This document shows positions 1-64,000 of a stretch of 64,000 bases of DNA, piece after piece (within the stretch, counting starts at the first letter, position 1; each line of letters begins with the position of its first letter). The stretch is from Spirochaetia bacterium (lineage in GTDB: Bacteria; Spirochaetota; Spirochaetia; UBA9216): the NCBI GenBank assembly GCA_963675665.1, contig OY776510.1, positions 1,632,001-1,696,000 of the forward strand, written 5' to 3'. The position numbers and the translations under genes were made by a program. The notes under the pieces were generated by a model, which was not told the origin of the DNA, searched no databases, and saw only the letters and a program-made list of their open reading frames with translations.

Positions 1-281
1 TTCCCTCCGGTGCCGGTTCTTTTCTTGAATTGCTGACTGCTGAAAAAATATACGGACGCACCTCGGTAATAAGCAGCGCCTATTTCCGCTCTGCCGCATC
101 GGGAGGGATCTTTTCGCTGTTTGAAGATGCCGCCGCCGCAATGGCTTCAGCCCCGGAAACAGGAAGATCGAATGAGGCGGTAAAGTTCCTGCTGGCGGTA
201 GGAAGCGAATCGGGAGCGAATATCCTGGCAGGGCTTCTTATGGGCCTGCTGTTTATCACTGGACTTCCTGTAATTTCATAG
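1..281 (+). CDS. DUF2877-family protein (YlbF/YahE/AllH-like), 5'-truncated by the window edge
   Basis: Frame is open from position 3. RTSVISSAYFRSAASG and C-terminal LLAVGSESGANILAG resemble DUF2877 motifs, and FdrA and DUF1116 genes lie just downstream. Confidence 0.65.
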   Translation, partial: PSGAGSFLELLTAEKIYGRTSVISSAYFRSAASGGIFSLFEDAAAAMASAPETGRSNEAVKFLLAVGSESGANILAGLLMGLLFITGLPVIS

Positions 282-284
282 TGT

Positions 285-331
285 TGTATCATAATCTTAC
301 ATATTGCGACACTTTGTAGCAAAATGAGACA
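285..331 (+). promoter_or_regulatory. Two TGT-N11-ACA boxes, putative enhancer sites for a sigma54 activator
   Basis: tgtatcataatcttaca (285-301) and tgtagcaaaatgagaca (315-331), 30 bp apart and about 130-170 bp upstream of a -24/-12 element. Confidence 0.5.
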
Positions 332-458
332 CAATAATAACATAATCGTTTACTAAAAGCCGTTCTCTCGGCGCCGGACAGCCCTTTTTTCGGGCAAAAC
401 ACTCCGAAACCGGCTGATTTTTCGCTGAAATGACGAATATACCGCATTCTCCGGTAAT

Positions 459-474
459 TGGCACAATTTCTGCA
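459..474 (+). promoter_or_regulatory. Sigma54 (-24/-12) promoter
   Basis: TGGCAC-AATTT-CTGCA with GG-N10-GC spacing, upstream of the GAGGAGG RBS and ATG at 501. Confidence 0.7.
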
Positions 475-500
475 ATAAGTATAGCCGAGGAGGAAGCTTT

Positions 501-1361
501 ATGGTTAACAGCTCGCAAATTCAACAGCTCAAAGACTCCGCGAGAATTATGCGTGAGAACATACTGAGATTATCGACCAAGACTCTTATCCATATCGGAG
601 GAGATCTCTCGATGGCTGATATGCTTACAGCTCTTTATCTTTACAAGATAAAAAAGGATACATCGAACCATAAATGGCCTGAAAGAGACAGGTTTGTTCT
701 GAGTAAGGGCCATGGTGCGGGTTGCCTCTATGTGGCAATGGCAATGGCCGGGTACGGGGATCTTGACGAGATTTATGATACATACGGTCAGCTGCACAGC
801 CGTTACGGGATGCATCCCTGCAAGAACCAGAATCCCGGAATGGAGGTTTCGTCGGGCTCGCTGGGGCACGGAACGGCTCTATGCTCCGGAATGGCAATGG
901 CCGCCAAACGAAGGGGCGACAGTCACTATGTTTTTACATTGATGGGCGACGGGGAATGTTATGAAGGGTCTGTATGGGAAGGGGCAACGCTTGCTTCTCA
1001 TTACAAACTCGGAAATCTCGTGGCGCTGATCGACAGGAACAAGTGCAGTCTCAATGCCCACACCGAAGACGAAACCCAGGGCGTCAAGCTTGAACCCTTT
1101 GCGGACAAGTGGAAGGCCTTCGGGTGGAATGTTATGGAGATAGACGGTCATGACATGGAACAGATAATCGGGGCTCTTGATTCGCTTCCGGACCCCTATT
1201 CGGATATCCCGACCGTAATAATTGCTCATACAGTTAAAGGAAAAGGTGTTTCTTTTCTTGAAGACCAGGTTAACTGGCATCATGGAGTGCTCAACGAGGA
1301 GCAGCTTGCACAGGCTCTGGAGGAGCTTCGGGTTGAAGAACCGGTAAAGGGGGGGATGTAA
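501..1361 (+). CDS. Transketolase-like protein, N-terminal TPP-binding subunit
   Basis: DRFVLSKGH, SSGSLGHG, GDGECYEG TPP motif and TVKGKG; strong RBS. Confidence 0.9.
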   Translation: MVNSSQIQQLKDSARIMRENILRLSTKTLIHIGGDLSMADMLTALYLYKIKKDTSNHKWPERDRFVLSKGHGAGCLYVAMAMAGYGDLDEIYDTYGQLHSRYGMHPCKNQNPGMEVSSGSLGHGTALCSGMAMAAKRRGDSHYVFTLMGDGECYEGSVWEGATLASHYKLGNLVALIDRNKCSLNAHTEDETQGVKLEPFADKWKAFGWNVMEIDGHDMEQIIGALDSLPDPYSDIPTVIIAHTVKGKGVSFLEDQVNWHHGVLNEEQLAQALEELRVEEPVKGGM

Positions 1362-1365
1362 TTCC

Positions 1366-2313
1366 ATGGAAACTTATGCTTTCAAAGAAGAATTGAGATC
1401 AGCACGGCCTATGCTTGATGAAGCGATGCAGGAATACGTCGTTAAGAACAGGGAATTCTGCCTGGTTTCTCCGGATGTATCCAGGGCCGGCATGCCCGAG
1501 TTTATCCGGAAATTCCCGGAACATCATTTCAATGTCGGAATAGCTGAACAGGCGTCAATAGATTTTGCCGCCGGTATGGCTCTCGAAGGCCGGCTGCCTT
1601 TTGTGTACGGAATGTCGGTGTTTATGAGTATGCGCTCATGCGAGAATATCAGGACGAATGTATGCTACCAGCGCGCCAATGTGAAGATAATCGGAAACAA
1701 CACCGGGCTGGCGGGCGGCGGAGGTTCAACCCATTATGCAATGGAAGACCTGGGAATTGTCAGGAATTTCCCGGGGATAACCCTGATTGCGCCCGGAGAT
1801 CCGGACCAGGCGGTAAAGGCTTTTTATGCGTCCGTCGAGCACCAGGGCCCGGTTTACATACGTCTTGCAAACGGACGGAATGAGCCGGCGGTATACAGGG
1901 AAGATTACGAATTTAAAATCGGTCGAGGTATTACCGTCAAGGAAGGTTCCGATGCGGCAATAATCGCCTGCGGAATCATGGTTTCCTACGCGGTAGAAGC
2001 CGCCCGGCTGCTTGCCGAAGAAGGAATATCCGTAACGGTTGTAGATATGCATACACTCAAGCCGCTTGATAAGGAACTGGTTTACTCGGTGGCTGAAAAG
2101 ACCGGCAGGATTGTAACGCTCGAGGATCATTCAGTAATCGGCGGACTCGGAAGCGCGGTTGCCGAGGCTCTGGCTGAATCCGGAGTTTCCTGCAGGTTTA
2201 AACGTCTCGGTATTCCTAACACCTTTCCGGGTTTCGGCTCTTTTGAAGACCTTCAGGACGAGCATGGTTACGGCATCTCCGCTGTAATCAGTCAGATAAA
2301 GAAGATGCTGTAG
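1366..2313 (+). CDS. Transketolase-like protein, C-terminal (pyrimidine-binding) subunit
   Basis: FNVGIAEQ, GPVYIR, TLKPLD and EDHSVIGGLGSAV motifs. Confidence 0.9.
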   Translation: METYAFKEELRSARPMLDEAMQEYVVKNREFCLVSPDVSRAGMPEFIRKFPEHHFNVGIAEQASIDFAAGMALEGRLPFVYGMSVFMSMRSCENIRTNVCYQRANVKIIGNNTGLAGGGGSTHYAMEDLGIVRNFPGITLIAPGDPDQAVKAFYASVEHQGPVYIRLANGRNEPAVYREDYEFKIGRGITVKEGSDAAIIACGIMVSYAVEAARLLAEEGISVTVVDMHTLKPLDKELVYSVAEKTGRIVTLEDHSVIGGLGSAVAEALAESGVSCRFKRLGIPNTFPGFGSFEDLQDEHGYGISAVISQIKKML

Positions 2314-2331
2314 AAAGGGGAGAAGCATATT

Positions 2332-3885
2332 TTGATACGGACTATTATTCAGCAAAACAGATATATGGACTCCATCTTTCTTATGAACGCCACCAGGGAC
2401 GTGATGAACATCGAAGGTGTGAAAAACGCGGTACTGGTAATGGGCACGGAGATGAACAAGACTGTACTGGATGAATTCGGCGGTCTGACCGAAGAAGCTG
2501 TCCGTGCGTCGGCCAATGACCTTGTCGTTGCCGTGGATATTTCCGGCGAAGATGTTTTAAGCAGGGCCAATGATGTTCTCAAAGGTCTGCAGGTAGAGTC
2601 CCGCGGTTCCGGCGGGGCTGCAGCGGAATATGCCACGCTGAATATGGCTTCCGAAGCCGTACCGGATGCAAGCCTGGCCGTAATATCGGTGCCGGGTGAA
2701 TTCGCGGGGCAGGAGGCAAAAGACGCCCTGATGAAGGGTATGAACGTATTCATCTTCAGCGACAATGTTCCGGTTGAAGAAGAGGTCGAACTTAAAAAGC
2801 TTGCGGAAGAAAAGGACCTGTGGGTCATGGGCCCCGGCTGCGGAACGGCAATTATCGATAATATTTCGCTCGGAGTGGTCAGCAAGGTCAGAAAAGGCGG
2901 AATCGGTATCGTCGGCGCCAGCGGCAGCGGCATTCATGAAATAGCAATCCTGATTCACCGTTACGGGCTCGGAATTTCGCAGGCAATAGGCACAGGCGGC
3001 AAGGATATCTCCGGGCAGGTCGGCGGCTCGACAATGATCAGGGGATTGAGGTTTCTTGAGAAGGACCCTGAAACTGAAGTGATTGTTCTTGTATCAAAAC
3101 CCCCGCATCCTGAAACTATTAAAAAGGTACTGGCTGAGGTCGCGTCCTGTCGCAAGCCTGTCGTGATTTTTTTCCTCGGGGGGGACCCTGAAGACATCAT
3201 AAAAGCCGGGGCTGTATGTGCCGCCTCTCTTGAAGATGCGGCGGAAACTGCCGCGGCCATAGCCGGCGGCGGCAGGGCGGGCAACCCGGCGTACCTTGAA
3301 AACTGCAGGGCGGAACTGAAAGGTCTTGCCGGGGCTGAGAAAGCGAAGCTCGGATCGGAACAGAAATACCTTCGGGCCGTCTTCTGCGGGGGCACGCACA
3401 GTGAAGAGTCAGTGCTTCTGCTTCAGGACATGGTGCCGGATCTTCATTCCAACCTTGTTTTCGGAAAGGCCGGGAAACTGCCGGACAGAAATAAAAGTGT
3501 AGGTAATACCCTTGTCGATATGGGCGACGAGGAGTTCACCAGGGGCAAACCGCATCCTGTAATGGACCCGGCTATTCTCAACGAAAGGCTGATGCAGGAA
3601 GGGGCAGATCCCGGTACCGGAGTCATTCTGTTCGACCTGCTTTACGGGCACGGTATTCACAGGGACCCTGTCGGGACTATTGAAGATACCCTCAGGAAAA
3701 TCAGGGAGAAGACGGAACAGGAAGGCCGGTATATCAGCATTATAGCTTCGCTCTGCGGGACGGACCTGGACATTCAGAATGTAGAAAACCAGCGCAAGAG
3801 GCTCGAAGAACTCGGTGTAATCATAATGCCGAGCAATGCAAAGGCTTCAATTTTAAGCGGTATGATCATTGCCGGAGGAGCTTGA
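2332..3885 (+). CDS. fdrA: FdrA-family acyl-CoA synthetase-like protein (lacks the usual C-terminal tail)
   Basis: YMDSIFLM, ISVPGEFA, FSDNVP, MGPGCGTA, GTGGKD and DMGDEEFTRGKPHP motifs; TTG start after an AAGGGGAG RBS. Confidence 0.85.
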   Translation: MIRTIIQQNRYMDSIFLMNATRDVMNIEGVKNAVLVMGTEMNKTVLDEFGGLTEEAVRASANDLVVAVDISGEDVLSRANDVLKGLQVESRGSGGAAAEYATLNMASEAVPDASLAVISVPGEFAGQEAKDALMKGMNVFIFSDNVPVEEEVELKKLAEEKDLWVMGPGCGTAIIDNISLGVVSKVRKGGIGIVGASGSGIHEIAILIHRYGLGISQAIGTGGKDISGQVGGSTMIRGLRFLEKDPETEVIVLVSKPPHPETIKKVLAEVASCRKPVVIFFLGGDPEDIIKAGAVCAASLEDAAETAAAIAGGGRAGNPAYLENCRAELKGLAGAEKAKLGSEQKYLRAVFCGGTHSEESVLLLQDMVPDLHSNLVFGKAGKLPDRNKSVGNTLVDMGDEEFTRGKPHPVMDPAILNERLMQEGADPGTGVILFDLLYGHGIHRDPVGTIEDTLRKIREKTEQEGRYISIIASLCGTDLDIQNVENQRKRLEELGVIIMPSNAKASILSGMIIAGGA

Positions 3886-3888
3886 GGG

Positions 3889-4047
3889 ATGAGTAATAAT
3901 TTTTTCAACAGGAACATGGTCGTGATAAATATCGGGTTGAAATCTTTCGGCGAAGGAATACGTGAGCAGAATGTCAAGGTTGCGCAGGTTTCATGGAGAC
4001 CTGGTGTAAGCAAAGAAATAAGAAAGCTGCTGGGAAAGGTGTTGTAG
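3889..4047 (+). CDS. 52-aa FdrA C-terminal-domain protein (not in the ORF track)
   Basis: MSNNFFNRNMVVINIGLKSFGEGIREQNVKVAQVSWRPGVSKEIRKLLGKVL; VINIGLxxF...Q...W.P matches the FdrA C-terminal tail. GGAGGAG RBS upstream; the ORF fills the gap between its neighbours. Confidence 0.75.
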   Translation: MSNNFFNRNMVVINIGLKSFGEGIREQNVKVAQVSWRPGVSKEIRKLLGKVL

Positions 4048-4051
4048 GAAT

Positions 4052-5308
4052 ATGGCTGATATCAGGGAAAAGATCAATAAAGCTAACGCGGAAGCGCTCG
4101 AAAGTCTTCTCAAAGCGGAACCCCACTGGACCGGGATTAGGAAGGTAATCGATGCAGTTCCCGGAATGAAGCCGAACTATATTCTTTATTCGGGACCTCC
4201 GATAGAATTCGGAGATATGCTTCCTGTTCAGCAGAAGGGCATAATAAGCGGCGCGCTTCATGCCGGTCTTGCCGAGGAGCCGGATGAAGCAAGGCGGATG
4301 ATCGAAAACGGCGAGATTGAACCGCATTCGGCAAACGACTTTTACTGCGTCGGGGCCGGAGCCGGGATAATAACACCTAATATGGTGGTAAATATCTGCA
4401 CGGACGAAACAACAGGGCTGGAAGGCTACTGTATTCCGTTCGAAGGAAGAAACGGACTGGGAGCCTGGGGAAATTTTGATCCTGAGATTGAGAAGAATCT
4501 TATAGAAATAGAGGATTATTTTGCTCCCGCTGTTGATAAGGCACTTTCCGAAGGCGGAAGCATCAATGTTAAAAGCATCATAGCCAAAGGCATGCAGATG
4601 GGAGACGAAAGCCACACCAGGCAGATTGCATGCAGCCTTATTCTTATCGGAGAAATTGTTCCGAGGCTCTGGAAAGCCGGCCTTGATACTGAAACCGTCA
4701 ACAGGGTAACGGAAATGTTTCTGGGTACGGAAAGATGGTTTCACCCGCTCGGAATGGCCGGTTCGATGGCCTCAATCAGAAGCATAAAAGGGCTGGATTA
4801 CTGCACAATCGTCACCGCTATTGCACAGAACGGGGTTCTTACCGGTATCAAGGTTGCCGGTACCGGCGAGAAGTGGTACCTGGCTCCTGCTCCGGGGATG
4901 GACGGCCAGTTCTTTTCTTCAAAATGGGGACCTGAAAAGGCTGTTCCGTATATGGGCGACAGTACCGTAACGGAAGTCATGGGTATGGGAGCTTTTGCTG
5001 CCGCGGCCGCTCCGAATGTTCTGAGACTCCGCGGCGGCGGGTACCGGGAAGCAATTGCCCAGACCGAGGAACTTAAGAAAATCTGCGTGGGTGTAAATCG
5101 TAACTATCCGATACCCCTGCTTGATTTCACAGGCCCCGGGATAGGTATCGATATCAGAAAGGTAATTGATACAGGTATAACGCCTATATGTCACGGGGGA
5201 ATAATTTCCGCAGACGGCGGTCAGATCGGCGCAGGGGCGGCAAGGTTTCCGATGGAAGCCTATACCGAAGCGCTTACCGGATTTATTGAATATTACGGAA
5301 TTGAATAG
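4052..5308 (+). CDS. DUF1116-family protein (YlbE/YahG/AllG-like)
   Basis: ANAEAL, SGPPI, MGDESH and YMGDSTVTEVMGMG motifs; adjacent to fdrA. Confidence 0.85.
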   Translation: MADIREKINKANAEALESLLKAEPHWTGIRKVIDAVPGMKPNYILYSGPPIEFGDMLPVQQKGIISGALHAGLAEEPDEARRMIENGEIEPHSANDFYCVGAGAGIITPNMVVNICTDETTGLEGYCIPFEGRNGLGAWGNFDPEIEKNLIEIEDYFAPAVDKALSEGGSINVKSIIAKGMQMGDESHTRQIACSLILIGEIVPRLWKAGLDTETVNRVTEMFLGTERWFHPLGMAGSMASIRSIKGLDYCTIVTAIAQNGVLTGIKVAGTGEKWYLAPAPGMDGQFFSSKWGPEKAVPYMGDSTVTEVMGMGAFAAAAAPNVLRLRGGGYREAIAQTEELKKICVGVNRNYPIPLLDFTGPGIGIDIRKVIDTGITPICHGGIISADGGQIGAGAARFPMEAYTEALTGFIEYYGIE

Positions 5309-5327
5309 TTTTATCTATGGAGAGAAT

Positions 5328-6986
5328 ATGAGCGAGCAGAGCATTGTGTACAGTGACGTTCTCGTAATCGGCGGCGGGTTTGCCGGTCTGCGCGCGGCTG
5401 CGGCTGCGGTAAGAAAGGGGGCTGAAGTCGCATTAATCGAAAAGGGCCCGCGGGCCACCCCTGATATCATGGGTTTCAATGTCGCGGTTGAAAAAAACGA
5501 CAGCGTCGAGATTTATGAAGAGGATCTAAGGAAAAGCGCGTACAGAATCAGCAATGAAATACTGGAAACAATACTGGTGAACAATGCTTCCGGGGAAATG
5601 GAATTTCTAGAAAGCATCGGGTTCGTTTTCGACAGAAAGCCGGACGGTGATTACGATGTGCTGCATACACTTGGAAGCAAGCACCCGAGGCTGGTCCATT
5701 ACAAAGCCCTTACTGGGATAAATGCTTCAAAGTGTATGAAGAACGACTGTATCAAACGGGGCGTGGGTTTTCACCGGGGCATCTTTATTTTCAGCCTGCT
5801 CGAATCGGGCGGAAGAGTGACAGGGGCCGCAGGCATTAACCGGGAAAACGGTAAGGTTGTGTATTTTATCGCCAAGGCTGTTGTTCTTGCCACCGGGGGC
5901 TGCGGATCGGTTTATGAAAATACCACCTATCCCCGCGGAATAAACGGAGACGGTGTGGCCATGGTGTACCGGGCGGGCGGTGAAGTTATTGATATGGAGT
6001 TCCAGCAGTTTGAACCCTGCGCATTTATTCACCCTGAAGGGCTGAAGGGCAAGGTGATTCCTACTACCCTGCTCCGGAAGGGAGCTGAGCTGCGTAACGG
6101 TCTGAACGAGGACTTTATGCAGAATTACGGTCTTGAACGCAATTCCGTTCAGAAATACGGCCTGGCGCGGGCAATGGTTAATGAAGTCAGGGAAGGCCGG
6201 GGAACACCGCACGGCGGAATTTATTACGATGTTTCAATGATGCCCCGGAAAATGGTCGTCGAAGACCACGCTATTTTCTATGATCCTGCCGTGATCGTCG
6301 GCATCGATCTGACTAAGGTCCCGGCTGAAGTCATGCCTGCGGCCCATACATCACTGGGCGGCGTAAGGATTAATGACAGATGCGAAACAACTCTCAAGGG
6401 GCTTTTTGCCGCCGGAGAGGTTGCCGGGGGATTTTACGGGGCAAACAGGATCGGCGGGAGCGCCGGGATAGAAACCCTGGTTTTCGGGCATATCGCCGGA
6501 GAAAATGCGGCTGATTCTGCATCAGGGCGTTCTTATCCGGGTGAAAAAGAGGTCGCCGGCTGCACGGCAGAAACGGGATTATCGGGAATTAATACGGAAA
6601 CCGGTAACGGGAAAGCGGAAAACACTATAAGAGAAATCATTTCCGAATTGAGAAGAATCATGTCGCTGAAAGTCGGAATAGTAAGGAATGAAAGCGATCT
6701 GAAAAGTGCGGAAGCCGATGTGAATAAACTTTCAGACAGGCTCGCCGGTATTGAAACAACAGGTTTTAAAGACGCAATTCTCAGGAAGGAATGCAGCAAC
6801 ATGCTTGATATTTCAGAAATGATGATCGGTTCATCGCTTATCCGCAGAGAGAGCCGGGGCGTCTTTTTCCGTGAAGATTTTCCCTGTATAGACGACAGCC
6901 TGTGGCTGGGAAATATCAGCATCAGAAAATCGGGGAATAAGATGAAATTAGGGTTCACACCCAAAAAGATTGAGGCTGAGGTCTGA
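5328..6986 (+). CDS. FAD-dependent oxidoreductase, SdhA/FrdA/NadB family
   Basis: VLVIGGGFAGL, AVVLATGG, GLFAAGE, GANRIGG and RRESRG motifs; start moved to the ATG at 5328 after GGAGA. Confidence 0.8.
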   Translation: MSEQSIVYSDVLVIGGGFAGLRAAAAAVRKGAEVALIEKGPRATPDIMGFNVAVEKNDSVEIYEEDLRKSAYRISNEILETILVNNASGEMEFLESIGFVFDRKPDGDYDVLHTLGSKHPRLVHYKALTGINASKCMKNDCIKRGVGFHRGIFIFSLLESGGRVTGAAGINRENGKVVYFIAKAVVLATGGCGSVYENTTYPRGINGDGVAMVYRAGGEVIDMEFQQFEPCAFIHPEGLKGKVIPTTLLRKGAELRNGLNEDFMQNYGLERNSVQKYGLARAMVNEVREGRGTPHGGIYYDVSMMPRKMVVEDHAIFYDPAVIVGIDLTKVPAEVMPAAHTSLGGVRINDRCETTLKGLFAAGEVAGGFYGANRIGGSAGIETLVFGHIAGENAADSASGRSYPGEKEVAGCTAETGLSGINTETGNGKAENTIREIISELRRIMSLKVGIVRNESDLKSAEADVNKLSDRLAGIETTGFKDAILRKECSNMLDISEMMIGSSLIRRESRGVFFREDFPCIDDSLWLGNISIRKSGNKMKLGFTPKKIEAEV

Positions 6987-7025
6987 ACCCGGAAGCGGTC
7001 GGGAGCAGTTGAGGAGGAATATTTT

Positions 7026-8246
7026 ATGAAGGTATTGATCTGTAATGTCGGAAGTACATCGCTCAAATTTAAACTCTATGAGATGCCGGATGAGAATATT
7101 CTTGTGGACGCAAAAATCGAGCGGGTCGGCAGTACCGAGAATGCAATCTACGAGTACTGCAACCGAAGGGACGGGCAGGAGCTCCGGAAGGAGGGCAAAT
7201 CCGTTCCCAGGTACAGCGACGGAATAAACATGTTCCTGGCAAGCCTGCTGGATCCTTCATTAGGGGTTCTAGAATCGATTGATGAAATAGGTGTAATAGG
7301 TTTCAAGACGGTTCTTGCCAAGGATTTTTACGGGGTCCATGAACTGAGCAACGAGGTTCTCGAGGGGATGGAGGAATATCTTTTTGTGGCTCCGGCCCAT
7401 AACGGTCCCTACCTCGAGGCAATCAGGATGTTCAGAACCCTGCTTCCGAATATCATGCTTTTCGGGGTCTTTGAAACGGCATTTCATGAAACCATCCCCA
7501 TCGAGCGCAGGTTATATTCGCTTCCGTACGACTGGTACACCAAATACGGAATAATGCGGATGGGATACCACGGGGCTTCCCACAGTTATATATCAAGAAC
7601 GGTAACCGGCAATGAAGGAGGCACCGGCAGGCTGATCTGCTGCCATCTCGGCGGAAGCAGCTCCGTCTGCGCCGTGCTTAACGGTGAAAGCGTCGACAAC
7701 AGTTTCGGTTTTTCCCTGCAGACAGGGATTCCCCATGCCAGCCGCGCGGGAGATCTTGATTCGTATATTGTTCCCTTCCTGATGAATAACGGGATGGAGC
7801 TGGAAGAAATTATATACGGCATAAGTAAAAACGGAGGGCTTCTTGGGCTGTCGGGTGTCGACAAGGATATGCGTGAAATCCTTAATGCCGCGCGGGAAGG
7901 TAATTCCCGCGCCGGGCTTGCAGTAGATGTGTTCGTCTGCAGCATTGTGAGGTATATAGGAAGCTTCTACGCCGAGCTCGGAGGACTGGACCACCTGGTA
8001 TTTACCGGCGGAATCGGCGAGAATTCGCCGGAAATCAGGGAGCGGATATGCAGCGGCCTTGAGCATATGGGTATTGTTCTTGACCCGGAACTCAACAGTT
8101 CCGCCTGCGGTGCCGCAGTTGTTTCCGGCAGCGGTTCCGCCGTGAAGATCCAGGTTATTCCGACAAATGAAGAGATTGATATTGCCCGAAAATCATACGA
8201 TTTACTGGTTAAAAAAGGTGTCGGAGCCGGGGAGGTTAAAAGCTGA
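7026..8246 (+). CDS. Acetate/propionate kinase family protein (divergent)
   Basis: NVGSTSLK, GYHGASH, CHLG, FTGGIGENS and PTNEE motifs. Confidence 0.85.
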   Translation: MKVLICNVGSTSLKFKLYEMPDENILVDAKIERVGSTENAIYEYCNRRDGQELRKEGKSVPRYSDGINMFLASLLDPSLGVLESIDEIGVIGFKTVLAKDFYGVHELSNEVLEGMEEYLFVAPAHNGPYLEAIRMFRTLLPNIMLFGVFETAFHETIPIERRLYSLPYDWYTKYGIMRMGYHGASHSYISRTVTGNEGGTGRLICCHLGGSSSVCAVLNGESVDNSFGFSLQTGIPHASRAGDLDSYIVPFLMNNGMELEEIIYGISKNGGLLGLSGVDKDMREILNAAREGNSRAGLAVDVFVCSIVRYIGSFYAELGGLDHLVFTGGIGENSPEIRERICSGLEHMGIVLDPELNSSACGAAVVSGSGSAVKIQVIPTNEEIDIARKSYDLLVKKGVGAGEVKS

Positions 8247-8247
8247 T

Positions 8248-10179
8248 ATGAGTATGTTTCCTGATGCCAATATACTGGACGTTAATCTTTCGACCGGGGA
8301 AATACAGAAGAATACGCTGGACGGGGAAACCTACCGTCTCTACCCGGGCGGCTGCGCACTTGCAAGCTACCTGATCCTGAACAGCGGCATGCCGCCTGCT
8401 GCCGACCCGCTTTCTGATGAGGCGGTGATGGTTTTTGCCGTTTCACCGACAGTAGGGCTTCCTTTCTCAGGGAATTCCAGAATGACCGTTGCGGCAAAAA
8501 GCCCGCTTACGGGAACGCTGGGCCTGTCCGAAAGCGGCGGGTTTTTCCCCGCCCGGATGGCCGCAAACGGCTGGGATGCCATGGTTTTCAGGGGCAGGTC
8601 CGCCGGACCGGTTTACCTTTATATTGACGGTGATTCTGCCGAGCTGTGTGATGCATCAGGGTTCTGGGGTAAAACAACCCTGGAAACCGAACAGTATCTG
8701 AAAGAAACAACAGGCGATAAAAGCCTTGAAATTGCCGAAATAGGACCGGCAGGTGAAAATCTGGTACGTTATGCTTCGATAATGACGCTTGCGACCCGGG
8801 CAAACGGAAGAAACGGTATGGGTGCCGTGATGGGGTCGAAGAAACTGAAGGCGGTAGTACTGAAAAAGCGCAAGCCGAAACAGCCGTTTGATAAAGAGGC
8901 TTTCAGAAACGCTTTCACGGCGTCTGTCTGGGCCAGGATTGAGAATAATGCAGCGACAAAAAACCTCGGTATAAACGGCACCAATTCAGGCCTGAAGGCT
9001 ACCAGCGATGCCGGGTTCCTGATGACAAGAAACGGTCAGACCTGCACCTTCGGTGAAAAAGCGGAAAAAATTACCGGCAACCTCATGACCGGGACTATCC
9101 TTGAAAAGCGTGATACCTGCTACGGATGCTCAATCAGGTGCAAACGGGCAATCTCGATACCCGAAAGGGGCGTGATCCCGGAATACGGAGGCCCGGAATA
9201 TGAATCGGTAGCCACTCTCGGCGCGTTCTGCGATGTTGATGATCTGGGTGATATATGCGTGGCCAACCAGCTGTGCAATATGTACGGCATGGATACCATT
9301 TCGCTCGGTGCAACAATAGCGTTTGCAATGGAATGCTATGAAGAGGGAATTATCGATGAAGAGACTACAGGCGGAACAGCGCTTCATTTCGGAAACGGAA
9401 AGATCTTCGAAGAGCTGATTAAACAGATTGCTTACCGATCGACACCTTTCGGAAACCTGATGGCCGAAGGCAGCGGGAGGCTGATCGAAGTTTTCGGAAA
9501 GGAAAGCGCCGGGTTTTTCATGGGCGTCAAGAAACAGGAATTCCCTGCGCATATGCCGATGTACAAGCACGGGCTGGCGCTTCACTATGCGGTAAATCCG
9601 TACGGCGCCGATCACGCGTCATGCACTCATGACCAGCTTCTTATCGGGCCTTCCGACAGCGAAGGAAGAATGCGGATGGCGTCCCTCGGGTTGTGGAAGG
9701 GGAACGAAAACTGTTTCGGAATAGATGATGAAAAGGTAAGGATGGTGGTAATAGGTGAGCGTTTCTATACGGTCATGAATATCTTCGGTCTCTGTGTTCT
9801 TGCCTGGGGCCCCGGGTGGCAGCTTTACGGTCCTTCTGACCTGATAAATGTCCTTAAATACGGCCTGGGTTTTGAAACTTCCGTTGCCGACCTTATGCTC
9901 TGTGCGGAACGGCAGATAGCGATGATGAGAGTTTTCAATTACCTAGCCGGGTTTCGGCCGGATGTTGATGACATGCTTCCTCCGCGGGTTTATGAGCCGC
10001 TCCCCGAGGGGTTGAATAAAGGGGTTTTTCTGAATCCTGATGAAGTGGAAAAAGGCCGGCAGCTCTATTACGGAATGACGGGTACCGACCCGGAAACAGG
10101 CTGTCCGGACGACACTACTGTAAAAAAACTGTCGCTTCAGTGGCTTAAGGAGAAAATATCCTGTGAATGTTGCAGTTAA
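8248..10179 (+). CDS. Aldehyde:ferredoxin oxidoreductase (W/Mo-pterin)
   Basis: AKSPLTG, IGPAGENLV, GMGAVMGSKKLKA, CYGCSIRC, GPEYE and GMDTIS motifs; start moved to 8248 after GGAGGT. Confidence 0.9.
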   Translation: MSMFPDANILDVNLSTGEIQKNTLDGETYRLYPGGCALASYLILNSGMPPAADPLSDEAVMVFAVSPTVGLPFSGNSRMTVAAKSPLTGTLGLSESGGFFPARMAANGWDAMVFRGRSAGPVYLYIDGDSAELCDASGFWGKTTLETEQYLKETTGDKSLEIAEIGPAGENLVRYASIMTLATRANGRNGMGAVMGSKKLKAVVLKKRKPKQPFDKEAFRNAFTASVWARIENNAATKNLGINGTNSGLKATSDAGFLMTRNGQTCTFGEKAEKITGNLMTGTILEKRDTCYGCSIRCKRAISIPERGVIPEYGGPEYESVATLGAFCDVDDLGDICVANQLCNMYGMDTISLGATIAFAMECYEEGIIDEETTGGTALHFGNGKIFEELIKQIAYRSTPFGNLMAEGSGRLIEVFGKESAGFFMGVKKQEFPAHMPMYKHGLALHYAVNPYGADHASCTHDQLLIGPSDSEGRMRMASLGLWKGNENCFGIDDEKVRMVVIGERFYTVMNIFGLCVLAWGPGWQLYGPSDLINVLKYGLGFETSVADLMLCAERQIAMMRVFNYLAGFRPDVDDMLPPRVYEPLPEGLNKGVFLNPDEVEKGRQLYYGMTGTDPETGCPDDTTVKKLSLQWLKEKISCECCS

Positions 10180-10363
10180 CGGTAAAAATATGCTGTTGGC
10201 CGACAACAGCAGTCTCCCGTCTCTGATTGAGAGTATGGGGTTTCAGGACAACAGCTCGGCAGTATGGATTAACGGCAGGAAACTGCAGTTCCGGGAATAC
10301 AGTGAAACTGTTCTCCGGGGCGGAGACAATGTAAAAATTATGCAGATTGTAATAGGCGGGTGA
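10163..10363 (+). CDS. ThiS/MoaD-family sulfur carrier protein
   Basis: 66 aa with C-terminal GG, immediately after the AOR gene; AGGAG RBS. Confidence 0.8.
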   Translation: MNVAVNGKNMLLADNSSLPSLIESMGFQDNSSAVWINGRKLQFREYSETVLRGGDNVKIMQIVIGG

Positions 10364-10434
10364 TTTTTGAGGTTTTTAAAGGAGAGGCAATTTTAAAAAT
10401 GAGAAATTTTTGAAATTGCTACATTAGATTTATG

Positions 10435-10533
10435 TGGAGTATTTTTGACATTTAGTTATAGACTAAACATTTATATTATTTTGTCAAAAATACTCCAAAG
10501 GACTCTTTCAAAACAAACCGAGTTTTGAAAGAG
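10435..10533 (+). promoter_or_regulatory. Two tandem inverted repeats upstream of the TRAP genes
   Basis: Perfect 16-bp IR tggagtatttttgaca (10435-10450)/tgtcaaaaatactcca (10482-10497), then a 12-bp IR ctctttcaaaac/gttttgaaagag (10503-10533) just before the AGGAGG RBS. Confidence 0.55.
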
Positions 10534-10548
10534 CCTCAGGAGGATGTT

Positions 10549-11034
10549 TTGGTCAGATTTGTAGATAAAATAATGCGGGTTGTCGAAGTCATAATGATTG
10601 CCCTTCTTACGGCGGCCGTCCTTGTGATAGTGGCGCAGATCTTCTGGCGCTATGTGTTAAGGGCGCCGCTCGGGTGGACCGAGCAGGTGGCAAGAACAGG
10701 TTTTATCTGGCTCGTCATGCTGGGTATCCCTGCTATGTTCAACAGAAATATAAAAATGTCTTTCGATATTATTCTCAATAAAATTCCGGGCAGGGCAAAT
10801 ACTGTCATCCAGTTTGCTCTTCTTCTTGTGGGACTGTCCTTCTGCGTATTCTATTTTACTGCAGGACTTCAGCTCTGCATGAGGACCGGCGGACGGATGG
10901 TTCCCGGTATGCCTATTCCGCTGAACCTGCTGTACAGTGCACAGCCTGCCGGGTCAGCGCTGCTGTTCATCGTATTTTTAAAACAGACGGTTCTTCTGTT
11001 TCATGAAACAGCAACTGAAGTGAGGAGCATATAA
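10549..11034 (+). CDS. TRAP transporter small permease (DctQ)
   Basis: Four hydrophobic segments; QIFWRYVL..PLGWTEQVAR motif; TTG start after AGGAGG. Confidence 0.85.
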   Translation: MVRFVDKIMRVVEVIMIALLTAAVLVIVAQIFWRYVLRAPLGWTEQVARTGFIWLVMLGIPAMFNRNIKMSFDIILNKIPGRANTVIQFALLLVGLSFCVFYFTAGLQLCMRTGGRMVPGMPIPLNLLYSAQPAGSALLFIVFLKQTVLLFHETATEVRSI

Positions 11035-12308
11035 TGGTAGCTGTAATACTTATTGTTTTTTTCAGCTTATTGCTGATGGGAACTCCTATTATCATTTCGA
11101 TGGGCGGCACAAGCATGATGTGGCTGCTGACCCACACCTCTGTTCCCAACCTTGTTATAGCCCAGAAGATGTTTACGGCAACCGACAGTTTTGCACTGAT
11201 GGCTGTTCCGTTCTTCATGCTTGCCGGCCAGATAATGGAACGCACGGGCATAACCGAAGACATCGTTAAATTCGCGAAAAGCGCTGTCGGCCATATACAG
11301 GGCGGGCTGGCGCATACTTCCATTGCTTCTGGAATCCTGATGGCGGGGATCTCCGGCTCGTCCAACGCGGACGCTTCAGCGCTCGGGGCTATTCTGCTGA
11401 AGGGAATGAAGAAGGGCGGTTATGAAGACGGCTGGTCGGTGGCAATTGTTTCAGCCGCGGCAAGCCTCGGGCCGATAATTCCGCCGAGTATTATCATGAT
11501 ACTCTACGGAAACGCTGCGGGGCTCAATATAGGCAAGCTGTTTATGGGCGGAATAATTCCGGGGCTTATTCTCGGTCTCGGCTACATGGTTGTCAGCTAT
11601 TTCTATGCTAAAAGCAAGGGAATGCCGCTGCAGCCCTTTGCAGGTTTCAAAAATATCTGGATCAGCTTCACCAGGGCTATCTGGGCTCTTTTCATGCCAA
11701 TCATTATTCTCGGCGGTATTCTTCTAGGAGTTTTTACTGCAACCGAAGCAGGTGTAACCGCTATAGTCTACGGACTGATATACGGACTGGTCAGAAAGAA
11801 GATGAGTCCTAAGCAGATTTTCGAAGCTGTACGTGATGCGGCAATATCATCAGCGGGACCAATCGGCATTATAGCGATATCCAGTATTTTCAGCTACATC
11901 CTTGCCCGCGAGGGAATCACGACCATGATTTCAAACTTCTGCCTGTTGCACATTTCGTCACCACAGCTGATGCTGATGTTTGTTGCAATAGTCTGTGTGG
12001 TTGCTGGCTGCTTTATAGACGGGGTTGCAACAATGCTTCTGCTTACGCCGATCTTCCTGCCAATCGTTCAGGGCATGGGAATCGATGTTCAGCAGTTCTC
12101 AATAATATTCATGGTGGCTGTCATGTCCGGAGGTTTGACTCCCCCGGTCGGAAGTATTCTGTTTGTCGTCACATCAATAGACAACACACCGTTCAGCAAG
12201 GTAGTAAAACCGATACTTCCCTTTGTTTCTATTGTTGCGGTTGTAATGCTGCTGATGATTTTTATTCCGGGTTTAACAACCCTGGTTCCCGGCCTGTTCG
12301 GGTACTGA
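11034..12308 (+). CDS. TRAP transporter large permease (DctM)
   Basis: AVPFFMLAG, GISGSSNAD, IIPPSI, FTATEA and TPPVG motifs. Confidence 0.9.
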   Translation: MVAVILIVFFSLLLMGTPIIISMGGTSMMWLLTHTSVPNLVIAQKMFTATDSFALMAVPFFMLAGQIMERTGITEDIVKFAKSAVGHIQGGLAHTSIASGILMAGISGSSNADASALGAILLKGMKKGGYEDGWSVAIVSAAASLGPIIPPSIIMILYGNAAGLNIGKLFMGGIIPGLILGLGYMVVSYFYAKSKGMPLQPFAGFKNIWISFTRAIWALFMPIIILGGILLGVFTATEAGVTAIVYGLIYGLVRKKMSPKQIFEAVRDAAISSAGPIGIIAISSIFSYILAREGITTMISNFCLLHISSPQLMLMFVAIVCVVAGCFIDGVATMLLLTPIFLPIVQGMGIDVQQFSIIFMVAVMSGGLTPPVGSILFVVTSIDNTPFSKVVKPILPFVSIVAVVMLLMIFIPGLTTLVPGLFGY

Positions 12309-12378
12309 TGATATGGTAATTAACCGTGTGCGCAGCGGTTATTATATTTTTCGGATTATATTTTTCAGGAGGAAAAAG

Positions 12379-13422
12379 ATGAAGAGATTTGGACTTATGG
12401 TACTTGTGTTACTATGCGTCGGAGGGTTGACTGTTTATGCAAATGGAGCGGCAGAAGAGACAAAAGCAGCTTCAGGCGGTGATGCTCTTGCTGATCAGGA
12501 GCCGATTACAATAGTATTTGCTACTCCGAACGGGGCTAATAACATTGAATCCATCTATTCGCAGAAATGGATGGAGCTGGTAAAGGAAAGAAGCGAAGGC
12601 AAGATTGATTTTCAGTATACAAACGGCGGAGCTCTCGGGTCCTATGCCGAGCTGCTGGAAGGTATTGAATACGGCGTTTACGATATGTCCATTACCGATG
12701 TAAGTTACATCCAGAATTACGTTCCGGAATCAGTAGTACTGACCCTGCCGTTTATCTTTGATAATTACGATCATGCCGCAAAAGTATTTACAGGTGATAT
12801 CGGCAAGTGGTATGCGGATCTTGTTTCAGAGCAGACCAACATTAAGGTTCTTAACTATTATTTCTGCGGGTTCCGTTATATCTGTTCAAAAAAGCCTATC
12901 AAATCGCTTGATGATTGCGAGAATGAACTTATCCGTTCACCGCAGATTCAGGTTTATAATGATCTTCTCGGGCTGATGGGATTCAGCTATGTTACAATGG
13001 CCTGGTCGGAAGCATATACTGCAATGTCTACAGGCGTTATTAATGCAGTGGAGGTTCCCCTGCAGAACATCTATGAAGCCGGTTTTTATGAACTCGGCAA
13101 TAATATTACCGGAACAAGACATCTGCTTTCAGTTAACAATGTAGTAGCGAATGAACAGTTCTGGGATGAACTCCCGGCAGTCTATAAAGATATAATGGTT
13201 GAAGCGCTTGATGAGGTTACATCTGATGAATATGTAGCTGTAGCCAATAATGAATCTGATTATATTAACAAACTTAAAGATGAAGGTTGTGCATTCCATG
13301 AATTTGATCAGGCAGCTAAGAAACAGCTTAATGATACATTTTCTAATTACTGGCTTGATAAAGTGTCCGTCCTTGGAAATGATGTAGTTTCTGTTCTTGA
13401 TGATATTGTTTCTCTGAAATAA
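12379..13422 (+). CDS. TRAP transporter substrate-binding protein (DctP)
   Basis: Signal peptide MKRFGL...YANG, GALGS, LPFIF and EAYTAMSTGVINAVE motifs; start moved to 12379 after AGGAGG. Confidence 0.85.
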   Translation: MKRFGLMVLVLLCVGGLTVYANGAAEETKAASGGDALADQEPITIVFATPNGANNIESIYSQKWMELVKERSEGKIDFQYTNGGALGSYAELLEGIEYGVYDMSITDVSYIQNYVPESVVLTLPFIFDNYDHAAKVFTGDIGKWYADLVSEQTNIKVLNYYFCGFRYICSKKPIKSLDDCENELIRSPQIQVYNDLLGLMGFSYVTMAWSEAYTAMSTGVINAVEVPLQNIYEAGFYELGNNITGTRHLLSVNNVVANEQFWDELPAVYKDIMVEALDEVTSDEYVAVANNESDYINKLKDEGCAFHEFDQAAKKQLNDTFSNYWLDKVSVLGNDVVSVLDDIVSLK

Positions 13423-13440
13423 TTATATTTGCCTGTGTTT

Positions 13441-13482
13441 TGTCTGATTTGCCGGAAGATAAGGCTTCCGGTAAATCGGGCA
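13441..13482 (+). terminator. 18-bp RNA hairpin after dctP (mRNA-stabilising or partial terminator)
   Basis: tgtctgatttgccggaag/cttccggtaaatcgggca pairs fully on the + strand with three G.U wobbles; no U tract. Confidence 0.55.
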
Positions 13483-13524
13483 GATCATGTCCGGTATCAT
13501 TGTTGACTAAGGAGGAATGATAAA

Positions 13525-14484
13525 ATGAAAATTGAAGCATCGCGTTCGGCGTTTTCATCCTGCAACGATCGTTTCATGAAAAACTACAAGAAGGATATAC
13601 CGTTTGAAGAGCAGTGCCGGATTCTGAAAGAAATTGACTATGTTGATGCTATTCCTGTTACTTATACCAGGGAGACCGATCCTGAAAAGCTTAAGGCATA
13701 CCTTGCGGACCAAGGCCTGAGGGCGGGAACGGTCGTTCCGAATACTTACTCTGACATCAACTATGCCAACGGAACCCTGACCAACCGCGATAAAAAGATC
13801 CGGACCGGGATTACAGCATTCTGTGCCGAAGCACTGGACTTCTGTGAAGCCGTCGGCGGTGTTGATGTGATGCTGTGGCTTGGTCACGACGGGTACGATT
13901 ACCCTTTTGAAGATGACTACAGTATGAGGTGGGACTGGCTTGTAGAGAACCTGCATACAGTTGCATCCCGCAGAAACGATGTAAAAGTCGCTATTGAATA
14001 TAAACCGGCGGATCCGAGGATTTACCAGTATATCTCGAGTGCCGCAAAGGCCCTTGTGCTTTGCAACGAGGTCGGACTCGACAATCTCGGGGTCATTCTG
14101 GATTACGGGCATGCTTTGGTAGCAGGCGAATGCCCTGCTGAGAGCGTCGACCTTCTTGCCAGACATAAAAGGCTTTTTCATATTCATCTTAGCGATAATT
14201 ATTCAAAAACCGACGACGATATGATAATGGGAAGCGTAAGCCTGTGGCAGACCTTGGACTTCCTTTATCACCTACAGAAGGCCGGTTACGACGGGTGGTA
14301 TGTAATGGATATCTGGCCGCCTCGGATGGACGGTGTTGCAGCAACCCGGACCTTTGTAAATATAGCAAGGGGATTGTGGGAAATAGCAGGTTCGCTGCCG
14401 CGGGATCTTATACGGCAATACCAGGAAGAAAATAATGTTCCGGCAATTTTTGATCTTCTCGGAAATCATGTGCTGAAAATATAA
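13525..14484 (+). CDS. Xylose isomerase-like TIM-barrel sugar isomerase/epimerase
   Basis: WLGHDG.DYPF, IEYKP.DPR, LDYGHAL and HIHLSDN metal-binding motifs. Confidence 0.8.
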   Translation: MKIEASRSAFSSCNDRFMKNYKKDIPFEEQCRILKEIDYVDAIPVTYTRETDPEKLKAYLADQGLRAGTVVPNTYSDINYANGTLTNRDKKIRTGITAFCAEALDFCEAVGGVDVMLWLGHDGYDYPFEDDYSMRWDWLVENLHTVASRRNDVKVAIEYKPADPRIYQYISSAAKALVLCNEVGLDNLGVILDYGHALVAGECPAESVDLLARHKRLFHIHLSDNYSKTDDDMIMGSVSLWQTLDFLYHLQKAGYDGWYVMDIWPPRMDGVAATRTFVNIARGLWEIAGSLPRDLIRQYQEENNVPAIFDLLGNHVLKI

Positions 14485-14501
14485 TTAAGGAATGATATTT
14501 T

Positions 14502-14816
14502 ATGGAAAGATTTGTCTGGAAAGGCCGTGTGCAGTCCGGAAAGCTCAGTGAATATATAAAAAAACATGATGAGATCTGGTCCGAAATGGTAGACCTGATG
14601 CACAGGGCCGGAATGCGTAATTATTCGATCTGGAATAATGATCTGGAACTGATAGGGTATTATGAATTTGACGGCCCGGAAAAGAAACAGCAGGTCTATC
14701 GCGAACACCGGGATGTTCTCGATAAATGGACCGCCCATATGGGCGGAATAATGGAGATGGACAGGGACGCAAATGGAAGCGTCCTGGTTTATAAACAGGT
14801 TTTTTTAATGGAATAG
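14502..14816 (+). CDS. L-rhamnose mutarotase family protein
   Basis: EYIKKHDEIWSEM...AGMRNYSIW signature, 104 aa. Confidence 0.8.
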   Translation: MERFVWKGRVQSGKLSEYIKKHDEIWSEMVDLMHRAGMRNYSIWNNDLELIGYYEFDGPEKKQQVYREHRDVLDKWTAHMGGIMEMDRDANGSVLVYKQVFLME

Positions 14817-14828
14817 GAAGCAGTTGTT

Positions 14829-15314
14829 ATGAATAAGGACGTTCAGAAGCTTTTCCCAAGGCTGGCGCAGGTAGGCGTGGTTGTAAGGGACCTTGAGGCT
14901 TCAATAAAAGAATACGAAAAGATTCTCGGAATTAAACCCCACCGCGTAATCGAACAGTCGCCTACCGGTAACGGGAAAAAATATTACTACGGAAAGGAAT
15001 CGAATTTCTTCCAGAAAGTAGCCCTTTACCAGCTTGGCGATATTGAATTCGAATTACTGCAGCCGTTCGGAAGCGATTCGGTACTGAAAGATTACCTTGA
15101 AAAGTACGGAGAGGGTATCCATCATATCGCGTTTGACACAGGCGATTTTAAAGGCGTATGCACTCATTTTGAGGAAAACGGGATACCTCTGGCCCAGACC
15201 GGTCCGACATCACGCCATCCGGCCCTTAAGTGGGCTTTCTTTGATACCGTTAAGGAATTAGGGACTACTATCGAAGTCTTTAATGCGCTTGAAGTTTCTA
15301 GGCTTGAAGAATAA
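14829..15314 (+). CDS. VOC-family protein (methylmalonyl-CoA epimerase-like)
   Basis: QVGVVVRD, FELLQP and GEGIHHIAF motifs. Confidence 0.8.
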   Translation: MNKDVQKLFPRLAQVGVVVRDLEASIKEYEKILGIKPHRVIEQSPTGNGKKYYYGKESNFFQKVALYQLGDIEFELLQPFGSDSVLKDYLEKYGEGIHHIAFDTGDFKGVCTHFEENGIPLAQTGPTSRHPALKWAFFDTVKELGTTIEVFNALEVSRLEE

Positions 15315-15376
15315 TAATCATTAATCCAGATCTTCCCGATTTATATCTGCCGACTTAGTGATAAGGAGAAATTATT

Positions 15377-16825
15377 ATGAAGATGTATATAGGCGGTTCT
15401 GAAAGAAATTCGTCAGACGGAAAAACAATAGAAGTTATAAATCCTGCAACAAACGAGGTGATTGATACTGTACCATCCGCAACCGGAGAAGATATTAATG
15501 AAATTCTTGATAATGCGAAAAAGGGAGAAACGGTTTGGGCTGCTGTGCCGCTGCATGAAAGAATAAAAATCATGCAGAGATTTGTTGATCTTGTGATGTG
15601 GGAAGATAACCGTAAAGAAATGGCGCTTATAATGTCACGAGAAATGGGAAAGCCTTATAATGAGTCTTACGGAGACTTCATGATCCTGAGGAATCATATA
15701 GAAGGATTTATATCAGCTGCGCGGAACAATCTGACGGGAAATACTCTTCCAATCGGGGGGGGAGCCGGGAAGGAATGGGATTTTGACGTTACCATCCGTC
15801 AGCCCATAGGAACTATCGTCTGTATCATAGCATTTAATGCTCCGCTGACTCTTTTTGCAAAGAAGGTTGCCCCCGCTCTGCTCACGGGAAACTGTGCAAT
15901 AGTAAAACCTGCTACAGATGATCCGCTGACAGTTCTTATGCTAAGCAGACTCATACTCGAAGCAGGTGTTCCGGGGAATGCATATCAGTGTATAACCGGA
16001 CGTGGAGAGGTTACCGGAGATCTGCTGGTCGGCGATAAGCGTATTGCAGGAGTTGACTTCACGGGGAGTACTGATGTAGGCATAAGAATAGGTGAGCTTT
16101 GCGGACGGAATCTTAAATTTCAGAGTCTTGAAATGGGAGGGAATGCGCCGCTTATTATCTGCGCTGATGCAGATGTTGATTATGCAGTTAATGAAGCCTC
16201 CGCCGGAAGAGGCGGGTACCTGAGCGGACAGATATGTTCTGTTGGGAAAAGGTTCATTGTTCATAAATCAATTCATGATCAGTTTGTAAAAACTCTGGTT
16301 GCAAAACTCGGTACTGTAAAGGTCGGCGATCCGATGGACCTTGATACGCAAATGGGAACATTAATAAGCGAAAAGGCTGCAAAAAGGGTTGAGGATCAGG
16401 TTAATCTTACAATTAAACAGGGAGCGACGCTTGTTCTGGGAAATAAACGAGACGGAGCATTTTACGGTCCAACAGTTCTTGATAAAGTAGACAGGACTAT
16501 GGATATCGTCCATGATATGGAAGTTTTTGGACCAGTATTCCCTATTATCACATTTGATACTATGGAAGAGGCTGTTGAGATTGCAAACGATACGAAATAT
16601 GGATTAGGGGCCGGTATTATTACCAATGATTTAAGCTTGGGAATGAAGGTTGCGTTACAGCTTGAATCCGGAAATGTGGTTGTAAACGGACAAACTTTTT
16701 ACCGCAACCTGCTCACACCTTTCGGAGGGGCCAAGGAAAGCGGAGTTGGGCGGGAGGGCCAGACTGCCACCCTGCTTGCAATGACGGAAATAAAGAATAT
16801 CGTCTTTAAGAACATATTAAGATAA
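15377..16825 (+). CDS. NAD(P)-dependent aldehyde dehydrogenase (lactaldehyde dehydrogenase-like)
   Basis: FNAP, FTGST, LEMGGNAP, GQICS, EVFGPV and PFGGAKESG motifs. Confidence 0.9.
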   Translation: MKMYIGGSERNSSDGKTIEVINPATNEVIDTVPSATGEDINEILDNAKKGETVWAAVPLHERIKIMQRFVDLVMWEDNRKEMALIMSREMGKPYNESYGDFMILRNHIEGFISAARNNLTGNTLPIGGGAGKEWDFDVTIRQPIGTIVCIIAFNAPLTLFAKKVAPALLTGNCAIVKPATDDPLTVLMLSRLILEAGVPGNAYQCITGRGEVTGDLLVGDKRIAGVDFTGSTDVGIRIGELCGRNLKFQSLEMGGNAPLIICADADVDYAVNEASAGRGGYLSGQICSVGKRFIVHKSIHDQFVKTLVAKLGTVKVGDPMDLDTQMGTLISEKAAKRVEDQVNLTIKQGATLVLGNKRDGAFYGPTVLDKVDRTMDIVHDMEVFGPVFPIITFDTMEEAVEIANDTKYGLGAGIITNDLSLGMKVALQLESGNVVVNGQTFYRNLLTPFGGAKESGVGREGQTATLLAMTEIKNIVFKNILR

Positions 16826-16921
16826 CTGTCATTTTGGAATTTAAAGTTTCATAAAGTATTTGTTTAGAATCAGCGAAAAGAGATCTTGGATCCCTGTTTG
16901 GCTGTTGATTTTGATGATTAA

Positions 16922-18421
16922 TCACAACAGCCCTTTCGTTGATTCATACAACTCCCGGAACCTTCCGTATTTTTCATCATAAAAACCGAATAAACTGCCG
17001 TCTGGAACTATCTCGTCGGCAACCCCGACCCATTTCCCGGATTCCTCAGAGCCTGAATAATAACCGCTTCCGACGGCGGCAAGAAAAGCGTCGCCATAGC
17101 AGGCCCCGAGCGTTTTATCCGGCAGCTGCTGCCGCAGTCCGGTTATATCGCATATGATTTGCATAAGCTGCCGGCTGTCTGCGGCTCCGCCGATTGCTAC
17201 AATTCGTCCGGCAACAGCGCCCTCTGCCCTCATTGCTTCAATATTGTGTTTGATGCCGAAACCGACGGCTTCCTGCAGCGCACGGAAAATATCGCCGGGC
17301 TGGGTCTGAAGGCTGAGGCCGAAGATGAGCCCTTTTGCATCAGGGGCATTAAGCGGTGTTCGTTCGCCGGCGAAATAGGGCAGAACAGTAAGCCCGCTCG
17401 CCCCGGGGGATGATTTTGCGGCAAGTTTTTCCCATTCAGCCATTGTTCTGCCGGGAAATGTATCGTTGAACCATTTGAACATGCTGCCTACAGTCGCCAT
17501 GCCGCCTGTCAGGACCGAGCTTCCGGCATCAATAAAGTTGGATGTCCAGAAAGTTTTAACGGGGTTCAACTTTTCGGTCCGCATAATGAAAAAGTTGCTG
17601 CTGCCGTACATCATCATCATGTCGCCCGGTTTGCATACGCCGGAACCGACAGCCTCTGCTGCGGCGTCGGAGGTCCCCGTAACGACCGGGGTTCCGGCTG
17701 GAATCCCGGTAAGTTCAGCAGCGGTGGAGGTCACGGTTCCGGCTATTTCACTGCTCCAGAGCAGTTCAGGCAGCCATGCCGGGTTTATGAGTTCCGTGTT
17801 TTGAAGGCTGTTAAGAGAGAAATCCCATCTTTTTTCGCGTATGTTGAAAACCGGCGCGTAGCCGATTGCGTTATAGATATCCAGCGTATAGCGTCCGGTC
17901 AGTTTGTAAACAATATAGCCTGTTGCAGTCAGGATTTTTTCGGTTTTTTTCCAGATCTCAGGCTCATTTTTCTTAATCCACCTGACCTTCGGCAGGCATG
18001 CCTGTGATGAAAGGTTTTGGCCTGTCATATTGAATATATTATCAATTCCGACAGATTCTTCGATTTCTGTTATTTCGGTCGCCGCGCGTGTATCAATTCC
18101 GTACATTATGCCGGGCCTTAACGGTAATCCCTCCCTGTCGACCGGAAGTACACATGGCGCTATGGTACTTACCCCGACGGCTTTGATACTTTCAGGCGGA
18201 AGATTGTGATCGGTTTTCAGTTTTATCACAAGTTTACGGCTGAGAAAGACGAAATCTCCCCACCATACGGTCTCCGCATCCTGTTCATAGAACCCGGGGT
18301 GCGGCATTTCCATGCTGTGGGGAACGGTTTCTTCGGCCATAACAGTTCCGTGAGTATCAACAATAACGCCTTTTGATGAGCCTGTACCGATATCAATTCC
18401 AATAAAGCATTCTTTCACCAT
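16922..18421 (-). CDS. FGGY-family carbohydrate kinase
   Basis: IGIDIGT, DTRA, LPYFAGERTP and GDAFLAA motifs. Confidence 0.9.
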   Translation of the reverse strand: MVKECFIGIDIGTGSSKGVIVDTHGTVMAEETVPHSMEMPHPGFYEQDAETVWWGDFVFLSRKLVIKLKTDHNLPPESIKAVGVSTIAPCVLPVDREGLPLRPGIMYGIDTRAATEITEIEESVGIDNIFNMTGQNLSSQACLPKVRWIKKNEPEIWKKTEKILTATGYIVYKLTGRYTLDIYNAIGYAPVFNIREKRWDFSLNSLQNTELINPAWLPELLWSSEIAGTVTSTAAELTGIPAGTPVVTGTSDAAAEAVGSGVCKPGDMMMMYGSSNFFIMRTEKLNPVKTFWTSNFIDAGSSVLTGGMATVGSMFKWFNDTFPGRTMAEWEKLAAKSSPGASGLTVLPYFAGERTPLNAPDAKGLIFGLSLQTQPGDIFRALQEAVGFGIKHNIEAMRAEGAVAGRIVAIGGAADSRQLMQIICDITGLRQQLPDKTLGACYGDAFLAAVGSGYYSGSEESGKWVGVADEIVPDGSLFGFYDEKYGRFRELYESTKGLL

Positions 18422-18443
18422 TATCTCCTTGTATGGGTTCGAC

Positions 18444-19511
18444 TTACAGATAGATCTTTCCGCCCTCGACGACTATTTCACCGTCGACAGTCACTGCTCC
18501 TTCCGTTCTTATGTCCTTTACAATATCCCAGTGAATTGCAGATTTATTAAGTCCGCCGCATTCGGGATAGGCACGTCCCAATGCGGTATGAACTGTTCCG
18601 CCGATTTTTTCATCAAGCAGAATATCGTTGCAGAAACGATCAATCTGATAATTTGTACCGATTGCAAATTCGCCGATCAGCGATGCTCCGGAATCTTTAT
18701 GGATTATCGACTGAAAGAACTCCTGTTCGGTTTCTGAAGATGCTTCAACAAGGCGGCCGTCTTTCCAGCTGAGCCTGATGCCGTTTACAAGCCGGCCGCC
18801 CAGTACTCCGGGGTTCTCAAAGCTGATTGTGCCGTTTAAAGTGGAAGTAACGGGAGCAGTGGCAATTTCTCCGTCGGGAAGGTTGTTTGTTCCTGCAAAA
18901 GACATCCATTTGCGGTTTTCAATTGAGAATGACAGGTCGGTTTTCCACCCGGTTATCCTTACCTGTTTTCCATTCTCAAGCCTGCGGCACCATTTTTCCC
19001 ATTTTATATTTTCCTTTTCCCAGTCTATAAAGCAGGCGTTGAAGAACATATCCATGATTGCTTCACTGGATGTCATTGCCTGCTGTGCAAATGCATCATT
19101 CGGGACCCTGATAAGGCACCAGCGGGTTTTTTCCCATCTTGCTGATGAGACAATGCCCATTGCATTCTGGTTTGATGCAAGCTTGTCGGCAGGAATATCC
19201 TGAAGTTCATAGAGGTTGTGAGCTCCGCGCAGGCCTATATAGACGTCGGCCCATTCCATTCCGTACATTTCAATCTCGGGGACCCAGTTTATTTGTTCAG
19301 AATTACCGTGTTCTAGCACTGAGCGGCGGAGAAGTTCCGATTTCATCTGGATTTGCGGAAATGCCCCCGCCTTAACGGTCGCTTCATATACCGATTGCGC
19401 AAGCGGCCATGTTTCAACCTCAACCATTGCAATCATTACTTTTTCGCCGGGCTGTACTTTTGTCGAGTAATTTACAAGAATATCTCCAAGCTGTTTCCAG
19501 CGTTTATCCAT
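18444..19511 (-). CDS. M29-family (thermophilic metallo-) aminopeptidase
   Basis: LVNYS, NLPDGEI, GEFAIG, DEKIGGTVHTALG and SAIHWDIV motifs. Confidence 0.85.
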   Translation of the reverse strand: MDKRWKQLGDILVNYSTKVQPGEKVMIAMVEVETWPLAQSVYEATVKAGAFPQIQMKSELLRRSVLEHGNSEQINWVPEIEMYGMEWADVYIGLRGAHNLYELQDIPADKLASNQNAMGIVSSARWEKTRWCLIRVPNDAFAQQAMTSSEAIMDMFFNACFIDWEKENIKWEKWCRRLENGKQVRITGWKTDLSFSIENRKWMSFAGTNNLPDGEIATAPVTSTLNGTISFENPGVLGGRLVNGIRLSWKDGRLVEASSETEQEFFQSIIHKDSGASLIGEFAIGTNYQIDRFCNDILLDEKIGGTVHTALGRAYPECGGLNKSAIHWDIVKDIRTEGAVTVDGEIVVEGGKIYL

Positions 19512-19523
19512 GGTCTTCCTCCT

Positions 19524-20327
19524 CTACCTGAGTGTTTTAACCTTGTCCATGAATTCCTTAACACGTCTCTCATCCACTTCGTTATAGAATTCCCCGTCCC
19601 GTTTGAATGTTGTTGCGGTAACAGTTCCGTCTGCAATAGCCAGCTGTTCTTCAACGTTTGAAAGCCTGACCCCCGTGTTGGCAAAAACCGGGGTGTCCGG
19701 TATTGCGTCTTTTACCTTTTTCAGTACGGAAGCGTCGGTTTCCGCTCCGGCGGTAAGCCCGGAAACGCATATTGCATCGGGCAGGTGGTTGAATACGGTT
19801 GAGCGGGCTATATCGGCAATGTCGCGTTCAGCCAGGTATTTTGCTGCTTCGGGTACTATGTTGAACAGCAGTTTTACGTGTTCTCCTCCGATTTTATACT
19901 GGTGCCGGATTACCTCGCCGCAATTTGTGTTCCACAGGCCGAAATCGCTGGCATAGACGCCGGAGAAGATTTCCCGGACAAAAAGCCCGTCCACAGCCAC
20001 AGCCAGATCTATTGAAGCTTTTGGGTCCCAAAGGACATTGACTCCATAGGGGATTTTAAGTTCGCACTTCAGTTCGCCTATTATTCTCGCCATTGTCGTG
20101 TAAGTTATCGGTTCAACTTCGGTCAGGTACGGAAGGCTGAATTCGTTTGAAAACATAATGCCGTCTACACCTCCGTTCTGAAGCGCGACAAGATCCTGTC
20201 GGGCCATTTCGATAACCCAGTCAATTCCCTTTTCCCTGTTCCATCCCGGGTCGCCCGGAAGCGCCTGAAGATGGCACATCGCTATTACCGGTTTGTTTAC
20301 ATTAAATACTTCTTTAAGCCAGTTCAT
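19524..20327 (-). CDS. BtpA/SgcQ-family TIM-barrel protein
   Basis: IAMCHLQALPGDP, GGVDGIMFSNEFSLPY, GVNVLWD and ANTGV motifs; start moved to 20327 after AGGAGA. Confidence 0.85.
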   Translation of the reverse strand: MNWLKEVFNVNKPVIAMCHLQALPGDPGWNREKGIDWVIEMARQDLVALQNGGVDGIMFSNEFSLPYLTEVEPITYTTMARIIGELKCELKIPYGVNVLWDPKASIDLAVAVDGLFVREIFSGVYASDFGLWNTNCGEVIRHQYKIGGEHVKLLFNIVPEAAKYLAERDIADIARSTVFNHLPDAICVSGLTAGAETDASVLKKVKDAIPDTPVFANTGVRLSNVEEQLAIADGTVTATTFKRDGEFYNEVDERRVKEFMDKVKTLR

Positions 20328-20889
20328 AATTTCTCCTATAAAAAGTTTCCGCATGGATTGGCGGGTCTGTGATATGAAGTTTGCAGGTGAAAGCCGGCAA
20401 ACTTCAAAATGAAAAAGTACACGGAAGTACTTTTATCATAAATCCTCCTGAAATAATTCCCGCCATGGATTGGCGGGTCTGTGATATGAAGTTTGCAGGT
20501 GAAAGCCGGCAAACTTCAAAATGAGAAAGTACACGGAAGTACTTTTATCATAAATCCTCCTGAAATAATTCCCGCCATGGATTGGCGGGTCTGTGATATG
20601 AAGTTTGCAGGTGAAAGCCGGCAAACTTCAAAATGAAAAAGTACACGGAAGTACTTTTATCATAAATCCTCCTGAAATAATTCCCGCCATGGATTGGCGG
20701 GTCTGTGATATGAAGTTTGCAGGTGAAAGCCGGCAAACTTCAAAATGAAAAAAGTACACGGAAGTACTTTTATCATAAATCCTCCTGAAATAATTCCCGC
20801 CATGGATTGGCGGGTCTGTGATATGAAGTTTGCAGGTGAAAACCGGCAAACTTCAAAATGAAAAAAGTACATGGAAGTACTTTTTTCAT
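20328..20889. repeat. Tandem array of five nearly identical 112-113 bp three-hairpin units
   Basis: catggattggcggg recurs at 20352, 20464, 20576, 20688 and 20801. Minus-strand ATGs fall at 20889, 20776, 20663, 20551, 20439 and 20327 (the last is the BtpA start). Confidence 0.95.
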
Positions 20890-21650
20890 TCTATGTCTAT
20901 TTTTACGCCGCTGTTCTGCAGCGACTGTTTCACTTTTAAATTCGGTTCGCTGTTAGTGACAAGTATGTCTATCTCGTCGGGGGTGCAGACAAGCGAAAAC
21001 GCCGTTTTTTCAAGCTTGTCGGAGTCCATTAATGCGATTGTTTTTTTTGAGTGGGAGATAATAAGTTTCTTTATTTCGGCATCTTCGATAATGTATTCGG
21101 TAAATCCGGCATCAGGGCTGAAAGCAGCCGTCGACATGAAAAATTTATCAAAGTATAGGTTTTCGAAGGTCCTGCGGGTGATATCTCCTACAAGAGAGCC
21201 TTCGGTTTTTCGGACAATTCCTCCTGCGAGGATGGTTTCAATGCCGGGATTCGACAGGAATTTTCCCGCTATATGAATGCTCGGTGTAACAATTGTAAGG
21301 TTTCTGAACGACTGAAGCTCTTCAGCAAAAACCAGGGCTGTAGTTCCAGAATCTATAGCTATGGTATCGCCTTCTTCAACATACTCCGCGGCCTTCCTGC
21401 CGATAAGGCGTTTTTTATCCGAAGAAATATTTTTTCGTACACTGAAGGGCGGTTCGTAACTTCTGCTGACTTCCTTGACAGCGCCGCCGTGGGTCCTTTT
21501 CAGAAAGCCTTCGTTTTCCAGTTCCGACAGGTCTCTTCTTATCGTCATTTCGGATACGAATAAAGCGGCAGCAAGCTCGCTGACAAGAACTGATCCGCTG
21601 TTTTTTACAGTGTTTCTGATGTATTGTTTGCGCTTGTCCGATACGCTCAA
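20886..21650 (-). CDS. DeoR/GlpR-family transcriptional regulator
   Basis: VSEMTIRRDL, RTHGGA and IDSGTT motifs; TTG start after GGAGA. Confidence 0.9.
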   Translation of the reverse strand: MSVSDKRKQYIRNTVKNSGSVLVSELAAALFVSEMTIRRDLSELENEGFLKRTHGGAVKEVSRSYEPPFSVRKNISSDKKRLIGRKAAEYVEEGDTIAIDSGTTALVFAEELQSFRNLTIVTPSIHIAGKFLSNPGIETILAGGIVRKTEGSLVGDITRRTFENLYFDKFFMSTAAFSPDAGFTEYIIEDAEIKKLIISHSKKTIALMDSDKLEKTAFSLVCTPDEIDILVTNSEPNLKVKQSLQNSGVKIDIE

Positions 21651-21757
21651 AATTATCTCCTGTGTTAGAAAATGATAGAATGAACATCAAATATGTTAAA
21701 ATAAACTATAACTAACATTTCGGTTATAGTCAACTGAAATTATTGATACGATTTGGT

Positions 21758-21805
21758 TTGACAGCAAAAGTGAATGGTGTTATAGTTGGTTGAATAGAAC
21801 AACTA
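21758..21805 (+). promoter_or_regulatory. Sigma70 promoter with an overlapping ROK-type palindromic operator
   Basis: TTGACA-17-TATAGT (21758-21786) with an extended TG; tagttg-N11-caacta palindrome (21783-21805) resembling XylR-type operators. Confidence 0.65.
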
Positions 21806-21823
21806 ACCATAACGAGGTATTTT

Positions 21824-22966
21824 GTGAACCTTATGAAGCGCTCCTCCAATATATCAACAATACGCCGTGTTCTCAGAACTGTCTGGCTGAATGAAGGCAT
21901 AAGCAGAATTGAGATAGCAGGAAAGCTCGGCATGGATAAATCGACAATTACCAATATTGTTTCAGGATTAATGGAGCAGGGTATTATCACGGAAATTGAA
22001 GAGGGCATTTCAGGTCCGCAGGGCGGACGAAAGCGTATCAAGCTTAAAATCAGAAACAGTTGCAGCGTGGTTATGGGCATTGAAGTCCAGCCGGAATACT
22101 GCAATGTATGCTGCATTAATCCCGCAGGCGAGATAATCATATATAAAAGATTCCCTGCTGATATAACAGCATTCAGTTTCCGTGATGTATTCTCCGGAAT
22201 TGTAGGAGATGTCAGAAGCAAGCTTGCCGGGCTTCGGCTGCCGCTTTCCGGCATCGGCCTGGGGATCTCGGGAATTGTAAACCCGGCAAAGGGTGTGATA
22301 TGCGAATCTATCCCCCTCGGGGTAACCGAAGAGTATGCAATTCTTGACGAACTGTCGTCTATGGTTGATGTGCCGGTATTTATGGATAACGACGGTAATT
22401 GCTGCTGTTGGGGAGAACTTATTTTCAACAAGTCCGAGGATCTGCAGGATTTTATTTACTGCCTGGTTGAATTCAGGGAACATCATTCGGTTAAAGCCGA
22501 ATACGGTGGAATTGCCGTCGGGATGGGCGTTGTAATCGGCGGAAGGGTTCATTACGGCAGAAACAACAGTGCGGGAGAATTCAGAAGTATATTTGCGGAA
22601 CATGATCAGCACAGACAATTCTCCATAGACCGTGATAAGGAATTTGAGGTCAAAGATGATCCGCAGTTATTCAAAAAATTTTCGGTTGAACTGAGCAGGA
22701 ATATCGCTTTAATGGTAAATACCTTTGCCATGTCCGATTGTTTTATCGGGGGAGATTTGCGGGCCTGCGGAGACTCATTTACGACTGTTTTAAAGAATGA
22801 AATCAAACATAACTGGAATTATCCCGGTGAGCCTTTATGCAGGGTGAGAAGTTCATCACTTGGAGATAAAGCCGTTGCCTACGGGGCTGCGGCAATGATA
22901 GTTGACAGGATGTTTTCCGTTCCCGGACCGGAGGAAACGCCTGAAATACTTTTCGGCGTACAGTAA
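21824..22966 (+). CDS. ROK-family transcriptional repressor
   Basis: N-terminal HTH (ISRIEIA...STITNIV), GGRK, GIGLGISG, DND and AGEF motifs. Confidence 0.85.
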   Translation: MNLMKRSSNISTIRRVLRTVWLNEGISRIEIAGKLGMDKSTITNIVSGLMEQGIITEIEEGISGPQGGRKRIKLKIRNSCSVVMGIEVQPEYCNVCCINPAGEIIIYKRFPADITAFSFRDVFSGIVGDVRSKLAGLRLPLSGIGLGISGIVNPAKGVICESIPLGVTEEYAILDELSSMVDVPVFMDNDGNCCCWGELIFNKSEDLQDFIYCLVEFREHHSVKAEYGGIAVGMGVVIGGRVHYGRNNSAGEFRSIFAEHDQHRQFSIDRDKEFEVKDDPQLFKKFSVELSRNIALMVNTFAMSDCFIGGDLRACGDSFTTVLKNEIKHNWNYPGEPLCRVRSSSLGDKAVAYGAAAMIVDRMFSVPGPEETPEILFGVQ

Positions 22967-22983
22967 ATCAGGAGGGTGCGCAA

Positions 22984-23634
22984 ATGGAGCGATTTACGTA
23001 TAAAAATCAGTTTTTCTCTGAAACGGTGATAAACATTTACAAGGATCTCCTTGTTTCTGAAGTATGTACTGATTCCCGCAGAGTTGATGCCCTGGTCGGA
23101 GATTCCGCTGAAACAATGAAATTTCTAAAGAACCCGGATGCCGCGGTTTCCGGATCTATTGAGGATGTTGCGTTATGGACTGCTGTTATTGCCTATGCCG
23201 CACAGCGAACAAATGGTTTTGATAAAGCAGGCCTTTTTTACAGCGCTGCACTTAACGCAGGATATCAGCTGTCCGAAAGGCTCAAAAAATCGGGAGAAAT
23301 CAATTCCGATGTTCTGCCTTCGCTGTGTTACTGGGCATTTGCCGAACTGTTCCGTCTTTCGGGAGATAATATCTGGCTTGAGTACTGCTGCCTGTTTGAG
23401 GAGAAAATATTTGTCTCAGGCGAAGATTTCTGTCTGGATGACCAGGTTTCATATATTGCCGATTTCAGGGCTGCCGCAGTATGGGCTTTGTACAGGGCAG
23501 GAAATGCCGAGTATTACCGAAATCTTCTGTTAAAAGCATCAGCTCAGGCTGTAATTACTACTGATCAGAATATCGCCGCCGGACATCCGTATGAAATAAT
23601 CATCTACGGCGCGGCAGCTGAATACGGAGAATAA
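22984..23634 (+). CDS. Hypothetical helical protein, possibly a partial (alpha/alpha) toroid
   Basis: AGGAGG RBS; fills the space between ROK and GH94; FAELFRLSGDNIWLE resembles six-hairpin repeats. Confidence 0.5.
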   Translation: MERFTYKNQFFSETVINIYKDLLVSEVCTDSRRVDALVGDSAETMKFLKNPDAAVSGSIEDVALWTAVIAYAAQRTNGFDKAGLFYSAALNAGYQLSERLKKSGEINSDVLPSLCYWAFAELFRLSGDNIWLEYCCLFEEKIFVSGEDFCLDDQVSYIADFRAAAVWALYRAGNAEYYRNLLLKASAQAVITTDQNIAAGHPYEIIIYGAAAEYGE

Positions 23635-23635
23635 A

Positions 23636-26056
23636 ATGAAATACGGATATTTTGATGATAGCAAAAAGGAATATGTGATTACAAATCCGCAAACCCCGTC
23701 ACCGTGGATAAATTATTTCGGAACCGGCAGTTTCTTTTCCCTTTTTTCAAATACGGGCGGAGGTTACTGTTTCTACCGGGACGCGCTTCTGCGCCGTTTA
23801 ACCAGGTATCGCTATAATGATATCCCGGCCGATATGAACGGCAGGTGTTTTTATATCAGGGAAGACGCCGATATATGGTCTCCGTGTTGGAAACCGGTTA
23901 TGGAAGAGTTGGACAGTTATGAGTGCAGGCATGGAATGGGCTACTCACGTATCATCTCTTCACGGAAAGGGGTTGAATCGGAAGCCTCTTTTTTTGTACC
24001 GCCCGGGCTGAACTGTGAAGTGCACAGGATTAGGATTAAAAACAACAGCCGGAAAGAAAGGCGGATCAGTTTCTATTCATTTATTGAATTCTGTCTCTGG
24101 AATGCTCATGATGACATGACCAATTTCCAGCGTAATCTGAATGTGGGAGAAGTTGAGGTAGACGGCGGAACAATATACCATACCACCGAATACAGGGAAC
24201 GGCGTAATCATTACGCCTTTTACAGCCTTAACCGCACACCCGACGGTTTCGATACCGACCGGGATACTTTTATCGGGACAAACCGCGGGCCCGGCAGACC
24301 GGCGGCAGTTGAAGCTGGTCAAAGCTTCGGAAGCCTGGCAACCGGTTGGTATCCCTGCGCATCGCATCGAGTGGATCTGTGTCTTCAGCCGGGTGAATCA
24401 GAAAGCCTGATATTTGTTCTGGGTTACGCAGAGAATGATGAGAACAGCAAATGGGTGGACGGACGGCTGAACAAGGCCCCGGCCGAACAGCTGATTAATC
24501 ATTTTCAGACCGACAGGGATGTTGATTCGGCTCTTCGGGAGCTGGCAACGTACTGGGACCGGAAACTGGGGCATTTCCGGGTAACAACCGGTATCGAGAA
24601 GTTTGATCGTATGATGAATATCTGGAACCAGTATCAGTGCATGGTGACTTATAATTTGTCGCGAAGCGCCTCGATGTATGAATCAGGAATCGGCCGCGGC
24701 ATCGGTTTTCGCGACACCAACCAGGATTTGCTGGGCATTATGCATATGGATCCCGAAAAAGCGCGGCAAAGACTTAGCGATGTAGCGTCCATTCAGTTTG
24801 CCGCCGGGGGTTCCTTTCATCAGTATCAGCCGCTTACCAGAAAGGGCAATGATGCAGTCGGCGGCGATTTTAATGATGATCCGCTGTGGCTGATAATTGC
24901 AGTCTGCGCCTATGTGAAGGAAACCGGAGATTTTTCAATTCTACAGGAGCAGGTGCCTTTTGCCGGTGCAGACGGTTTCCCGGATCCCGCCACGGATAAC
25001 GCAGTAATGGCGGACCATCTGAAGGCGGCATTTCATTTTGTAAACGAAAACCGCGGTCCGCACGGACTTCCGCTCATCGGTCGGGCCGACTGGAATGATT
25101 GTTTGAATCTGAATTGCTTTTCAACCAACCCGGACGAATCGTTTCAGACGGTTGTAAACAGTGATTCGGGTACTGCAGAATCGGTTCTGATAGCGGCAAT
25201 GCTGGTATATGCTGCAAAGGATTATGCCGAATTATGTCGTCGCGCAGGCGGGGCCCTGAAAGATGAGGCTGTATATACAGAAAACGCGGCGGCAGAAATG
25301 AAAGATATAATAATCAGGAAAGCCTGGGACGGGGATTGGTTTCTGCGAGCCTTTGATGCCGAAGGGCGAAAAGTCGGAAGCAGTGAAAACGCCGAAGGAA
25401 GGATTTTTATTGAGCCGCAGGGCTTTTGTTCAATGGCGGGCATCGGCGCAGAGCTTGGATATCCTCAAAAAGCTCTTGATTCTGTAGGGACCCACCTGGC
25501 CCATGAATACGGTATTAATCTATTGTCGCCCGCTTTCAGGTCCTACGATTTATCAAAAGGCGAGATTACCTCATATCCGCCGGGTTATAAGGAAAACGGC
25601 GGTATTTTCTGCCATAATAATCCCTGGGTAATTATAGGCGAAGCAGTATCGGGGCGGGGAGAAAGGGCTTTTAGCTATTATAAGAAAATTGCCCCGGCAT
25701 TTATAGAAGATATCAGTGAGCTGCACCGGGCCGAACCCTATGTTTACGCACAGATGATTGCAGGCAGCGAATCAAAGACCCCCGGCCAGGCAAAAAACTC
25801 CTGGCTAACCGGAACTGCAGCCTGGAATTTTATAGCAGCATCTCAATGGATACTTGGTATCAGGCCCGCGTTTGACGGCTTGATTATCGAACCCTGTCTG
25901 CCTTCTGACATCAGGCATATTGAGGCGGTCCGGTATTTTCGGGGGACTCGATGTGAAATAATCATAGAGAACCCGGACGGACACACTAAAGGAAAGGTCA
26001 TGCATGTACCGCTTGCGGATATCCGGAAGAACAATAAAATTTATTATTCCATGTAA
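23636..26056 (+). CDS. GH94 glycoside phosphorylase, probably cellobiose phosphorylase
   Basis: MKYGYFDD..EYVIT, GIGRGIGFRD, ADWNDCLNLNCFS..PDESFQT, KENGGIFCH and NSWLTGTA motifs. Confidence 0.9.
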   Translation: MKYGYFDDSKKEYVITNPQTPSPWINYFGTGSFFSLFSNTGGGYCFYRDALLRRLTRYRYNDIPADMNGRCFYIREDADIWSPCWKPVMEELDSYECRHGMGYSRIISSRKGVESEASFFVPPGLNCEVHRIRIKNNSRKERRISFYSFIEFCLWNAHDDMTNFQRNLNVGEVEVDGGTIYHTTEYRERRNHYAFYSLNRTPDGFDTDRDTFIGTNRGPGRPAAVEAGQSFGSLATGWYPCASHRVDLCLQPGESESLIFVLGYAENDENSKWVDGRLNKAPAEQLINHFQTDRDVDSALRELATYWDRKLGHFRVTTGIEKFDRMMNIWNQYQCMVTYNLSRSASMYESGIGRGIGFRDTNQDLLGIMHMDPEKARQRLSDVASIQFAAGGSFHQYQPLTRKGNDAVGGDFNDDPLWLIIAVCAYVKETGDFSILQEQVPFAGADGFPDPATDNAVMADHLKAAFHFVNENRGPHGLPLIGRADWNDCLNLNCFSTNPDESFQTVVNSDSGTAESVLIAAMLVYAAKDYAELCRRAGGALKDEAVYTENAAAEMKDIIIRKAWDGDWFLRAFDAEGRKVGSSENAEGRIFIEPQGFCSMAGIGAELGYPQKALDSVGTHLAHEYGINLLSPAFRSYDLSKGEITSYPPGYKENGGIFCHNNPWVIIGEAVSGRGERAFSYYKKIAPAFIEDISELHRAEPYVYAQMIAGSESKTPGQAKNSWLTGTAAWNFIAASQWILGIRPAFDGLIIEPCLPSDIRHIEAVRYFRGTRCEIIIENPDGHTKGKVMHVPLADIRKNNKIYYSM

Positions 26057-26124
26057 TTCCGTGATCTGCTTGATCTCGGCCGTTGTTATAATCTAAAATT
26101 GGTTCTTTGAGATGGAGGAGACAG

Positions 26125-27306
26125 GTGGATTTTACTGAAAAACTGGCTGAACGAACAAATATCATGGGGGTAAGCGCGATAAGAGAAATCCTGAAAGTAG
26201 TAGGTAAACCCGGAATGGTTTCGCTTGCCGGAGGAATTCCAAGCCCGGACAGTTTTCCGATGGAAAGAATCAGGGAACTGACCGACCGGGTTTTTTCCAA
26301 ATACGGATCTTCCGCTTTTCAGTATGATCTCAGCGAAGGATTTATCCCGCTCCGCGAGGCGATGGTGGGGTACCTTGACCAGCGAGGTATATCTGTTACT
26401 GCTGAACAGGTTCTTATTCAAAGCGGTTCCCAGGGAGTGCTTGATGCGCTCTGCAAGGTTCTTATTACCAAAGGCGATAAAATTGCAGTCGAGGCCCCTA
26501 CCTACCTGGGCGCAATCCAGGCTTTTAAACCTTATGAGCCGGAATTTATCCGAATGGATATGGATGAGGACGGCCTTATTCCCGACTCCCTTGAAGAAGT
26601 GCTGAAAAATCATAAAATTAAATTTGTCTATACAGTACCGACTTTTCAGAATCCGACAGGCAGAAGCATCAGCCTTGAACGAAGAAAACGTATTGCGGAG
26701 ATTATTGTTAAATACGGCGCCCTGCTTGTTGAAGACGACCCCTACAGTAATCTGCGTTATCAGGGACAGGCGCTTCCGGCAATTAAAACCATGGCGCCCG
26801 ATAATGTCGTGTATATCACAACCCTGTCAAAGGTCCTGGCTCCCGGTTTGCGGATAGGAGTTGTTGTAGCGCCTGAGCTGATTTCAAACTGGCTGGTTAT
26901 CGTCAAACAGGGAGTGGATCTTCATACCTCAACTTTTTCACAGGCAATAGCCGCAGAATACGTTTCAGGCGGTTACATTAACGAGCAGCTGCCCAAGATT
27001 ATTGAACTGTACCGGCCCAAACATGCAGCAATGCTTAACGCACTGGAAAAATACTTTCCTGCAGGGTTCAGCTTTTCAAGGCCGGAAGGCGGTATGTTTA
27101 TCTGGGCTGAAGGGCCTTCTCACCTGGATCTTGTAGAGGCATACTGGAAGGCAGTGGAAAATAATGTTGCCTATGTACCGGGAAAATATTTTTATACAGA
27201 AGATTCCGAAGGGCATTCCACAATGAGACTCAATTTTACCATGGCGGAAGTTCCTGCAATTGAAGCTGCAATTGAAAAACTGGGCGGGGTATTGAAAACT
27301 CTTTAG
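26125..27306 (+). CDS. PLP-dependent class I aminotransferase (LysN/MocR-type)
   Basis: SLAGGIP, PTFQNPTG, EDDPY and SKVLAPGLRIG motifs; GTG start after GGAGGAG. Confidence 0.9.
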   Translation: MDFTEKLAERTNIMGVSAIREILKVVGKPGMVSLAGGIPSPDSFPMERIRELTDRVFSKYGSSAFQYDLSEGFIPLREAMVGYLDQRGISVTAEQVLIQSGSQGVLDALCKVLITKGDKIAVEAPTYLGAIQAFKPYEPEFIRMDMDEDGLIPDSLEEVLKNHKIKFVYTVPTFQNPTGRSISLERRKRIAEIIVKYGALLVEDDPYSNLRYQGQALPAIKTMAPDNVVYITTLSKVLAPGLRIGVVVAPELISNWLVIVKQGVDLHTSTFSQAIAAEYVSGGYINEQLPKIIELYRPKHAAMLNALEKYFPAGFSFSRPEGGMFIWAEGPSHLDLVEAYWKAVENNVAYVPGKYFYTEDSEGHSTMRLNFTMAEVPAIEAAIEKLGGVLKTL

Positions 27307-27340
27307 GAGCTTTTTATTTTCTGATCGTCAATTCAGTCCT

Positions 27341-27403
27341 GTTTGTAAATTATGTGAATATTAAAATAACATAGTTTACAAACGGTATATTTAGTCTTAC
27401 AAT
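27341..27403 (+). promoter_or_regulatory. Inverted repeat overlapping a sigma70 promoter (TTTACA-17-TACAAT)
   Basis: gtttgtaaattatgt/acatagtttacaaac (27341-27383); -35 at 27375-27380 and -10 at 27398-27403. Confidence 0.55.
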
Positions 27404-27409
27404 TTACAC

Positions 27410-28063
27410 ATGATAGAATTATGCGGCTCACTGCTGGCGGCTAATCATGTCCGTTTGGCCGGGGACCTTAAAACAGCTGAAAAATCCGGAATTACCAGAT
27501 TTCATATCGATGTATGCGACGGGCATTATACTCCGCATTTAGCCTTCGGCGATCAGGTGGTCCGTGATCTGAGGCTTGAAACCGATTCGGTGCTTGAAGC
27601 GCACCTGGCAGTGCATAATATGCCCTCCATCAGCGAACCTTTCCTTGAAAGCGGAATAGATATACTTACAATACAGTATGAAAGCTGCGAACTCCCTTCC
27701 CGGCTGATGAAAAGAATCCGGAAGGCCGGAGTCAGTCCCGGAATCTGTTTTATTCCTGCCACCCGGTTTGAAGAAACCGAGTTTTTTCTGGATGAAGCGG
27801 ATTTTGTTAATATTCTTGGCGTCGATCCGGGGATTGGAGGGCAGGAATTTTCTTACAAGATTCTTAAAAAAATAGAACTCACAGCAGATTTTATAAGCCG
27901 AAATAATCTCAACACAAAAATATCAGTAGACGGCGGTGTTAATATTGAAACCATGAACGCTATAATTGATGCCGGCGCTGATATTCTGACTTTCGGAAGT
28001 GCGGTATTCAGCGGTAATATTGAAGATAATATAATGCAGATCAGAAGGAGAATTGCAGTATGA
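27410..28063 (+). CDS. Ribulose-phosphate 3-epimerase family protein
   Basis: HIDVCDGHY, EAHL, PGIGGQ and VDGGVN motifs. Confidence 0.85.
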   Translation: MIELCGSLLAANHVRLAGDLKTAEKSGITRFHIDVCDGHYTPHLAFGDQVVRDLRLETDSVLEAHLAVHNMPSISEPFLESGIDILTIQYESCELPSRLMKRIRKAGVSPGICFIPATRFEETEFFLDEADFVNILGVDPGIGGQEFSYKILKKIELTADFISRNNLNTKISVDGGVNIETMNAIIDAGADILTFGSAVFSGNIEDNIMQIRRRIAV

Positions 28064-29601
28064 GCAGGTATGTATTGGGTATAGACGCAGGTACGGAAAG
28101 CATTCGTGCCGGAATATATGATGAAAAGGGCAAGTGTATCAGTTTCGGAGTGAGTGAAAACAAAAATATTCACCGCCACCCGGGGTGGGGTGAACAGAGT
28201 GTTGAACAGTGGGATAAATCACTTATCGAATCCATCCGCGAAGCTGTCGCAAAATCAGGAATCGATCCGGAACAGATAGAGGGCATCGGTCTTGACGGAA
28301 CAAGCTGTACTGTAGTCTGCCTTGATAAAAACGGCAAGTCTCTCCGTGATGCTGTGATGTGGATGGATATACGAGCCTCGGCAGAAGCGGATGAAATAGC
28401 AGCCTGCGGCGATCCTGCCCTGAAATACGTCGGATTCAGCAAGGTTTCGGCTGAATGGTTTCCATGTAAAACCCTGTGGATAAAGCGCAATGAACCTGAA
28501 TTATATGCTGATGCGGAAACAATTTTTGAGCATACCGACTGGCTTGCCTATAGATTGACCGGTGAAAAAACTGCAAACATCAACACGGTGTCTGTAAGAT
28601 GGTTTTATAACAAAAAAGAAGGCGGTTTTCCAAAATCTCTGTATGAAAAAATCGGGCTGTCGGATATTTTCAGCAAGCTGCCGGAGCGTGTTGTTGAAAT
28701 CGGGGAAGTTGTCGGCGGGCTGTCTGCAAAAGCGGCCGCCGAAACCGGGCTTAAGGAAGGAATCCCTGTGGCCGGCGGCGGTGCCGATGCGTACATAGGG
28801 GTTATCGGCGTCAACGCGCTAAAACCGGGAAAATTGGCGCTTATAACCGGGTCTTCGCAGCTTCATATCGGTTTGACCGATACCGAGCTGCATGCTCTGG
28901 GAATTTTCGGGACTTTTCCGGGCGCAATTATTCCCGGCGCCGAAGTTGTTGAAGCCGGCCAGATTTCCACCGGTTCCATTATTAAATGGTTTATTACCAA
29001 TTTCCTGGGATCAGAGATAAAGGAAGAAGCCGAACGCCGCGGAGTTTCTGTTTATGATGTTCTTAACGAACAGGCGGCAAAGCTGCCTCCCGGCTCCGAG
29101 GGCTTGGTAGTGCTTGAGCACTGGCAGGGCAACCGTACTCCGTGGGTTGATGCAAACAGCCGCGGCGTTATTCGCGGTTTAACATTAAAACATACTCCCG
29201 CCCATATTTTCAGGGCGATTATGGAAGGCGTTGTATACGGTACCCAGGTAATTCTTCAGAAGATGGAAGAAGGCGGGGTTTATATTGACGAAATAATTAC
29301 CTGCGGCGGCGCAACGCAGAGCGATCTGTGGATGCAGATTCATGCCGATGTTACCGGCAAGCCGTTTACTATTCCCGAAGAGCAGCAGGCGGTATCGCTT
29401 GGTTCAGCTATTGCTGCAGCCGTCGGCGCCGGGATATATCCTGACCTGCAGGCCGGGGCGGATGCGATGGTACGGATTGCAAAGATTGTAAAGCCTGATC
29501 CGGCAAACACGGAGAAATACCGTGAATACGTAAGGCAGTATGAAGCCACCTACGAAAATCTGAAGGATGAATCAGCCAGATTGGTTAAGAGTCTTGAGTA
29601 A
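28060..29601 (+). CDS. FGGY-family kinase (ribulokinase-like)
   Basis: GIDAGTES, DGTSCT, WMDIRA and WQGNRTP motifs; ATGA overlap with the upstream gene. Confidence 0.9.
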   Translation: MSRYVLGIDAGTESIRAGIYDEKGKCISFGVSENKNIHRHPGWGEQSVEQWDKSLIESIREAVAKSGIDPEQIEGIGLDGTSCTVVCLDKNGKSLRDAVMWMDIRASAEADEIAACGDPALKYVGFSKVSAEWFPCKTLWIKRNEPELYADAETIFEHTDWLAYRLTGEKTANINTVSVRWFYNKKEGGFPKSLYEKIGLSDIFSKLPERVVEIGEVVGGLSAKAAAETGLKEGIPVAGGGADAYIGVIGVNALKPGKLALITGSSQLHIGLTDTELHALGIFGTFPGAIIPGAEVVEAGQISTGSIIKWFITNFLGSEIKEEAERRGVSVYDVLNEQAAKLPPGSEGLVVLEHWQGNRTPWVDANSRGVIRGLTLKHTPAHIFRAIMEGVVYGTQVILQKMEEGGVYIDEIITCGGATQSDLWMQIHADVTGKPFTIPEEQQAVSLGSAIAAAVGAGIYPDLQAGADAMVRIAKIVKPDPANTEKYREYVRQYEATYENLKDESARLVKSLE

Positions 29602-29622
29602 CCTTCAGGAGCAGCATATCTG

Positions 29623-30576
29623 ATGAACGACTCCGAGTACAACCGGTATTCTGTTCTGGCTGAAATAGCAGAGCTTTATTTCCTGAAAGGGATGCAGCAG
29701 GCGGCTATTGCCGATAAAATGAAAATATCCCGTTCTCTTGTGTCGCGGATGATAACCGAAGCGCAGGAGAAGGGTATTGTTTCGATAACTATAAATCATT
29801 TTTTCAAACGATCTGAAAAACATGAGAAGGAACTGGGCAGGCGTTTCGGTTTACAGAATTCACGTGTTTTGATTCTGCCCAACAGCATGAAAGAAGACGA
29901 AATAAAAAAGCAGCTCGGGCGGTTTGCCGCTGATCAGATATACGGCAAAATTAAACGCGGCTGGAATATCGGGTTCACATTCGGAACAACTCTGAAAGAG
30001 ATAGTAGACGCTCTGTCTGTGAAGCCGCCCCGGCAGGTGACATTTTTACAGTTGACGGGTTCTCTCGGGGCGGCTGAAGCTGCATTTGACTCACATGAGC
30101 TGGTTCATCTGCTGTCTTCAGCCTGGAACTGTGAGGGCGTGTTCCTTCATGCGCCGCTGATAGTTAACAGCACCGAAGTAAGGCATCATTTATACGGAAG
30201 TCGAAGCAATATCCGAAATGCAGAGCTTTGCAGGAAACTTGATATTGCAGTAGTCGGTTTAAGCTCGTATGAGAATGCATATTCATCGGCGCTTTACAGC
30301 GGCGGACATATAGGCGCCGAAGACATGCTGATGATGAGAAAAGCCGGAATAATCGGAGATGTCGGTTCATACAGTATTAATGAAGACGGCAGGCTTGTTG
30401 ATATTCAAACTCTGACCCGGATGATTGGGTTTGATGAAGATGAATGGAAGAATATAAAAAACAGGTACGGGATTGCGGCAGGAGATCATAAGCTGAATAT
30501 TATCAGGGCTGCCTTGAAGGGCGGCTGGCTTACCGGGTTGATCACCGATGAACAGACTGCTGACAATCTTCTTTAA
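29623..30576 (+). CDS. SorC/DeoR-type sugar-binding transcriptional regulator
   Basis: AELYF...QAAIA...ISRSLVSRM HTH; GTT, LHAPLIV and LITDE motifs. Confidence 0.85.
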   Translation: MNDSEYNRYSVLAEIAELYFLKGMQQAAIADKMKISRSLVSRMITEAQEKGIVSITINHFFKRSEKHEKELGRRFGLQNSRVLILPNSMKEDEIKKQLGRFAADQIYGKIKRGWNIGFTFGTTLKEIVDALSVKPPRQVTFLQLTGSLGAAEAAFDSHELVHLLSSAWNCEGVFLHAPLIVNSTEVRHHLYGSRSNIRNAELCRKLDIAVVGLSSYENAYSSALYSGGHIGAEDMLMMRKAGIIGDVGSYSINEDGRLVDIQTLTRMIGFDEDEWKNIKNRYGIAAGDHKLNIIRAALKGGWLTGLITDEQTADNLL

Positions 30577-30617
30577 TTTCATGTTATACTTATAAAAACA
30601 TTTCGGAAGGAGTTGTT

Positions 30618-31511
30618 ATGAGTAAAAAGATCGCTGTGATGGGTGCAGGAATAATGGCTACCGGTATCGGCAAAACACTTTTGTCTGCGGGTTATTCTGT
30701 CAGCTGCTATAACAGGACTAAAGAGCATTCCTCTGCTCTTATTCAGTCCGGCGCTGAATATTTTGATTCTCCGGCCGGAGCCGCCGCAGGTGCGGAGTTT
30801 ATTGTCAGCATGGTATGGGATAAAAAGGCTTTTGACCATGTAATGCTTGGCCCCGGAGGTCTGTATGAGAACGCTGCAAAAGACCAGATTTTTATAGATA
30901 TGAGTACCCAGCTGCCGGAAGCGGCAATTGAAGCGGCTGAAGCTTTCAGAAAAAAGGGTGCACATTTTATCGATGCTCCCGTTCACGGAACCAAAGGCGA
31001 AGCAAATTCAGGTGGGCTCTGGATAATGGCCGGCGGCGACCGGGCAGTATATGAGCGGGCAACCGAGGTTTTTAAAATAATCGGAGAAACTTACCACTAT
31101 ATGGGTGGAAACGGCAAAGGATACGCTTCCAAGCTCTGCGGAAACCATCTCGTTTCCACAATTGTTGCGGCGGTATGCGAATCCATGGTTCTTGCGTCCA
31201 AAGCAGGGATCGAACCGAATGAAATACTGAAAGTCTGGATGGAATCAGATTTCAGATCTCCGGTTGTGGACGGAGTCGGCAATTCAATTATCAGCAGGGA
31301 TTTCGATGTTTCATTTCACCTGCGGACTATGGTCAAGGACACAGAGCTTATCCGTAATTTTTCCGAATCGATTAATGTTCCGGTACTGCTTTCCAACATT
31401 GTTCATGAAGTGAACAAAATAGGACTGAATATGGGTGTTGGAGATGAGAACGCATCGGCAGTTGTGAAGGTTTTTGAGCATATGGCCGGCGCAGAAATTG
31501 GAAAAAAGTAA
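30618..31511 (+). CDS. NAD(P)-dependent beta-hydroxyacid dehydrogenase (3-hydroxyisobutyrate/tartronate semialdehyde reductase family)
   Basis: GAGIMA, YNRT, DMST, DAPV, catalytic K..N and KD motifs. Confidence 0.85.
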   Translation: MSKKIAVMGAGIMATGIGKTLLSAGYSVSCYNRTKEHSSALIQSGAEYFDSPAGAAAGAEFIVSMVWDKKAFDHVMLGPGGLYENAAKDQIFIDMSTQLPEAAIEAAEAFRKKGAHFIDAPVHGTKGEANSGGLWIMAGGDRAVYERATEVFKIIGETYHYMGGNGKGYASKLCGNHLVSTIVAAVCESMVLASKAGIEPNEILKVWMESDFRSPVVDGVGNSIISRDFDVSFHLRTMVKDTELIRNFSESINVPVLLSNIVHEVNKIGLNMGVGDENASAVVKVFEHMAGAEIGKK

Positions 31512-31545
31512 CTCATGCAAAAAGCTGAGATAAGGAGCATATAAT

Positions 31546-32799
31546 TTGAAAGAAGGAAAACTCCTTTATTATTTTTTCCCGGTGATGATTGCAGCTTTTG
31601 CGGGTGCAGCCTTTATTGTTGACGGGTCGGGAGCATTTTTCAGGTTCCTTGGTCTTCAGCTGCAGCCCGCAAGACTGATTAGCGATTTTATAATGACCGG
31701 CGGCACAGGCGCGGCATTGCTGAACTCCGCCGTTGTCGGTTTAATCGGGTTTATTCTGATCATCGTAACCGGGACAACCCTGTCCGGACCGACCTTTGCT
31801 GCTGTGTTCACAATGATGGGGTTCGGTCTTTTCGGTAAAACGCCGCTGAATATTCTTCCGATAATCTGCGGTGTTTTTCTCTCTTCGCGTTTTGCCCTGA
31901 AAAGCTTCAGGGAATATATCATTATAGCCCTGTTCGGAACAGCACTGGGCCCTCTTGTGAGCGCTATTGCTTTTGAAATGGGGCTGACCGGAGGTCCGGC
32001 TATTCTTGCCGGTGTTGCCGGAGGTATTGCAACCGGGTTCTTTCTGCCTTCTGTTGCCGTATCCATGCTGCATCTTCATCAGGGGTACAATCTCTACAAT
32101 ATGGGGTTGACCTGCGGATTCTTGAGTCTTTTCGCGGCTGCAATAATAAAGGCGGGAGGAAACAGTCTTGCCGGAGAATCATACTGGTATTCCGGGCATT
32201 CCGTTTTTCTTGTGCTTATTGTTCCGGCGCTTTCATTTGTTCTGATTGCCGGCGGCCTGATTGCCGGTGGAGTGAAAAGTCTGCGGGCTTTTGTAAAGAT
32301 ACAGAAGCAGGCCGGGCGGCTGCCTTCGGATTTTATCGATATCACTACTATCGGCGGTACCTTTCTGAATGCGGGGTTTATCGGTTTGATAGGATCAGTC
32401 TATATCTATGTTATAGGCGGTGATTTTAACGGTCCGGTAATAGGCGGACTGATGACGATAATGGGGTTTGCAGCCTTTGGTACCCACTTGAGAAATTCCT
32501 GGCCTGTTGTGGGCGGAGTTATAATTGCTGCGCTGATATTCGGAAGGTCATTGACAGATCCCGGTGTTCAGCTTGCTGCCGTGTTCTGCACAACGCTTGC
32601 GCCGATTGCAGGACAGTTCGGTATTCTTCCGGGTCTTCTTGCCGGTTTTATTCATTTGCTCATGGTTTTACAGACCGGCAGCTGGCAGGGCGGCATGAAT
32701 CTATACAATAACGGTTTTTCAGGCGGGTTGACTGCCGCCCTGATTGTGGCGGTTGTTCAATGGTACAGATTAAACAGAAAGGATAATAAATTCAAATGA
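31546..32799 (+). CDS. DUF1576-family membrane protein
   Basis: Internally duplicated GFGLFGK/GFAAFGT and GYNLYN.G/GMNLYNNGF motifs. Confidence 0.75.
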   Translation: MKEGKLLYYFFPVMIAAFAGAAFIVDGSGAFFRFLGLQLQPARLISDFIMTGGTGAALLNSAVVGLIGFILIIVTGTTLSGPTFAAVFTMMGFGLFGKTPLNILPIICGVFLSSRFALKSFREYIIIALFGTALGPLVSAIAFEMGLTGGPAILAGVAGGIATGFFLPSVAVSMLHLHQGYNLYNMGLTCGFLSLFAAAIIKAGGNSLAGESYWYSGHSVFLVLIVPALSFVLIAGGLIAGGVKSLRAFVKIQKQAGRLPSDFIDITTIGGTFLNAGFIGLIGSVYIYVIGGDFNGPVIGGLMTIMGFAAFGTHLRNSWPVVGGVIIAALIFGRSLTDPGVQLAAVFCTTLAPIAGQFGILPGLLAGFIHLLMVLQTGSWQGGMNLYNNGFSGGLTAALIVAVVQWYRLNRKDNKFK

Positions 32800-33176
32800 G
32801 AAGAAAAGAGCTTATAACGCATCTGATCAGCGAGATTTCAAGCTATGTGCTTGAAGGAGACCCGATGCGGATGGTAATATCGCTTCATCAGGAAGAGGAC
32901 GGGCTGCACCTGAGTATAATGGATGATGCGGCGCATACCGATGAAGAGATTGAGCAGATGGAAAAAGATCTTAACAGCCAGAAACGTCCTGAACTTGCAG
33001 GTTATTACGGGGCCATGACCGGCCGCGATCTTCTTGGCGCCTCGCGGCTTAACCTGCTTGGCTGGCAGGTAAAACATACCGACATTACCCGCATAGACAA
33101 GGGCATAAAGATTGATTTCTGGCTCGGTGGAGATCGCTTCGACAGCCGGCAGTTCAATATCCCTGAAATAAAATAA
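32796..33176 (+). CDS. Hypothetical protein coupled to the DUF1576 gene
   Basis: ATGA overlap with the upstream gene; 126-aa soluble protein. Confidence 0.6.
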   Translation: MRRKELITHLISEISSYVLEGDPMRMVISLHQEEDGLHLSIMDDAAHTDEEIEQMEKDLNSQKRPELAGYYGAMTGRDLLGASRLNLLGWQVKHTDITRIDKGIKIDFWLGGDRFDSRQFNIPEIK

Positions 33177-33191
33177 TAACGGAAAAATCAA

Positions 33192-34175
33192 TTGATGCGA
33201 TTTCTCGGAAGAAACTGGTTTATAATCGGAATATTTACAGCGCTGTTTCTTGGAATTATCATAAGCGATGCAGGCATAATGATGAACCGCGGATCTTATT
33301 TCAGCAATTCGCTTGTTGTTCTGCTGTTTATAATTACCGGTGTAAAACTACCTGTAGACGCAATAAAAAACGGGTTGAAAGATGTCAGGATACATGCCTA
33401 CATCCAGTTATTTATCTTTGTTTTTGTTCCGGTCTATTTTTATCTGACCTCTTTTCTGTTCAGAGATATATTCAGCCCTCAGGTGCGGATCGGGATTTAT
33501 GCTCTGGCCTGTCTGCCGTGTACCATTTCAAGCTGCATCGTTTTTACCCAGTCGGCGGGAGGCAACGTTGTCGCTACCATGTTCAATGCCGCATTTGCGA
33601 ATATTATCGGTGTAGTGGTTTCGCCGCTGTTGCTTTCTCTGATGATGCAAACTTCTTCAGGTATGCTGCCTGTAGAAGAGCTTTTCGGCATACTTCGAAA
33701 ACTTTCCCTGATTATGCTTCTTCCGATTGCTGCCGGACAATTTCTGCGACGCTGGTTTGCAGCAGCCGCAGAAAAATATAAAAGTCCGCTCGGCGTGATC
33801 AGCAATATATTCATTCTGATGATACTTTTTTTTGCGTTTTCCAAAAGTTCAGGCGATCCATCTTTTGTCGGGAACCTTCGCTCAATGATTAAGCCGTATA
33901 TATTCCTGGCTGTTTCTTTTCCGGTCCTTGATGCAATAGCCTCAGCGGGCGCAAAGATGCTGGGATTCAGTGTTGAGAATCGAATAACCATTGCCTTTAC
34001 AGCGCCGCAGAAGACACTTGCAATGGGGGTTCCGCTTTTAAGTACTTTCTTTGCTTCTCAGCCTGAGGTTTTAGGGGTAGCGCTTCTGCCGCTGATTTTT
34101 TATCATCCATGGCAGCTGCTTGTGTCCGGGATTCTGCAGGAAAGAATTAAAAAAAGTAGATCCTCCCGCGCATAA
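33192..34175 (+). CDS. Bile acid:sodium symporter-family transporter
   Basis: LPCTISS, AGGN and QKTLAMG.P motifs. Confidence 0.85.
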   Translation: MMRFLGRNWFIIGIFTALFLGIIISDAGIMMNRGSYFSNSLVVLLFIITGVKLPVDAIKNGLKDVRIHAYIQLFIFVFVPVYFYLTSFLFRDIFSPQVRIGIYALACLPCTISSCIVFTQSAGGNVVATMFNAAFANIIGVVVSPLLLSLMMQTSSGMLPVEELFGILRKLSLIMLLPIAAGQFLRRWFAAAAEKYKSPLGVISNIFILMILFFAFSKSSGDPSFVGNLRSMIKPYIFLAVSFPVLDAIASAGAKMLGFSVENRITIAFTAPQKTLAMGVPLLSTFFASQPEVLGVALLPLIFYHPWQLLVSGILQERIKKSRSSRA

Positions 34176-34179
34176 AAAA

Positions 34180-34638
34180 TTATTTTGCGATAAGAAAATA
34201 ACTTCCTTCAGCCATGCTTCCGAGAGTTGATATCAGCCTTACAAGCTTTGCGGCCAGGTTTCGGGCCTTTGATTCATCGGTAATTTTGTTATCAACAAGA
34301 AAAGCAGCGGTGTCCTGTGCTATCTGTTCAGCTGCATTTTTTGAATTCTTTTCATTAATTCCGATTACATGTACTTTGCTGAAAAATTTTTCGCCTATCA
34401 TATATTTCTTTGTTGTAAATAGAAACATTTCGCCGGTATCATCCGAAACACGGTAGAGAGAATAATCCATAAATGGAAGCGGAACTTCCAGTTCGACTGT
34501 TGTGTTAATAACGACGTCGGCACCTGCGTATTTTTCAGGCGAGGACTTTATGCCTTCAATTGATGTGGCGCACCCGGCAAGGACAAAAGCCGACAATAAA
34601 ATTAAAAATGTTTTTTGTATGAATATTGATAATTTCAT
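34180..34638 (-). CDS. Hypothetical lipoprotein
   Basis: Lipobox LAGC; SDDTGE segment like small OB-fold proteins. Confidence 0.6.
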   Translation of the reverse strand: MKLSIFIQKTFLILLSAFVLAGCATSIEGIKSSPEKYAGADVVINTTVELEVPLPFMDYSLYRVSDDTGEMFLFTTKKYMIGEKFFSKVHVIGINEKNSKNAAEQIAQDTAAFLVDNKITDESKARNLAAKLVRLISTLGSMAEGSYFLIAK

Positions 34639-34702
34639 ATTTTAAACTTACCTTTTTAAAAAGAAAAAATCCATTATTAGCAATCTTTCTCCGATATAAT
34701 AT

Positions 34703-36154
34703 ATGATGTTTATACTTATCCCTGTTGCCTGTGTTCTGTTTATTATCATTTATGTGAATGTTTTGATTGCCGGAAAGGTTGATCCGAATCTCGGTTATAC
34801 TCCTTCTGCCGCTCCTGCCGATGCCGTTCAAAGACTTGCAAGGGCAATAAAAATTCCTACTGTGTCGCATTACGATCCGGCTGAAGATGATTCCGGTAAA
34901 TTTCGAGAGTTTCAGCAGTTTCTGGCTGATACTTTTCCCGATTTTCATAAAACTGCCGGGCGAACAATTCTCGGAGATTATTCAGTCATTTATAAATGGA
35001 AGGGCAGAAACGATGAATATTCAACAAACGCTCCTCCTGTTCTTGTTACTGCACACTACGATGTTGTTCCGGTAGACGAAAGTAAATGGACGCACAAGCC
35101 GTTTGGTGCGGAAATTGACGGGGAGTTTCTCTGGGGCCGTGGAACGCTTGATACCAAGAATACCCTGATGGCGTCTCTTGAGGCGGCCGAAGAGCTGTGC
35201 AGAAACGGGTTTGTTCCCGAACGAACTGTATATTTCGCTTTCGGCGGTGATGAAGAGACTACCGGCCGCAACGGCGCCTGCAGAAACGCCGAGTGGTTCA
35301 GCAGCAACGGAATAATGTTCGACTGGCTCTGGGATGAGGGCGCAATAACCGCAGATGGATTAATGCCGGGCATGCTGAAAAAGCTTTCGCTCATCGGAAC
35401 TGCCGAAAAAGGGCAGGTTAACATACTACTGCAGGCGGATTCCACCGCCGGTGGACATGCCGCCATGCCGCCGAAATATACCGCAACAGGCAGAATTGCC
35501 CGGGCTGTAGCCAGGATAGAGGCGCATCCATTTCCGTTGCGGTGGCTTAAAACTACAAGAATTTTTTTTAAGAAGATGGCGCGCGCCGGGATTCCCGCCT
35601 ATAAAATCGCACTTTCGAACCTGTGGATTACCGGCGGCCTTATTAAAATGATTATGGGTATGAATCCCGCTTCAGCCGCGCTGCTTAGAACCACTACGGC
35701 GCCGACGATGATTTCAGGCAGCCGCAAGGAAAATGTTCTGGCTGACCATGCCTCAGCGGTAATTAATGTACGAATTCTGCCGGGAGACAGCGTTGAAGGC
35801 GTGCTGGAAAGAATCAGGAAGGTTGTTGCGGATAAAAATGTAAAAGTCAGCATTAAAAACAATAACGATGCGGATAATCCGGTTGCAGAATCTTCGATTG
35901 AGTCGGAAGGTTACAAGCTTCTCGAACAGATGCTGAACGAGGTTATACCCGATTCGGTTGTTCTTCCGTATCTTGCAACAACAGCGTCGGATTCCAGAAA
36001 CTATGCATCATGCTGTCGGAATTTGTACCGCTATTCGCCGATGATTCTTACCCAGCCGGAACTTGACAGGATACATGGGGCTGATGAGCGTATCAGTATT
36101 GAGAATTACGGCCTTGCAATAAGATGTTATAAAACATTGTTTAAAAAATTATAG
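34703..36154 (+). CDS. M20-family peptidase (Gly-X carboxypeptidase-like)
   Basis: AHYDVVP, WGRGTLD.K, DEE, GHAAMP and IHGADE motifs; N-terminal membrane anchor. Confidence 0.85.
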   Translation: MMFILIPVACVLFIIIYVNVLIAGKVDPNLGYTPSAAPADAVQRLARAIKIPTVSHYDPAEDDSGKFREFQQFLADTFPDFHKTAGRTILGDYSVIYKWKGRNDEYSTNAPPVLVTAHYDVVPVDESKWTHKPFGAEIDGEFLWGRGTLDTKNTLMASLEAAEELCRNGFVPERTVYFAFGGDEETTGRNGACRNAEWFSSNGIMFDWLWDEGAITADGLMPGMLKKLSLIGTAEKGQVNILLQADSTAGGHAAMPPKYTATGRIARAVARIEAHPFPLRWLKTTRIFFKKMARAGIPAYKIALSNLWITGGLIKMIMGMNPASAALLRTTTAPTMISGSRKENVLADHASAVINVRILPGDSVEGVLERIRKVVADKNVKVSIKNNNDADNPVAESSIESEGYKLLEQMLNEVIPDSVVLPYLATTASDSRNYASCCRNLYRYSPMILTQPELDRIHGADERISIENYGLAIRCYKTLFKKL

Positions 36155-36163
36155 GGAATCAGG

Positions 36164-37645
36164 ATGACGGAAAACACAGAAAAAAGAAATAAAGAAAACG
36201 AATCAAGCATGAAAATCGGCAAAACCGCATTTCTCGGAGCAGCGGGAATTATCCTGGTCCTTATGGTTGTTTCGGGAGTTCTTACAATGGTTCTTCCGTC
36301 AGGGCAGTATGAACGGGTTGAAAAAGACGGCAGGACAATGATTGTTGCCGAATCGTTTCAGGAAGTTCCAAAGCCTGATTATCCGATCTGGCGCTGGTTT
36401 ACAGCCCCTGTAGAAGTACTCGGCGCACCCGGAAATATTGCCGTTATTACAATAATCCTGTTTATTGTTTTCGTCAGCGGCTCAATAGCCATTCTGGAAG
36501 GCGCCGGGGTTATGAAGGACCTGGTTTCCCGTCTTGTGACGCATTTCAGGCAACGGAAGTACCTGCTGATGGCGATCATGATCTTTTTGTTTATGTTTCT
36601 TTCATCCTTTCTCGGAATATACGAAGGGCTTGTGCCTATGATAATCTTTATTGTACCACTGGCCTATTCACTAGGGTGGGATTCCCTTACAGGACTCGGC
36701 ATAAGCCTTCTGCCTCTTGCCTTCGGGTTTGCTGCGGCTGTTACCAATCCGTTTACTGTTGCTGTGGCCCAGGGCATAGCCGAGCTTCCTCTTTTTTCAG
36801 GTTCCTGGCTCAGGATAATCTTCTTTTTGGTTGTATATATTATTCTCTATTTTTTTGTGTCCCGGTACGCAAGAAAGGTTGATTCGAAGCCGGAAGTATC
36901 ACTTGTCTATAAAGAGGATCTTGAAATCAGGGCGCTGCATAATATGAATGAATCGGCGGAGTCTTTTGAAGCTGCTCATCCGGGAATGAAAAAAGCGTTG
37001 ATCTGGTTCGGCGTCTGTATGGGAACAGCAATAACGTTTGTGATACTGACTTCTGTTATACCTGCTATCAGCGATCTTTCTTTTCCTTTAATGGGGTTGA
37101 TGTTTCTTGTAGGAGGAATAGGCGCCGGAATATTTGCCGGGATAAGCGGCCGCCGGATTGTAAAATCGTTTATAAACGGTATGATAGGCATGATTCCGGG
37201 GATTGTTCTTATCCTGATGGCGTACAGCGTAAAACACATAATTGACAGGGGAATGATTACGGACACTATTCTGAACGCCGCCGCAGGCTGGATAGAAAGC
37301 GCCCCCCGGATGGGAGCGGCTTTCCTCATTTATCTGATTACCCTTATTATGAACTTTTTTATCGGATCGGCATCGGCAAAGGCCTTTCTGATGATGCCCA
37401 TCCTTACTCCGCTTTCTGATCTGGTCGGGATAACACGTCAGACTGCGGTTCTCGCATTCGATTTCGGCGACGGGTTCAGCAATATGCTGTTTCCGTCCAA
37501 TGCATTGCTTCTTATAGCTCTCGGGTTTACAGTTGTCAGTTACCCGCGGTGGTTCAGGTGGACCTTCCCTCTGCAGTTGGTCATGCTCGGAATTACATCC
37601 GTTTTCCTTGTTTTTGCAGTTCTTATCGGCTTTGGTCCGTTCTGA
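36164..37645 (+). CDS. YfcC-family (C4-dicarboxylate anaerobic carrier-like) transporter
   Basis: NPFTVAVAQGIAELP.FSG and AFDFGDGFSN motifs. Confidence 0.8.
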   Translation: MTENTEKRNKENESSMKIGKTAFLGAAGIILVLMVVSGVLTMVLPSGQYERVEKDGRTMIVAESFQEVPKPDYPIWRWFTAPVEVLGAPGNIAVITIILFIVFVSGSIAILEGAGVMKDLVSRLVTHFRQRKYLLMAIMIFLFMFLSSFLGIYEGLVPMIIFIVPLAYSLGWDSLTGLGISLLPLAFGFAAAVTNPFTVAVAQGIAELPLFSGSWLRIIFFLVVYIILYFFVSRYARKVDSKPEVSLVYKEDLEIRALHNMNESAESFEAAHPGMKKALIWFGVCMGTAITFVILTSVIPAISDLSFPLMGLMFLVGGIGAGIFAGISGRRIVKSFINGMIGMIPGIVLILMAYSVKHIIDRGMITDTILNAAAGWIESAPRMGAAFLIYLITLIMNFFIGSASAKAFLMMPILTPLSDLVGITRQTAVLAFDFGDGFSNMLFPSNALLLIALGFTVVSYPRWFRWTFPLQLVMLGITSVFLVFAVLIGFGPF

Positions 37646-37657
37646 CGACGGGCGGTT

Positions 37658-37999
37658 TTATATTGCCGTACCGCCGCTTTCGCCGGTCCTGATACGATAG
37701 CACCGCTCAAGATTGGTAACAAAGATTTTACCGTCCCCGAGTTCACCGCCGTTATGTCTTGCTGAACTGATAATTGCCTGAATTGCCTGTTCAACAAATT
37801 CCTCGTTGCAGGCAATTTTTATTTCAATCTTCGGGATCAGGTTCGGAACAATTTTTCGCCCCCTGTATATATCGATATCTTCCTGTTTGCCGTGACCTGT
37901 AACCCTACTTACTGTTATTCTTTCTATTTCCGCCTCAATAAGGGCTTCCCGAACTTCATCAAGCTTGTCCGGCTGAATTATCGCAGTAATCAGTTTCAT
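37658..37999 (-). CDS. glnK: P-II nitrogen regulatory protein
   Basis: MKLITAII, YRG, GDGKIFV and IRTGESG motifs; downstream of amtB. Confidence 0.9.
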   Translation of the reverse strand: MKLITAIIQPDKLDEVREALIEAEIERITVSRVTGHGKQEDIDIYRGRKIVPNLIPKIEIKIACNEEFVEQAIQAIISSARHNGGELGDGKIFVTNLERCYRIRTGESGGTAI

Positions 38000-38016
38000 T
38001 AATTCCCCCCTTGTCC

Positions 38017-39234
38017 TTAATCCAGGTTTACAAAGCCGTAACCGTGTTCTCCGTGCTGGGCATGGTCCATGCCTGCCTTTTCAGCTGCAGGTGATAATCT
38101 GAATCCGCAAATTTTATTTATAACAAAAATAATTAAAAGTGTTACTGCAGCTGAATAAAGGATGGCTATGCCGACGCCTTCAATCTGGTACTGCAGCTGT
38201 TTCAGAAACCCCACTTCTGTAGCATCGGGTTTCATTACGAATGTCAGACCTATAGCGCCGAAAATGCCGGCTACACCGTGAATGCCGAAAACGTCCAGTG
38301 AATCATCATAACCCAGTTTTTCTTTCATTTTAAGAGCAAAATAACATATCACTGATGCACCGGCCCCGAGTACCATTGCGCCCCAGGGAGCAACAGAGCC
38401 GGCCGCCGGAGTTATTGCGACAAGACCGGCAAGTATGCCTGAGACTATTCCAAGGCTGGATATTTTATTGTTGTCTATGGCTTCGATTATCATCCAGGAA
38501 AGGGCCCCCGTAGCTGCAGCAATCTGGGTTACTGCAAGGGCTTGTCCGGTACAGGCGTCGCTGGAGAGGCTTGAGCCGGCATTGAACCCGAACCAGCCTA
38601 CCCAGAGAAGGCCTGCGCCGACTATAGTAAAAACAAGGTTGTTCGGCCTCATCGAGTTTCTGGGATATCCGATTCTGTTACCAAGAAAAAGCGCGGCTAC
38701 AAGACCTGCAATACCGGCGGAAATATGAATTACGGTACCGCCTGCGAAATCAATGGCTTCCCCTGTAAGAAAGCCTCCGCCCCATATCCAGTGAGCAAGC
38801 GGAAAGTATACCAGAAGCGTCCACGCTGCAATAAACAGAAGGTAGCTTTTGAATTTAACCCTTTCGGCAAAGGCCCCGGAAATTAGCGCCGGCGTTATTA
38901 TCGCAAATTTGCCCTGAAACATTACAAATACAATTTCGGGAATGCATTTGTTGTCGCCGATACTGAGCATTCCGTCAAAAGGCGCGTTGAGAAAAAGGAA
39001 TGAACTGTCCCAGCCGATAATTCCTGCACGGCTTGTTCCGAATGCCATTGCATATCCGATCACCGCCCATAATACGCCGATTACGGCCATTGCCGAGAAG
39101 CTGTGCATCATAGTGCCCAACACGTTTTTGGTTCTCACAAGGCCACCGTAAAACATGGCAAGCCCGGGCGTCATCAGCAGCACCAGCGCTGTGGACGTGA
39201 GCATCCACGCTGTTGTACCTGTGTCGATTGTCAT
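38017..39234 (-). CDS. amtB: Ammonium transporter
   Basis: MTPGLAMFYGG, DFAGGTVIH, WVGWFGFNAGS and DDSLDVFGIH (both pore histidines present). Confidence 0.95.
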   Translation of the reverse strand: MTIDTGTTAWMLTSTALVLLMTPGLAMFYGGLVRTKNVLGTMMHSFSAMAVIGVLWAVIGYAMAFGTSRAGIIGWDSSFLFLNAPFDGMLSIGDNKCIPEIVFVMFQGKFAIITPALISGAFAERVKFKSYLLFIAAWTLLVYFPLAHWIWGGGFLTGEAIDFAGGTVIHISAGIAGLVAALFLGNRIGYPRNSMRPNNLVFTIVGAGLLWVGWFGFNAGSSLSSDACTGQALAVTQIAAATGALSWMIIEAIDNNKISSLGIVSGILAGLVAITPAAGSVAPWGAMVLGAGASVICYFALKMKEKLGYDDSLDVFGIHGVAGIFGAIGLTFVMKPDATEVGFLKQLQYQIEGVGIAILYSAAVTLLIIFVINKICGFRLSPAAEKAGMDHAQHGEHGYGFVNLD

Positions 39235-39295
39235 TAATTTCTTTCTCCCCTGAATTTTGTATAGATGTCTTACATAAATGTCTAAAGTATTTTTA

Positions 39296-39311
39296 AGCAG
39301 GATGTGTGCCA
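39296..39311 (-). promoter_or_regulatory. Sigma54 (-24/-12) promoter of amtB-glnK
   Basis: Minus strand reads TGGCAC-ACATC-CTGCT, about 60 bp upstream of the amtB start. Confidence 0.7.
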
Positions 39312-39543
39312 GTACTTTTTTATGAAAGTTTGTTCAGAGGCTGTAATGTTGGATAAACGCAATAAATGTAATAATATATGAGATTTAGATTAATTCTGAT
39401 ATCAATTAATGAATAAAAGAGTAAATTCATGTTTTTTTTCGGGCAACACAGGATGTCGGGAAATTTATTCAGGAATTAATATTCAATACATAAATGTAAG
39501 AAATTTAAAAAATACTTACATTTATGTAGGATGGTTACAGGAA

Positions 39544-39825
39544 CTATGCGGGCTCGTGAAAGGATACCTCTTTATCTTCAAGAATGTCATCAAGTTTGGG
39601 CCCGGCTTCAATATAGTGTGTTGCAGCCTGATGCAATTTCACAGCATCCGCATCTTTCCATTTCTCTACAAAATGGAAGATATTACTGTTTTCACGATCC
39701 CTGTAAAGAATGTATTCAATACATCCGTCTTCGGCATTGCTTCCTGCAATGAGGGGTTTTGTTACCTCAAGCAGCTCTTTTTCTTTTCCCGGTTTTACAA
39801 CCAGCTTTGCAATAATTAAAATCAT
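39544..39825 (-). CDS. ABM-domain protein (putative quinol monooxygenase)
   Basis: VKPG, EDGCIEY, FVEKW and H...HY pattern; ATG at 39825 after GGAGA. Confidence 0.8.
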   Translation of the reverse strand: MILIIAKLVVKPGKEKELLEVTKPLIAGSNAEDGCIEYILYRDRENSNIFHFVEKWKDADAVKLHQAATHYIEAGPKLDDILEDKEVSFHEPA

Positions 39826-39931
39826 CAGTATCTCCAAGTAATAATATTAAAATGATTCTACCTGAAAACCTGATTTTAGTGAACGGCCGGCTGCAATACA
39901 ACCGACCGTATTTATTTGTTTATTGATTATT

Positions 39932-40726
39932 TTATAGTGAATAGTCAGGATCCGCTATCGGGGCCATTTCCCGGTTATACTTCAGAATCTTGTCATAGTA
40001 AGAATCTTCAATATATTCCGGTTCGTAAGTAACCCCGTATCGTTCAAGCTGGGCTGTAAAAGAACGCATATGATTTCTTGAACCTTTCATCAGGTTTTGA
40101 TAAAGAATTTTAACTTCTTCATTGGCAGCTTCACTTACCAGTTTCTGAAGATCTGCTATATCAAGATCTTCTATGATAGCGCCGACTGTAAGAGCGTCTT
40201 CAAGTGATTTTGCTCCCTGTGCAGTCAGGTTATCATAATAATTCTGCAGATCTCCGTTGCTGAAAGAACCGGCTGTATCGGTTTCAACCGGGGCCTTGAC
40301 ATCATATGCATCAAGCAGAAGTTTTACTGCGTCTATATGCTGTTGTTCACTTTCAGAAATGTTTTTAAAGACCGGTATGTTCCATTCAGTATATAAGTAC
40401 ATATAAACATCACGCGCAAGTTTTTCTTCTTCAACCATCAGAAGCAATCCTTCTTTCTCGGAGGAAGAGAGAACTCCTGAGCCTGGTTCAACATTGTATA
40501 CTGCTGCAAGTTCACCGATAAAATCTTCACGGTAGGTATTGCCTGAGTTGTTCCGGCCCTGTCCACCTCCGTAGCCACCACCATTGCCCTGCCCTGCGCC
40601 GCTTCCGTCTCGCAGTCCCTGGCCCTGACCTTGTCCGTATGTTCCGCTGGCTTCCTGTGAACCGTTTGCTGATAGAGTTGCAGCAACTACAACCAGAATT
40701 ATTAAAGCAATAATTATTTTCTTCAT
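39932..40726 (-). CDS. Exported DUF2202 ferritin-like protein
   Basis: Signal peptide, Gly/Gln-rich linker, EEEKLARDVY, SEQQH, IEDLDI and GSRNH motifs. Confidence 0.8.
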   Translation of the reverse strand: MKKIIIALIILVVVAATLSANGSQEASGTYGQGQGQGLRDGSGAGQGNGGGYGGGQGRNNSGNTYREDFIGELAAVYNVEPGSGVLSSSEKEGLLLMVEEEKLARDVYMYLYTEWNIPVFKNISESEQQHIDAVKLLLDAYDVKAPVETDTAGSFSNGDLQNYYDNLTAQGAKSLEDALTVGAIIEDLDIADLQKLVSEAANEEVKILYQNLMKGSRNHMRSFTAQLERYGVTYEPEYIEDSYYDKILKYNREMAPIADPDYSL

Positions 40727-40769
40727 ATTTTGCCTCCTGAAATCTTATGAACTAAATGTAGAATGCTAT

Positions 40770-40909
40770 TGTGAAGTTTCTGTGAAGCTGTTTTGAAGAG
40801 ATGGAAAAGATGAAAAAAAGATTTTTATTGGTTTTCCTTCCATGATAAGCTCTCTTCATTAAGAAATATAACCGGGTGTTCTTCACGTAATCTTCACAAT
40901 AAACCCACA
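40770..40909. promoter_or_regulatory. Two oppositely oriented sets of 11-bp-period TGTGAAG direct repeats (OmpR-type binding sites)
   Basis: tgtgaag at 40770 and 40781 (tttgaag at 40792); cttcacg/cttcaca at 40881 and 40892; one set in front of each divergent gene. Confidence 0.6.
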
Positions 40910-40984
40910 ATTATTTTGCATTACAGTGAAAGATTATATACAATGGAGTTATAGCTCAAAAACAGAATACGGAGGCTGGCCGGC

Positions 40985-42535
40985 ATGAAAAAGAAAACCG
41001 CAGGCAGAATAAGAATTATAGTACAGGTGTTCTTCCTTGTATTAATAGCTTTGATTGCATTTAATCATACTCTTGAAGAGTCGGGACGTGCATTGCCTGT
41101 AATAGGAAGCGCATCGCTTCATGCTGTTTGTCCTTTCGGAGGAGTTGTATCAATATATCAATATGCAACCGGCGGGACTTTCGTCAAGAAAACCCATGAA
41201 TCATCATTTATATTAATGATAATTGTTGCTGTTCTGGCAGTTGCTTTCGGCCCGGTCTTCTGCGGATGGATTTGTCCGATGGGTACAGTACAGGAGTTTT
41301 TCGGGAAGATAGGACGTAAAATCTTCGGAAAGAAGTATAACCGGTTTATCCCTGCCGGATTCGACAAGTGGCTTCGGTATTTGCGTTATATTGTACTTGC
41401 GTGGGTAATTTATATGACCGCAATTACCGGAAAGATTATATTTGCCGATTATGATCCGTATTATGCATTATTTAATTTCTGGACAGGAGAAATTGCAGTT
41501 TCAGGTTTTATTATTCTTGGATTAACGCTTCTGCTCTCAATTTTTATCGAACGTCCGTTTTGTAAATATGCCTGTCCGTACGGTGCAGTTCTGGGTATTT
41601 CAAACCTGTTCAGGATTTTTTCAATCAAACGGACGGCTGAAACCTGCATAAACTGCGGCGCCTGCGATAAGGCCTGCCCGATGAATATCGATGTGTCAAC
41701 ATCCGGAGTAGTTCGTAACCACCAGTGTATCAGCTGTATGAAGTGCACCGGCGAACAAGCCTGTCCGGTGGCTGATACTGTTGATATGCGGACCGGAAAG
41801 ACCCCCGGGAAAGCCAAACTTCGGACCAGGCTTCTTGCCCCGATTGTTCTTGTCGTTTTTTTTGCGGGGATTGGTCTTTCCATGGCATTTAATTTATGGA
41901 TTACAGAATCAACCAAAGTCCCTGCCGCATATACGGAGGGAGAGTTTGAAGGCCAGTATAATCCGGCCGATATCCGTGGTTCATATTCTCTAAGCGATAT
42001 AGAAGAAGCCTTCGGCATAGACGTTGATACACTGGCAACAGCTTTCGGGATAACAGATCCTGATCCGGACGGGTTTCAGATAAAACAATTTGAAGAAATA
42101 TATCTTCCTCTTGAGGATGGTTCTGAAGTGGGTACGGATTCGATGAGACTTTTTGTTTCGCGATATATCGGCCTGCCATATACCCCTGAAGATACAACCC
42201 GTCTTCCGTCTTCCGCGATCAATCTTTTAAAGGAAAAACTTGCACCGGCAGATATCGAAGCTTTGCAGGCTGTTTCAATAAAGTTAAGCGATATCAAAGC
42301 TGAAGATTCTGAAGTTGCGGAAGAGCATGATGTAGTTATTGGGGAGATAAAGGGCGGTACAACCTTTAACGACCTTCTTGAGTGGGGGTTAACAAAGGAA
42401 GAGATAGAAGCAGTTCTGGGAGTGGAAATGGGAGCAAGCGGAACAGCTGTACGCGATTTTCTTATGGAAAAGGGACTTGAATTTTCCGAGTATAAAACGG
42501 AGCTCCAGGGCCTTATCGATAATAAAAATCAGTAA
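40985..42535 (+). CDS. Membrane 4Fe-4S binding protein (NapH/MauN/YccM-like) with an acidic C-terminal domain
   Basis: FCGWICPMG, FCKYACPYG, CINCGACDKACP and CISCMKC motifs. Confidence 0.8.
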   Translation: MKKKTAGRIRIIVQVFFLVLIALIAFNHTLEESGRALPVIGSASLHAVCPFGGVVSIYQYATGGTFVKKTHESSFILMIIVAVLAVAFGPVFCGWICPMGTVQEFFGKIGRKIFGKKYNRFIPAGFDKWLRYLRYIVLAWVIYMTAITGKIIFADYDPYYALFNFWTGEIAVSGFIILGLTLLLSIFIERPFCKYACPYGAVLGISNLFRIFSIKRTAETCINCGACDKACPMNIDVSTSGVVRNHQCISCMKCTGEQACPVADTVDMRTGKTPGKAKLRTRLLAPIVLVVFFAGIGLSMAFNLWITESTKVPAAYTEGEFEGQYNPADIRGSYSLSDIEEAFGIDVDTLATAFGITDPDPDGFQIKQFEEIYLPLEDGSEVGTDSMRLFVSRYIGLPYTPEDTTRLPSSAINLLKEKLAPADIEALQAVSIKLSDIKAEDSEVAEEHDVVIGEIKGGTTFNDLLEWGLTKEEIEAVLGVEMGASGTAVRDFLMEKGLEFSEYKTELQGLIDNKNQ

Positions 42536-42546
42536 CGGATAGGCCT

Positions 42547-43248
42547 GTGAAGATTTTTATAATAGAAGACAATGAAAATGTTCGCGAGGCTGCCGCGGGA
42601 TATCTAAAGCTTGAAGGTTTTGAGGTAAACGAGTTCGGCGAGCTGAAGCCTGCAAGAAAATTGCTTGAAAATGCCGCCGATCCCGAATTACCGAATCTTA
42701 TCCTTCTTGATGTGATGCTGCCGGACGGAGACGGTTTTCTATTTGCAAAGCAGATTAAGGAAAAGTTTGATATTCCAATTATTTTCCTGACGGCGCGTGA
42801 TCAGGAATCGGATCGAATTACCGGGCTTGAACTTGGAGCAGACGACTATATCGTTAAACCTTTTTCAACTCGTGAGCTTGTTCTCAGGGTAAAAGCTGTA
42901 CTCAAACGGAGCAGTCGGGAAACGGAATCTTCGGCTGATGAGGAACTTGCATACCGGATAGAAGATGATGAACTGAAGATCTCCGAACTGCACCACAGGG
43001 CGCTCTATAATGGAAAACCTGTTCAGTTGACGCCTGCTGAATGGAATATCGTTGTTTTTCTGGCCGAAAAATCTCCTCAGGTTTTCAATCGTCTGCAGAT
43101 TCTTGAGTACTGTCTTGATTCAATTGCTGAAGGTTCCGAGCGTACTGTCGATACGCATATAAAAAATATCAGACACAAGTTCGGCGGAAACGAATGGATA
43201 GAAACAGTCCGGGGGTTCGGATACCGTTTTAACGGCGTGAAAATATGA
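42547..43248 (+). CDS. OmpR-family response regulator
   Basis: IIED, LLDVMLP, GADDYIVKPF and RTVDTHI motifs. Confidence 0.9.
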   Translation: MKIFIIEDNENVREAAAGYLKLEGFEVNEFGELKPARKLLENAADPELPNLILLDVMLPDGDGFLFAKQIKEKFDIPIIFLTARDQESDRITGLELGADDYIVKPFSTRELVLRVKAVLKRSSRETESSADEELAYRIEDDELKISELHHRALYNGKPVQLTPAEWNIVVFLAEKSPQVFNRLQILEYCLDSIAEGSERTVDTHIKNIRHKFGGNEWIETVRGFGYRFNGVKI

Positions 43249-44528
43249 CAAAACTGTTTTCATGGCTTTTAAAAAGGTTCATCACCGCATTTGCCGTGCT
43301 TGTTATTGTGCAGCTTTTTACATATATCCTGGGCCTTAGCCTGATCCTCTCCGGGTATGAGGAAAACCGATTCAGGCAGTATGAAGAAATTGCGATTGAG
43401 ATTCTGAATAATCCTCAGAATGCACAGAATATTGTCCTGCCGGGCGCAAACCCCTTTTTTGTATTTTCTGATGAAAAAGAACTGGTTTTCAGCAACAAGG
43501 GAAAAGGGCGCTCGCTTTCGGTTGAAGACATTAATCCCGTATATTCCGGCGATAAACTGCTTGGATATTTTCACGCCGGCGAACTGGGTTTTGCCGACAA
43601 CCAGGCAAATCGTGTTTTTTTGATATCGGTTATTGTACTGAGCGGAATATCAGTAGTTTTATCTGTTTTAATCGGTTTTTTTGCTGCCTGGTTAAGTTCC
43701 GGCAGGATTGCTGAACCGGTAGGAATATTGAGGCGTGATATTCATGATATCCGCAGACTGAAAAGAATCCCCGGCAGGAATTTTGAAATAACCGAGCTTA
43801 CTGATATTTCTTCCGAGGTGTCGGAAGTCAGTATCCGCCTCAGTAGCCAGGAAGAATATAAGCGCCAATGGCTCAGGGACTTGTCACATGATCTGCGAAC
43901 GCCTCTTTCAGGATTGAAGTCTCAGCTTGAAGCAATGGCCGACGGGGTGCTTGAGCCTTCACCTGAGCGTTTCAGAAGGCATCTCCTTGAGATTGACCGG
44001 CTTGAGAACCTTGCAGCTTCGATAGGGGAACTTACTGCAATTGAAATGCGTGATAATCCTGAAAGAACGGAGATTAATACCGAACGCTTTATTGAGATGC
44101 TTGTTTCGCCTTTTGAAATTGAAATTCAGCGAAAATCGATACTGCTTGAATCCCTCATTGAAAAAAAAACATTTTCAGGTGATGAACAGCTTCTGCTGCG
44201 GGGTCTGGGCAATATCATTTCAAATGCCGTCAAGTATATTGAAGACGGCAGCCATATATGGATTAGAGTTTCGGAAACATCAGATAATGAAAAGAGTATG
44301 ACGCTGATAGAGATTGCAAACGACGGACCCGGTATCCCTCCCGAACAAAGAGAACTGATTTTTACCAGATTGTACCGCGGAGAATCAGGACGTTCAACAC
44401 CCGGAAGCGGGTTGGGGCTTTCAATTACCAGGGAGATCGTTAATCTCCATGGCGGGGAGATACGTGTAGAGCCTTTGACGCCCGACGGCTCCGATACCAG
44501 GGGCGTCAGATTTGCAGTTAAGATATAG
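43245..44528 (+). CDS. Membrane sensor histidine kinase
   Basis: SHDLRTPL H-box, NAVKY, DGPGI and GSGLGL. Confidence 0.9.
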   Translation: MTKLFSWLLKRFITAFAVLVIVQLFTYILGLSLILSGYEENRFRQYEEIAIEILNNPQNAQNIVLPGANPFFVFSDEKELVFSNKGKGRSLSVEDINPVYSGDKLLGYFHAGELGFADNQANRVFLISVIVLSGISVVLSVLIGFFAAWLSSGRIAEPVGILRRDIHDIRRLKRIPGRNFEITELTDISSEVSEVSIRLSSQEEYKRQWLRDLSHDLRTPLSGLKSQLEAMADGVLEPSPERFRRHLLEIDRLENLAASIGELTAIEMRDNPERTEINTERFIEMLVSPFEIEIQRKSILLESLIEKKTFSGDEQLLLRGLGNIISNAVKYIEDGSHIWIRVSETSDNEKSMTLIEIANDGPGIPPEQRELIFTRLYRGESGRSTPGSGLGLSITREIVNLHGGEIRVEPLTPDGSDTRGVRFAVKI

Positions 44529-44624
44529 GTTTCCGGAACAGCCAGGCTTTTCGAAAAAAAACCTTGCATTTTTAACTCCGGATGATAATAATTAAGAACA
44601 AGGCCCTTATCAAAGAGGAAAAAT

Positions 44625-46562
44625 ATGAAAATAAGATCGAAATTCACAATAATGGTTGCAATACCGATAATTTCAACCCTTGCAGTATTTTCAGTCGGAA
44701 TATTTAATTTTCTCAGCATTCGGAATTCAGTAGGCGCGATTGTTGTTCTTGATAATGATCGTGTCCAGATAAGCGAGGCGGACAGAGATGCTCATCAGGC
44801 TCTGATTGCTGAATTGAGTATTGTTGACAGCGCCAATTTATCCGAAGCGGAGTTATACAGGGATACTTTTCAGGAGAATGTCGGGCAGACCTGGGACAGA
44901 ATAACTGCCGGTGAAGAACGGTTTTCATCCGATATGCTGGAGTCGTTAAATAAATTCAGGGAGGACTATACCGAGTGGGAAAAATTTTCCAATGAAATTA
45001 TTCAACGTGAACTTAAGGTTGTAGAGGGGAACCGCATCAAGAACGAAGCAAAACTGGCTGCTATTGCCGCTTTTAATAATGCCAGAGTTATTATCGATCA
45101 AATCGGCGAATTAATAGATACAGAATTAAAACGTGATTTATCTATTTCCCGCAGACTCAATCTTGAGAACGCTCTTTCGCTTGTGCTTAACGGCGACAGG
45201 GATTTTTACCAGGCATATACGGCAACTCTGCTTGTCGAAAGTGTGTCCAATCGTGAAGGGTATGAGCAGCAGAAAGCGGATTATTATGAAAACCTGGAGC
45301 AGACAATAGACCGGGTCTCTGAAGCAGCAGCGCTTTTCGGGGCCGGGGCAGCCTCACTGTCGGAAGATTTTAACTCGGAAATTGCTGAATGGAAAAAGAA
45401 TTCGGATGAGGTTATCCTGCTTGAGGGAAAATATTTTGATGATAATGAATACATAAAAGCACAAACTTCCAGGATCCTGTCTATTTTTGAAACAATGCGT
45501 GAGAGCATAAATAAAATTGGCGAGCTTGGACAGGTTGAAATTGACAGGATAGTCAACAAGATGTTTTCCGATATAAGATCTTCAATACTGCTTTATATCC
45601 TGATTCTTGCGGCAGCGGTTATTATTTCAATTCTTATTGTAATAGTGGTTGCCGTCGGAATAAGCCGGAGTATCGTAAAAGGCCTGACACTTTCAAAAGA
45701 ACTTGCCGACGGAAATCTTACGACCTTCCGGATGGTCCAAAATCTATCCAGGGATGAGATTGGAGAGCTTGTTGTTTCTCAGACAGAAATGGCCGAAAGA
45801 ATCAGCAATGTTGTTTTAAATATTTCAAATGCGGCAGAGAACCTTACCGCGGGCAGCCGGCAGATAAGCGAGAGTTCTGAAACAGTATCCCAGGGGGCTA
45901 CTGAACAGGCGGCCGGCACGGAAGAAGTCTCTTCTTCACTTGAAGATATGGTATTAAACATTCAGAACACCGCTGATAATGCGGCAACAGCTGATGCTCT
46001 TTCTAGAAAAGTTGTTGATAGTGCAATTACAAGTAAAGAAGCCGTGGACAAAACTGTTGAGATTATGAACCAGATTGCTGAAAAAACTATTTTAATAGAT
46101 AATATTGCAAAGCAAACCAATCTTCTGGCTCTTAACGCCGCCATTGAAGCTGCGCGCGCCGGCGAATCCGGCAAGGGGTTTGCTGTTGTTGCAAGTGAGG
46201 TCAGAAAGCTCGCCGAGAACAGCGGTCTGGCTGCAGGAGAAATCAGCGGACTGTCATCGGAGTCAGTTGCAATTTCGTCTCAGGCCGGAACCAATCTCGA
46301 AGCCCTGGTTCCGGAAATACGCAAAACAGCCGATTTAATACAGGAAATCAGCTCGTCAATATCCGAGATGAGGACCGGAACGGATCAGATTTCCGGAAGC
46401 GTTAAAGAGCTGGATAATGTTGTTCAGGCAAATGCGGCATCATCGGAAGAACTTGCTTCAACAGCTGAGGAACTCAGTAGCCAGGCTGAAGGACTGATGC
46501 AGCAGATAAAGTATTTTCAATTGGAAGAAAAACAAACTCTGTTATTGGATGACACTCTATAA
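44625..46562 (+). CDS. Methyl-accepting chemotaxis protein
   Basis: Two TM helices, HAMP (DEIG) and [18 protein letters not shown] signalling hairpin. Confidence 0.95.
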
Positions 46563-46593
46563 CAGCCCGGGTTGTCGGTCTGGATTATACTAT

Positions 46594-46620
46594 AAAAAAG
46601 GGACTCCCGAAAGGAGCCCC
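46594..46620 (-). terminator. Rho-independent terminator of the ABC operon
   Basis: Minus strand ggggctcc-tttcg-ggagtccc-tttttt, lying between convergent genes. Confidence 0.7.
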
Positions 46621-46651
46621 TCAAAAAGATTCAACTGTATATGAATCTTAA

Positions 46652-47752
46652 TCAATCATACAACAGACCTTTGATATCTGCATCATCCATATTGTCTTTA
46701 TTGTAGAACTTGGCGCCTGTGTCTACGTCGGATACACTTTCACCCTTGTAAGCTTTGTAAGCAAGCTCAACAGCCTTGTAGCCGATAGAGTACGGGTCCT
46801 GGGTAATTGAACCGAGGAAATACTCATTTCTTACGGCATTTTTCTGGCCTTCACCGGCATCATATCCGATAACAGTTACGCCCGGATAAGCTGCAGGAAG
46901 ATCTGCTCCGTCGTTTGTTGCTGCAAGAAGTCCTTTTACGGTTGCTTCATTTGAACAGAAAATACCGAGTATGTTAGCTTCTTTTACCTTGTTCAGTACT
47001 GCTGTAGCTGCTGCCGCTGCATCTGTTGCTGCCGCAGAAGCGGGTACTACCATTTCGATGAAAACTTTTTTTCCGCTTGTTGGGTTCTTTGCATCTATAT
47101 AGGCGGGGTTTCCCTGAACCTTGATATCGGAAGCCGAGAGTGCTGTGTTTGATACAATAAGGTCGACCATTGTGTCTCTGAAACCACGTCCGCGTGAAAG
47201 AAGAGATTCACCCGCCGCATCCTGGTTTAATACAACGATTGCTACAGGAGCTGCAGCGCTGGCGGCTTCAATGTCGCTCTTGATTACTTCAAACATCTTC
47301 TTTGCTGCCATTCCGGCGGCATTATAGTTATCAGTTGATGCGTTTGCATAGATTGAGCCTTTGGGTGCATTAGGTACACCGGAGTCAAATCCGATTACGG
47401 GGATTTCTGCATCAAGGCATTCCTGAAGCTGGTCCATTACCGAAGTTGTATCGAGGGCGGCAAGTGCGATTGCTACAGGATTCTTTGCCATTGCATTGTT
47501 CAGCATTTCAACCTGAATCTGAACGTCACTTTCTGAAGGAGGGCCTTCAAATGTGATATCAACGCCGTATTCCTCTGCCGCCGCGTTAGCGCCAAGTTTT
47601 ACCTGCTGCCAGAAGTCGTGCTGTTCTCCCTTTGAAACTACAGCGATATAAGGGGTCCCCTTTTCCTGCTGTCCTCCTGCAAAAACCGGTGCGGCGAATG
47701 TAACTGCCACAGCTGCGATTAATGCAACAATCAGTACTTTTGACATTTTCAT
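46652..47752 (-). CDS. Sugar ABC transporter substrate-binding protein (RbsB-like)
   Basis: Signal peptide ...FAGGQQE, DFWQQV, FDSG, STDN and TQDPYSIGY motifs; start moved to 47752 (or 47746). Confidence 0.9.
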   Translation of the reverse strand: MKMSKVLIVALIAAVAVTFAAPVFAGGQQEKGTPYIAVVSKGEQHDFWQQVKLGANAAAEEYGVDITFEGPPSESDVQIQVEMLNNAMAKNPVAIALAALDTTSVMDQLQECLDAEIPVIGFDSGVPNAPKGSIYANASTDNYNAAGMAAKKMFEVIKSDIEAASAAAPVAIVVLNQDAAGESLLSRGRGFRDTMVDLIVSNTALSASDIKVQGNPAYIDAKNPTSGKKVFIEMVVPASAAATDAAAAATAVLNKVKEANILGIFCSNEATVKGLLAATNDGADLPAAYPGVTVIGYDAGEGQKNAVRNEYFLGSITQDPYSIGYKAVELAYKAYKGESVSDVDTGAKFYNKDNMDDADIKGLLYD

Positions 47753-47865
47753 AAATATCCTCCTATGGATTCCCGCCATGGATGCGGGTTGTCGAGGTGA
47801 AGTTTGAATAGCAACGCTTTCAAACTTCGAAATAAAATTGAACATGGAGGTTCAATTTTATTCAT
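47753..47865. mobile_element. Solo 113-bp copy of the three-hairpin element (MITE/REP-like)
   Basis: Same hairpin order as the 20.3-20.9 kb units: cccgc-catggat-gcggg, gaagtttg...caaacttc, and an AT-rich stem with an ATGGAG loop. Flanked by TTCAT direct repeats. Mobility is inferred. Confidence 0.6.
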
Positions 47866-47906
47866 CCTCCTAATTTTTAACCTGAATACTCAGGTTTATT
47901 CCTTTT

Positions 47907-49157
47907 TTATTGCGATTTCTTTGATGCGAGCAGAAATTCACGCTCAGCGGCTTTCTCTTCTGCAAGTATCCTGGCTTTTTCAGCTTTTTCTTCACTTCTC
48001 ATCTTTGTGTATGTAATTTTCATCCGGGTACGTGTCTCGGCAATTTCCCTTTTAAGCGCTCCGGCATCGCCGCTTCCGGAGGCCAGCTGGTTTTTGAGTT
48101 CGGCAATTGTCTCAAGCATCGACTGTCTGTATGAGTCGGCAGGGGTAAGAATCCTGACTTCAGAAGCCTTTTTATTGCGGTAAAGATCAAGCAGTACTGC
48201 TCCAATTACAACAATACCTGTAAAAAAGGTTTGAAAGTGCGCCTGAAGATCCATTGACGGAAGCCCGGCGCGCAGAACACTCATGATGTAAACACCGATC
48301 ATCGTGCCGAAAACAGATCCGATGCCGCCGGAAAGCGATGTTCCGCCGATTACTGCTCCTGCAATTGCATACAGTTCAAACCCCTGACCCTGTGCCGGCA
48401 TAACTGTTGTATATACCGCGGCGAAAGCTATTCCGCCTATGCCTGAACAGATTCCGCTGACGACATAAGCCATCATTTCCCATAATTTTACATTTACGCC
48501 TGAAAGCCGGGCTGCTTCCTTGTTGCTGCCGATTGCAAAGATGTATCGTCCCATTTTTGTTTTTGTAAGGACGATGAATGCTATAATTGCCACGCCGAAC
48601 AGAATTATTGCCCCGGTCGGGATTGAGAAACGGTCTTCGGTGATATATTTAAAGAAATCCTTGAACCATCCGTCTTCATTTGCACGGGTAGGGAAGGTTG
48701 CGCTTCTTACGTTTGATACAATAGAACCTACGCCCATGGAAATCATCATTGTTCCCAATGTGGCTATGAAAGGCGGCAGACTGAGTCTTGATACGAGTAT
48801 GCCGTTAAAAACTCCGAAAGCAATTGCAACCGCCATTATCAGAACAAGCGATGCCGCCATCGACCAGCCCCAGGTTTTGTATGCAGTTCCTCCGATGATT
48901 GCCGCGCACATCATAACCGTGCCGCATGATAAATCGATACCGCCTGTGATTATAACGAAGGTTACCCCGATTGAAATGAATCCGATGTAATATGATGAAT
49001 CAAGTATGTTAACAAGGGTGGTGTAGGAAAAAAAGTTACGTCCGAATAATCCAAAAAATACGTACAGGATTACAAGAGCAGCCGGTGCAAGAAATTTCTG
49101 CATTCCGATTTCCTTCATGTTTTCCCAGACTGTTTTATTATCGTTCAAGGTTTTCAT
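47907..49157 (-). CDS. Sugar ABC transporter permease (RbsC-like) with a C-terminal coiled-coil extension
   Basis: TGGIDLS, PPFIATLG, AARLSGV and IGGTSL.GG motifs. Confidence 0.9.
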   Translation of the reverse strand: MKTLNDNKTVWENMKEIGMQKFLAPAALVILYVFFGLFGRNFFSYTTLVNILDSSYYIGFISIGVTFVIITGGIDLSCGTVMMCAAIIGGTAYKTWGWSMAASLVLIMAVAIAFGVFNGILVSRLSLPPFIATLGTMMISMGVGSIVSNVRSATFPTRANEDGWFKDFFKYITEDRFSIPTGAIILFGVAIIAFIVLTKTKMGRYIFAIGSNKEAARLSGVNVKLWEMMAYVVSGICSGIGGIAFAAVYTTVMPAQGQGFELYAIAGAVIGGTSLSGGIGSVFGTMIGVYIMSVLRAGLPSMDLQAHFQTFFTGIVVIGAVLLDLYRNKKASEVRILTPADSYRQSMLETIAELKNQLASGSGDAGALKREIAETRTRMKITYTKMRSEEKAEKARILAEEKAAEREFLLASKKSQ

Positions 49158-50662
49158 TATTTATTCTCCTGATTTCGCATAGTGGCGTAATGCATTATCT
49201 TTTCCTGTGATGCATCTTCGATATCAATTTCGCCTGTTATTCTGCCTTCACACATGACCATGATTCGGTCGCTCATTCTCAGGATTTCCGGCAGTTCCGA
49301 AGAAATCATGATTATCGATTTTCCTTCGCGGGCCAGTTCGTTCATAAGCGTGTAAATTTCACTTTTTGCACCGACATCAATCCCGCGGGTCGGTTCGTCA
49401 AAGATAAGAATGTCGCTGTTTCTGATAAGCCATTTTGCTATAACTACCTTCTGCTGATTTCCTCCGGAGAGATTTTTGAGCAGTTGATCCAGGTTCGGTG
49501 TTTTAATTTTCAGTTTGTCAACGTAGGTATTTACAACTGTTTCAACCTGTTTTTTATGAATGAAGAGGCCGCGCGCATACTTTTCGTATGAGGCAAGTAT
49601 CGCATTGTCGGCAACGCTCATTCCGACTGCAAGGCCGAACCGTTTTCGGTCTTCGGACAGGTATCCGATTCCGTAGCCTACAGCGTCCATCGGCGTGTTA
49701 ACCCTGACGGGTTTTCCGTCAACAAAAATGGTGCCGGTTTCAATCTCGTCGGCTCCGAAAACCGCACGGGCAGTCTCGGTTCTGCCGGCGCCCATAAGGC
49801 CTGCAAAACCGAGGATTTCGCCGCGTCTCAGTTTGAAACTGACATCTTTAACCATTTTCCCGGCATTCAGGTTGTTAACTTCAAGTACAACGGGAGCATC
49901 TTTGGGGACATTGCTTTTTGATTTTGGTTCTTCATATATAACGCGGCCGACCATCATGTTGATAATGTCTTCCTTGGAAATATTAGTGGTGTTTTTTGTT
50001 CCGACGTATTCACCGTCGCGAAGAACTGTTACACGATCGGTAATCTGGCCGATTTCGTCCATTCTGTGCGAAATGTAGATCATTGCAACGCCTTTTGCTG
50101 CAAGGTCGCGCATGATTGAAAACAAGTCGTTAATCTCAGTTTCGGTAAGCGCTGCAGTGGGTTCGTCGAGGATAAGTATTTTGAGATCATGAGATACCGC
50201 CTTGGCAATCTCCACCATTTGCTGTTTGCCGACTGTGAGTTTGCCCAGTGTGACTGTCGGATCAATATCCATATTCAAACGGTTTAACAACCCTGCAGTC
50301 CGCTGGTTCTGTTTCTTTTCGCTTAGAAACATTCCGTTCATTGATTCGCGTCCGATAAATATATTCTGAGCTACTGTCAGTTCATCCATCATGTTAAGTT
50401 CCTGATGAATGATTCCAATACCTTTTTCCAGCGCATCTTTTGGGCCGGACGGATTGAAAAGTTTTCCAAGATAAAAAATTTCACCGGAATCTTTCGGAAA
50501 TATTCCGGTCAGCGCTTTCATGAGCGTAGATTTACCGGCTCCGTTTTCACCGACAAGGGCGTGTATCTCGCCCTCACGCAGATCAAAATCCACACCCTTC
50601 AATGCGTGTACGCCGGTAAAACGTTTATCAATTTTTTTCATTGAGAGGACTGTTTCCCTCAC
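49157..50662 (-). CDS. Sugar ABC transporter ATP-binding protein (RbsA-like)
   Basis: GENGAGKST, LDEPT, LSGGNQQKV and DEPTRGID motifs. Confidence 0.95.
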   Translation of the reverse strand: MRETVLSMKKIDKRFTGVHALKGVDFDLREGEIHALVGENGAGKSTLMKALTGIFPKDSGEIFYLGKLFNPSGPKDALEKGIGIIHQELNMMDELTVAQNIFIGRESMNGMFLSEKKQNQRTAGLLNRLNMDIDPTVTLGKLTVGKQQMVEIAKAVSHDLKILILDEPTAALTETEINDLFSIMRDLAAKGVAMIYISHRMDEIGQITDRVTVLRDGEYVGTKNTTNISKEDIINMMVGRVIYEEPKSKSNVPKDAPVVLEVNNLNAGKMVKDVSFKLRRGEILGFAGLMGAGRTETARAVFGADEIETGTIFVDGKPVRVNTPMDAVGYGIGYLSEDRKRFGLAVGMSVADNAILASYEKYARGLFIHKKQVETVVNTYVDKLKIKTPNLDQLLKNLSGGNQQKVVIAKWLIRNSDILIFDEPTRGIDVGAKSEIYTLMNELAREGKSIIMISSELPEILRMSDRIMVMCEGRITGEIDIEDASQEKIMHYATMRNQENK

Positions 50663-50792
50663 CGTTGGTAACTCCTTCTTCCAAAAGATATTTCAATTAT
50701 CCACCCGAAAATGAGATCGCGAAATCGAGGAATTTACGGAGAATGTTTAAGATTTTCCAGTTACGGCTGAAATTTGAATGAATTTTACATTT

Positions 50793-51779
50793 TTATTGTG
50801 CGGTGAAAGGAAACAGAAGTTCCTGATATTCCCGCTGAAACATGTTTTCCTTTGTTATCAGAACGGAACCAGTGTCGATTATTCTTTCTATAGGTTTCCC
50901 GGACAGGTACTCTGCAGCAGTCTTTACTGCAAGGTATCCCATATTATACGGACGCTGAACTACAGTAGCCTTAATAACACCTTCTTCAAGAAAAAGTAAT
51001 TCCCTGATTGCATTGTCGAACCCGACGACGAAAACCCGGTCTTTTTCTCCAGTTTCGTCTATAGCGCGGGCAACACCCAAAGCTGATACTTCATTCAGCG
51101 CCACAATCCCGCCCAGCTCGGGATTTTTAAGCAGTTCAAGGGTTATCAGGTAGGCTTTTTCCTGCTCGACATCACAAAACCAGGTGCCTATGATATTTTC
51201 GCTTTCCAGCGCGCTTCGGACTCCGGCCTCACGGTCTATTGCCGTGGCGGTTTCCTGAATATGGCTGACGATCGCTATTTCATTGTTGGTTTTTCCTTCT
51301 ATCAGCCTCTTCATTTCGGTTCCGGCCTTAAATCCCGCTTCCAGGTTGTCTGTTGCAATAAAGGATACCGGTATATCCGAATCTACGCCCGAATCAAGTG
51401 TTATTACCGGAATTTTTTTTGCTGCTGCATTTTCGACGGATTGAACCAGGCGTTTAAAGTCGTTTGCCGCAAGAATAAGCATAGGCGGTTCTTTTTCCAG
51501 TATGCCGTTGAGTATGTTTATCTGGAGGGTTATTTCCTTTTCAAAACGGGGGCCGGATATTTCCACCTCAACGCCGAATTCTTTGGCCGCCTGATCAATT
51601 CCCTGCTGAACAACATCCCAGAAGTCCATAGGCTGACCTTTTATTGATTTCAATACTATCTGGATCGGCTTGTCCAGATTTAATTCTTCAGTTCGCGAGT
51701 TTCCATAAAAGACGGAAAGAAAAATAAAAAGCACCAGGGCTGCAAACAGGCTGAGCAGCAGCATGGACCAGTTTTTCAT
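50793..51779 (-). CDS. Membrane-anchored sugar-binding protein, probable sensor component
   Basis: Periplasmic-binding-protein fold motifs (DFW, IATDN, GFD, QRPYNMGY); overlaps the kinase gene. Confidence 0.8.
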   Translation of the reverse strand: MKNWSMLLLSLFAALVLFIFLSVFYGNSRTEELNLDKPIQIVLKSIKGQPMDFWDVVQQGIDQAAKEFGVEVEISGPRFEKEITLQINILNGILEKEPPMLILAANDFKRLVQSVENAAAKKIPVITLDSGVDSDIPVSFIATDNLEAGFKAGTEMKRLIEGKTNNEIAIVSHIQETATAIDREAGVRSALESENIIGTWFCDVEQEKAYLITLELLKNPELGGIVALNEVSALGVARAIDETGEKDRVFVVGFDNAIRELLFLEEGVIKATVVQRPYNMGYLAVKTAAEYLSGKPIERIIDTGSVLITKENMFQREYQELLFPFTAQ

Positions 51780-53554
51780 ACTGATGTCTCCTGGACAACA
51801 GCCAGCGGTATTCTGACCGAGATAGTAGTGCCTTTGCCGTAGCTGCTTGTTATTTTCAATCCGTATTCATCTCCGAAGTAAAGTCTGATGCGCTCATGGA
51901 CATTTCTGACACCCATACCCTGTCTACTGAGTTTTTGCTTTTCGGCGGAGTCGGCAAAGATTCCGGTTTTAAGCTCTTCCAGCTGTCCGGAAGTCATCCC
52001 CAGACCGTTATCCGTAACTTCCATGATTATATCTTCGTTCTGCCTTCGACCGGTGATGCTGATGAAGCCCTGGTGGTCAACCTCTTTAATGCCGTGATAG
52101 ATTGCGTTCTCAACAAGCGGTTGAAGGGTAATCTTCAGAATCTGCATATCATGCAGTTCCGGTTCTATATCAAGCATATAACGGAATTTATCGCGGTAAC
52201 GCATTTCCTGTATAGTAAGATAGGACTGTACATGAGCTATCTCCTCGTTAATGGTAATAATTTCGCGGCCCTTGCTGATTGATATTCTGAAAAGCTTTGA
52301 CAGGGCGGAAGTCATCTGAACGACTTCACGGTTTTGACCCATTTCTCCCATCCATATGATGGAATCAAGGGTGTTGTAGAGAAAATGAGGATTGATCTGC
52401 GCCTGAAGCGCTTTCAAGTCGCTTTTTCTTTTCAGTTCCTGTTCACGGACATTCTCGTCGACAAGCTCTCTTATCCGGCTGACCATTATATCATATTCAC
52501 GGGCCAGCTCCCTGATCTCATCGGTTCCTTTTATATTGCCGGCCAGATGAAATTCACCATATTCTACGCTTTTCATAATATCCTGCAGTTTACGAACCGG
52601 TTTGGTAATACCTGATGAAATCATGTTTGTGAATATACCGACTACTATGAAAAGTATCAGGCCAATTACCGCGTAGGAAAGCTGGACATAACGCCAGTCT
52701 GTAGTAATATCCCTGCGGTATGTTACATTAACGATATGCCAGCCTGTCAATGCAGAGGTTTCAACCGTAAAATAATGCTCACCGTCGAAATATGGATCGG
52801 AACCGGGGGTTTGGGCAAGTTTTATTATTTCTTCAACAGGCTCAACTCTGATATTGCTGTAGACAAGCTGCTGCATCGGGTGAAACACATAGTTTCCGTC
52901 CTTGTCGAGAATAAAATCATAACTTCTCTCTCCGATAACCAGTGATCTGCAGAGTTCGTTTATTCTGTTGAACTTAAGATCAAGCAGCAGAATACCAAGA
53001 AACTGCCTTGTATCGTTTGATATTACAGCCCTGCTGATTGAGACTATCCAGGAATATTTACCCTTAACGATATTCTGTACATATGAGGTGGAGACCGTCG
53101 TCCGGCCCATTGCCTCCCGGGCAGATTTATACCAGTGTTTCTCTTTTATATCCATCCAGGGGTTAATCTCTGCTGCAGGGTCTCCGGAAATCAGCCGCCC
53201 GTCGTTACTGAATAAAAAAATTCCCGAGATATCTTCCCTGGCCTGAATATAATTGGCAAGTCTTTTTTCGGTTTCCATACAGACAGCGCTCCCGGAGCTC
53301 TGTATGAGGCACTGCTGAACCAGGTTGTCTTCAACAACAGTGTCTGCAAGCTGTTCCATGCTGCTTATATAACCGTCAATCTGGGTGGCAAGCTGTCCCA
53401 GAAGGGCCCGGTTGCTGGCCAGTACTGAATTTCGGACTGTATTGATTGTATACTGGAATGATACAAGCTGCATGATAAAGACGGCCGCAAAAATCATCAG
53501 TGTGAATATGGTATAGATCCTTGATTGTAGTGTTCCGAATCCCCAGCTGCGCAT
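51776..53554 (-). CDS. LytS/YesM-family sensor histidine kinase
   Basis: LQAQINPHFLYNTL and LQPLVENAIYHG motifs; Cache-like extracytoplasmic region. Confidence 0.9.
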   Translation of the reverse strand: MRSWGFGTLQSRIYTIFTLMIFAAVFIMQLVSFQYTINTVRNSVLASNRALLGQLATQIDGYISSMEQLADTVVEDNLVQQCLIQSSGSAVCMETEKRLANYIQAREDISGIFLFSNDGRLISGDPAAEINPWMDIKEKHWYKSAREAMGRTTVSTSYVQNIVKGKYSWIVSISRAVISNDTRQFLGILLLDLKFNRINELCRSLVIGERSYDFILDKDGNYVFHPMQQLVYSNIRVEPVEEIIKLAQTPGSDPYFDGEHYFTVETSALTGWHIVNVTYRRDITTDWRYVQLSYAVIGLILFIVVGIFTNMISSGITKPVRKLQDIMKSVEYGEFHLAGNIKGTDEIRELAREYDIMVSRIRELVDENVREQELKRKSDLKALQAQINPHFLYNTLDSIIWMGEMGQNREVVQMTSALSKLFRISISKGREIITINEEIAHVQSYLTIQEMRYRDKFRYMLDIEPELHDMQILKITLQPLVENAIYHGIKEVDHQGFISITGRRQNEDIIMEVTDNGLGMTSGQLEELKTGIFADSAEKQKLSRQGMGVRNVHERIRLYFGDEYGLKITSSYGKGTTISVRIPLAVVQETSV

Positions 53555-55122
53555 TATTCTGCTACACCTTTGCGGTATTCCATTGCCGTCAGGCCGGTCA
53601 GTTTTTTGAATACTATTGAGAAATAACGCGGATCGGAAAAACCTGTTTGTTCGGCCACTTCATATCCTTTCATGTCGGTTGTTTTAAGGAGTTTCTTTGC
53701 TTCTTCAACCCTGAACCCGGTCAGGTATTCAACAAAGGTTTGACCTGTTCCTTCCTTGAACAGCAGACTGAACTGGCTGGTTGAAAGGTACAATTCGTCG
53801 CAGATGTCCTGAAGCGAAAAAGTATTGTCGATATATCGTTCCGATATAATCCTGCGGGCTTTATCTATTCTTGAAAGCACAACATCGTACCTTCTGGATT
53901 GAATAATTTTTTGTATTTCCGCCAGCATTCGAAGGAAGGACATTTTAGCCTGGATCAGCGAACCGAAATTACCGGGCTGGTTGAACAACGGTTCGTTGGC
54001 CCCCGAATCCATCAGGTCCATCTCGTAAAGGAATTGCAGTATCAGAAAATGGAGACGGATAAGGTATCCCGAGGCTTCGGACATTGTCAGATAATGTTCT
54101 TCGAAAAAGGTAAAAATCTCCTCGATCTTTGCATCGGCTGCCTGCGGGCTGCCGGTTTTCAGTGCTGCGGCCAGTTCTCCCGCTTTCCTGTTGAACGCCT
54201 CGAAAGATATTCGTTTTCGGTCGCGGACTTCATTTATTGATATGATCTGCGAGAGCCCGAGAACTTTTGAATAGTCGATTGCACTGCAGGCCCCGCGGTA
54301 TGAGCCCTGCAGATCTTCCGTGGTTTTTACAACTTCACCGCAGCCTACCGATATTTGCTCTTTTTCATGTCGGGAGGTATGTTTGAAAGCTGTTTCCCCT
54401 ATTTTCCGCGCGCGTCTTACCAGTTCATCAGCATTGTTTCCCTGAAGAAGAATTACAATATCTTCTTCCCTGTTGGAGAATATTTCGTCTTCCTGCCGAA
54501 TGCTGGTTTTCAGATATTCTGTCAGAGTCAATGCGTCAAGATCATCCCAGCTTTCAGGCAAATTAAGTACCGTAACCTGGTAGAATGATTTCATATCCCT
54601 GAATTGCAGATCTTCCATTCGTCGGCTGAGGTTCTCATGGGGGATTTTCCCGGAAACAAGCCTGTACAGAAATCTCTGACGCAAAAGCGGAAAACTTTCC
54701 GAGAGGCGTTCTTTCAATATTTCCTGTTCCCGATCCTGCTCTCTGGAGATGTTCATTTCTTTCTCGACACGGAGTAAAACATCTTTAAGTTCGCCTGCTG
54801 TAATGGGTTTCAGAAGAAAGTCTCTTACCTGGTTTTTCAATGCTTCCTGGGCATATTCAAAATCATCATAACCCGACAGCAGCAGAACTGTTATTTTTGG
54901 AAATCGCTCAGCCAGAATTCTGCTCAATGTCAAACCGTCCATTCTAGGCATATTTATATCGGTAATTACTATATCAACAGGATTGTGTTCAAGGTAGTCA
55001 AGGGCCTGTTCGCCGTGTTCGAACATCCCCGCAAGTTCAAAGCCGTTTTCACCCCACGGTAAACAGCTTGATATCCCCTCTCTGATTATTGCCTCATCGT
55101 CTACAAGTATCAGTCGGTACAT
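53554..55122 (-). CDS. YesN-type response regulator (REC plus AraC HTH)
   Basis: LVDDE, TDINMP and C-terminal AraC motif GFSDPRYFS.VFKK.TG. Confidence 0.9.
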   Translation of the reverse strand: MYRLILVDDEAIIREGISSCLPWGENGFELAGMFEHGEQALDYLEHNPVDIVITDINMPRMDGLTLSRILAERFPKITVLLLSGYDDFEYAQEALKNQVRDFLLKPITAGELKDVLLRVEKEMNISREQDREQEILKERLSESFPLLRQRFLYRLVSGKIPHENLSRRMEDLQFRDMKSFYQVTVLNLPESWDDLDALTLTEYLKTSIRQEDEIFSNREEDIVILLQGNNADELVRRARKIGETAFKHTSRHEKEQISVGCGEVVKTTEDLQGSYRGACSAIDYSKVLGLSQIISINEVRDRKRISFEAFNRKAGELAAALKTGSPQAADAKIEEIFTFFEEHYLTMSEASGYLIRLHFLILQFLYEMDLMDSGANEPLFNQPGNFGSLIQAKMSFLRMLAEIQKIIQSRRYDVVLSRIDKARRIISERYIDNTFSLQDICDELYLSTSQFSLLFKEGTGQTFVEYLTGFRVEEAKKLLKTTDMKGYEVAEQTGFSDPRYFSIVFKKLTGLTAMEYRKGVAE

Positions 55123-55203
55123 CTGATTTCCTTAATGGCGGTATTATAACATGGTTATTCCATAAACAGATCGGTAAAATCCGATCTCCATGGTATAATA
55201 TAT

Positions 55204-56544
55204 ATGATGGATGTGTACTACAGCGGTGATATGGACAATTTACCGGGCATACTTGTACGAAAGAGTAAAGACCCCGACGGAATTTGCTGCATATTAAGTT
55301 TTGAGAATTTTATAAAAAATATTGATCCTCAGGACAAGCCCGTGATACTGCCTTTTTTTGATCTGCTTATAAACCGCAGAATTGATAAATTCAGCGAAAC
55401 CTACCGAAGAAATACCGATAAAAAATCGTTTATATGGGTCAAATGCAATGCCAAAATAGGCAAATCTGCTGAAGAGGGTTCCAATTTTATAATTATCCAT
55501 GAAATGGATGTTACTGAATATAAGGAAATCGAAATACGGTTAAGAGCCAATCATGCCGAAGCCGAATCAATGAGGCAGATTGCGGCTGCGATAAGCGCAT
55601 CTCTGAATATGAATGAAACCGTCAGCAGGATTCTGGAGGAAACCCAGCGAGTAATTGCATATGATACCGGAACAGTTCAGCTTTTACATAAAAATGAACT
55701 GGAAGTTATCGGGGGAGTGGGATTCAGCAATAAAAACGCAGTAATGAATCTGAAGTTTCCTTATCCGGAAGAAGGCAGTCTCAGCACAAAAGCAATCAAT
55801 TCAAAGCAGCCTGTATTCTCAAATGATGTTACGGTGGATTTTCCGAGATTTGTTCAGCCGGATCCTGAACACCCTGTTTGCTCGTGGATTGGTATACCCC
55901 TTATCCGTTACGGCGAAGTAATCGGATTGATGGCGCTCGACAGCGCAAGCAGGGGCGCGTACAGCCCTCATGATGTGAAGCTTGCGGAAGTAATTGCCGT
56001 GCATGTAGCCACAGCCCTTGAAAACGCGCGGCTTCATGAAAGAGCATATCAGATGGCAATGGGGGATGCTCTTACGAAAATTGGCAGCCGGTACAGGTTT
56101 CAGATTGAAGGGCGAATTATGGTGGAAACCGCCAGACGCTCTAAACAGAGCTTATCAATGATAATGTTTGATATTGATCATTTCAAAAAAGTGAATGATA
56201 CATATGGGCATATAGCAGGCGATGAGGTTTTAAAGAAGATGGCTGAAGTGGCTGCAGGAGAGCTCAGAACGGTTGATTTATTTGCAAGATACGGAGGCGA
56301 AGAATTTGTTATAATACTGCCCGAAACTGAAAGTAAAGCTGCGCTTACGGTTTTTAACAGAATAAATAAACGGATAGCAGAACTCAGTTATAAGACGGTT
56401 CCGGAAGCTGTTACTGTAAGCGCCGGTATTTATTCGGCAGTTCCGGAAGGCAGCGATACTCTTGAAAGTTTTGTAATAAAAGCTGATGAAGCTATGTATC
56501 TTTCCAAAAACAACGGACGAAACAGGGTAACTCTCTACAAATAG
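55204..56544 (+). CDS. GAF-GGDEF diguanylate cyclase
   Basis: GAF region, DIDHFKKVND.YGH, RTVD I-site and RYGGEEF. Confidence 0.9.
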   Translation: MMDVYYSGDMDNLPGILVRKSKDPDGICCILSFENFIKNIDPQDKPVILPFFDLLINRRIDKFSETYRRNTDKKSFIWVKCNAKIGKSAEEGSNFIIIHEMDVTEYKEIEIRLRANHAEAESMRQIAAAISASLNMNETVSRILEETQRVIAYDTGTVQLLHKNELEVIGGVGFSNKNAVMNLKFPYPEEGSLSTKAINSKQPVFSNDVTVDFPRFVQPDPEHPVCSWIGIPLIRYGEVIGLMALDSASRGAYSPHDVKLAEVIAVHVATALENARLHERAYQMAMGDALTKIGSRYRFQIEGRIMVETARRSKQSLSMIMFDIDHFKKVNDTYGHIAGDEVLKKMAEVAAGELRTVDLFARYGGEEFVIILPETESKAALTVFNRINKRIAELSYKTVPEAVTVSAGIYSAVPEGSDTLESFVIKADEAMYLSKNNGRNRVTLYK

Positions 56545-57995
56545 TCTTTCAGACGTGTCTTTGCCGGCAGTTCCATCCGAAATACTACAGTGTTAAATGC
56601 AGTATTTCTGGCTGTTATTTTTCCGCTGTTTTTCTCAACTATGGTTTTTGAGATTGCGAGACCCAGCCCGCTGCCGTGGTAGCCGGTATTCTTGCTGCGA
56701 TAAAGCCTGTCGAAGATTAATGGAAGATCCTTTTCTTCAATCATCCCTGTGTTTTCAATTTCGACAGCAATTACTTCAGATTCATTGATAATACTTTTTA
56801 CCAACTCTGCTGAAATTTTAATATGAGTGTTTTCCGGGGCGTTATTGAGCGCGTTAACCGCCAGGTTATTCATTACCCGCATTATTCCAATTCTGTCTGT
56901 TTCAATGAATAGTGAATTATCTTGCCTGACAAATTCGAATAATATATTTTTTTGTTTTGCCTGAAGCTGAAATCTTGCCAGGACTTCCTCAATTAGCGAG
57001 TTCATATCAAATGCCTCCGGTTCCGGAATATAATCTTCGGATGCAAGTTTTGTGTATTTTGAAAGTTCGGAAATTATTTCCTCAATTCGTTCAAATTCAG
57101 AAGATAACAGATTTATCCGTTTATTATTAATCTGAAGAACTCCGTCGCATAAGGCTTCAAACTGGATGCTGAGAGCAGACACAGGGGTTTTTAAATCGTG
57201 AATAATGTCTTTTAATTTTCTTAGTTGGGCTTCCTCGCTGTATTTTAATTCTTTTTGAAGGCTTTCTGCCGCTTTTGTTGAAGATTCCATTTCTTTTGTT
57301 GTGCCCCGGATAAAATTTACGTTTCGCTTGCCCCCGGCAAGCTCGGCAAGCTGCCCTGCAAAAATCTTTGAATGTTTGCTTATATTTCCGGATATCAGTA
57401 ATGATATTGTAAATGAAATAATTAACGAAAAGATAATACCGATAAAGAATGCTTTTGTAATTATCTGATCAAAATAAACCGAATATTTATATCCCATAAG
57501 GGGGTACGATAAAATTTCCACTCTTCCCAGTTCATTATGCATTTTTCCTGTCAGCACACCGGATTTGCTGTTTTTATTTTGAAGGATAGAGTACCTTACC
57601 CTTGCTGTCCATTTAATTAATTCGGGTTTGAGAGAAGAAAATCTTAACGGCGACTTTACCGGTATATCGGAAGATATCGATAAATTATACGACGAAAGCA
57701 GGTCTCCATTCCCTGAATAGTATCTGATAGAATGTAATTTGCCTTTAAACTCATCAAGTGAATTTTCCGTGAGCTCTGTTAACTCAAACCTGCTGAGTTC
57801 TGATATATCGTCTATATCCGCGTGTTTTTCCGAGAGAGCAATATTCAGCGCTGCCGTAATGTCTGTTTTTACAACTTCTTCCCATTCGGCAGTGACCTGC
57901 AGAAAGCCGATTATGATGCTGAAACTCAGCAGGGTGATAATAAGAATATTAACCGAGATTAGAGCAATTGTGAAATTTGTTCCCATACTTTTCAT
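56535..57995 (-). CDS. Membrane sensor histidine kinase
   Basis: HDLKTP H-box, IFDRLYR and GSGLGLAI; two TM helices. Confidence 0.85.
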   Translation of the reverse strand: MKSMGTNFTIALISVNILIITLLSFSIIIGFLQVTAEWEEVVKTDITAALNIALSEKHADIDDISELSRFELTELTENSLDEFKGKLHSIRYYSGNGDLLSSYNLSISSDIPVKSPLRFSSLKPELIKWTARVRYSILQNKNSKSGVLTGKMHNELGRVEILSYPLMGYKYSVYFDQIITKAFFIGIIFSLIISFTISLLISGNISKHSKIFAGQLAELAGGKRNVNFIRGTTKEMESSTKAAESLQKELKYSEEAQLRKLKDIIHDLKTPVSALSIQFEALCDGVLQINNKRINLLSSEFERIEEIISELSKYTKLASEDYIPEPEAFDMNSLIEEVLARFQLQAKQKNILFEFVRQDNSLFIETDRIGIMRVMNNLAVNALNNAPENTHIKISAELVKSIINESEVIAVEIENTGMIEEKDLPLIFDRLYRSKNTGYHGSGLGLAISKTIVEKNSGKITARNTAFNTVVFRMELPAKTRLKDYL

Positions 57996-58009
57996 AGTGT
58001 TTCAATATT

Positions 58010-58035
58010 ACATCCAATCAACATCCAATCAACAT
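58010..58035. promoter_or_regulatory. 11-bp tandem direct repeat in the divergent HK/RR promoter
   Basis: acatccaatca-acatccaatca-acat. Confidence 0.45.
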
Positions 58036-58151
58036 ATTGTCAATATATCTTCAGGGCATTTTTACATAGTTTACAAAGCAATTACATTAATTTAACAAAC
58101 AAGATTTATTTCGGACTTATAATCAGAAAATGTTTTCATACGGGAGTGGTT

Positions 58152-58850
58152 ATGCAGACTATTGCAATTATTGAAGATAATACGGCAATAAGAGAGGCCG
58201 TTGCAGCTTATCTTAAAATTGAAGACTTTGAAGTTGTTGAATTTGAATCCTGTTCGGGAGTTAAAGATTATTTGAGAAAGAAAGATGTTGATCTTGCATT
58301 GATGGATATTACTCTTCCGGACGGTGATGGATTTTATCTTGTCAAGGAAATAAGAAATTTTTCCGACATACCTATTATTTTTCTTACATCAAGGTCTGCA
58401 GAATCAGACAGAATCCTCGGTTTTGAATTGGGGGGTGATGATTATATCCAGAAGCCCTTTTCTCATAAGGAATTGATCCTGCGCATAAAGGCCGTACTTA
58501 AACGCAGAAAACCGGATAAAGATGAAGATCAGGCTGTAAATATTCAGTTCTGGCAGGCCGGCGACAGCATTATAAAAATGGATATTCCCGGTCATAAAAT
58601 ATATCTGAATGATGAAGAGGTGAAATTCACATTAACGGAATGGAAGATTCTGACCTATCTTATTTCAAATGCACATGTAGTTCTTTCGCGTGAGCAGATT
58701 CTTGATCATTCGCTTGAATACTGTTTTGACGGGTACGACAGAATAGTTGACAGTCATATAAAGAATATTCGCGCAAAGCTTGGCTCCGAACTCTGGATAG
58801 AAACAGTTCGCGGTTATGGCTACAGCTTTTGCGGTACAAATCATAAATAA
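58152..58850 (+). CDS. OmpR-family response regulator
   Basis: IIED, MDITLP, GGDDYIQKPF and RIVDSHI motifs. Confidence 0.9.
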   Translation: MQTIAIIEDNTAIREAVAAYLKIEDFEVVEFESCSGVKDYLRKKDVDLALMDITLPDGDGFYLVKEIRNFSDIPIIFLTSRSAESDRILGFELGGDDYIQKPFSHKELILRIKAVLKRRKPDKDEDQAVNIQFWQAGDSIIKMDIPGHKIYLNDEEVKFTLTEWKILTYLISNAHVVLSREQILDHSLEYCFDGYDRIVDSHIKNIRAKLGSELWIETVRGYGYSFCGTNHK

Positions 58851-58952
58851 AAAGCAGCGTTTGAAAAAACAAATACACCACACATAACATACATATATTT
58901 CACACAATACACGCTCATTCTGTCTCTAAATATTTTATTCCCAAGGAGAAAA

Positions 58953-60044
58953 ATGAATATGAAAAAGCTGTTAATTGTGCTTGCATTACTTATTGCGGCG
59001 GGGGCGGTTGTTTTTGCTGAACCGGAGATAAGCGGTGAATTGATGCTGGGGGCAACGGATCTCTTTACTCCGGATATTTCGACATCAGCCCTTAAGGCCG
59101 AACTGAATATCGATGCTGCCATAGATGAGAATACCACGGTAAATCTTGAGCTTGATTCTGAAGGCGCCGACTGGGCCGGCCAGGAAACAATGGAAGATGA
59201 TCCTGCTACTGAAGAAGATGAAACAGCGTCCTACCATTCCGTGAGCAATATTTCTGTAGATGATTTCCGTGTAACTTCAAATCTTGCAGGAGCCCTTGGT
59301 GTTGATACGTTTGATGTAAATGTTACAGTAGGCCTTTTTGATACCTACTTCTGCAACTGGAATTATGTATCCAGAAGCGGTGAGGAGTACTACTATTCAA
59401 CACCTGCCGGCGATTATCTCTGGACTCAGGGGCAGATGCAGCCTTCGACTGATCTCGCTTTTGCCGTCGACCTGGGCTATGCCGGTTACAACCTTATGTA
59501 CTGGCTGGATTTTGCAGCTTCTCATATGAATATTGCAGTTGCCGGCGAGCCGGTTGAAGGCGCAAATTTTCTGATAGGATATTACGGCGAAATGAACGCT
59601 TTCACTGACGGTAACCTGTGGATAGAAGCCGGTTATAATATTGATGCCGGTGCGGTTTCGCTTTTTGTCCCTGCTTCATTTACATATGATATTGACGGTG
59701 CTGCCGCCGGCTGGAGTTCCGGTATAGCCGCCGATATTGAGACCTTCCATGTTTCGGCCGGAATCGGAGGAGCAAGCGACACCTCGCTGTTTAAGGATTG
59801 TCTGGTAGAGATAAGCACGTCAGCTGTAGAAAATGCCGATATCTATGCCATTGCTGATATGGATTTCAACGAATCCACTCCATTCCAGTCAATAGATATA
59901 GGCGGCAAATATAATTTCGGCGCCTTCGGTGTCGGAGTCGGTTATGTAGCGGCTTCTTCTGAAGATGTAGCGACTGTTCTCTGGAGCGATTCCACATCAA
60001 TGACCGGAAGCGGATTATACCTGCTTGCGGATGTTGATTTTTAA
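58953..60044 (+). CDS. Putative outer-membrane beta-barrel protein
   Basis: Signal peptide (VFA/E), alternating aromatic/Gly beta-strand pattern, C-terminal Phe (YLLADVDF). Confidence 0.65.
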   Translation: MNMKKLLIVLALLIAAGAVVFAEPEISGELMLGATDLFTPDISTSALKAELNIDAAIDENTTVNLELDSEGADWAGQETMEDDPATEEDETASYHSVSNISVDDFRVTSNLAGALGVDTFDVNVTVGLFDTYFCNWNYVSRSGEEYYYSTPAGDYLWTQGQMQPSTDLAFAVDLGYAGYNLMYWLDFAASHMNIAVAGEPVEGANFLIGYYGEMNAFTDGNLWIEAGYNIDAGAVSLFVPASFTYDIDGAAAGWSSGIAADIETFHVSAGIGGASDTSLFKDCLVEISTSAVENADIYAIADMDFNESTPFQSIDIGGKYNFGAFGVGVGYVAASSEDVATVLWSDSTSMTGSGLYLLADVDF

Positions 60045-60070
60045 AAATATTCTTCGTTTTTGTTTTGCTT

Positions 60071-60106
60071 TTAAAAAGACGGGCATTTACTGCCTGTCTT
60101 TTTTAA
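60071..60106 (+). terminator. Rho-independent terminator
   Basis: aaaaagacgggca-tttac-tgcctgtctttttt. Confidence 0.75.
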
Positions 60107-60224
60107 TGTCTTTGCATTCAACATTAAATACATACAATTCTTCATCAAGGTTACATTTTCAATCCATCCAGTCTCAATATTACTGAATTAGATTATCAGT
60201 ACATTCAATTCAAGGAGTTTCAAA

Positions 60225-61046
60225 ATGAAGAGAAACATAATTATTCTTGCCGTATGTGCAACAGCGCTAATCAGCGGCTTCCCGGTATTCGCAGCTGGCA
60301 GCAGCGAGTATGCAACAGAAGGTAATGCCCTATGGTATAAAGCGGCGGACATTGTCGATGCAAGCGCATCGGTGCTTCCTGTGAAAAAGACTGTAGTATG
60401 GGAAGATTTGAGTCCGTCCGGAGATACCATAAGCAAAGACGAACTTGTTATCTTTTATAGCGAGGACAAAGATTATATTTTTTCCGGAACAACGGGTGAA
60501 CTGTTATCAGGTCAGAAGCTGGGAATAGATTTTGCAGGAGATTCTGCGGTCCTTTCAAAGAGGAGCGCCGTAAATGACGGCCTGCTGTGGACTCCCTTTG
60601 ATGACGACATAGATGATGCTGATGTAAAGGTTGTAAATACCGGTTCAGTTGAAAACCTGAGCGGGACAGAATGTTCAATATTTGAATACACTCTATACCG
60701 CGACGCCGCTCAGTATGGATATAATTTTGAAGAAGCTATAGCTGACAGTGATTTTCTCAATAAAAACTATAAGGATCCTGAAAGTAATATATGTATAAAG
60801 ACAACAGGCCGTGCCTGGATTGACGGTAAAGGAATACTCAGACAGCTTGAAACTGTAACAAGTTCCGGAAATGCCGAATATTGTGAAGTTGTCTTGTATG
60901 ATTATGATGGAAAAGCATTGTATCCTGTTGCATCGGTAATTGAAGGGACTCTGAATTTAACAGAAAACGATTTGATTGTACAGAATAACTTCAGGGTTAC
61001 TGAAAAAATGTCCGGTTACTGGAAGGCTTCGAATTTCTACAGGTAG
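60225..61046 (+). CDS. Exported beta-rich hypothetical protein
   Basis: Signal peptide ending FAAGSSE; AGGAG RBS. Confidence 0.65.
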   Translation: MKRNIIILAVCATALISGFPVFAAGSSEYATEGNALWYKAADIVDASASVLPVKKTVVWEDLSPSGDTISKDELVIFYSEDKDYIFSGTTGELLSGQKLGIDFAGDSAVLSKRSAVNDGLLWTPFDDDIDDADVKVVNTGSVENLSGTECSIFEYTLYRDAAQYGYNFEEAIADSDFLNKNYKDPESNICIKTTGRAWIDGKGILRQLETVTSSGNAEYCEVVLYDYDGKALYPVASVIEGTLNLTENDLIVQNNFRVTEKMSGYWKASNFYR

Positions 61047-61217
61047 GAATCCAGATAACTAACAATAGAAGCACACACAATCAACACATTTGCCGTGTAG
61101 ATTGAATTATCATATTATTTCAGACTTGCTTCTGCAAGTCAAATTTCCTCCCGGAAAAACGTACAGGACAAGTGCTGCTTTTCCGGGTTTTTTATATCTG
61201 CATGAGGCCTGTATTGA

Positions 61218-62726
61218 TTGTCAATTTCGACCGATAATAAAAACACTATGGACGGTTTTGACGATTATGCCGATACCGCAGAAAAACTTCTTCTTCTGCA
61301 GCTGTACGAAAAGGTTATAAATGGTGAACTTACTACCTTCTCCTCATTAAAGAAAGCAGTTTCCAAATACAGGATCAGCCCCGGCCTTCGTAAGTGTCTG
61401 TTCAGGGTTTTTGCGCTTCAGCGCAAGTTGTACTGGGGGTTTTTTAAGGATGTAACGCCGAAAAAATACCCGGATTTGTGGCGAACGCTTGTGATAGCGG
61501 ATCAGAGTTTTCGTTTCGGCGGAGATCTTAAACGCTTTATGTCAATTCCCGATATCTATCTTGGTCTTCTTGATATCCATGGTTATACAAAATACTGCCA
61601 TGATAAAAAGAGAAATATGTCGATGATTGATCTGCTTGACAGGATGATCTATGAGGATGTAAACGCAATCTGTTTTGATTCGGGGGTTATCAGCAAACGG
61701 GCCCAGGGCGACGAGATTCTTCTGATAGGAGCATCAGCTTCTGATGTGCTTAATTCGGTACTTCAGATTATGGAGTATTTTAATACACAGGGCCGGTCGT
61801 TCAGCAATACAGTACTGAGCAGGAAACTGCCGGGAACAGTTCTTCCCAAATTTCAGATATCCGCCGGAATTGCCGGCGGGCAGAAATTTACACCGTTGAT
61901 AATTACACGTGACGGTGATATTTCCGGTGACATAGTCAATACTGCTGCAAGGCTTCAGGCCCGGGCAAACAAGATTAGCCCCGACAAGAATAAAATCATG
62001 TTAACAAACCATGTATATCAGAAATTGAAATTACCGGAAACGGGAAACAGGGAAGATATTTTTAAAAATATTGATTTCTTTAATACCGGAACCGTTGAAT
62101 TCAAGGGCGTCAGCCTGAATGTTTATGACGTTGTTTTTCTTCCTGAAGAGGAATGCCGGTTGAAGCTGGTGGAACCTATGGAAAATTTACACCGGAGTCT
62201 TGAGAAGAAACTTTGGAAATCCCGGGTCTTTATTGATTCGCTGGATATTGCGTCGGTAGCGGTCAAGCTGCTGCTTGAAAAAGGCTGCAAAGATACGGTT
62301 GCCGGAAGAAAATTTGAAGATAAATGTCGAAACCTTCTTGAATTGTATAAATCTTCCGGGACCATGTTTAACGCAATGTATTATGACGCTGCGCTCAGGA
62401 CTTATTCAATGATTGTTGATGAGCTGTCTGAAATTGATTCCATAGATAAAAACATACTCGAATACTTGCAGCTTGTACAAAATAACTACCGGATACTGAA
62501 TGGTGAATATACGAAACTTCTGGACGAAGAAGTTGCGATTAAATTAAATGAAATCTACAGCCCTGCAGAAAAAGAAAACTATCTTCAAATAAAAAAGCAT
62601 TCCAGGATGTATGAAAAAGTACAGGCGTCTACCCGTCTTAAGCTGAAGAACAGAAAAAAAATATGGATGAGCATTACGGATAAATTGGGTGATAATCTGG
62701 ATGTTGCTTTGCAATCTTTAAAGTAG
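61218..62726 (+). CDS. Soluble class III adenylate/guanylate cyclase-domain protein
   Basis: LLDIHGYT, QGDE and DISGDIVNTAARLQ motifs; start uncertain (TTG 61218 or ATG 61248). Confidence 0.7.
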   Translation: MSISTDNKNTMDGFDDYADTAEKLLLLQLYEKVINGELTTFSSLKKAVSKYRISPGLRKCLFRVFALQRKLYWGFFKDVTPKKYPDLWRTLVIADQSFRFGGDLKRFMSIPDIYLGLLDIHGYTKYCHDKKRNMSMIDLLDRMIYEDVNAICFDSGVISKRAQGDEILLIGASASDVLNSVLQIMEYFNTQGRSFSNTVLSRKLPGTVLPKFQISAGIAGGQKFTPLIITRDGDISGDIVNTAARLQARANKISPDKNKIMLTNHVYQKLKLPETGNREDIFKNIDFFNTGTVEFKGVSLNVYDVVFLPEEECRLKLVEPMENLHRSLEKKLWKSRVFIDSLDIASVAVKLLLEKGCKDTVAGRKFEDKCRNLLELYKSSGTMFNAMYYDAALRTYSMIVDELSEIDSIDKNILEYLQLVQNNYRILNGEYTKLLDEEVAIKLNEIYSPAEKENYLQIKKHSRMYEKVQASTRLKLKNRKKIWMSITDKLGDNLDVALQSLK

Positions 62727-62809
62727 ATCTCATAATTTTGCCTGTCTGATTGCGTTTGGAATTTGATTTCTCACATGCCGTATATTAAGATTTAACCGTA
62801 GAGGATTAT

Positions 62810-64000
62810 ATGGCGCTGAGCAGTCTGGAAGTTTCTGTTTTTTTATCTCTTGTAAATTTGATGCTTTCTGCAATAATGGCATATTCATGGTTGATAAACA
62901 AAAGACTGCCCGGGACAGGGGCCTGGACTACCGGGGTTCTGTGCTTGTCTCTGGGAATAGTATTTTTTATTATATCCGCCTCCTGTAACTATGCCCTGAT
63001 AAAAATAGCAGGTTTATTTTTCAGGATGGGCGGCGCATGTATTATTGTTTACGGGTGCGGGGTATTCATTGGCCGGGTTCTCAGCAAAAAGATAAGTATA
63101 GCGCTTTTTACGTTATTCAGTTTGTTTTCGGTTATTCTATTGGTGAATCAGGAACTGCAAGCGTACTTATTTATTATTGATATTTTCTTTATTATAATCT
63201 ACATCAGAGGTGTGGTTATTCTTGTTTCCGCCCGAAGGTCCGGTATAAAGGGCGGATTTGCAGTAGTCTACCCGTTATCTTTTTTTGCATTGTTTCATTT
63301 TTATAATTTTCTGAGATTCTTTCCATTATTCGGCAGAAATCTCCGGGAATTTTCCATCGGCGAGACGGCCAGTACATATACAGTTTTTCTCGGAGCCCTT
63401 GTTATGACGCAGGTCCTTCAGGGGTATTTTAAATTCCGGAATGAAATCATCGCCAGTGCGGAAGAGAAGGAAATGCTGCTTCGGGAAATGCATCACAGAA
63501 CCAAAAACAACCTCTCTCTTATAAATAATATGGTTGCTCTTGATTCGATGTATGTAGAAGATCCGGGCGCCCGCGACATACTTGAAATTCTGCGTAACAA
63601 GATAAAAACAGTAATGCTTCTGCATCAGCAACTTCAGGATGTTGAGGTTGCCGAGAGCATTAATGCTCAGGAATATCTCGGCCTCGTTGTTGATTCATTT
63701 TCCGACAGCAGGATCGGCGGAGAAAACATTGTTCAGTTGGAAAAAAATATTGAACCGATAGAACTTGAGGTGTCGTCAGCCATTCCTATAGGACTGATTC
63801 TTAATGAGTTGACGACAAATTGCTGCAAACATGCTTTTGAAGATCGTGAAAACGGAAGAATTAATATATCATTGAAACGTTTGGACGAGGTAATTGAAGT
63901 TGCCGTGTCTGATAACGGAAAAGGATTGACCAAACCACCCAAAGAAGGGTCTCTGGGATTATCGCTGGTTCGAAACCTTACAAAACAGCTCAATGGTGAG
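62810..64000 (+). CDS. Multi-TM sensor histidine kinase (HisKA_2 type), 3'-truncated by the window edge; not in the ORF track
   Basis: ATG at 62810 after GAGG; hydrophobic N-terminus, then in-frame EKEMLLREMHHRTKNNL, NELTTNCCKHAF and DNGKG; no stop before the window end. Confidence 0.85.
   Translation, partial: MALSSLEVSVFLSLVNLMLSAIMAYSWLINKRLPGTGAWTTGVLCLSLGIVFFIISASCNYALIKIAGLFFRMGGACIIVYGCGVFIGRVLSKKISIALFTLFSLFSVILLVNQELQAYLFIIDIFFIIIYIRGVVILVSARRSGIKGGFAVVYPLSFFALFHFYNFLRFFPLFGRNLREFSIGETASTYTVFLGALVMTQVLQGYFKFRNEIIASAEEKEMLLREMHHRTKNNLSLINNMVALDSMYVEDPGARDILEILRNKIKTVMLLHQQLQDVEVAESINAQEYLGLVVDSFSDSRIGGENIVQLEKNIEPIELEVSSAIPIGLILNELTTNCCKHAFEDRENGRINISLKRLDEVIEVAVSDNGKGLTKPPKEGSLGLSLVRNLTKQLNGE

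Follow-up and report, generated by a model that had tools for sequence, protein, structure and literature searches.

Tandem TD-2-type repeats between a DeoR-family gene and btpA in a spirochaete: probable miniature elements with termini and target in common with an IS110-family insertion sequence

The window analysed here is a stretch of 64,000 nt from a Spirochaetia bacterium (assembly GCA_963675665.1, contig OY776510.1, positions 1,632,001 to 1,696,000), which holds, between two genes of its minus strand, an array of five short units arranged head to tail. The first gene (20886-21650, minus strand) encodes a DeoR-family regulator of 254 amino acids with the Pfam domains DeoRC and HTH_DeoR, and the second is btpA (19524..20327, minus strand; Pfam PF03437, 303.7 bits), the ATG of which is placed at 20327 by the agreement of orthologues; the longest btpA open reading frame (ORF) begins at 20354, within the last unit. 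Read from ATG to ATG on the minus strand (20889, 20776, 20663, 20551, 20439 and 20327, from the sequence and by script), units 1 (20777..20889) and 2 (20664..20776) are 113 nt long, and units 3 (20552..20663), 4 (20440..20551) and 5 (20328..20439) are 112 nt long. Units 1 and 2 differ at 3 of 113 aligned positions, and adjacent units along the array are 97.3, 99.1, 99.1 and 92.0% identical, the last value being that of units 4 and 5. Tandem Repeats Finder recovers the same structure at 20352-20889 (period 112, 4.8 copies, 98% matches, score 1030); its three further rows for the window are repeats of 23-30 bp. Each unit contains three hairpins, which in unit 3 occupy nt 1-31, 34-65 and 75-93, with the Shine-Dalgarno (SD) sequence CAGGAGG near the 3' end.

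The ATGA of unit 1 contains the TGA stop codon of the DeoR-family ORF, ATGAA is present at both ends of the array, and the units end in SD sequences, CAGGAGG in units 1-4 and TAGGAG in unit 5. On all these points, as on the unit spacings and the short ORFs considered below, an earlier sequence-only reading of the locus had described the array accurately; it had overlooked that the final 24 nt of unit 5 (GCGGAAACTTTTTATAGGAGAAATT) are unlike the ends of units 1-4, which is why Tandem Repeats Finder closes the array at 20352. Unit 5 finishes with CTTTTTATAGGAG, an ending typical of the family to which the units belong, and is followed by AAATT and then by the btpA ATG, 5 nt beyond the end of the unit. 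At the left junction, GACATAGA abuts ATGAAAAAAG without an SD sequence, which is atypical of the family, and the DeoR-family protein, which ends in IDIE, is 8-12 residues shorter than in two congeners with an empty site (G001 and G003), so that some 8-12 deoR codons are missing at this junction relative to those genomes. The array insertion is atypical in this respect, through either off-target insertion or a later deletion at the left junction. The window holds a second, solitary family copy at 47754..47862 (minus strand; limits extrapolated from an nhmmer match at model positions 5-109), with TAGGAGGA on its left and, on its right, ATAGGAGGAT followed by ATTT and the ATG of a 366-aa ORF.

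The sequence-only reading had recognised no named family; Rfam supplies one. Every unit is matched, antisense to the genes, by TD-2 (RF03162, in clan CL00124 together with TD-1), with scores for units 1 to 5 of 60.4 (on the plus strand), 51.7, 43.8, 41.4 and 36.6 bits, the gathering threshold of 48.7 bits being passed by units 1 and 2, with units 3-5 below it. The TD-2 covariance model finds 33 matches in this genome, 18 of them at or above threshold, and nhmmer seeded with the five units returns at iteration 3 95 matches at E<=1e-2 and 87 at E<=1e-3, giving a family of about 87-95 copies. TD-2 matches occur in 5/5 congeners, in one of five genomes from other genera of the family and in one of 30 sampled from other families. 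Left ends differ among subfamilies and species (ATGAT, ATAAT and ATTCA; the Rfam consensus in sense reads GCUGAAAAG), and in every case the opposite arm of hairpin 1 carries changes that compensate. Among dispersed copies, non-tandem pairs are at most 90.3% identical (median 63.9% over 1,525 pairs), and these copies appear to be old. The original description (Weinberg et al., 2007, PMC1950547) reports both motifs from Treponema denticola only, TD-1 with 28 copies that mostly lie immediately 5' of genes and TD-2 with 36; seven of the TD-1 copies are TD-2 in reverse complement.

Copies of the family are strongly oriented towards translation starts, as the sequence-only reading had supposed from the array: genome-wide, 61 of the 77 matches that include the 3' end have, in sense, the start of an ORF of at least 60 aa within -3 to +12 nt, compared with 11.3% of random positions and with 5/77 when the same is asked antisense and outward from the 5' end. 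Fifteen copies miss even a wider start window; behind eight of these lies the next tandem unit, behind five the insertion sequence described below, and two are unexplained. A same-strand ORF ends within -40 to +12 nt of 38 of the 70 matches with a 5' end, and about half of the copies therefore lie in operon junctions and half in leaders. The genes downstream are functionally unrelated.

A typical copy reads (T)A(T/C)AGGAGGA, then the element from ATGATAAAA to TTTTATAGGAGGAA, then a few nucleotides and the ATG, and many copies have an orphan GGAGGA on the left and TATAGGAG on the right, the new SD sequence of the right end standing at normal spacing before the start. Among 47 solitary or first copies, GGAGGA stands at -6 to -1 exactly in 17 and with one mismatch in five, GGAG lies nearby in six, and 19, including the array at deoR-btpA, have no such sequence. 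By eye, some of these 19 copies are long-hairpin variants shifted by the alignment. Orthologous loci in congeners supply the state without the element. At the loci of the copies 4968484, 2881100 and 894935 (the last with an insertion sequence) the site is empty in 5/5 congeners each, reading for example AAGGAG, 6-7 nt and TTG, and at 894935 the five congeners have a single caGGAGaaaaaaATG-type site where the small element and the insertion sequence stand in series here. The deoR-btpA site is empty in two of three congeners, G001 and G003, and in G001 it reads GAGGAGATATTCAATGA, with deoR stop and btpA start overlapping as ATGA; the third, G004, holds a remnant of about 75 nt with hairpin 3 and TTTTATAGGAG. 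The small element is thus inserted DNA, and dispersed copies and empty sites bear out the earlier suggestion of a non-autonomous mobile element. The target which that reading proposed, ATGA(A), does not hold up: with GGAGGA to the left of 22 of the 47 copies and empty sites of the kind just described, the target appears instead to be the SD sequence (AGGAG). The ends of the element (ATGATAAAA on the left, TATAGGAG on the right) are not inverted repeats, the palindromes being internal, and a classical MITE, with terminal inverted repeats and a target-site duplication of fixed length, was rejected as a description. The AGGAG(GA) repeat that flanks the element is indistinguishable from target plus element end.

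Three small copies with identical downstream sequence led to an insertion sequence of 1,380 bp, present in 15 copies that are 99.6-100% identical; its burst appears to be recent. The protein that it encodes matches DEDD_Tnp_IS110 (65 bits) and Transposase_20 (64.3 bits) of Pfam, and the search for an IS110 partner that the sequence-only reading had suggested succeeds here, outside the window. All 15 copies have AGGAGGA directly before ATGATAAAAAGTCTTCATGA at the left end, and GACTTTTTATAGGAG at the right end followed by 5-7 nt (6 nt in 12 copies, 5 nt in two, 7 nt in one) and, in sense, by the ATG of an ORF of at least 93 aa. In the 15 copies the left end likewise reads ATGATAAAAAGTCTTCATGAGC after AGGAGGA, and the ends of the insertion sequence are ATGATAAAAAG and TTGACTTTTTATAGGAG. 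Five of the 15 stand directly behind a small element. Two further copies lie, in our reading, behind hairpin-3-like remnants.

The insertion sequence has a 5' non-coding leader of about 210 nt with two modules built on GGTCnnCGAGACC, the first followed by nnnAGGAGA and the second by an invariant (G/A)ATAGGAGA that matches the invariant right end TATAGGAG. When leader loop 1 is compared with the left flank across 16 homologues, 50 of 64 positions agree, and 34 of 48 variable ones, agreement in mismatched pairs being 0.39 and none of 10,000 shuffles reaching the observed value, a result in which several of the homologues are close kin and independence is accordingly overstated. Inspection by eye of the right-hand side, where the 5' strand of loop 1 was set against the spacer before the start codon, gave no agreement beyond an invariant CAT, and an Rfam search of the insertion sequence and its leader at E<=1 returned no family. 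The bridge-RNA mechanism is said to go back to Durrant and colleagues in 2024. Both protein domains of the bridge-RNA members of the IS110 family, and loop letters in agreement with target and donor flanks, are present in the 1,380-bp element, which may well read the SD sequence by means of a bridge-RNA-like guide.

Homologues with 52-79% protein identity are found in named metagenome-assembled genomes of Spirochaetota, Desulfobacterota, Gracilibacteria and Bacteroidota and in a Leptospira. The left-end pattern is seen at 16 of 29 homologue loci and the right end TTGACTTTTTATAGGAG, with 0-9 nt to a start codon, at 21 of 29; among the misses are loci truncated where a contig stops and remote homologues of 33-37% identity. 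A copy in G028, with 68% DNA identity, likewise has these termini and the SD/ATG surroundings, and precedes a gene whose product starts MSYYTGEKEFF. Closer to home, the insertion sequence was not found at E<=1e-30 in five congeners and five other members of the family, a set of ten genomes in which six have TD-2 matches; counted with the present genome (G000), TD-2 occurs in 7/11 family genomes, mostly draft assemblies, and the insertion sequence in 1/11, so the two do not co-occur across genomes. A Pfam search for IS110 proteins in four congeners gave a single, unrelated IS110 gene, in G004, and the 700-nt flanks of 80 homologues from other organisms contained no small element. At the insertion sequence locus 1288557, an E1-beta query gave only paralogues of about 55% identity in the congeners, and no empty site was obtained. 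A second IS110 element of this genome (8 copies) was rejected as partner: its ends and targets are unrelated, and one copy merely interrupts a small element.

How, then, are the small element and the 1,380-bp insertion sequence related? In the ATGAT subfamily, which is only part of the family, the two have their ends in common: on the left, ATGATAAAAAGTC(C/T)TCCATGA corresponds to ATGATAAAAAGTCTTCATGA over about 20 nt with one indel, and on the right, (A)CTTTTTATAGGAG corresponds to GACTTTTTATAGGAG over about 14 nt. Both lie in sense to the downstream gene, a few nucleotides before its start codon, and GGAGGA with at most one mismatch is found directly to the left of 22/47 small copies and of 15/15 copies of the insertion sequence. 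The three palindromes of the small element have no counterpart in the insertion sequence. A Y1/RAYT transposase (PF01797) has no match in G000, G001, G004 or G005, and G003 has one match interrupted by stop codons. Because ends, junction, orientation and SD replacement are common to the two, and no Y1/RAYT enzyme is found in this genome, the small element can be linked to the insertion sequence, and we consider it probable that the array unit is a non-autonomous IS110-type mobile element of the TD-1/TD-2 family.

According to this explanation, an element of about 110 bp would integrate one way round, directly 3' of AGGAG and between SD sequence and start codon. Its right end, a T-run with TATAGGAG, would take the place of the SD sequence and keep the native spacing of 5-7 nt to the start codon, and the SD sequence of the host would be left orphaned against the left end (GGAGGA followed by ATGATAAAA). 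Integration would be carried out in trans by an IS110-type DEDD recombinase and its bridge RNA, for example those of the 15-copy insertion sequence. Every insertion would regenerate the target at its 3' end, allowing later elements or insertion sequences to land behind it, and arrays and SD-bearing 3' ends do support the earlier proposal that the element stacks in tandem and brings its own SD sequence. Several observations sit uneasily with this scheme. The dispersed copies are old whereas the insertion sequence copies are nearly identical, and there is no sign that the present insertion sequence moved any of them; it is absent from the ten other family genomes examined, six of them with TD-2 matches, and none of the 80 homologues fetched has a small element beside it; the left ends vary, the palindromes are not found in the insertion sequence, and 19/47 copies lack an SD-like left flank.

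The age gap and the separate distributions would also suit a rather improbable alternative, namely that the repeat is an independent REP-like palindrome, spread by other means, which the IS110 enzyme merely favours as a target, the 3' end of the element offering a GC stem-loop followed by TTTTTATAGGAG. In the accessible parts of the literature, IS110-family elements do insert into repeated palindromes, ISPpu9 into REP sequences, and the target of ISPpu10 can require a GC-rich stem-loop 5' of the paired bases (preprint). Five of the 15 insertion sequence copies follow a full small element and two more the hairpin-3-like remnants, and congeners have the element without the insertion sequence. 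However, a preference for palindromes leaves unexplained both the match of about 20 nt to the left end of the insertion sequence (ATGATAAAAAGTCTTCATGA), an end which is also kept in phyla that yielded no small element, and the fact that the small element on its own stands immediately 3' of an orphan GGAGGA, at a junction identical to that of the insertion sequence. Nor does this genome encode the Y1/RAYT transposase with which REP sequences are paired.

The hairpins themselves raise the question of whether the repeat is kept as RNA. Folded with DNA parameters, the three hairpins of a unit reach -26.1 kcal/mol (z -8.1), none of 200 shuffles being as good, and the opposite strand folds equally well (z -8.5); a pattern scan finds on the mRNA strand of each of units 1-4 a terminator-like GC hairpin with a T-rich tail. 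Across the family, 607 of 658 ungapped cells of hairpin 1 are Watson-Crick, a single column showing as many as four kinds of pair, and G-T (7) is as frequent as A-C (7); for the three hairpins together the figures are 22 G-T and 28 A-C cells, with no strand bias. Stems in RNA usually tolerate G-U, and such strict Watson-Crick pairing points to a DNA-level element, or to the correction of quasi-palindromes, as a possibly better fit than an RNA. A structured RNA retained for a role in expression, whether as a cis-regulatory 5' leader (TD-1) or as an antisense small RNA (TD-2), is on this evidence distinctly unlikely. It could draw on the Rfam entry type, which is sRNA gene, on hairpins far more stable than shuffles, on the terminator-like hairpin before each SD sequence and on the covariation and 5' regulatory configuration described for TD-1 in the available part of Weinberg et al. 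(PMC1950547), but the same text records pair-breaking mutations that reduced its authors' confidence in TD-1 and TD-2 as RNAs, and here neither strand has an excess of G-U over A-C, both strands fold alike, the downstream genes are of unrelated function and the element is missing from their orthologues in congeners. Against a cis-regulatory leader in particular, presence upstream of orthologous genes is not conserved (5/5 sites empty at each of three loci, 2/3 at deoR-btpA).

The sequence-only reading had taken the unit for a cassette that targets ATGA(A) and preserves translational coupling by supplying an SD sequence and a coupled mini-ORF, which we regard as very improbable. Units 1 and 2 do encode 38-codon ORFs whose TGA overlaps the next ATG, the ATGA overlaps of the array are real, the empty site of G001 has just such a stop/start overlap, and in this array, though in no other, a TTT spacer sets the GGAGG of each unit 4 nt before the next ATG. 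As a description of those two units the coupled mini-ORF therefore stands; as a feature of the family it does not, only 25 of 56 full-length copies beginning with ATG. The ORFs of these 25 have 3-44 codons, and in one case 196; six, units 1 and 2 among them, extend to the 3' end, and 19 stop well inside the element, and even within the array three of the five units, those of 112 nt, encode only the 11-codon ORF MIKVLPCTFSF. An SD sequence about 1 nt from an ATG is too close for initiation, and this is the spacing at the left end of typical copies; empty sites and flanks, moreover, indicate AGGAG as the target. The mini-ORFs are probably incidental, and the ATGA overlaps and 38-codon ORFs would be by-products of unit length rather than a coupling device.

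Assembly error does not account for the array. The short-read contigs of run X1, which is of the same organism and shows 0 differences, break off at 20381 and begin again at 20812, at the two borders of the array, and a collapsed repeat contig of 131 nt has a depth of 71.7 against 19 in the flanks (3.8x), although this run may derive from the assembly's own sample and its support is then not fully independent. That a single copy was multiplied in assembly is scarcely credible: short-read contigs cannot span the array and a related strain does have one copy, but the contig breaks and collapsed depth of run X1, and the differences of a few positions among units, including the change from 113 to 112 nt, speak against it. 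The related strain comes from run X5 (7 and 17 differences in 552 and 600 nt), in which one contig of 18,397 nt joins 20351 to 20801 and so omits 449 nt, or four units, leaving one unit.

For the preferred explanation, that of an IS110-type mobile element, this polymorphism suggests that copy number in the array differs by local events, either growth here or shrinkage in the related strain. Array units resemble any other genomic copy at 73.7% identity at best (median 67.5%), and local growth is argued for because the units are 92-99% alike, at most 74% like other copies, and represented once in the related strain. The deoR-btpA array would on this account be a local amplification, with five units here and one there, and homogeneous arrays in general would gain or lose units through unequal recombination; an array of three units occurs in G004, which lacks the 1,380-bp insertion sequence, and homogeneous arrays therefore seem to need recombination only. 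At 2973364, two units are 99.0% alike and a third 69.7%, and such a heterogeneous array shows that an element was inserted separately behind a copy already in place.

A broader reading is more tentative still, and we offer it as a possibility of some weight. TD-1 and TD-2 may be not RNA genes but the miniature, non-autonomous partners of a widespread, SD-guided, bridge-RNA clade of the IS110 family; both partners would home, in sense orientation, to the interval between SD sequence and start codon of nearly any gene and rebuild the SD sequence behind them. An SD sequence is present upstream of most bacterial genes, and so near-universal a target might allow such elements to cross between phyla. 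Through arrays of the mini-elements, operon junctions would acquire hairpins and terminator-like stems as well as stop codons and short ORFs, and expression there might be affected. If this is true, two Rfam motifs left without a function since 2007 would have an explanation at the level of DNA; the ribosome-binding site would be a new natural target of a bridge recombinase, at which a built-in SD sequence renders insertion nearly harmless, with a bearing on how IS110 elements pass from phylum to phylum and on the breadth of targets that bridge RNAs use in nature; and a second, much more abundant, mini-element that rides on IS110 would be known. In annotation, arrays of this kind create spurious small ORFs and false long starts, as for btpA. 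Literature searches, which covered few subscription journals, found no IS110 element that targets SD sequences and has a mini-element, and no mobile-DNA reading of TD-1 or TD-2.

Among known systems, the closest in sequence are TD-1 and TD-2 themselves, with whose Rfam models the units have three-hairpin architecture and loop motifs in common; copies here also lie just 5' of genes, as TD-1 does in the available part of its description. Unlike the published motifs, which are candidate RNAs of Treponema denticola, the present repeats are found in a different family of spirochaetes, have the character of inserted DNA, with empty sites and no G-U bias, and have ends in common with an IS110-type insertion sequence. 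REP and BIME sequences with their RAYT enzymes provide another parallel, being abundant extragenic palindromes, sometimes clustered, that are targets of IS110-family elements. In contrast to them, the repeats described here occur without a Y1 transposase, are of about 110 bp with three different palindromes, and stand in one orientation at the 5' rather than the 3' ends of genes.

For the 1,380-bp insertion sequence, a precedent may be IS900, which with IS901 is known from Mycobacterium avium; a 1997 paper by Doran and colleagues bears a title beginning 'IS900 targets translation initiation signals', and IS110-family elements of this kind are reported to insert in one orientation at such signals. 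IS900 is also said to rely on signals of the host for the expression of a gene encoded on its opposite strand, and it is not known to have a small derivative family or tandem arrays. The bridge-RNA or seekRNA elements IS621 and ISEc11 resemble the 1,380-bp element more fully, as far as the available text goes, in having both protein domains, a two-loop leader, no inverted repeats, one orientation and a specific target (PMC11187229). Unlike theirs, its target is the SD sequence, which its right end rebuilds at native spacing, and almost the same word serves it as left target guide and as left donor guide. The same text reports that a mini-insertion sequence consisting of ends only moves when transposase and non-coding region are provided in trans (PMC11187229). 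Hairpin 3 of the small element occupies the position 5' of the paired bases, as in the stem-loop requirement of the ISPpu10 type.

The nearest counterpart to the pair as a whole is MITEPpu9, or ssr9, which is associated with the IS110-family element ISPpu9 in Pseudomonas putida (PMC12288879). In the accessible part of that report, as here, a small element with the end sequences of an IS110-family insertion sequence occurs both next to it and alone, and a transposase acting in trans is proposed. Of the features expected of such a pair, end sequences (in the ATGAT subfamily), target and orientation are held in common by the small element and the 1,380-bp insertion sequence, and co-occurrence across genomes is not seen. 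MITEPpu9 carries an sRNA gene, enters REP sequences together with its insertion sequence and is present in 8 copies, whereas the element of the deoR-btpA array has some 90 copies, three palindromes, the SD sequence as its target and an SD sequence of its own.

Apart from the tandem array between deoR and btpA, the window holds a second copy of the same small-element family (about 110 bp, three hairpins), which stands alone at 47754-47862 on the minus strand. Its left flank is TAGGAGGA, and its right side reads ATAGGAGGAT, followed by ATTT and then by the ATG of a 366-aa ORF. The alignment of copies, together with the Rfam consensus, shows that hairpins 1 and 3 have the word TCC(A/G)TG in common in their loops, where it is kept from copy to copy and between species while the stems vary. 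From its sequence, this loop word looks like a candidate recognition motif for a putative partner.

Within the last unit of the array (window 20328-20354, minus strand), an ATG (MRKLFIGEIMNWLKEV...) opens the longest btpA ORF. The orthologues begin at the position of MNWLKEV, and automatic annotation may therefore place the btpA start 9 codons too early. Upstream of btpA in the congener G004 (locus L033), the deoR ORF runs through a small-element remnant (...ATEKVQMPAIGAALQPMQENFIGE, then stop), so that some 25 residues at the C-terminus of the regulator are encoded by element sequence. In the same genome, three units of a sister subfamily (left end ATTCAAATTGAAC) stand in tandem at L069:3495-3782, flanked on both sides by CAGGAGAAT(T) and followed by a gene starting MGKFMTMPK. 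The SD-homing IS, the 1,380-bp IS110-family element that inserts at Shine-Dalgarno sequences, was not found in G004.

The source genome of the window (G000) contains a second IS110-family element of ~1.5 kb with a 387-aa ORF, present at eight places on G000:C1 (e.g., 2621203-2622704 and 2045401-2048400). It is unrelated to the SD-homing IS, and the ends and targets of the two differ. The copy at 2622704 interrupts hairpin 1 of a small element, and behind that small element stands an SD-homing IS at 2622810.

In 12 of the 15 copies of the SD-homing IS, 6 nt separate its TAGGAG from the host ATG (5 nt in two copies and 7 nt in one), a narrower range of spacings than the demands of a Shine-Dalgarno sequence alone would lead one to expect. 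An invariant CAT forms the beginning of the first module in the leader, its 5′ non-coding region, and recognition by the element may extend to the host start codon. Were its right and left ends joined, every copy (e.g., L041, G000:C1:1288557-1289936) would yield TTGACT, 17 nt and TAAAAA; as read from the sequence, this arrangement across the predicted circle junction is promoter-like.
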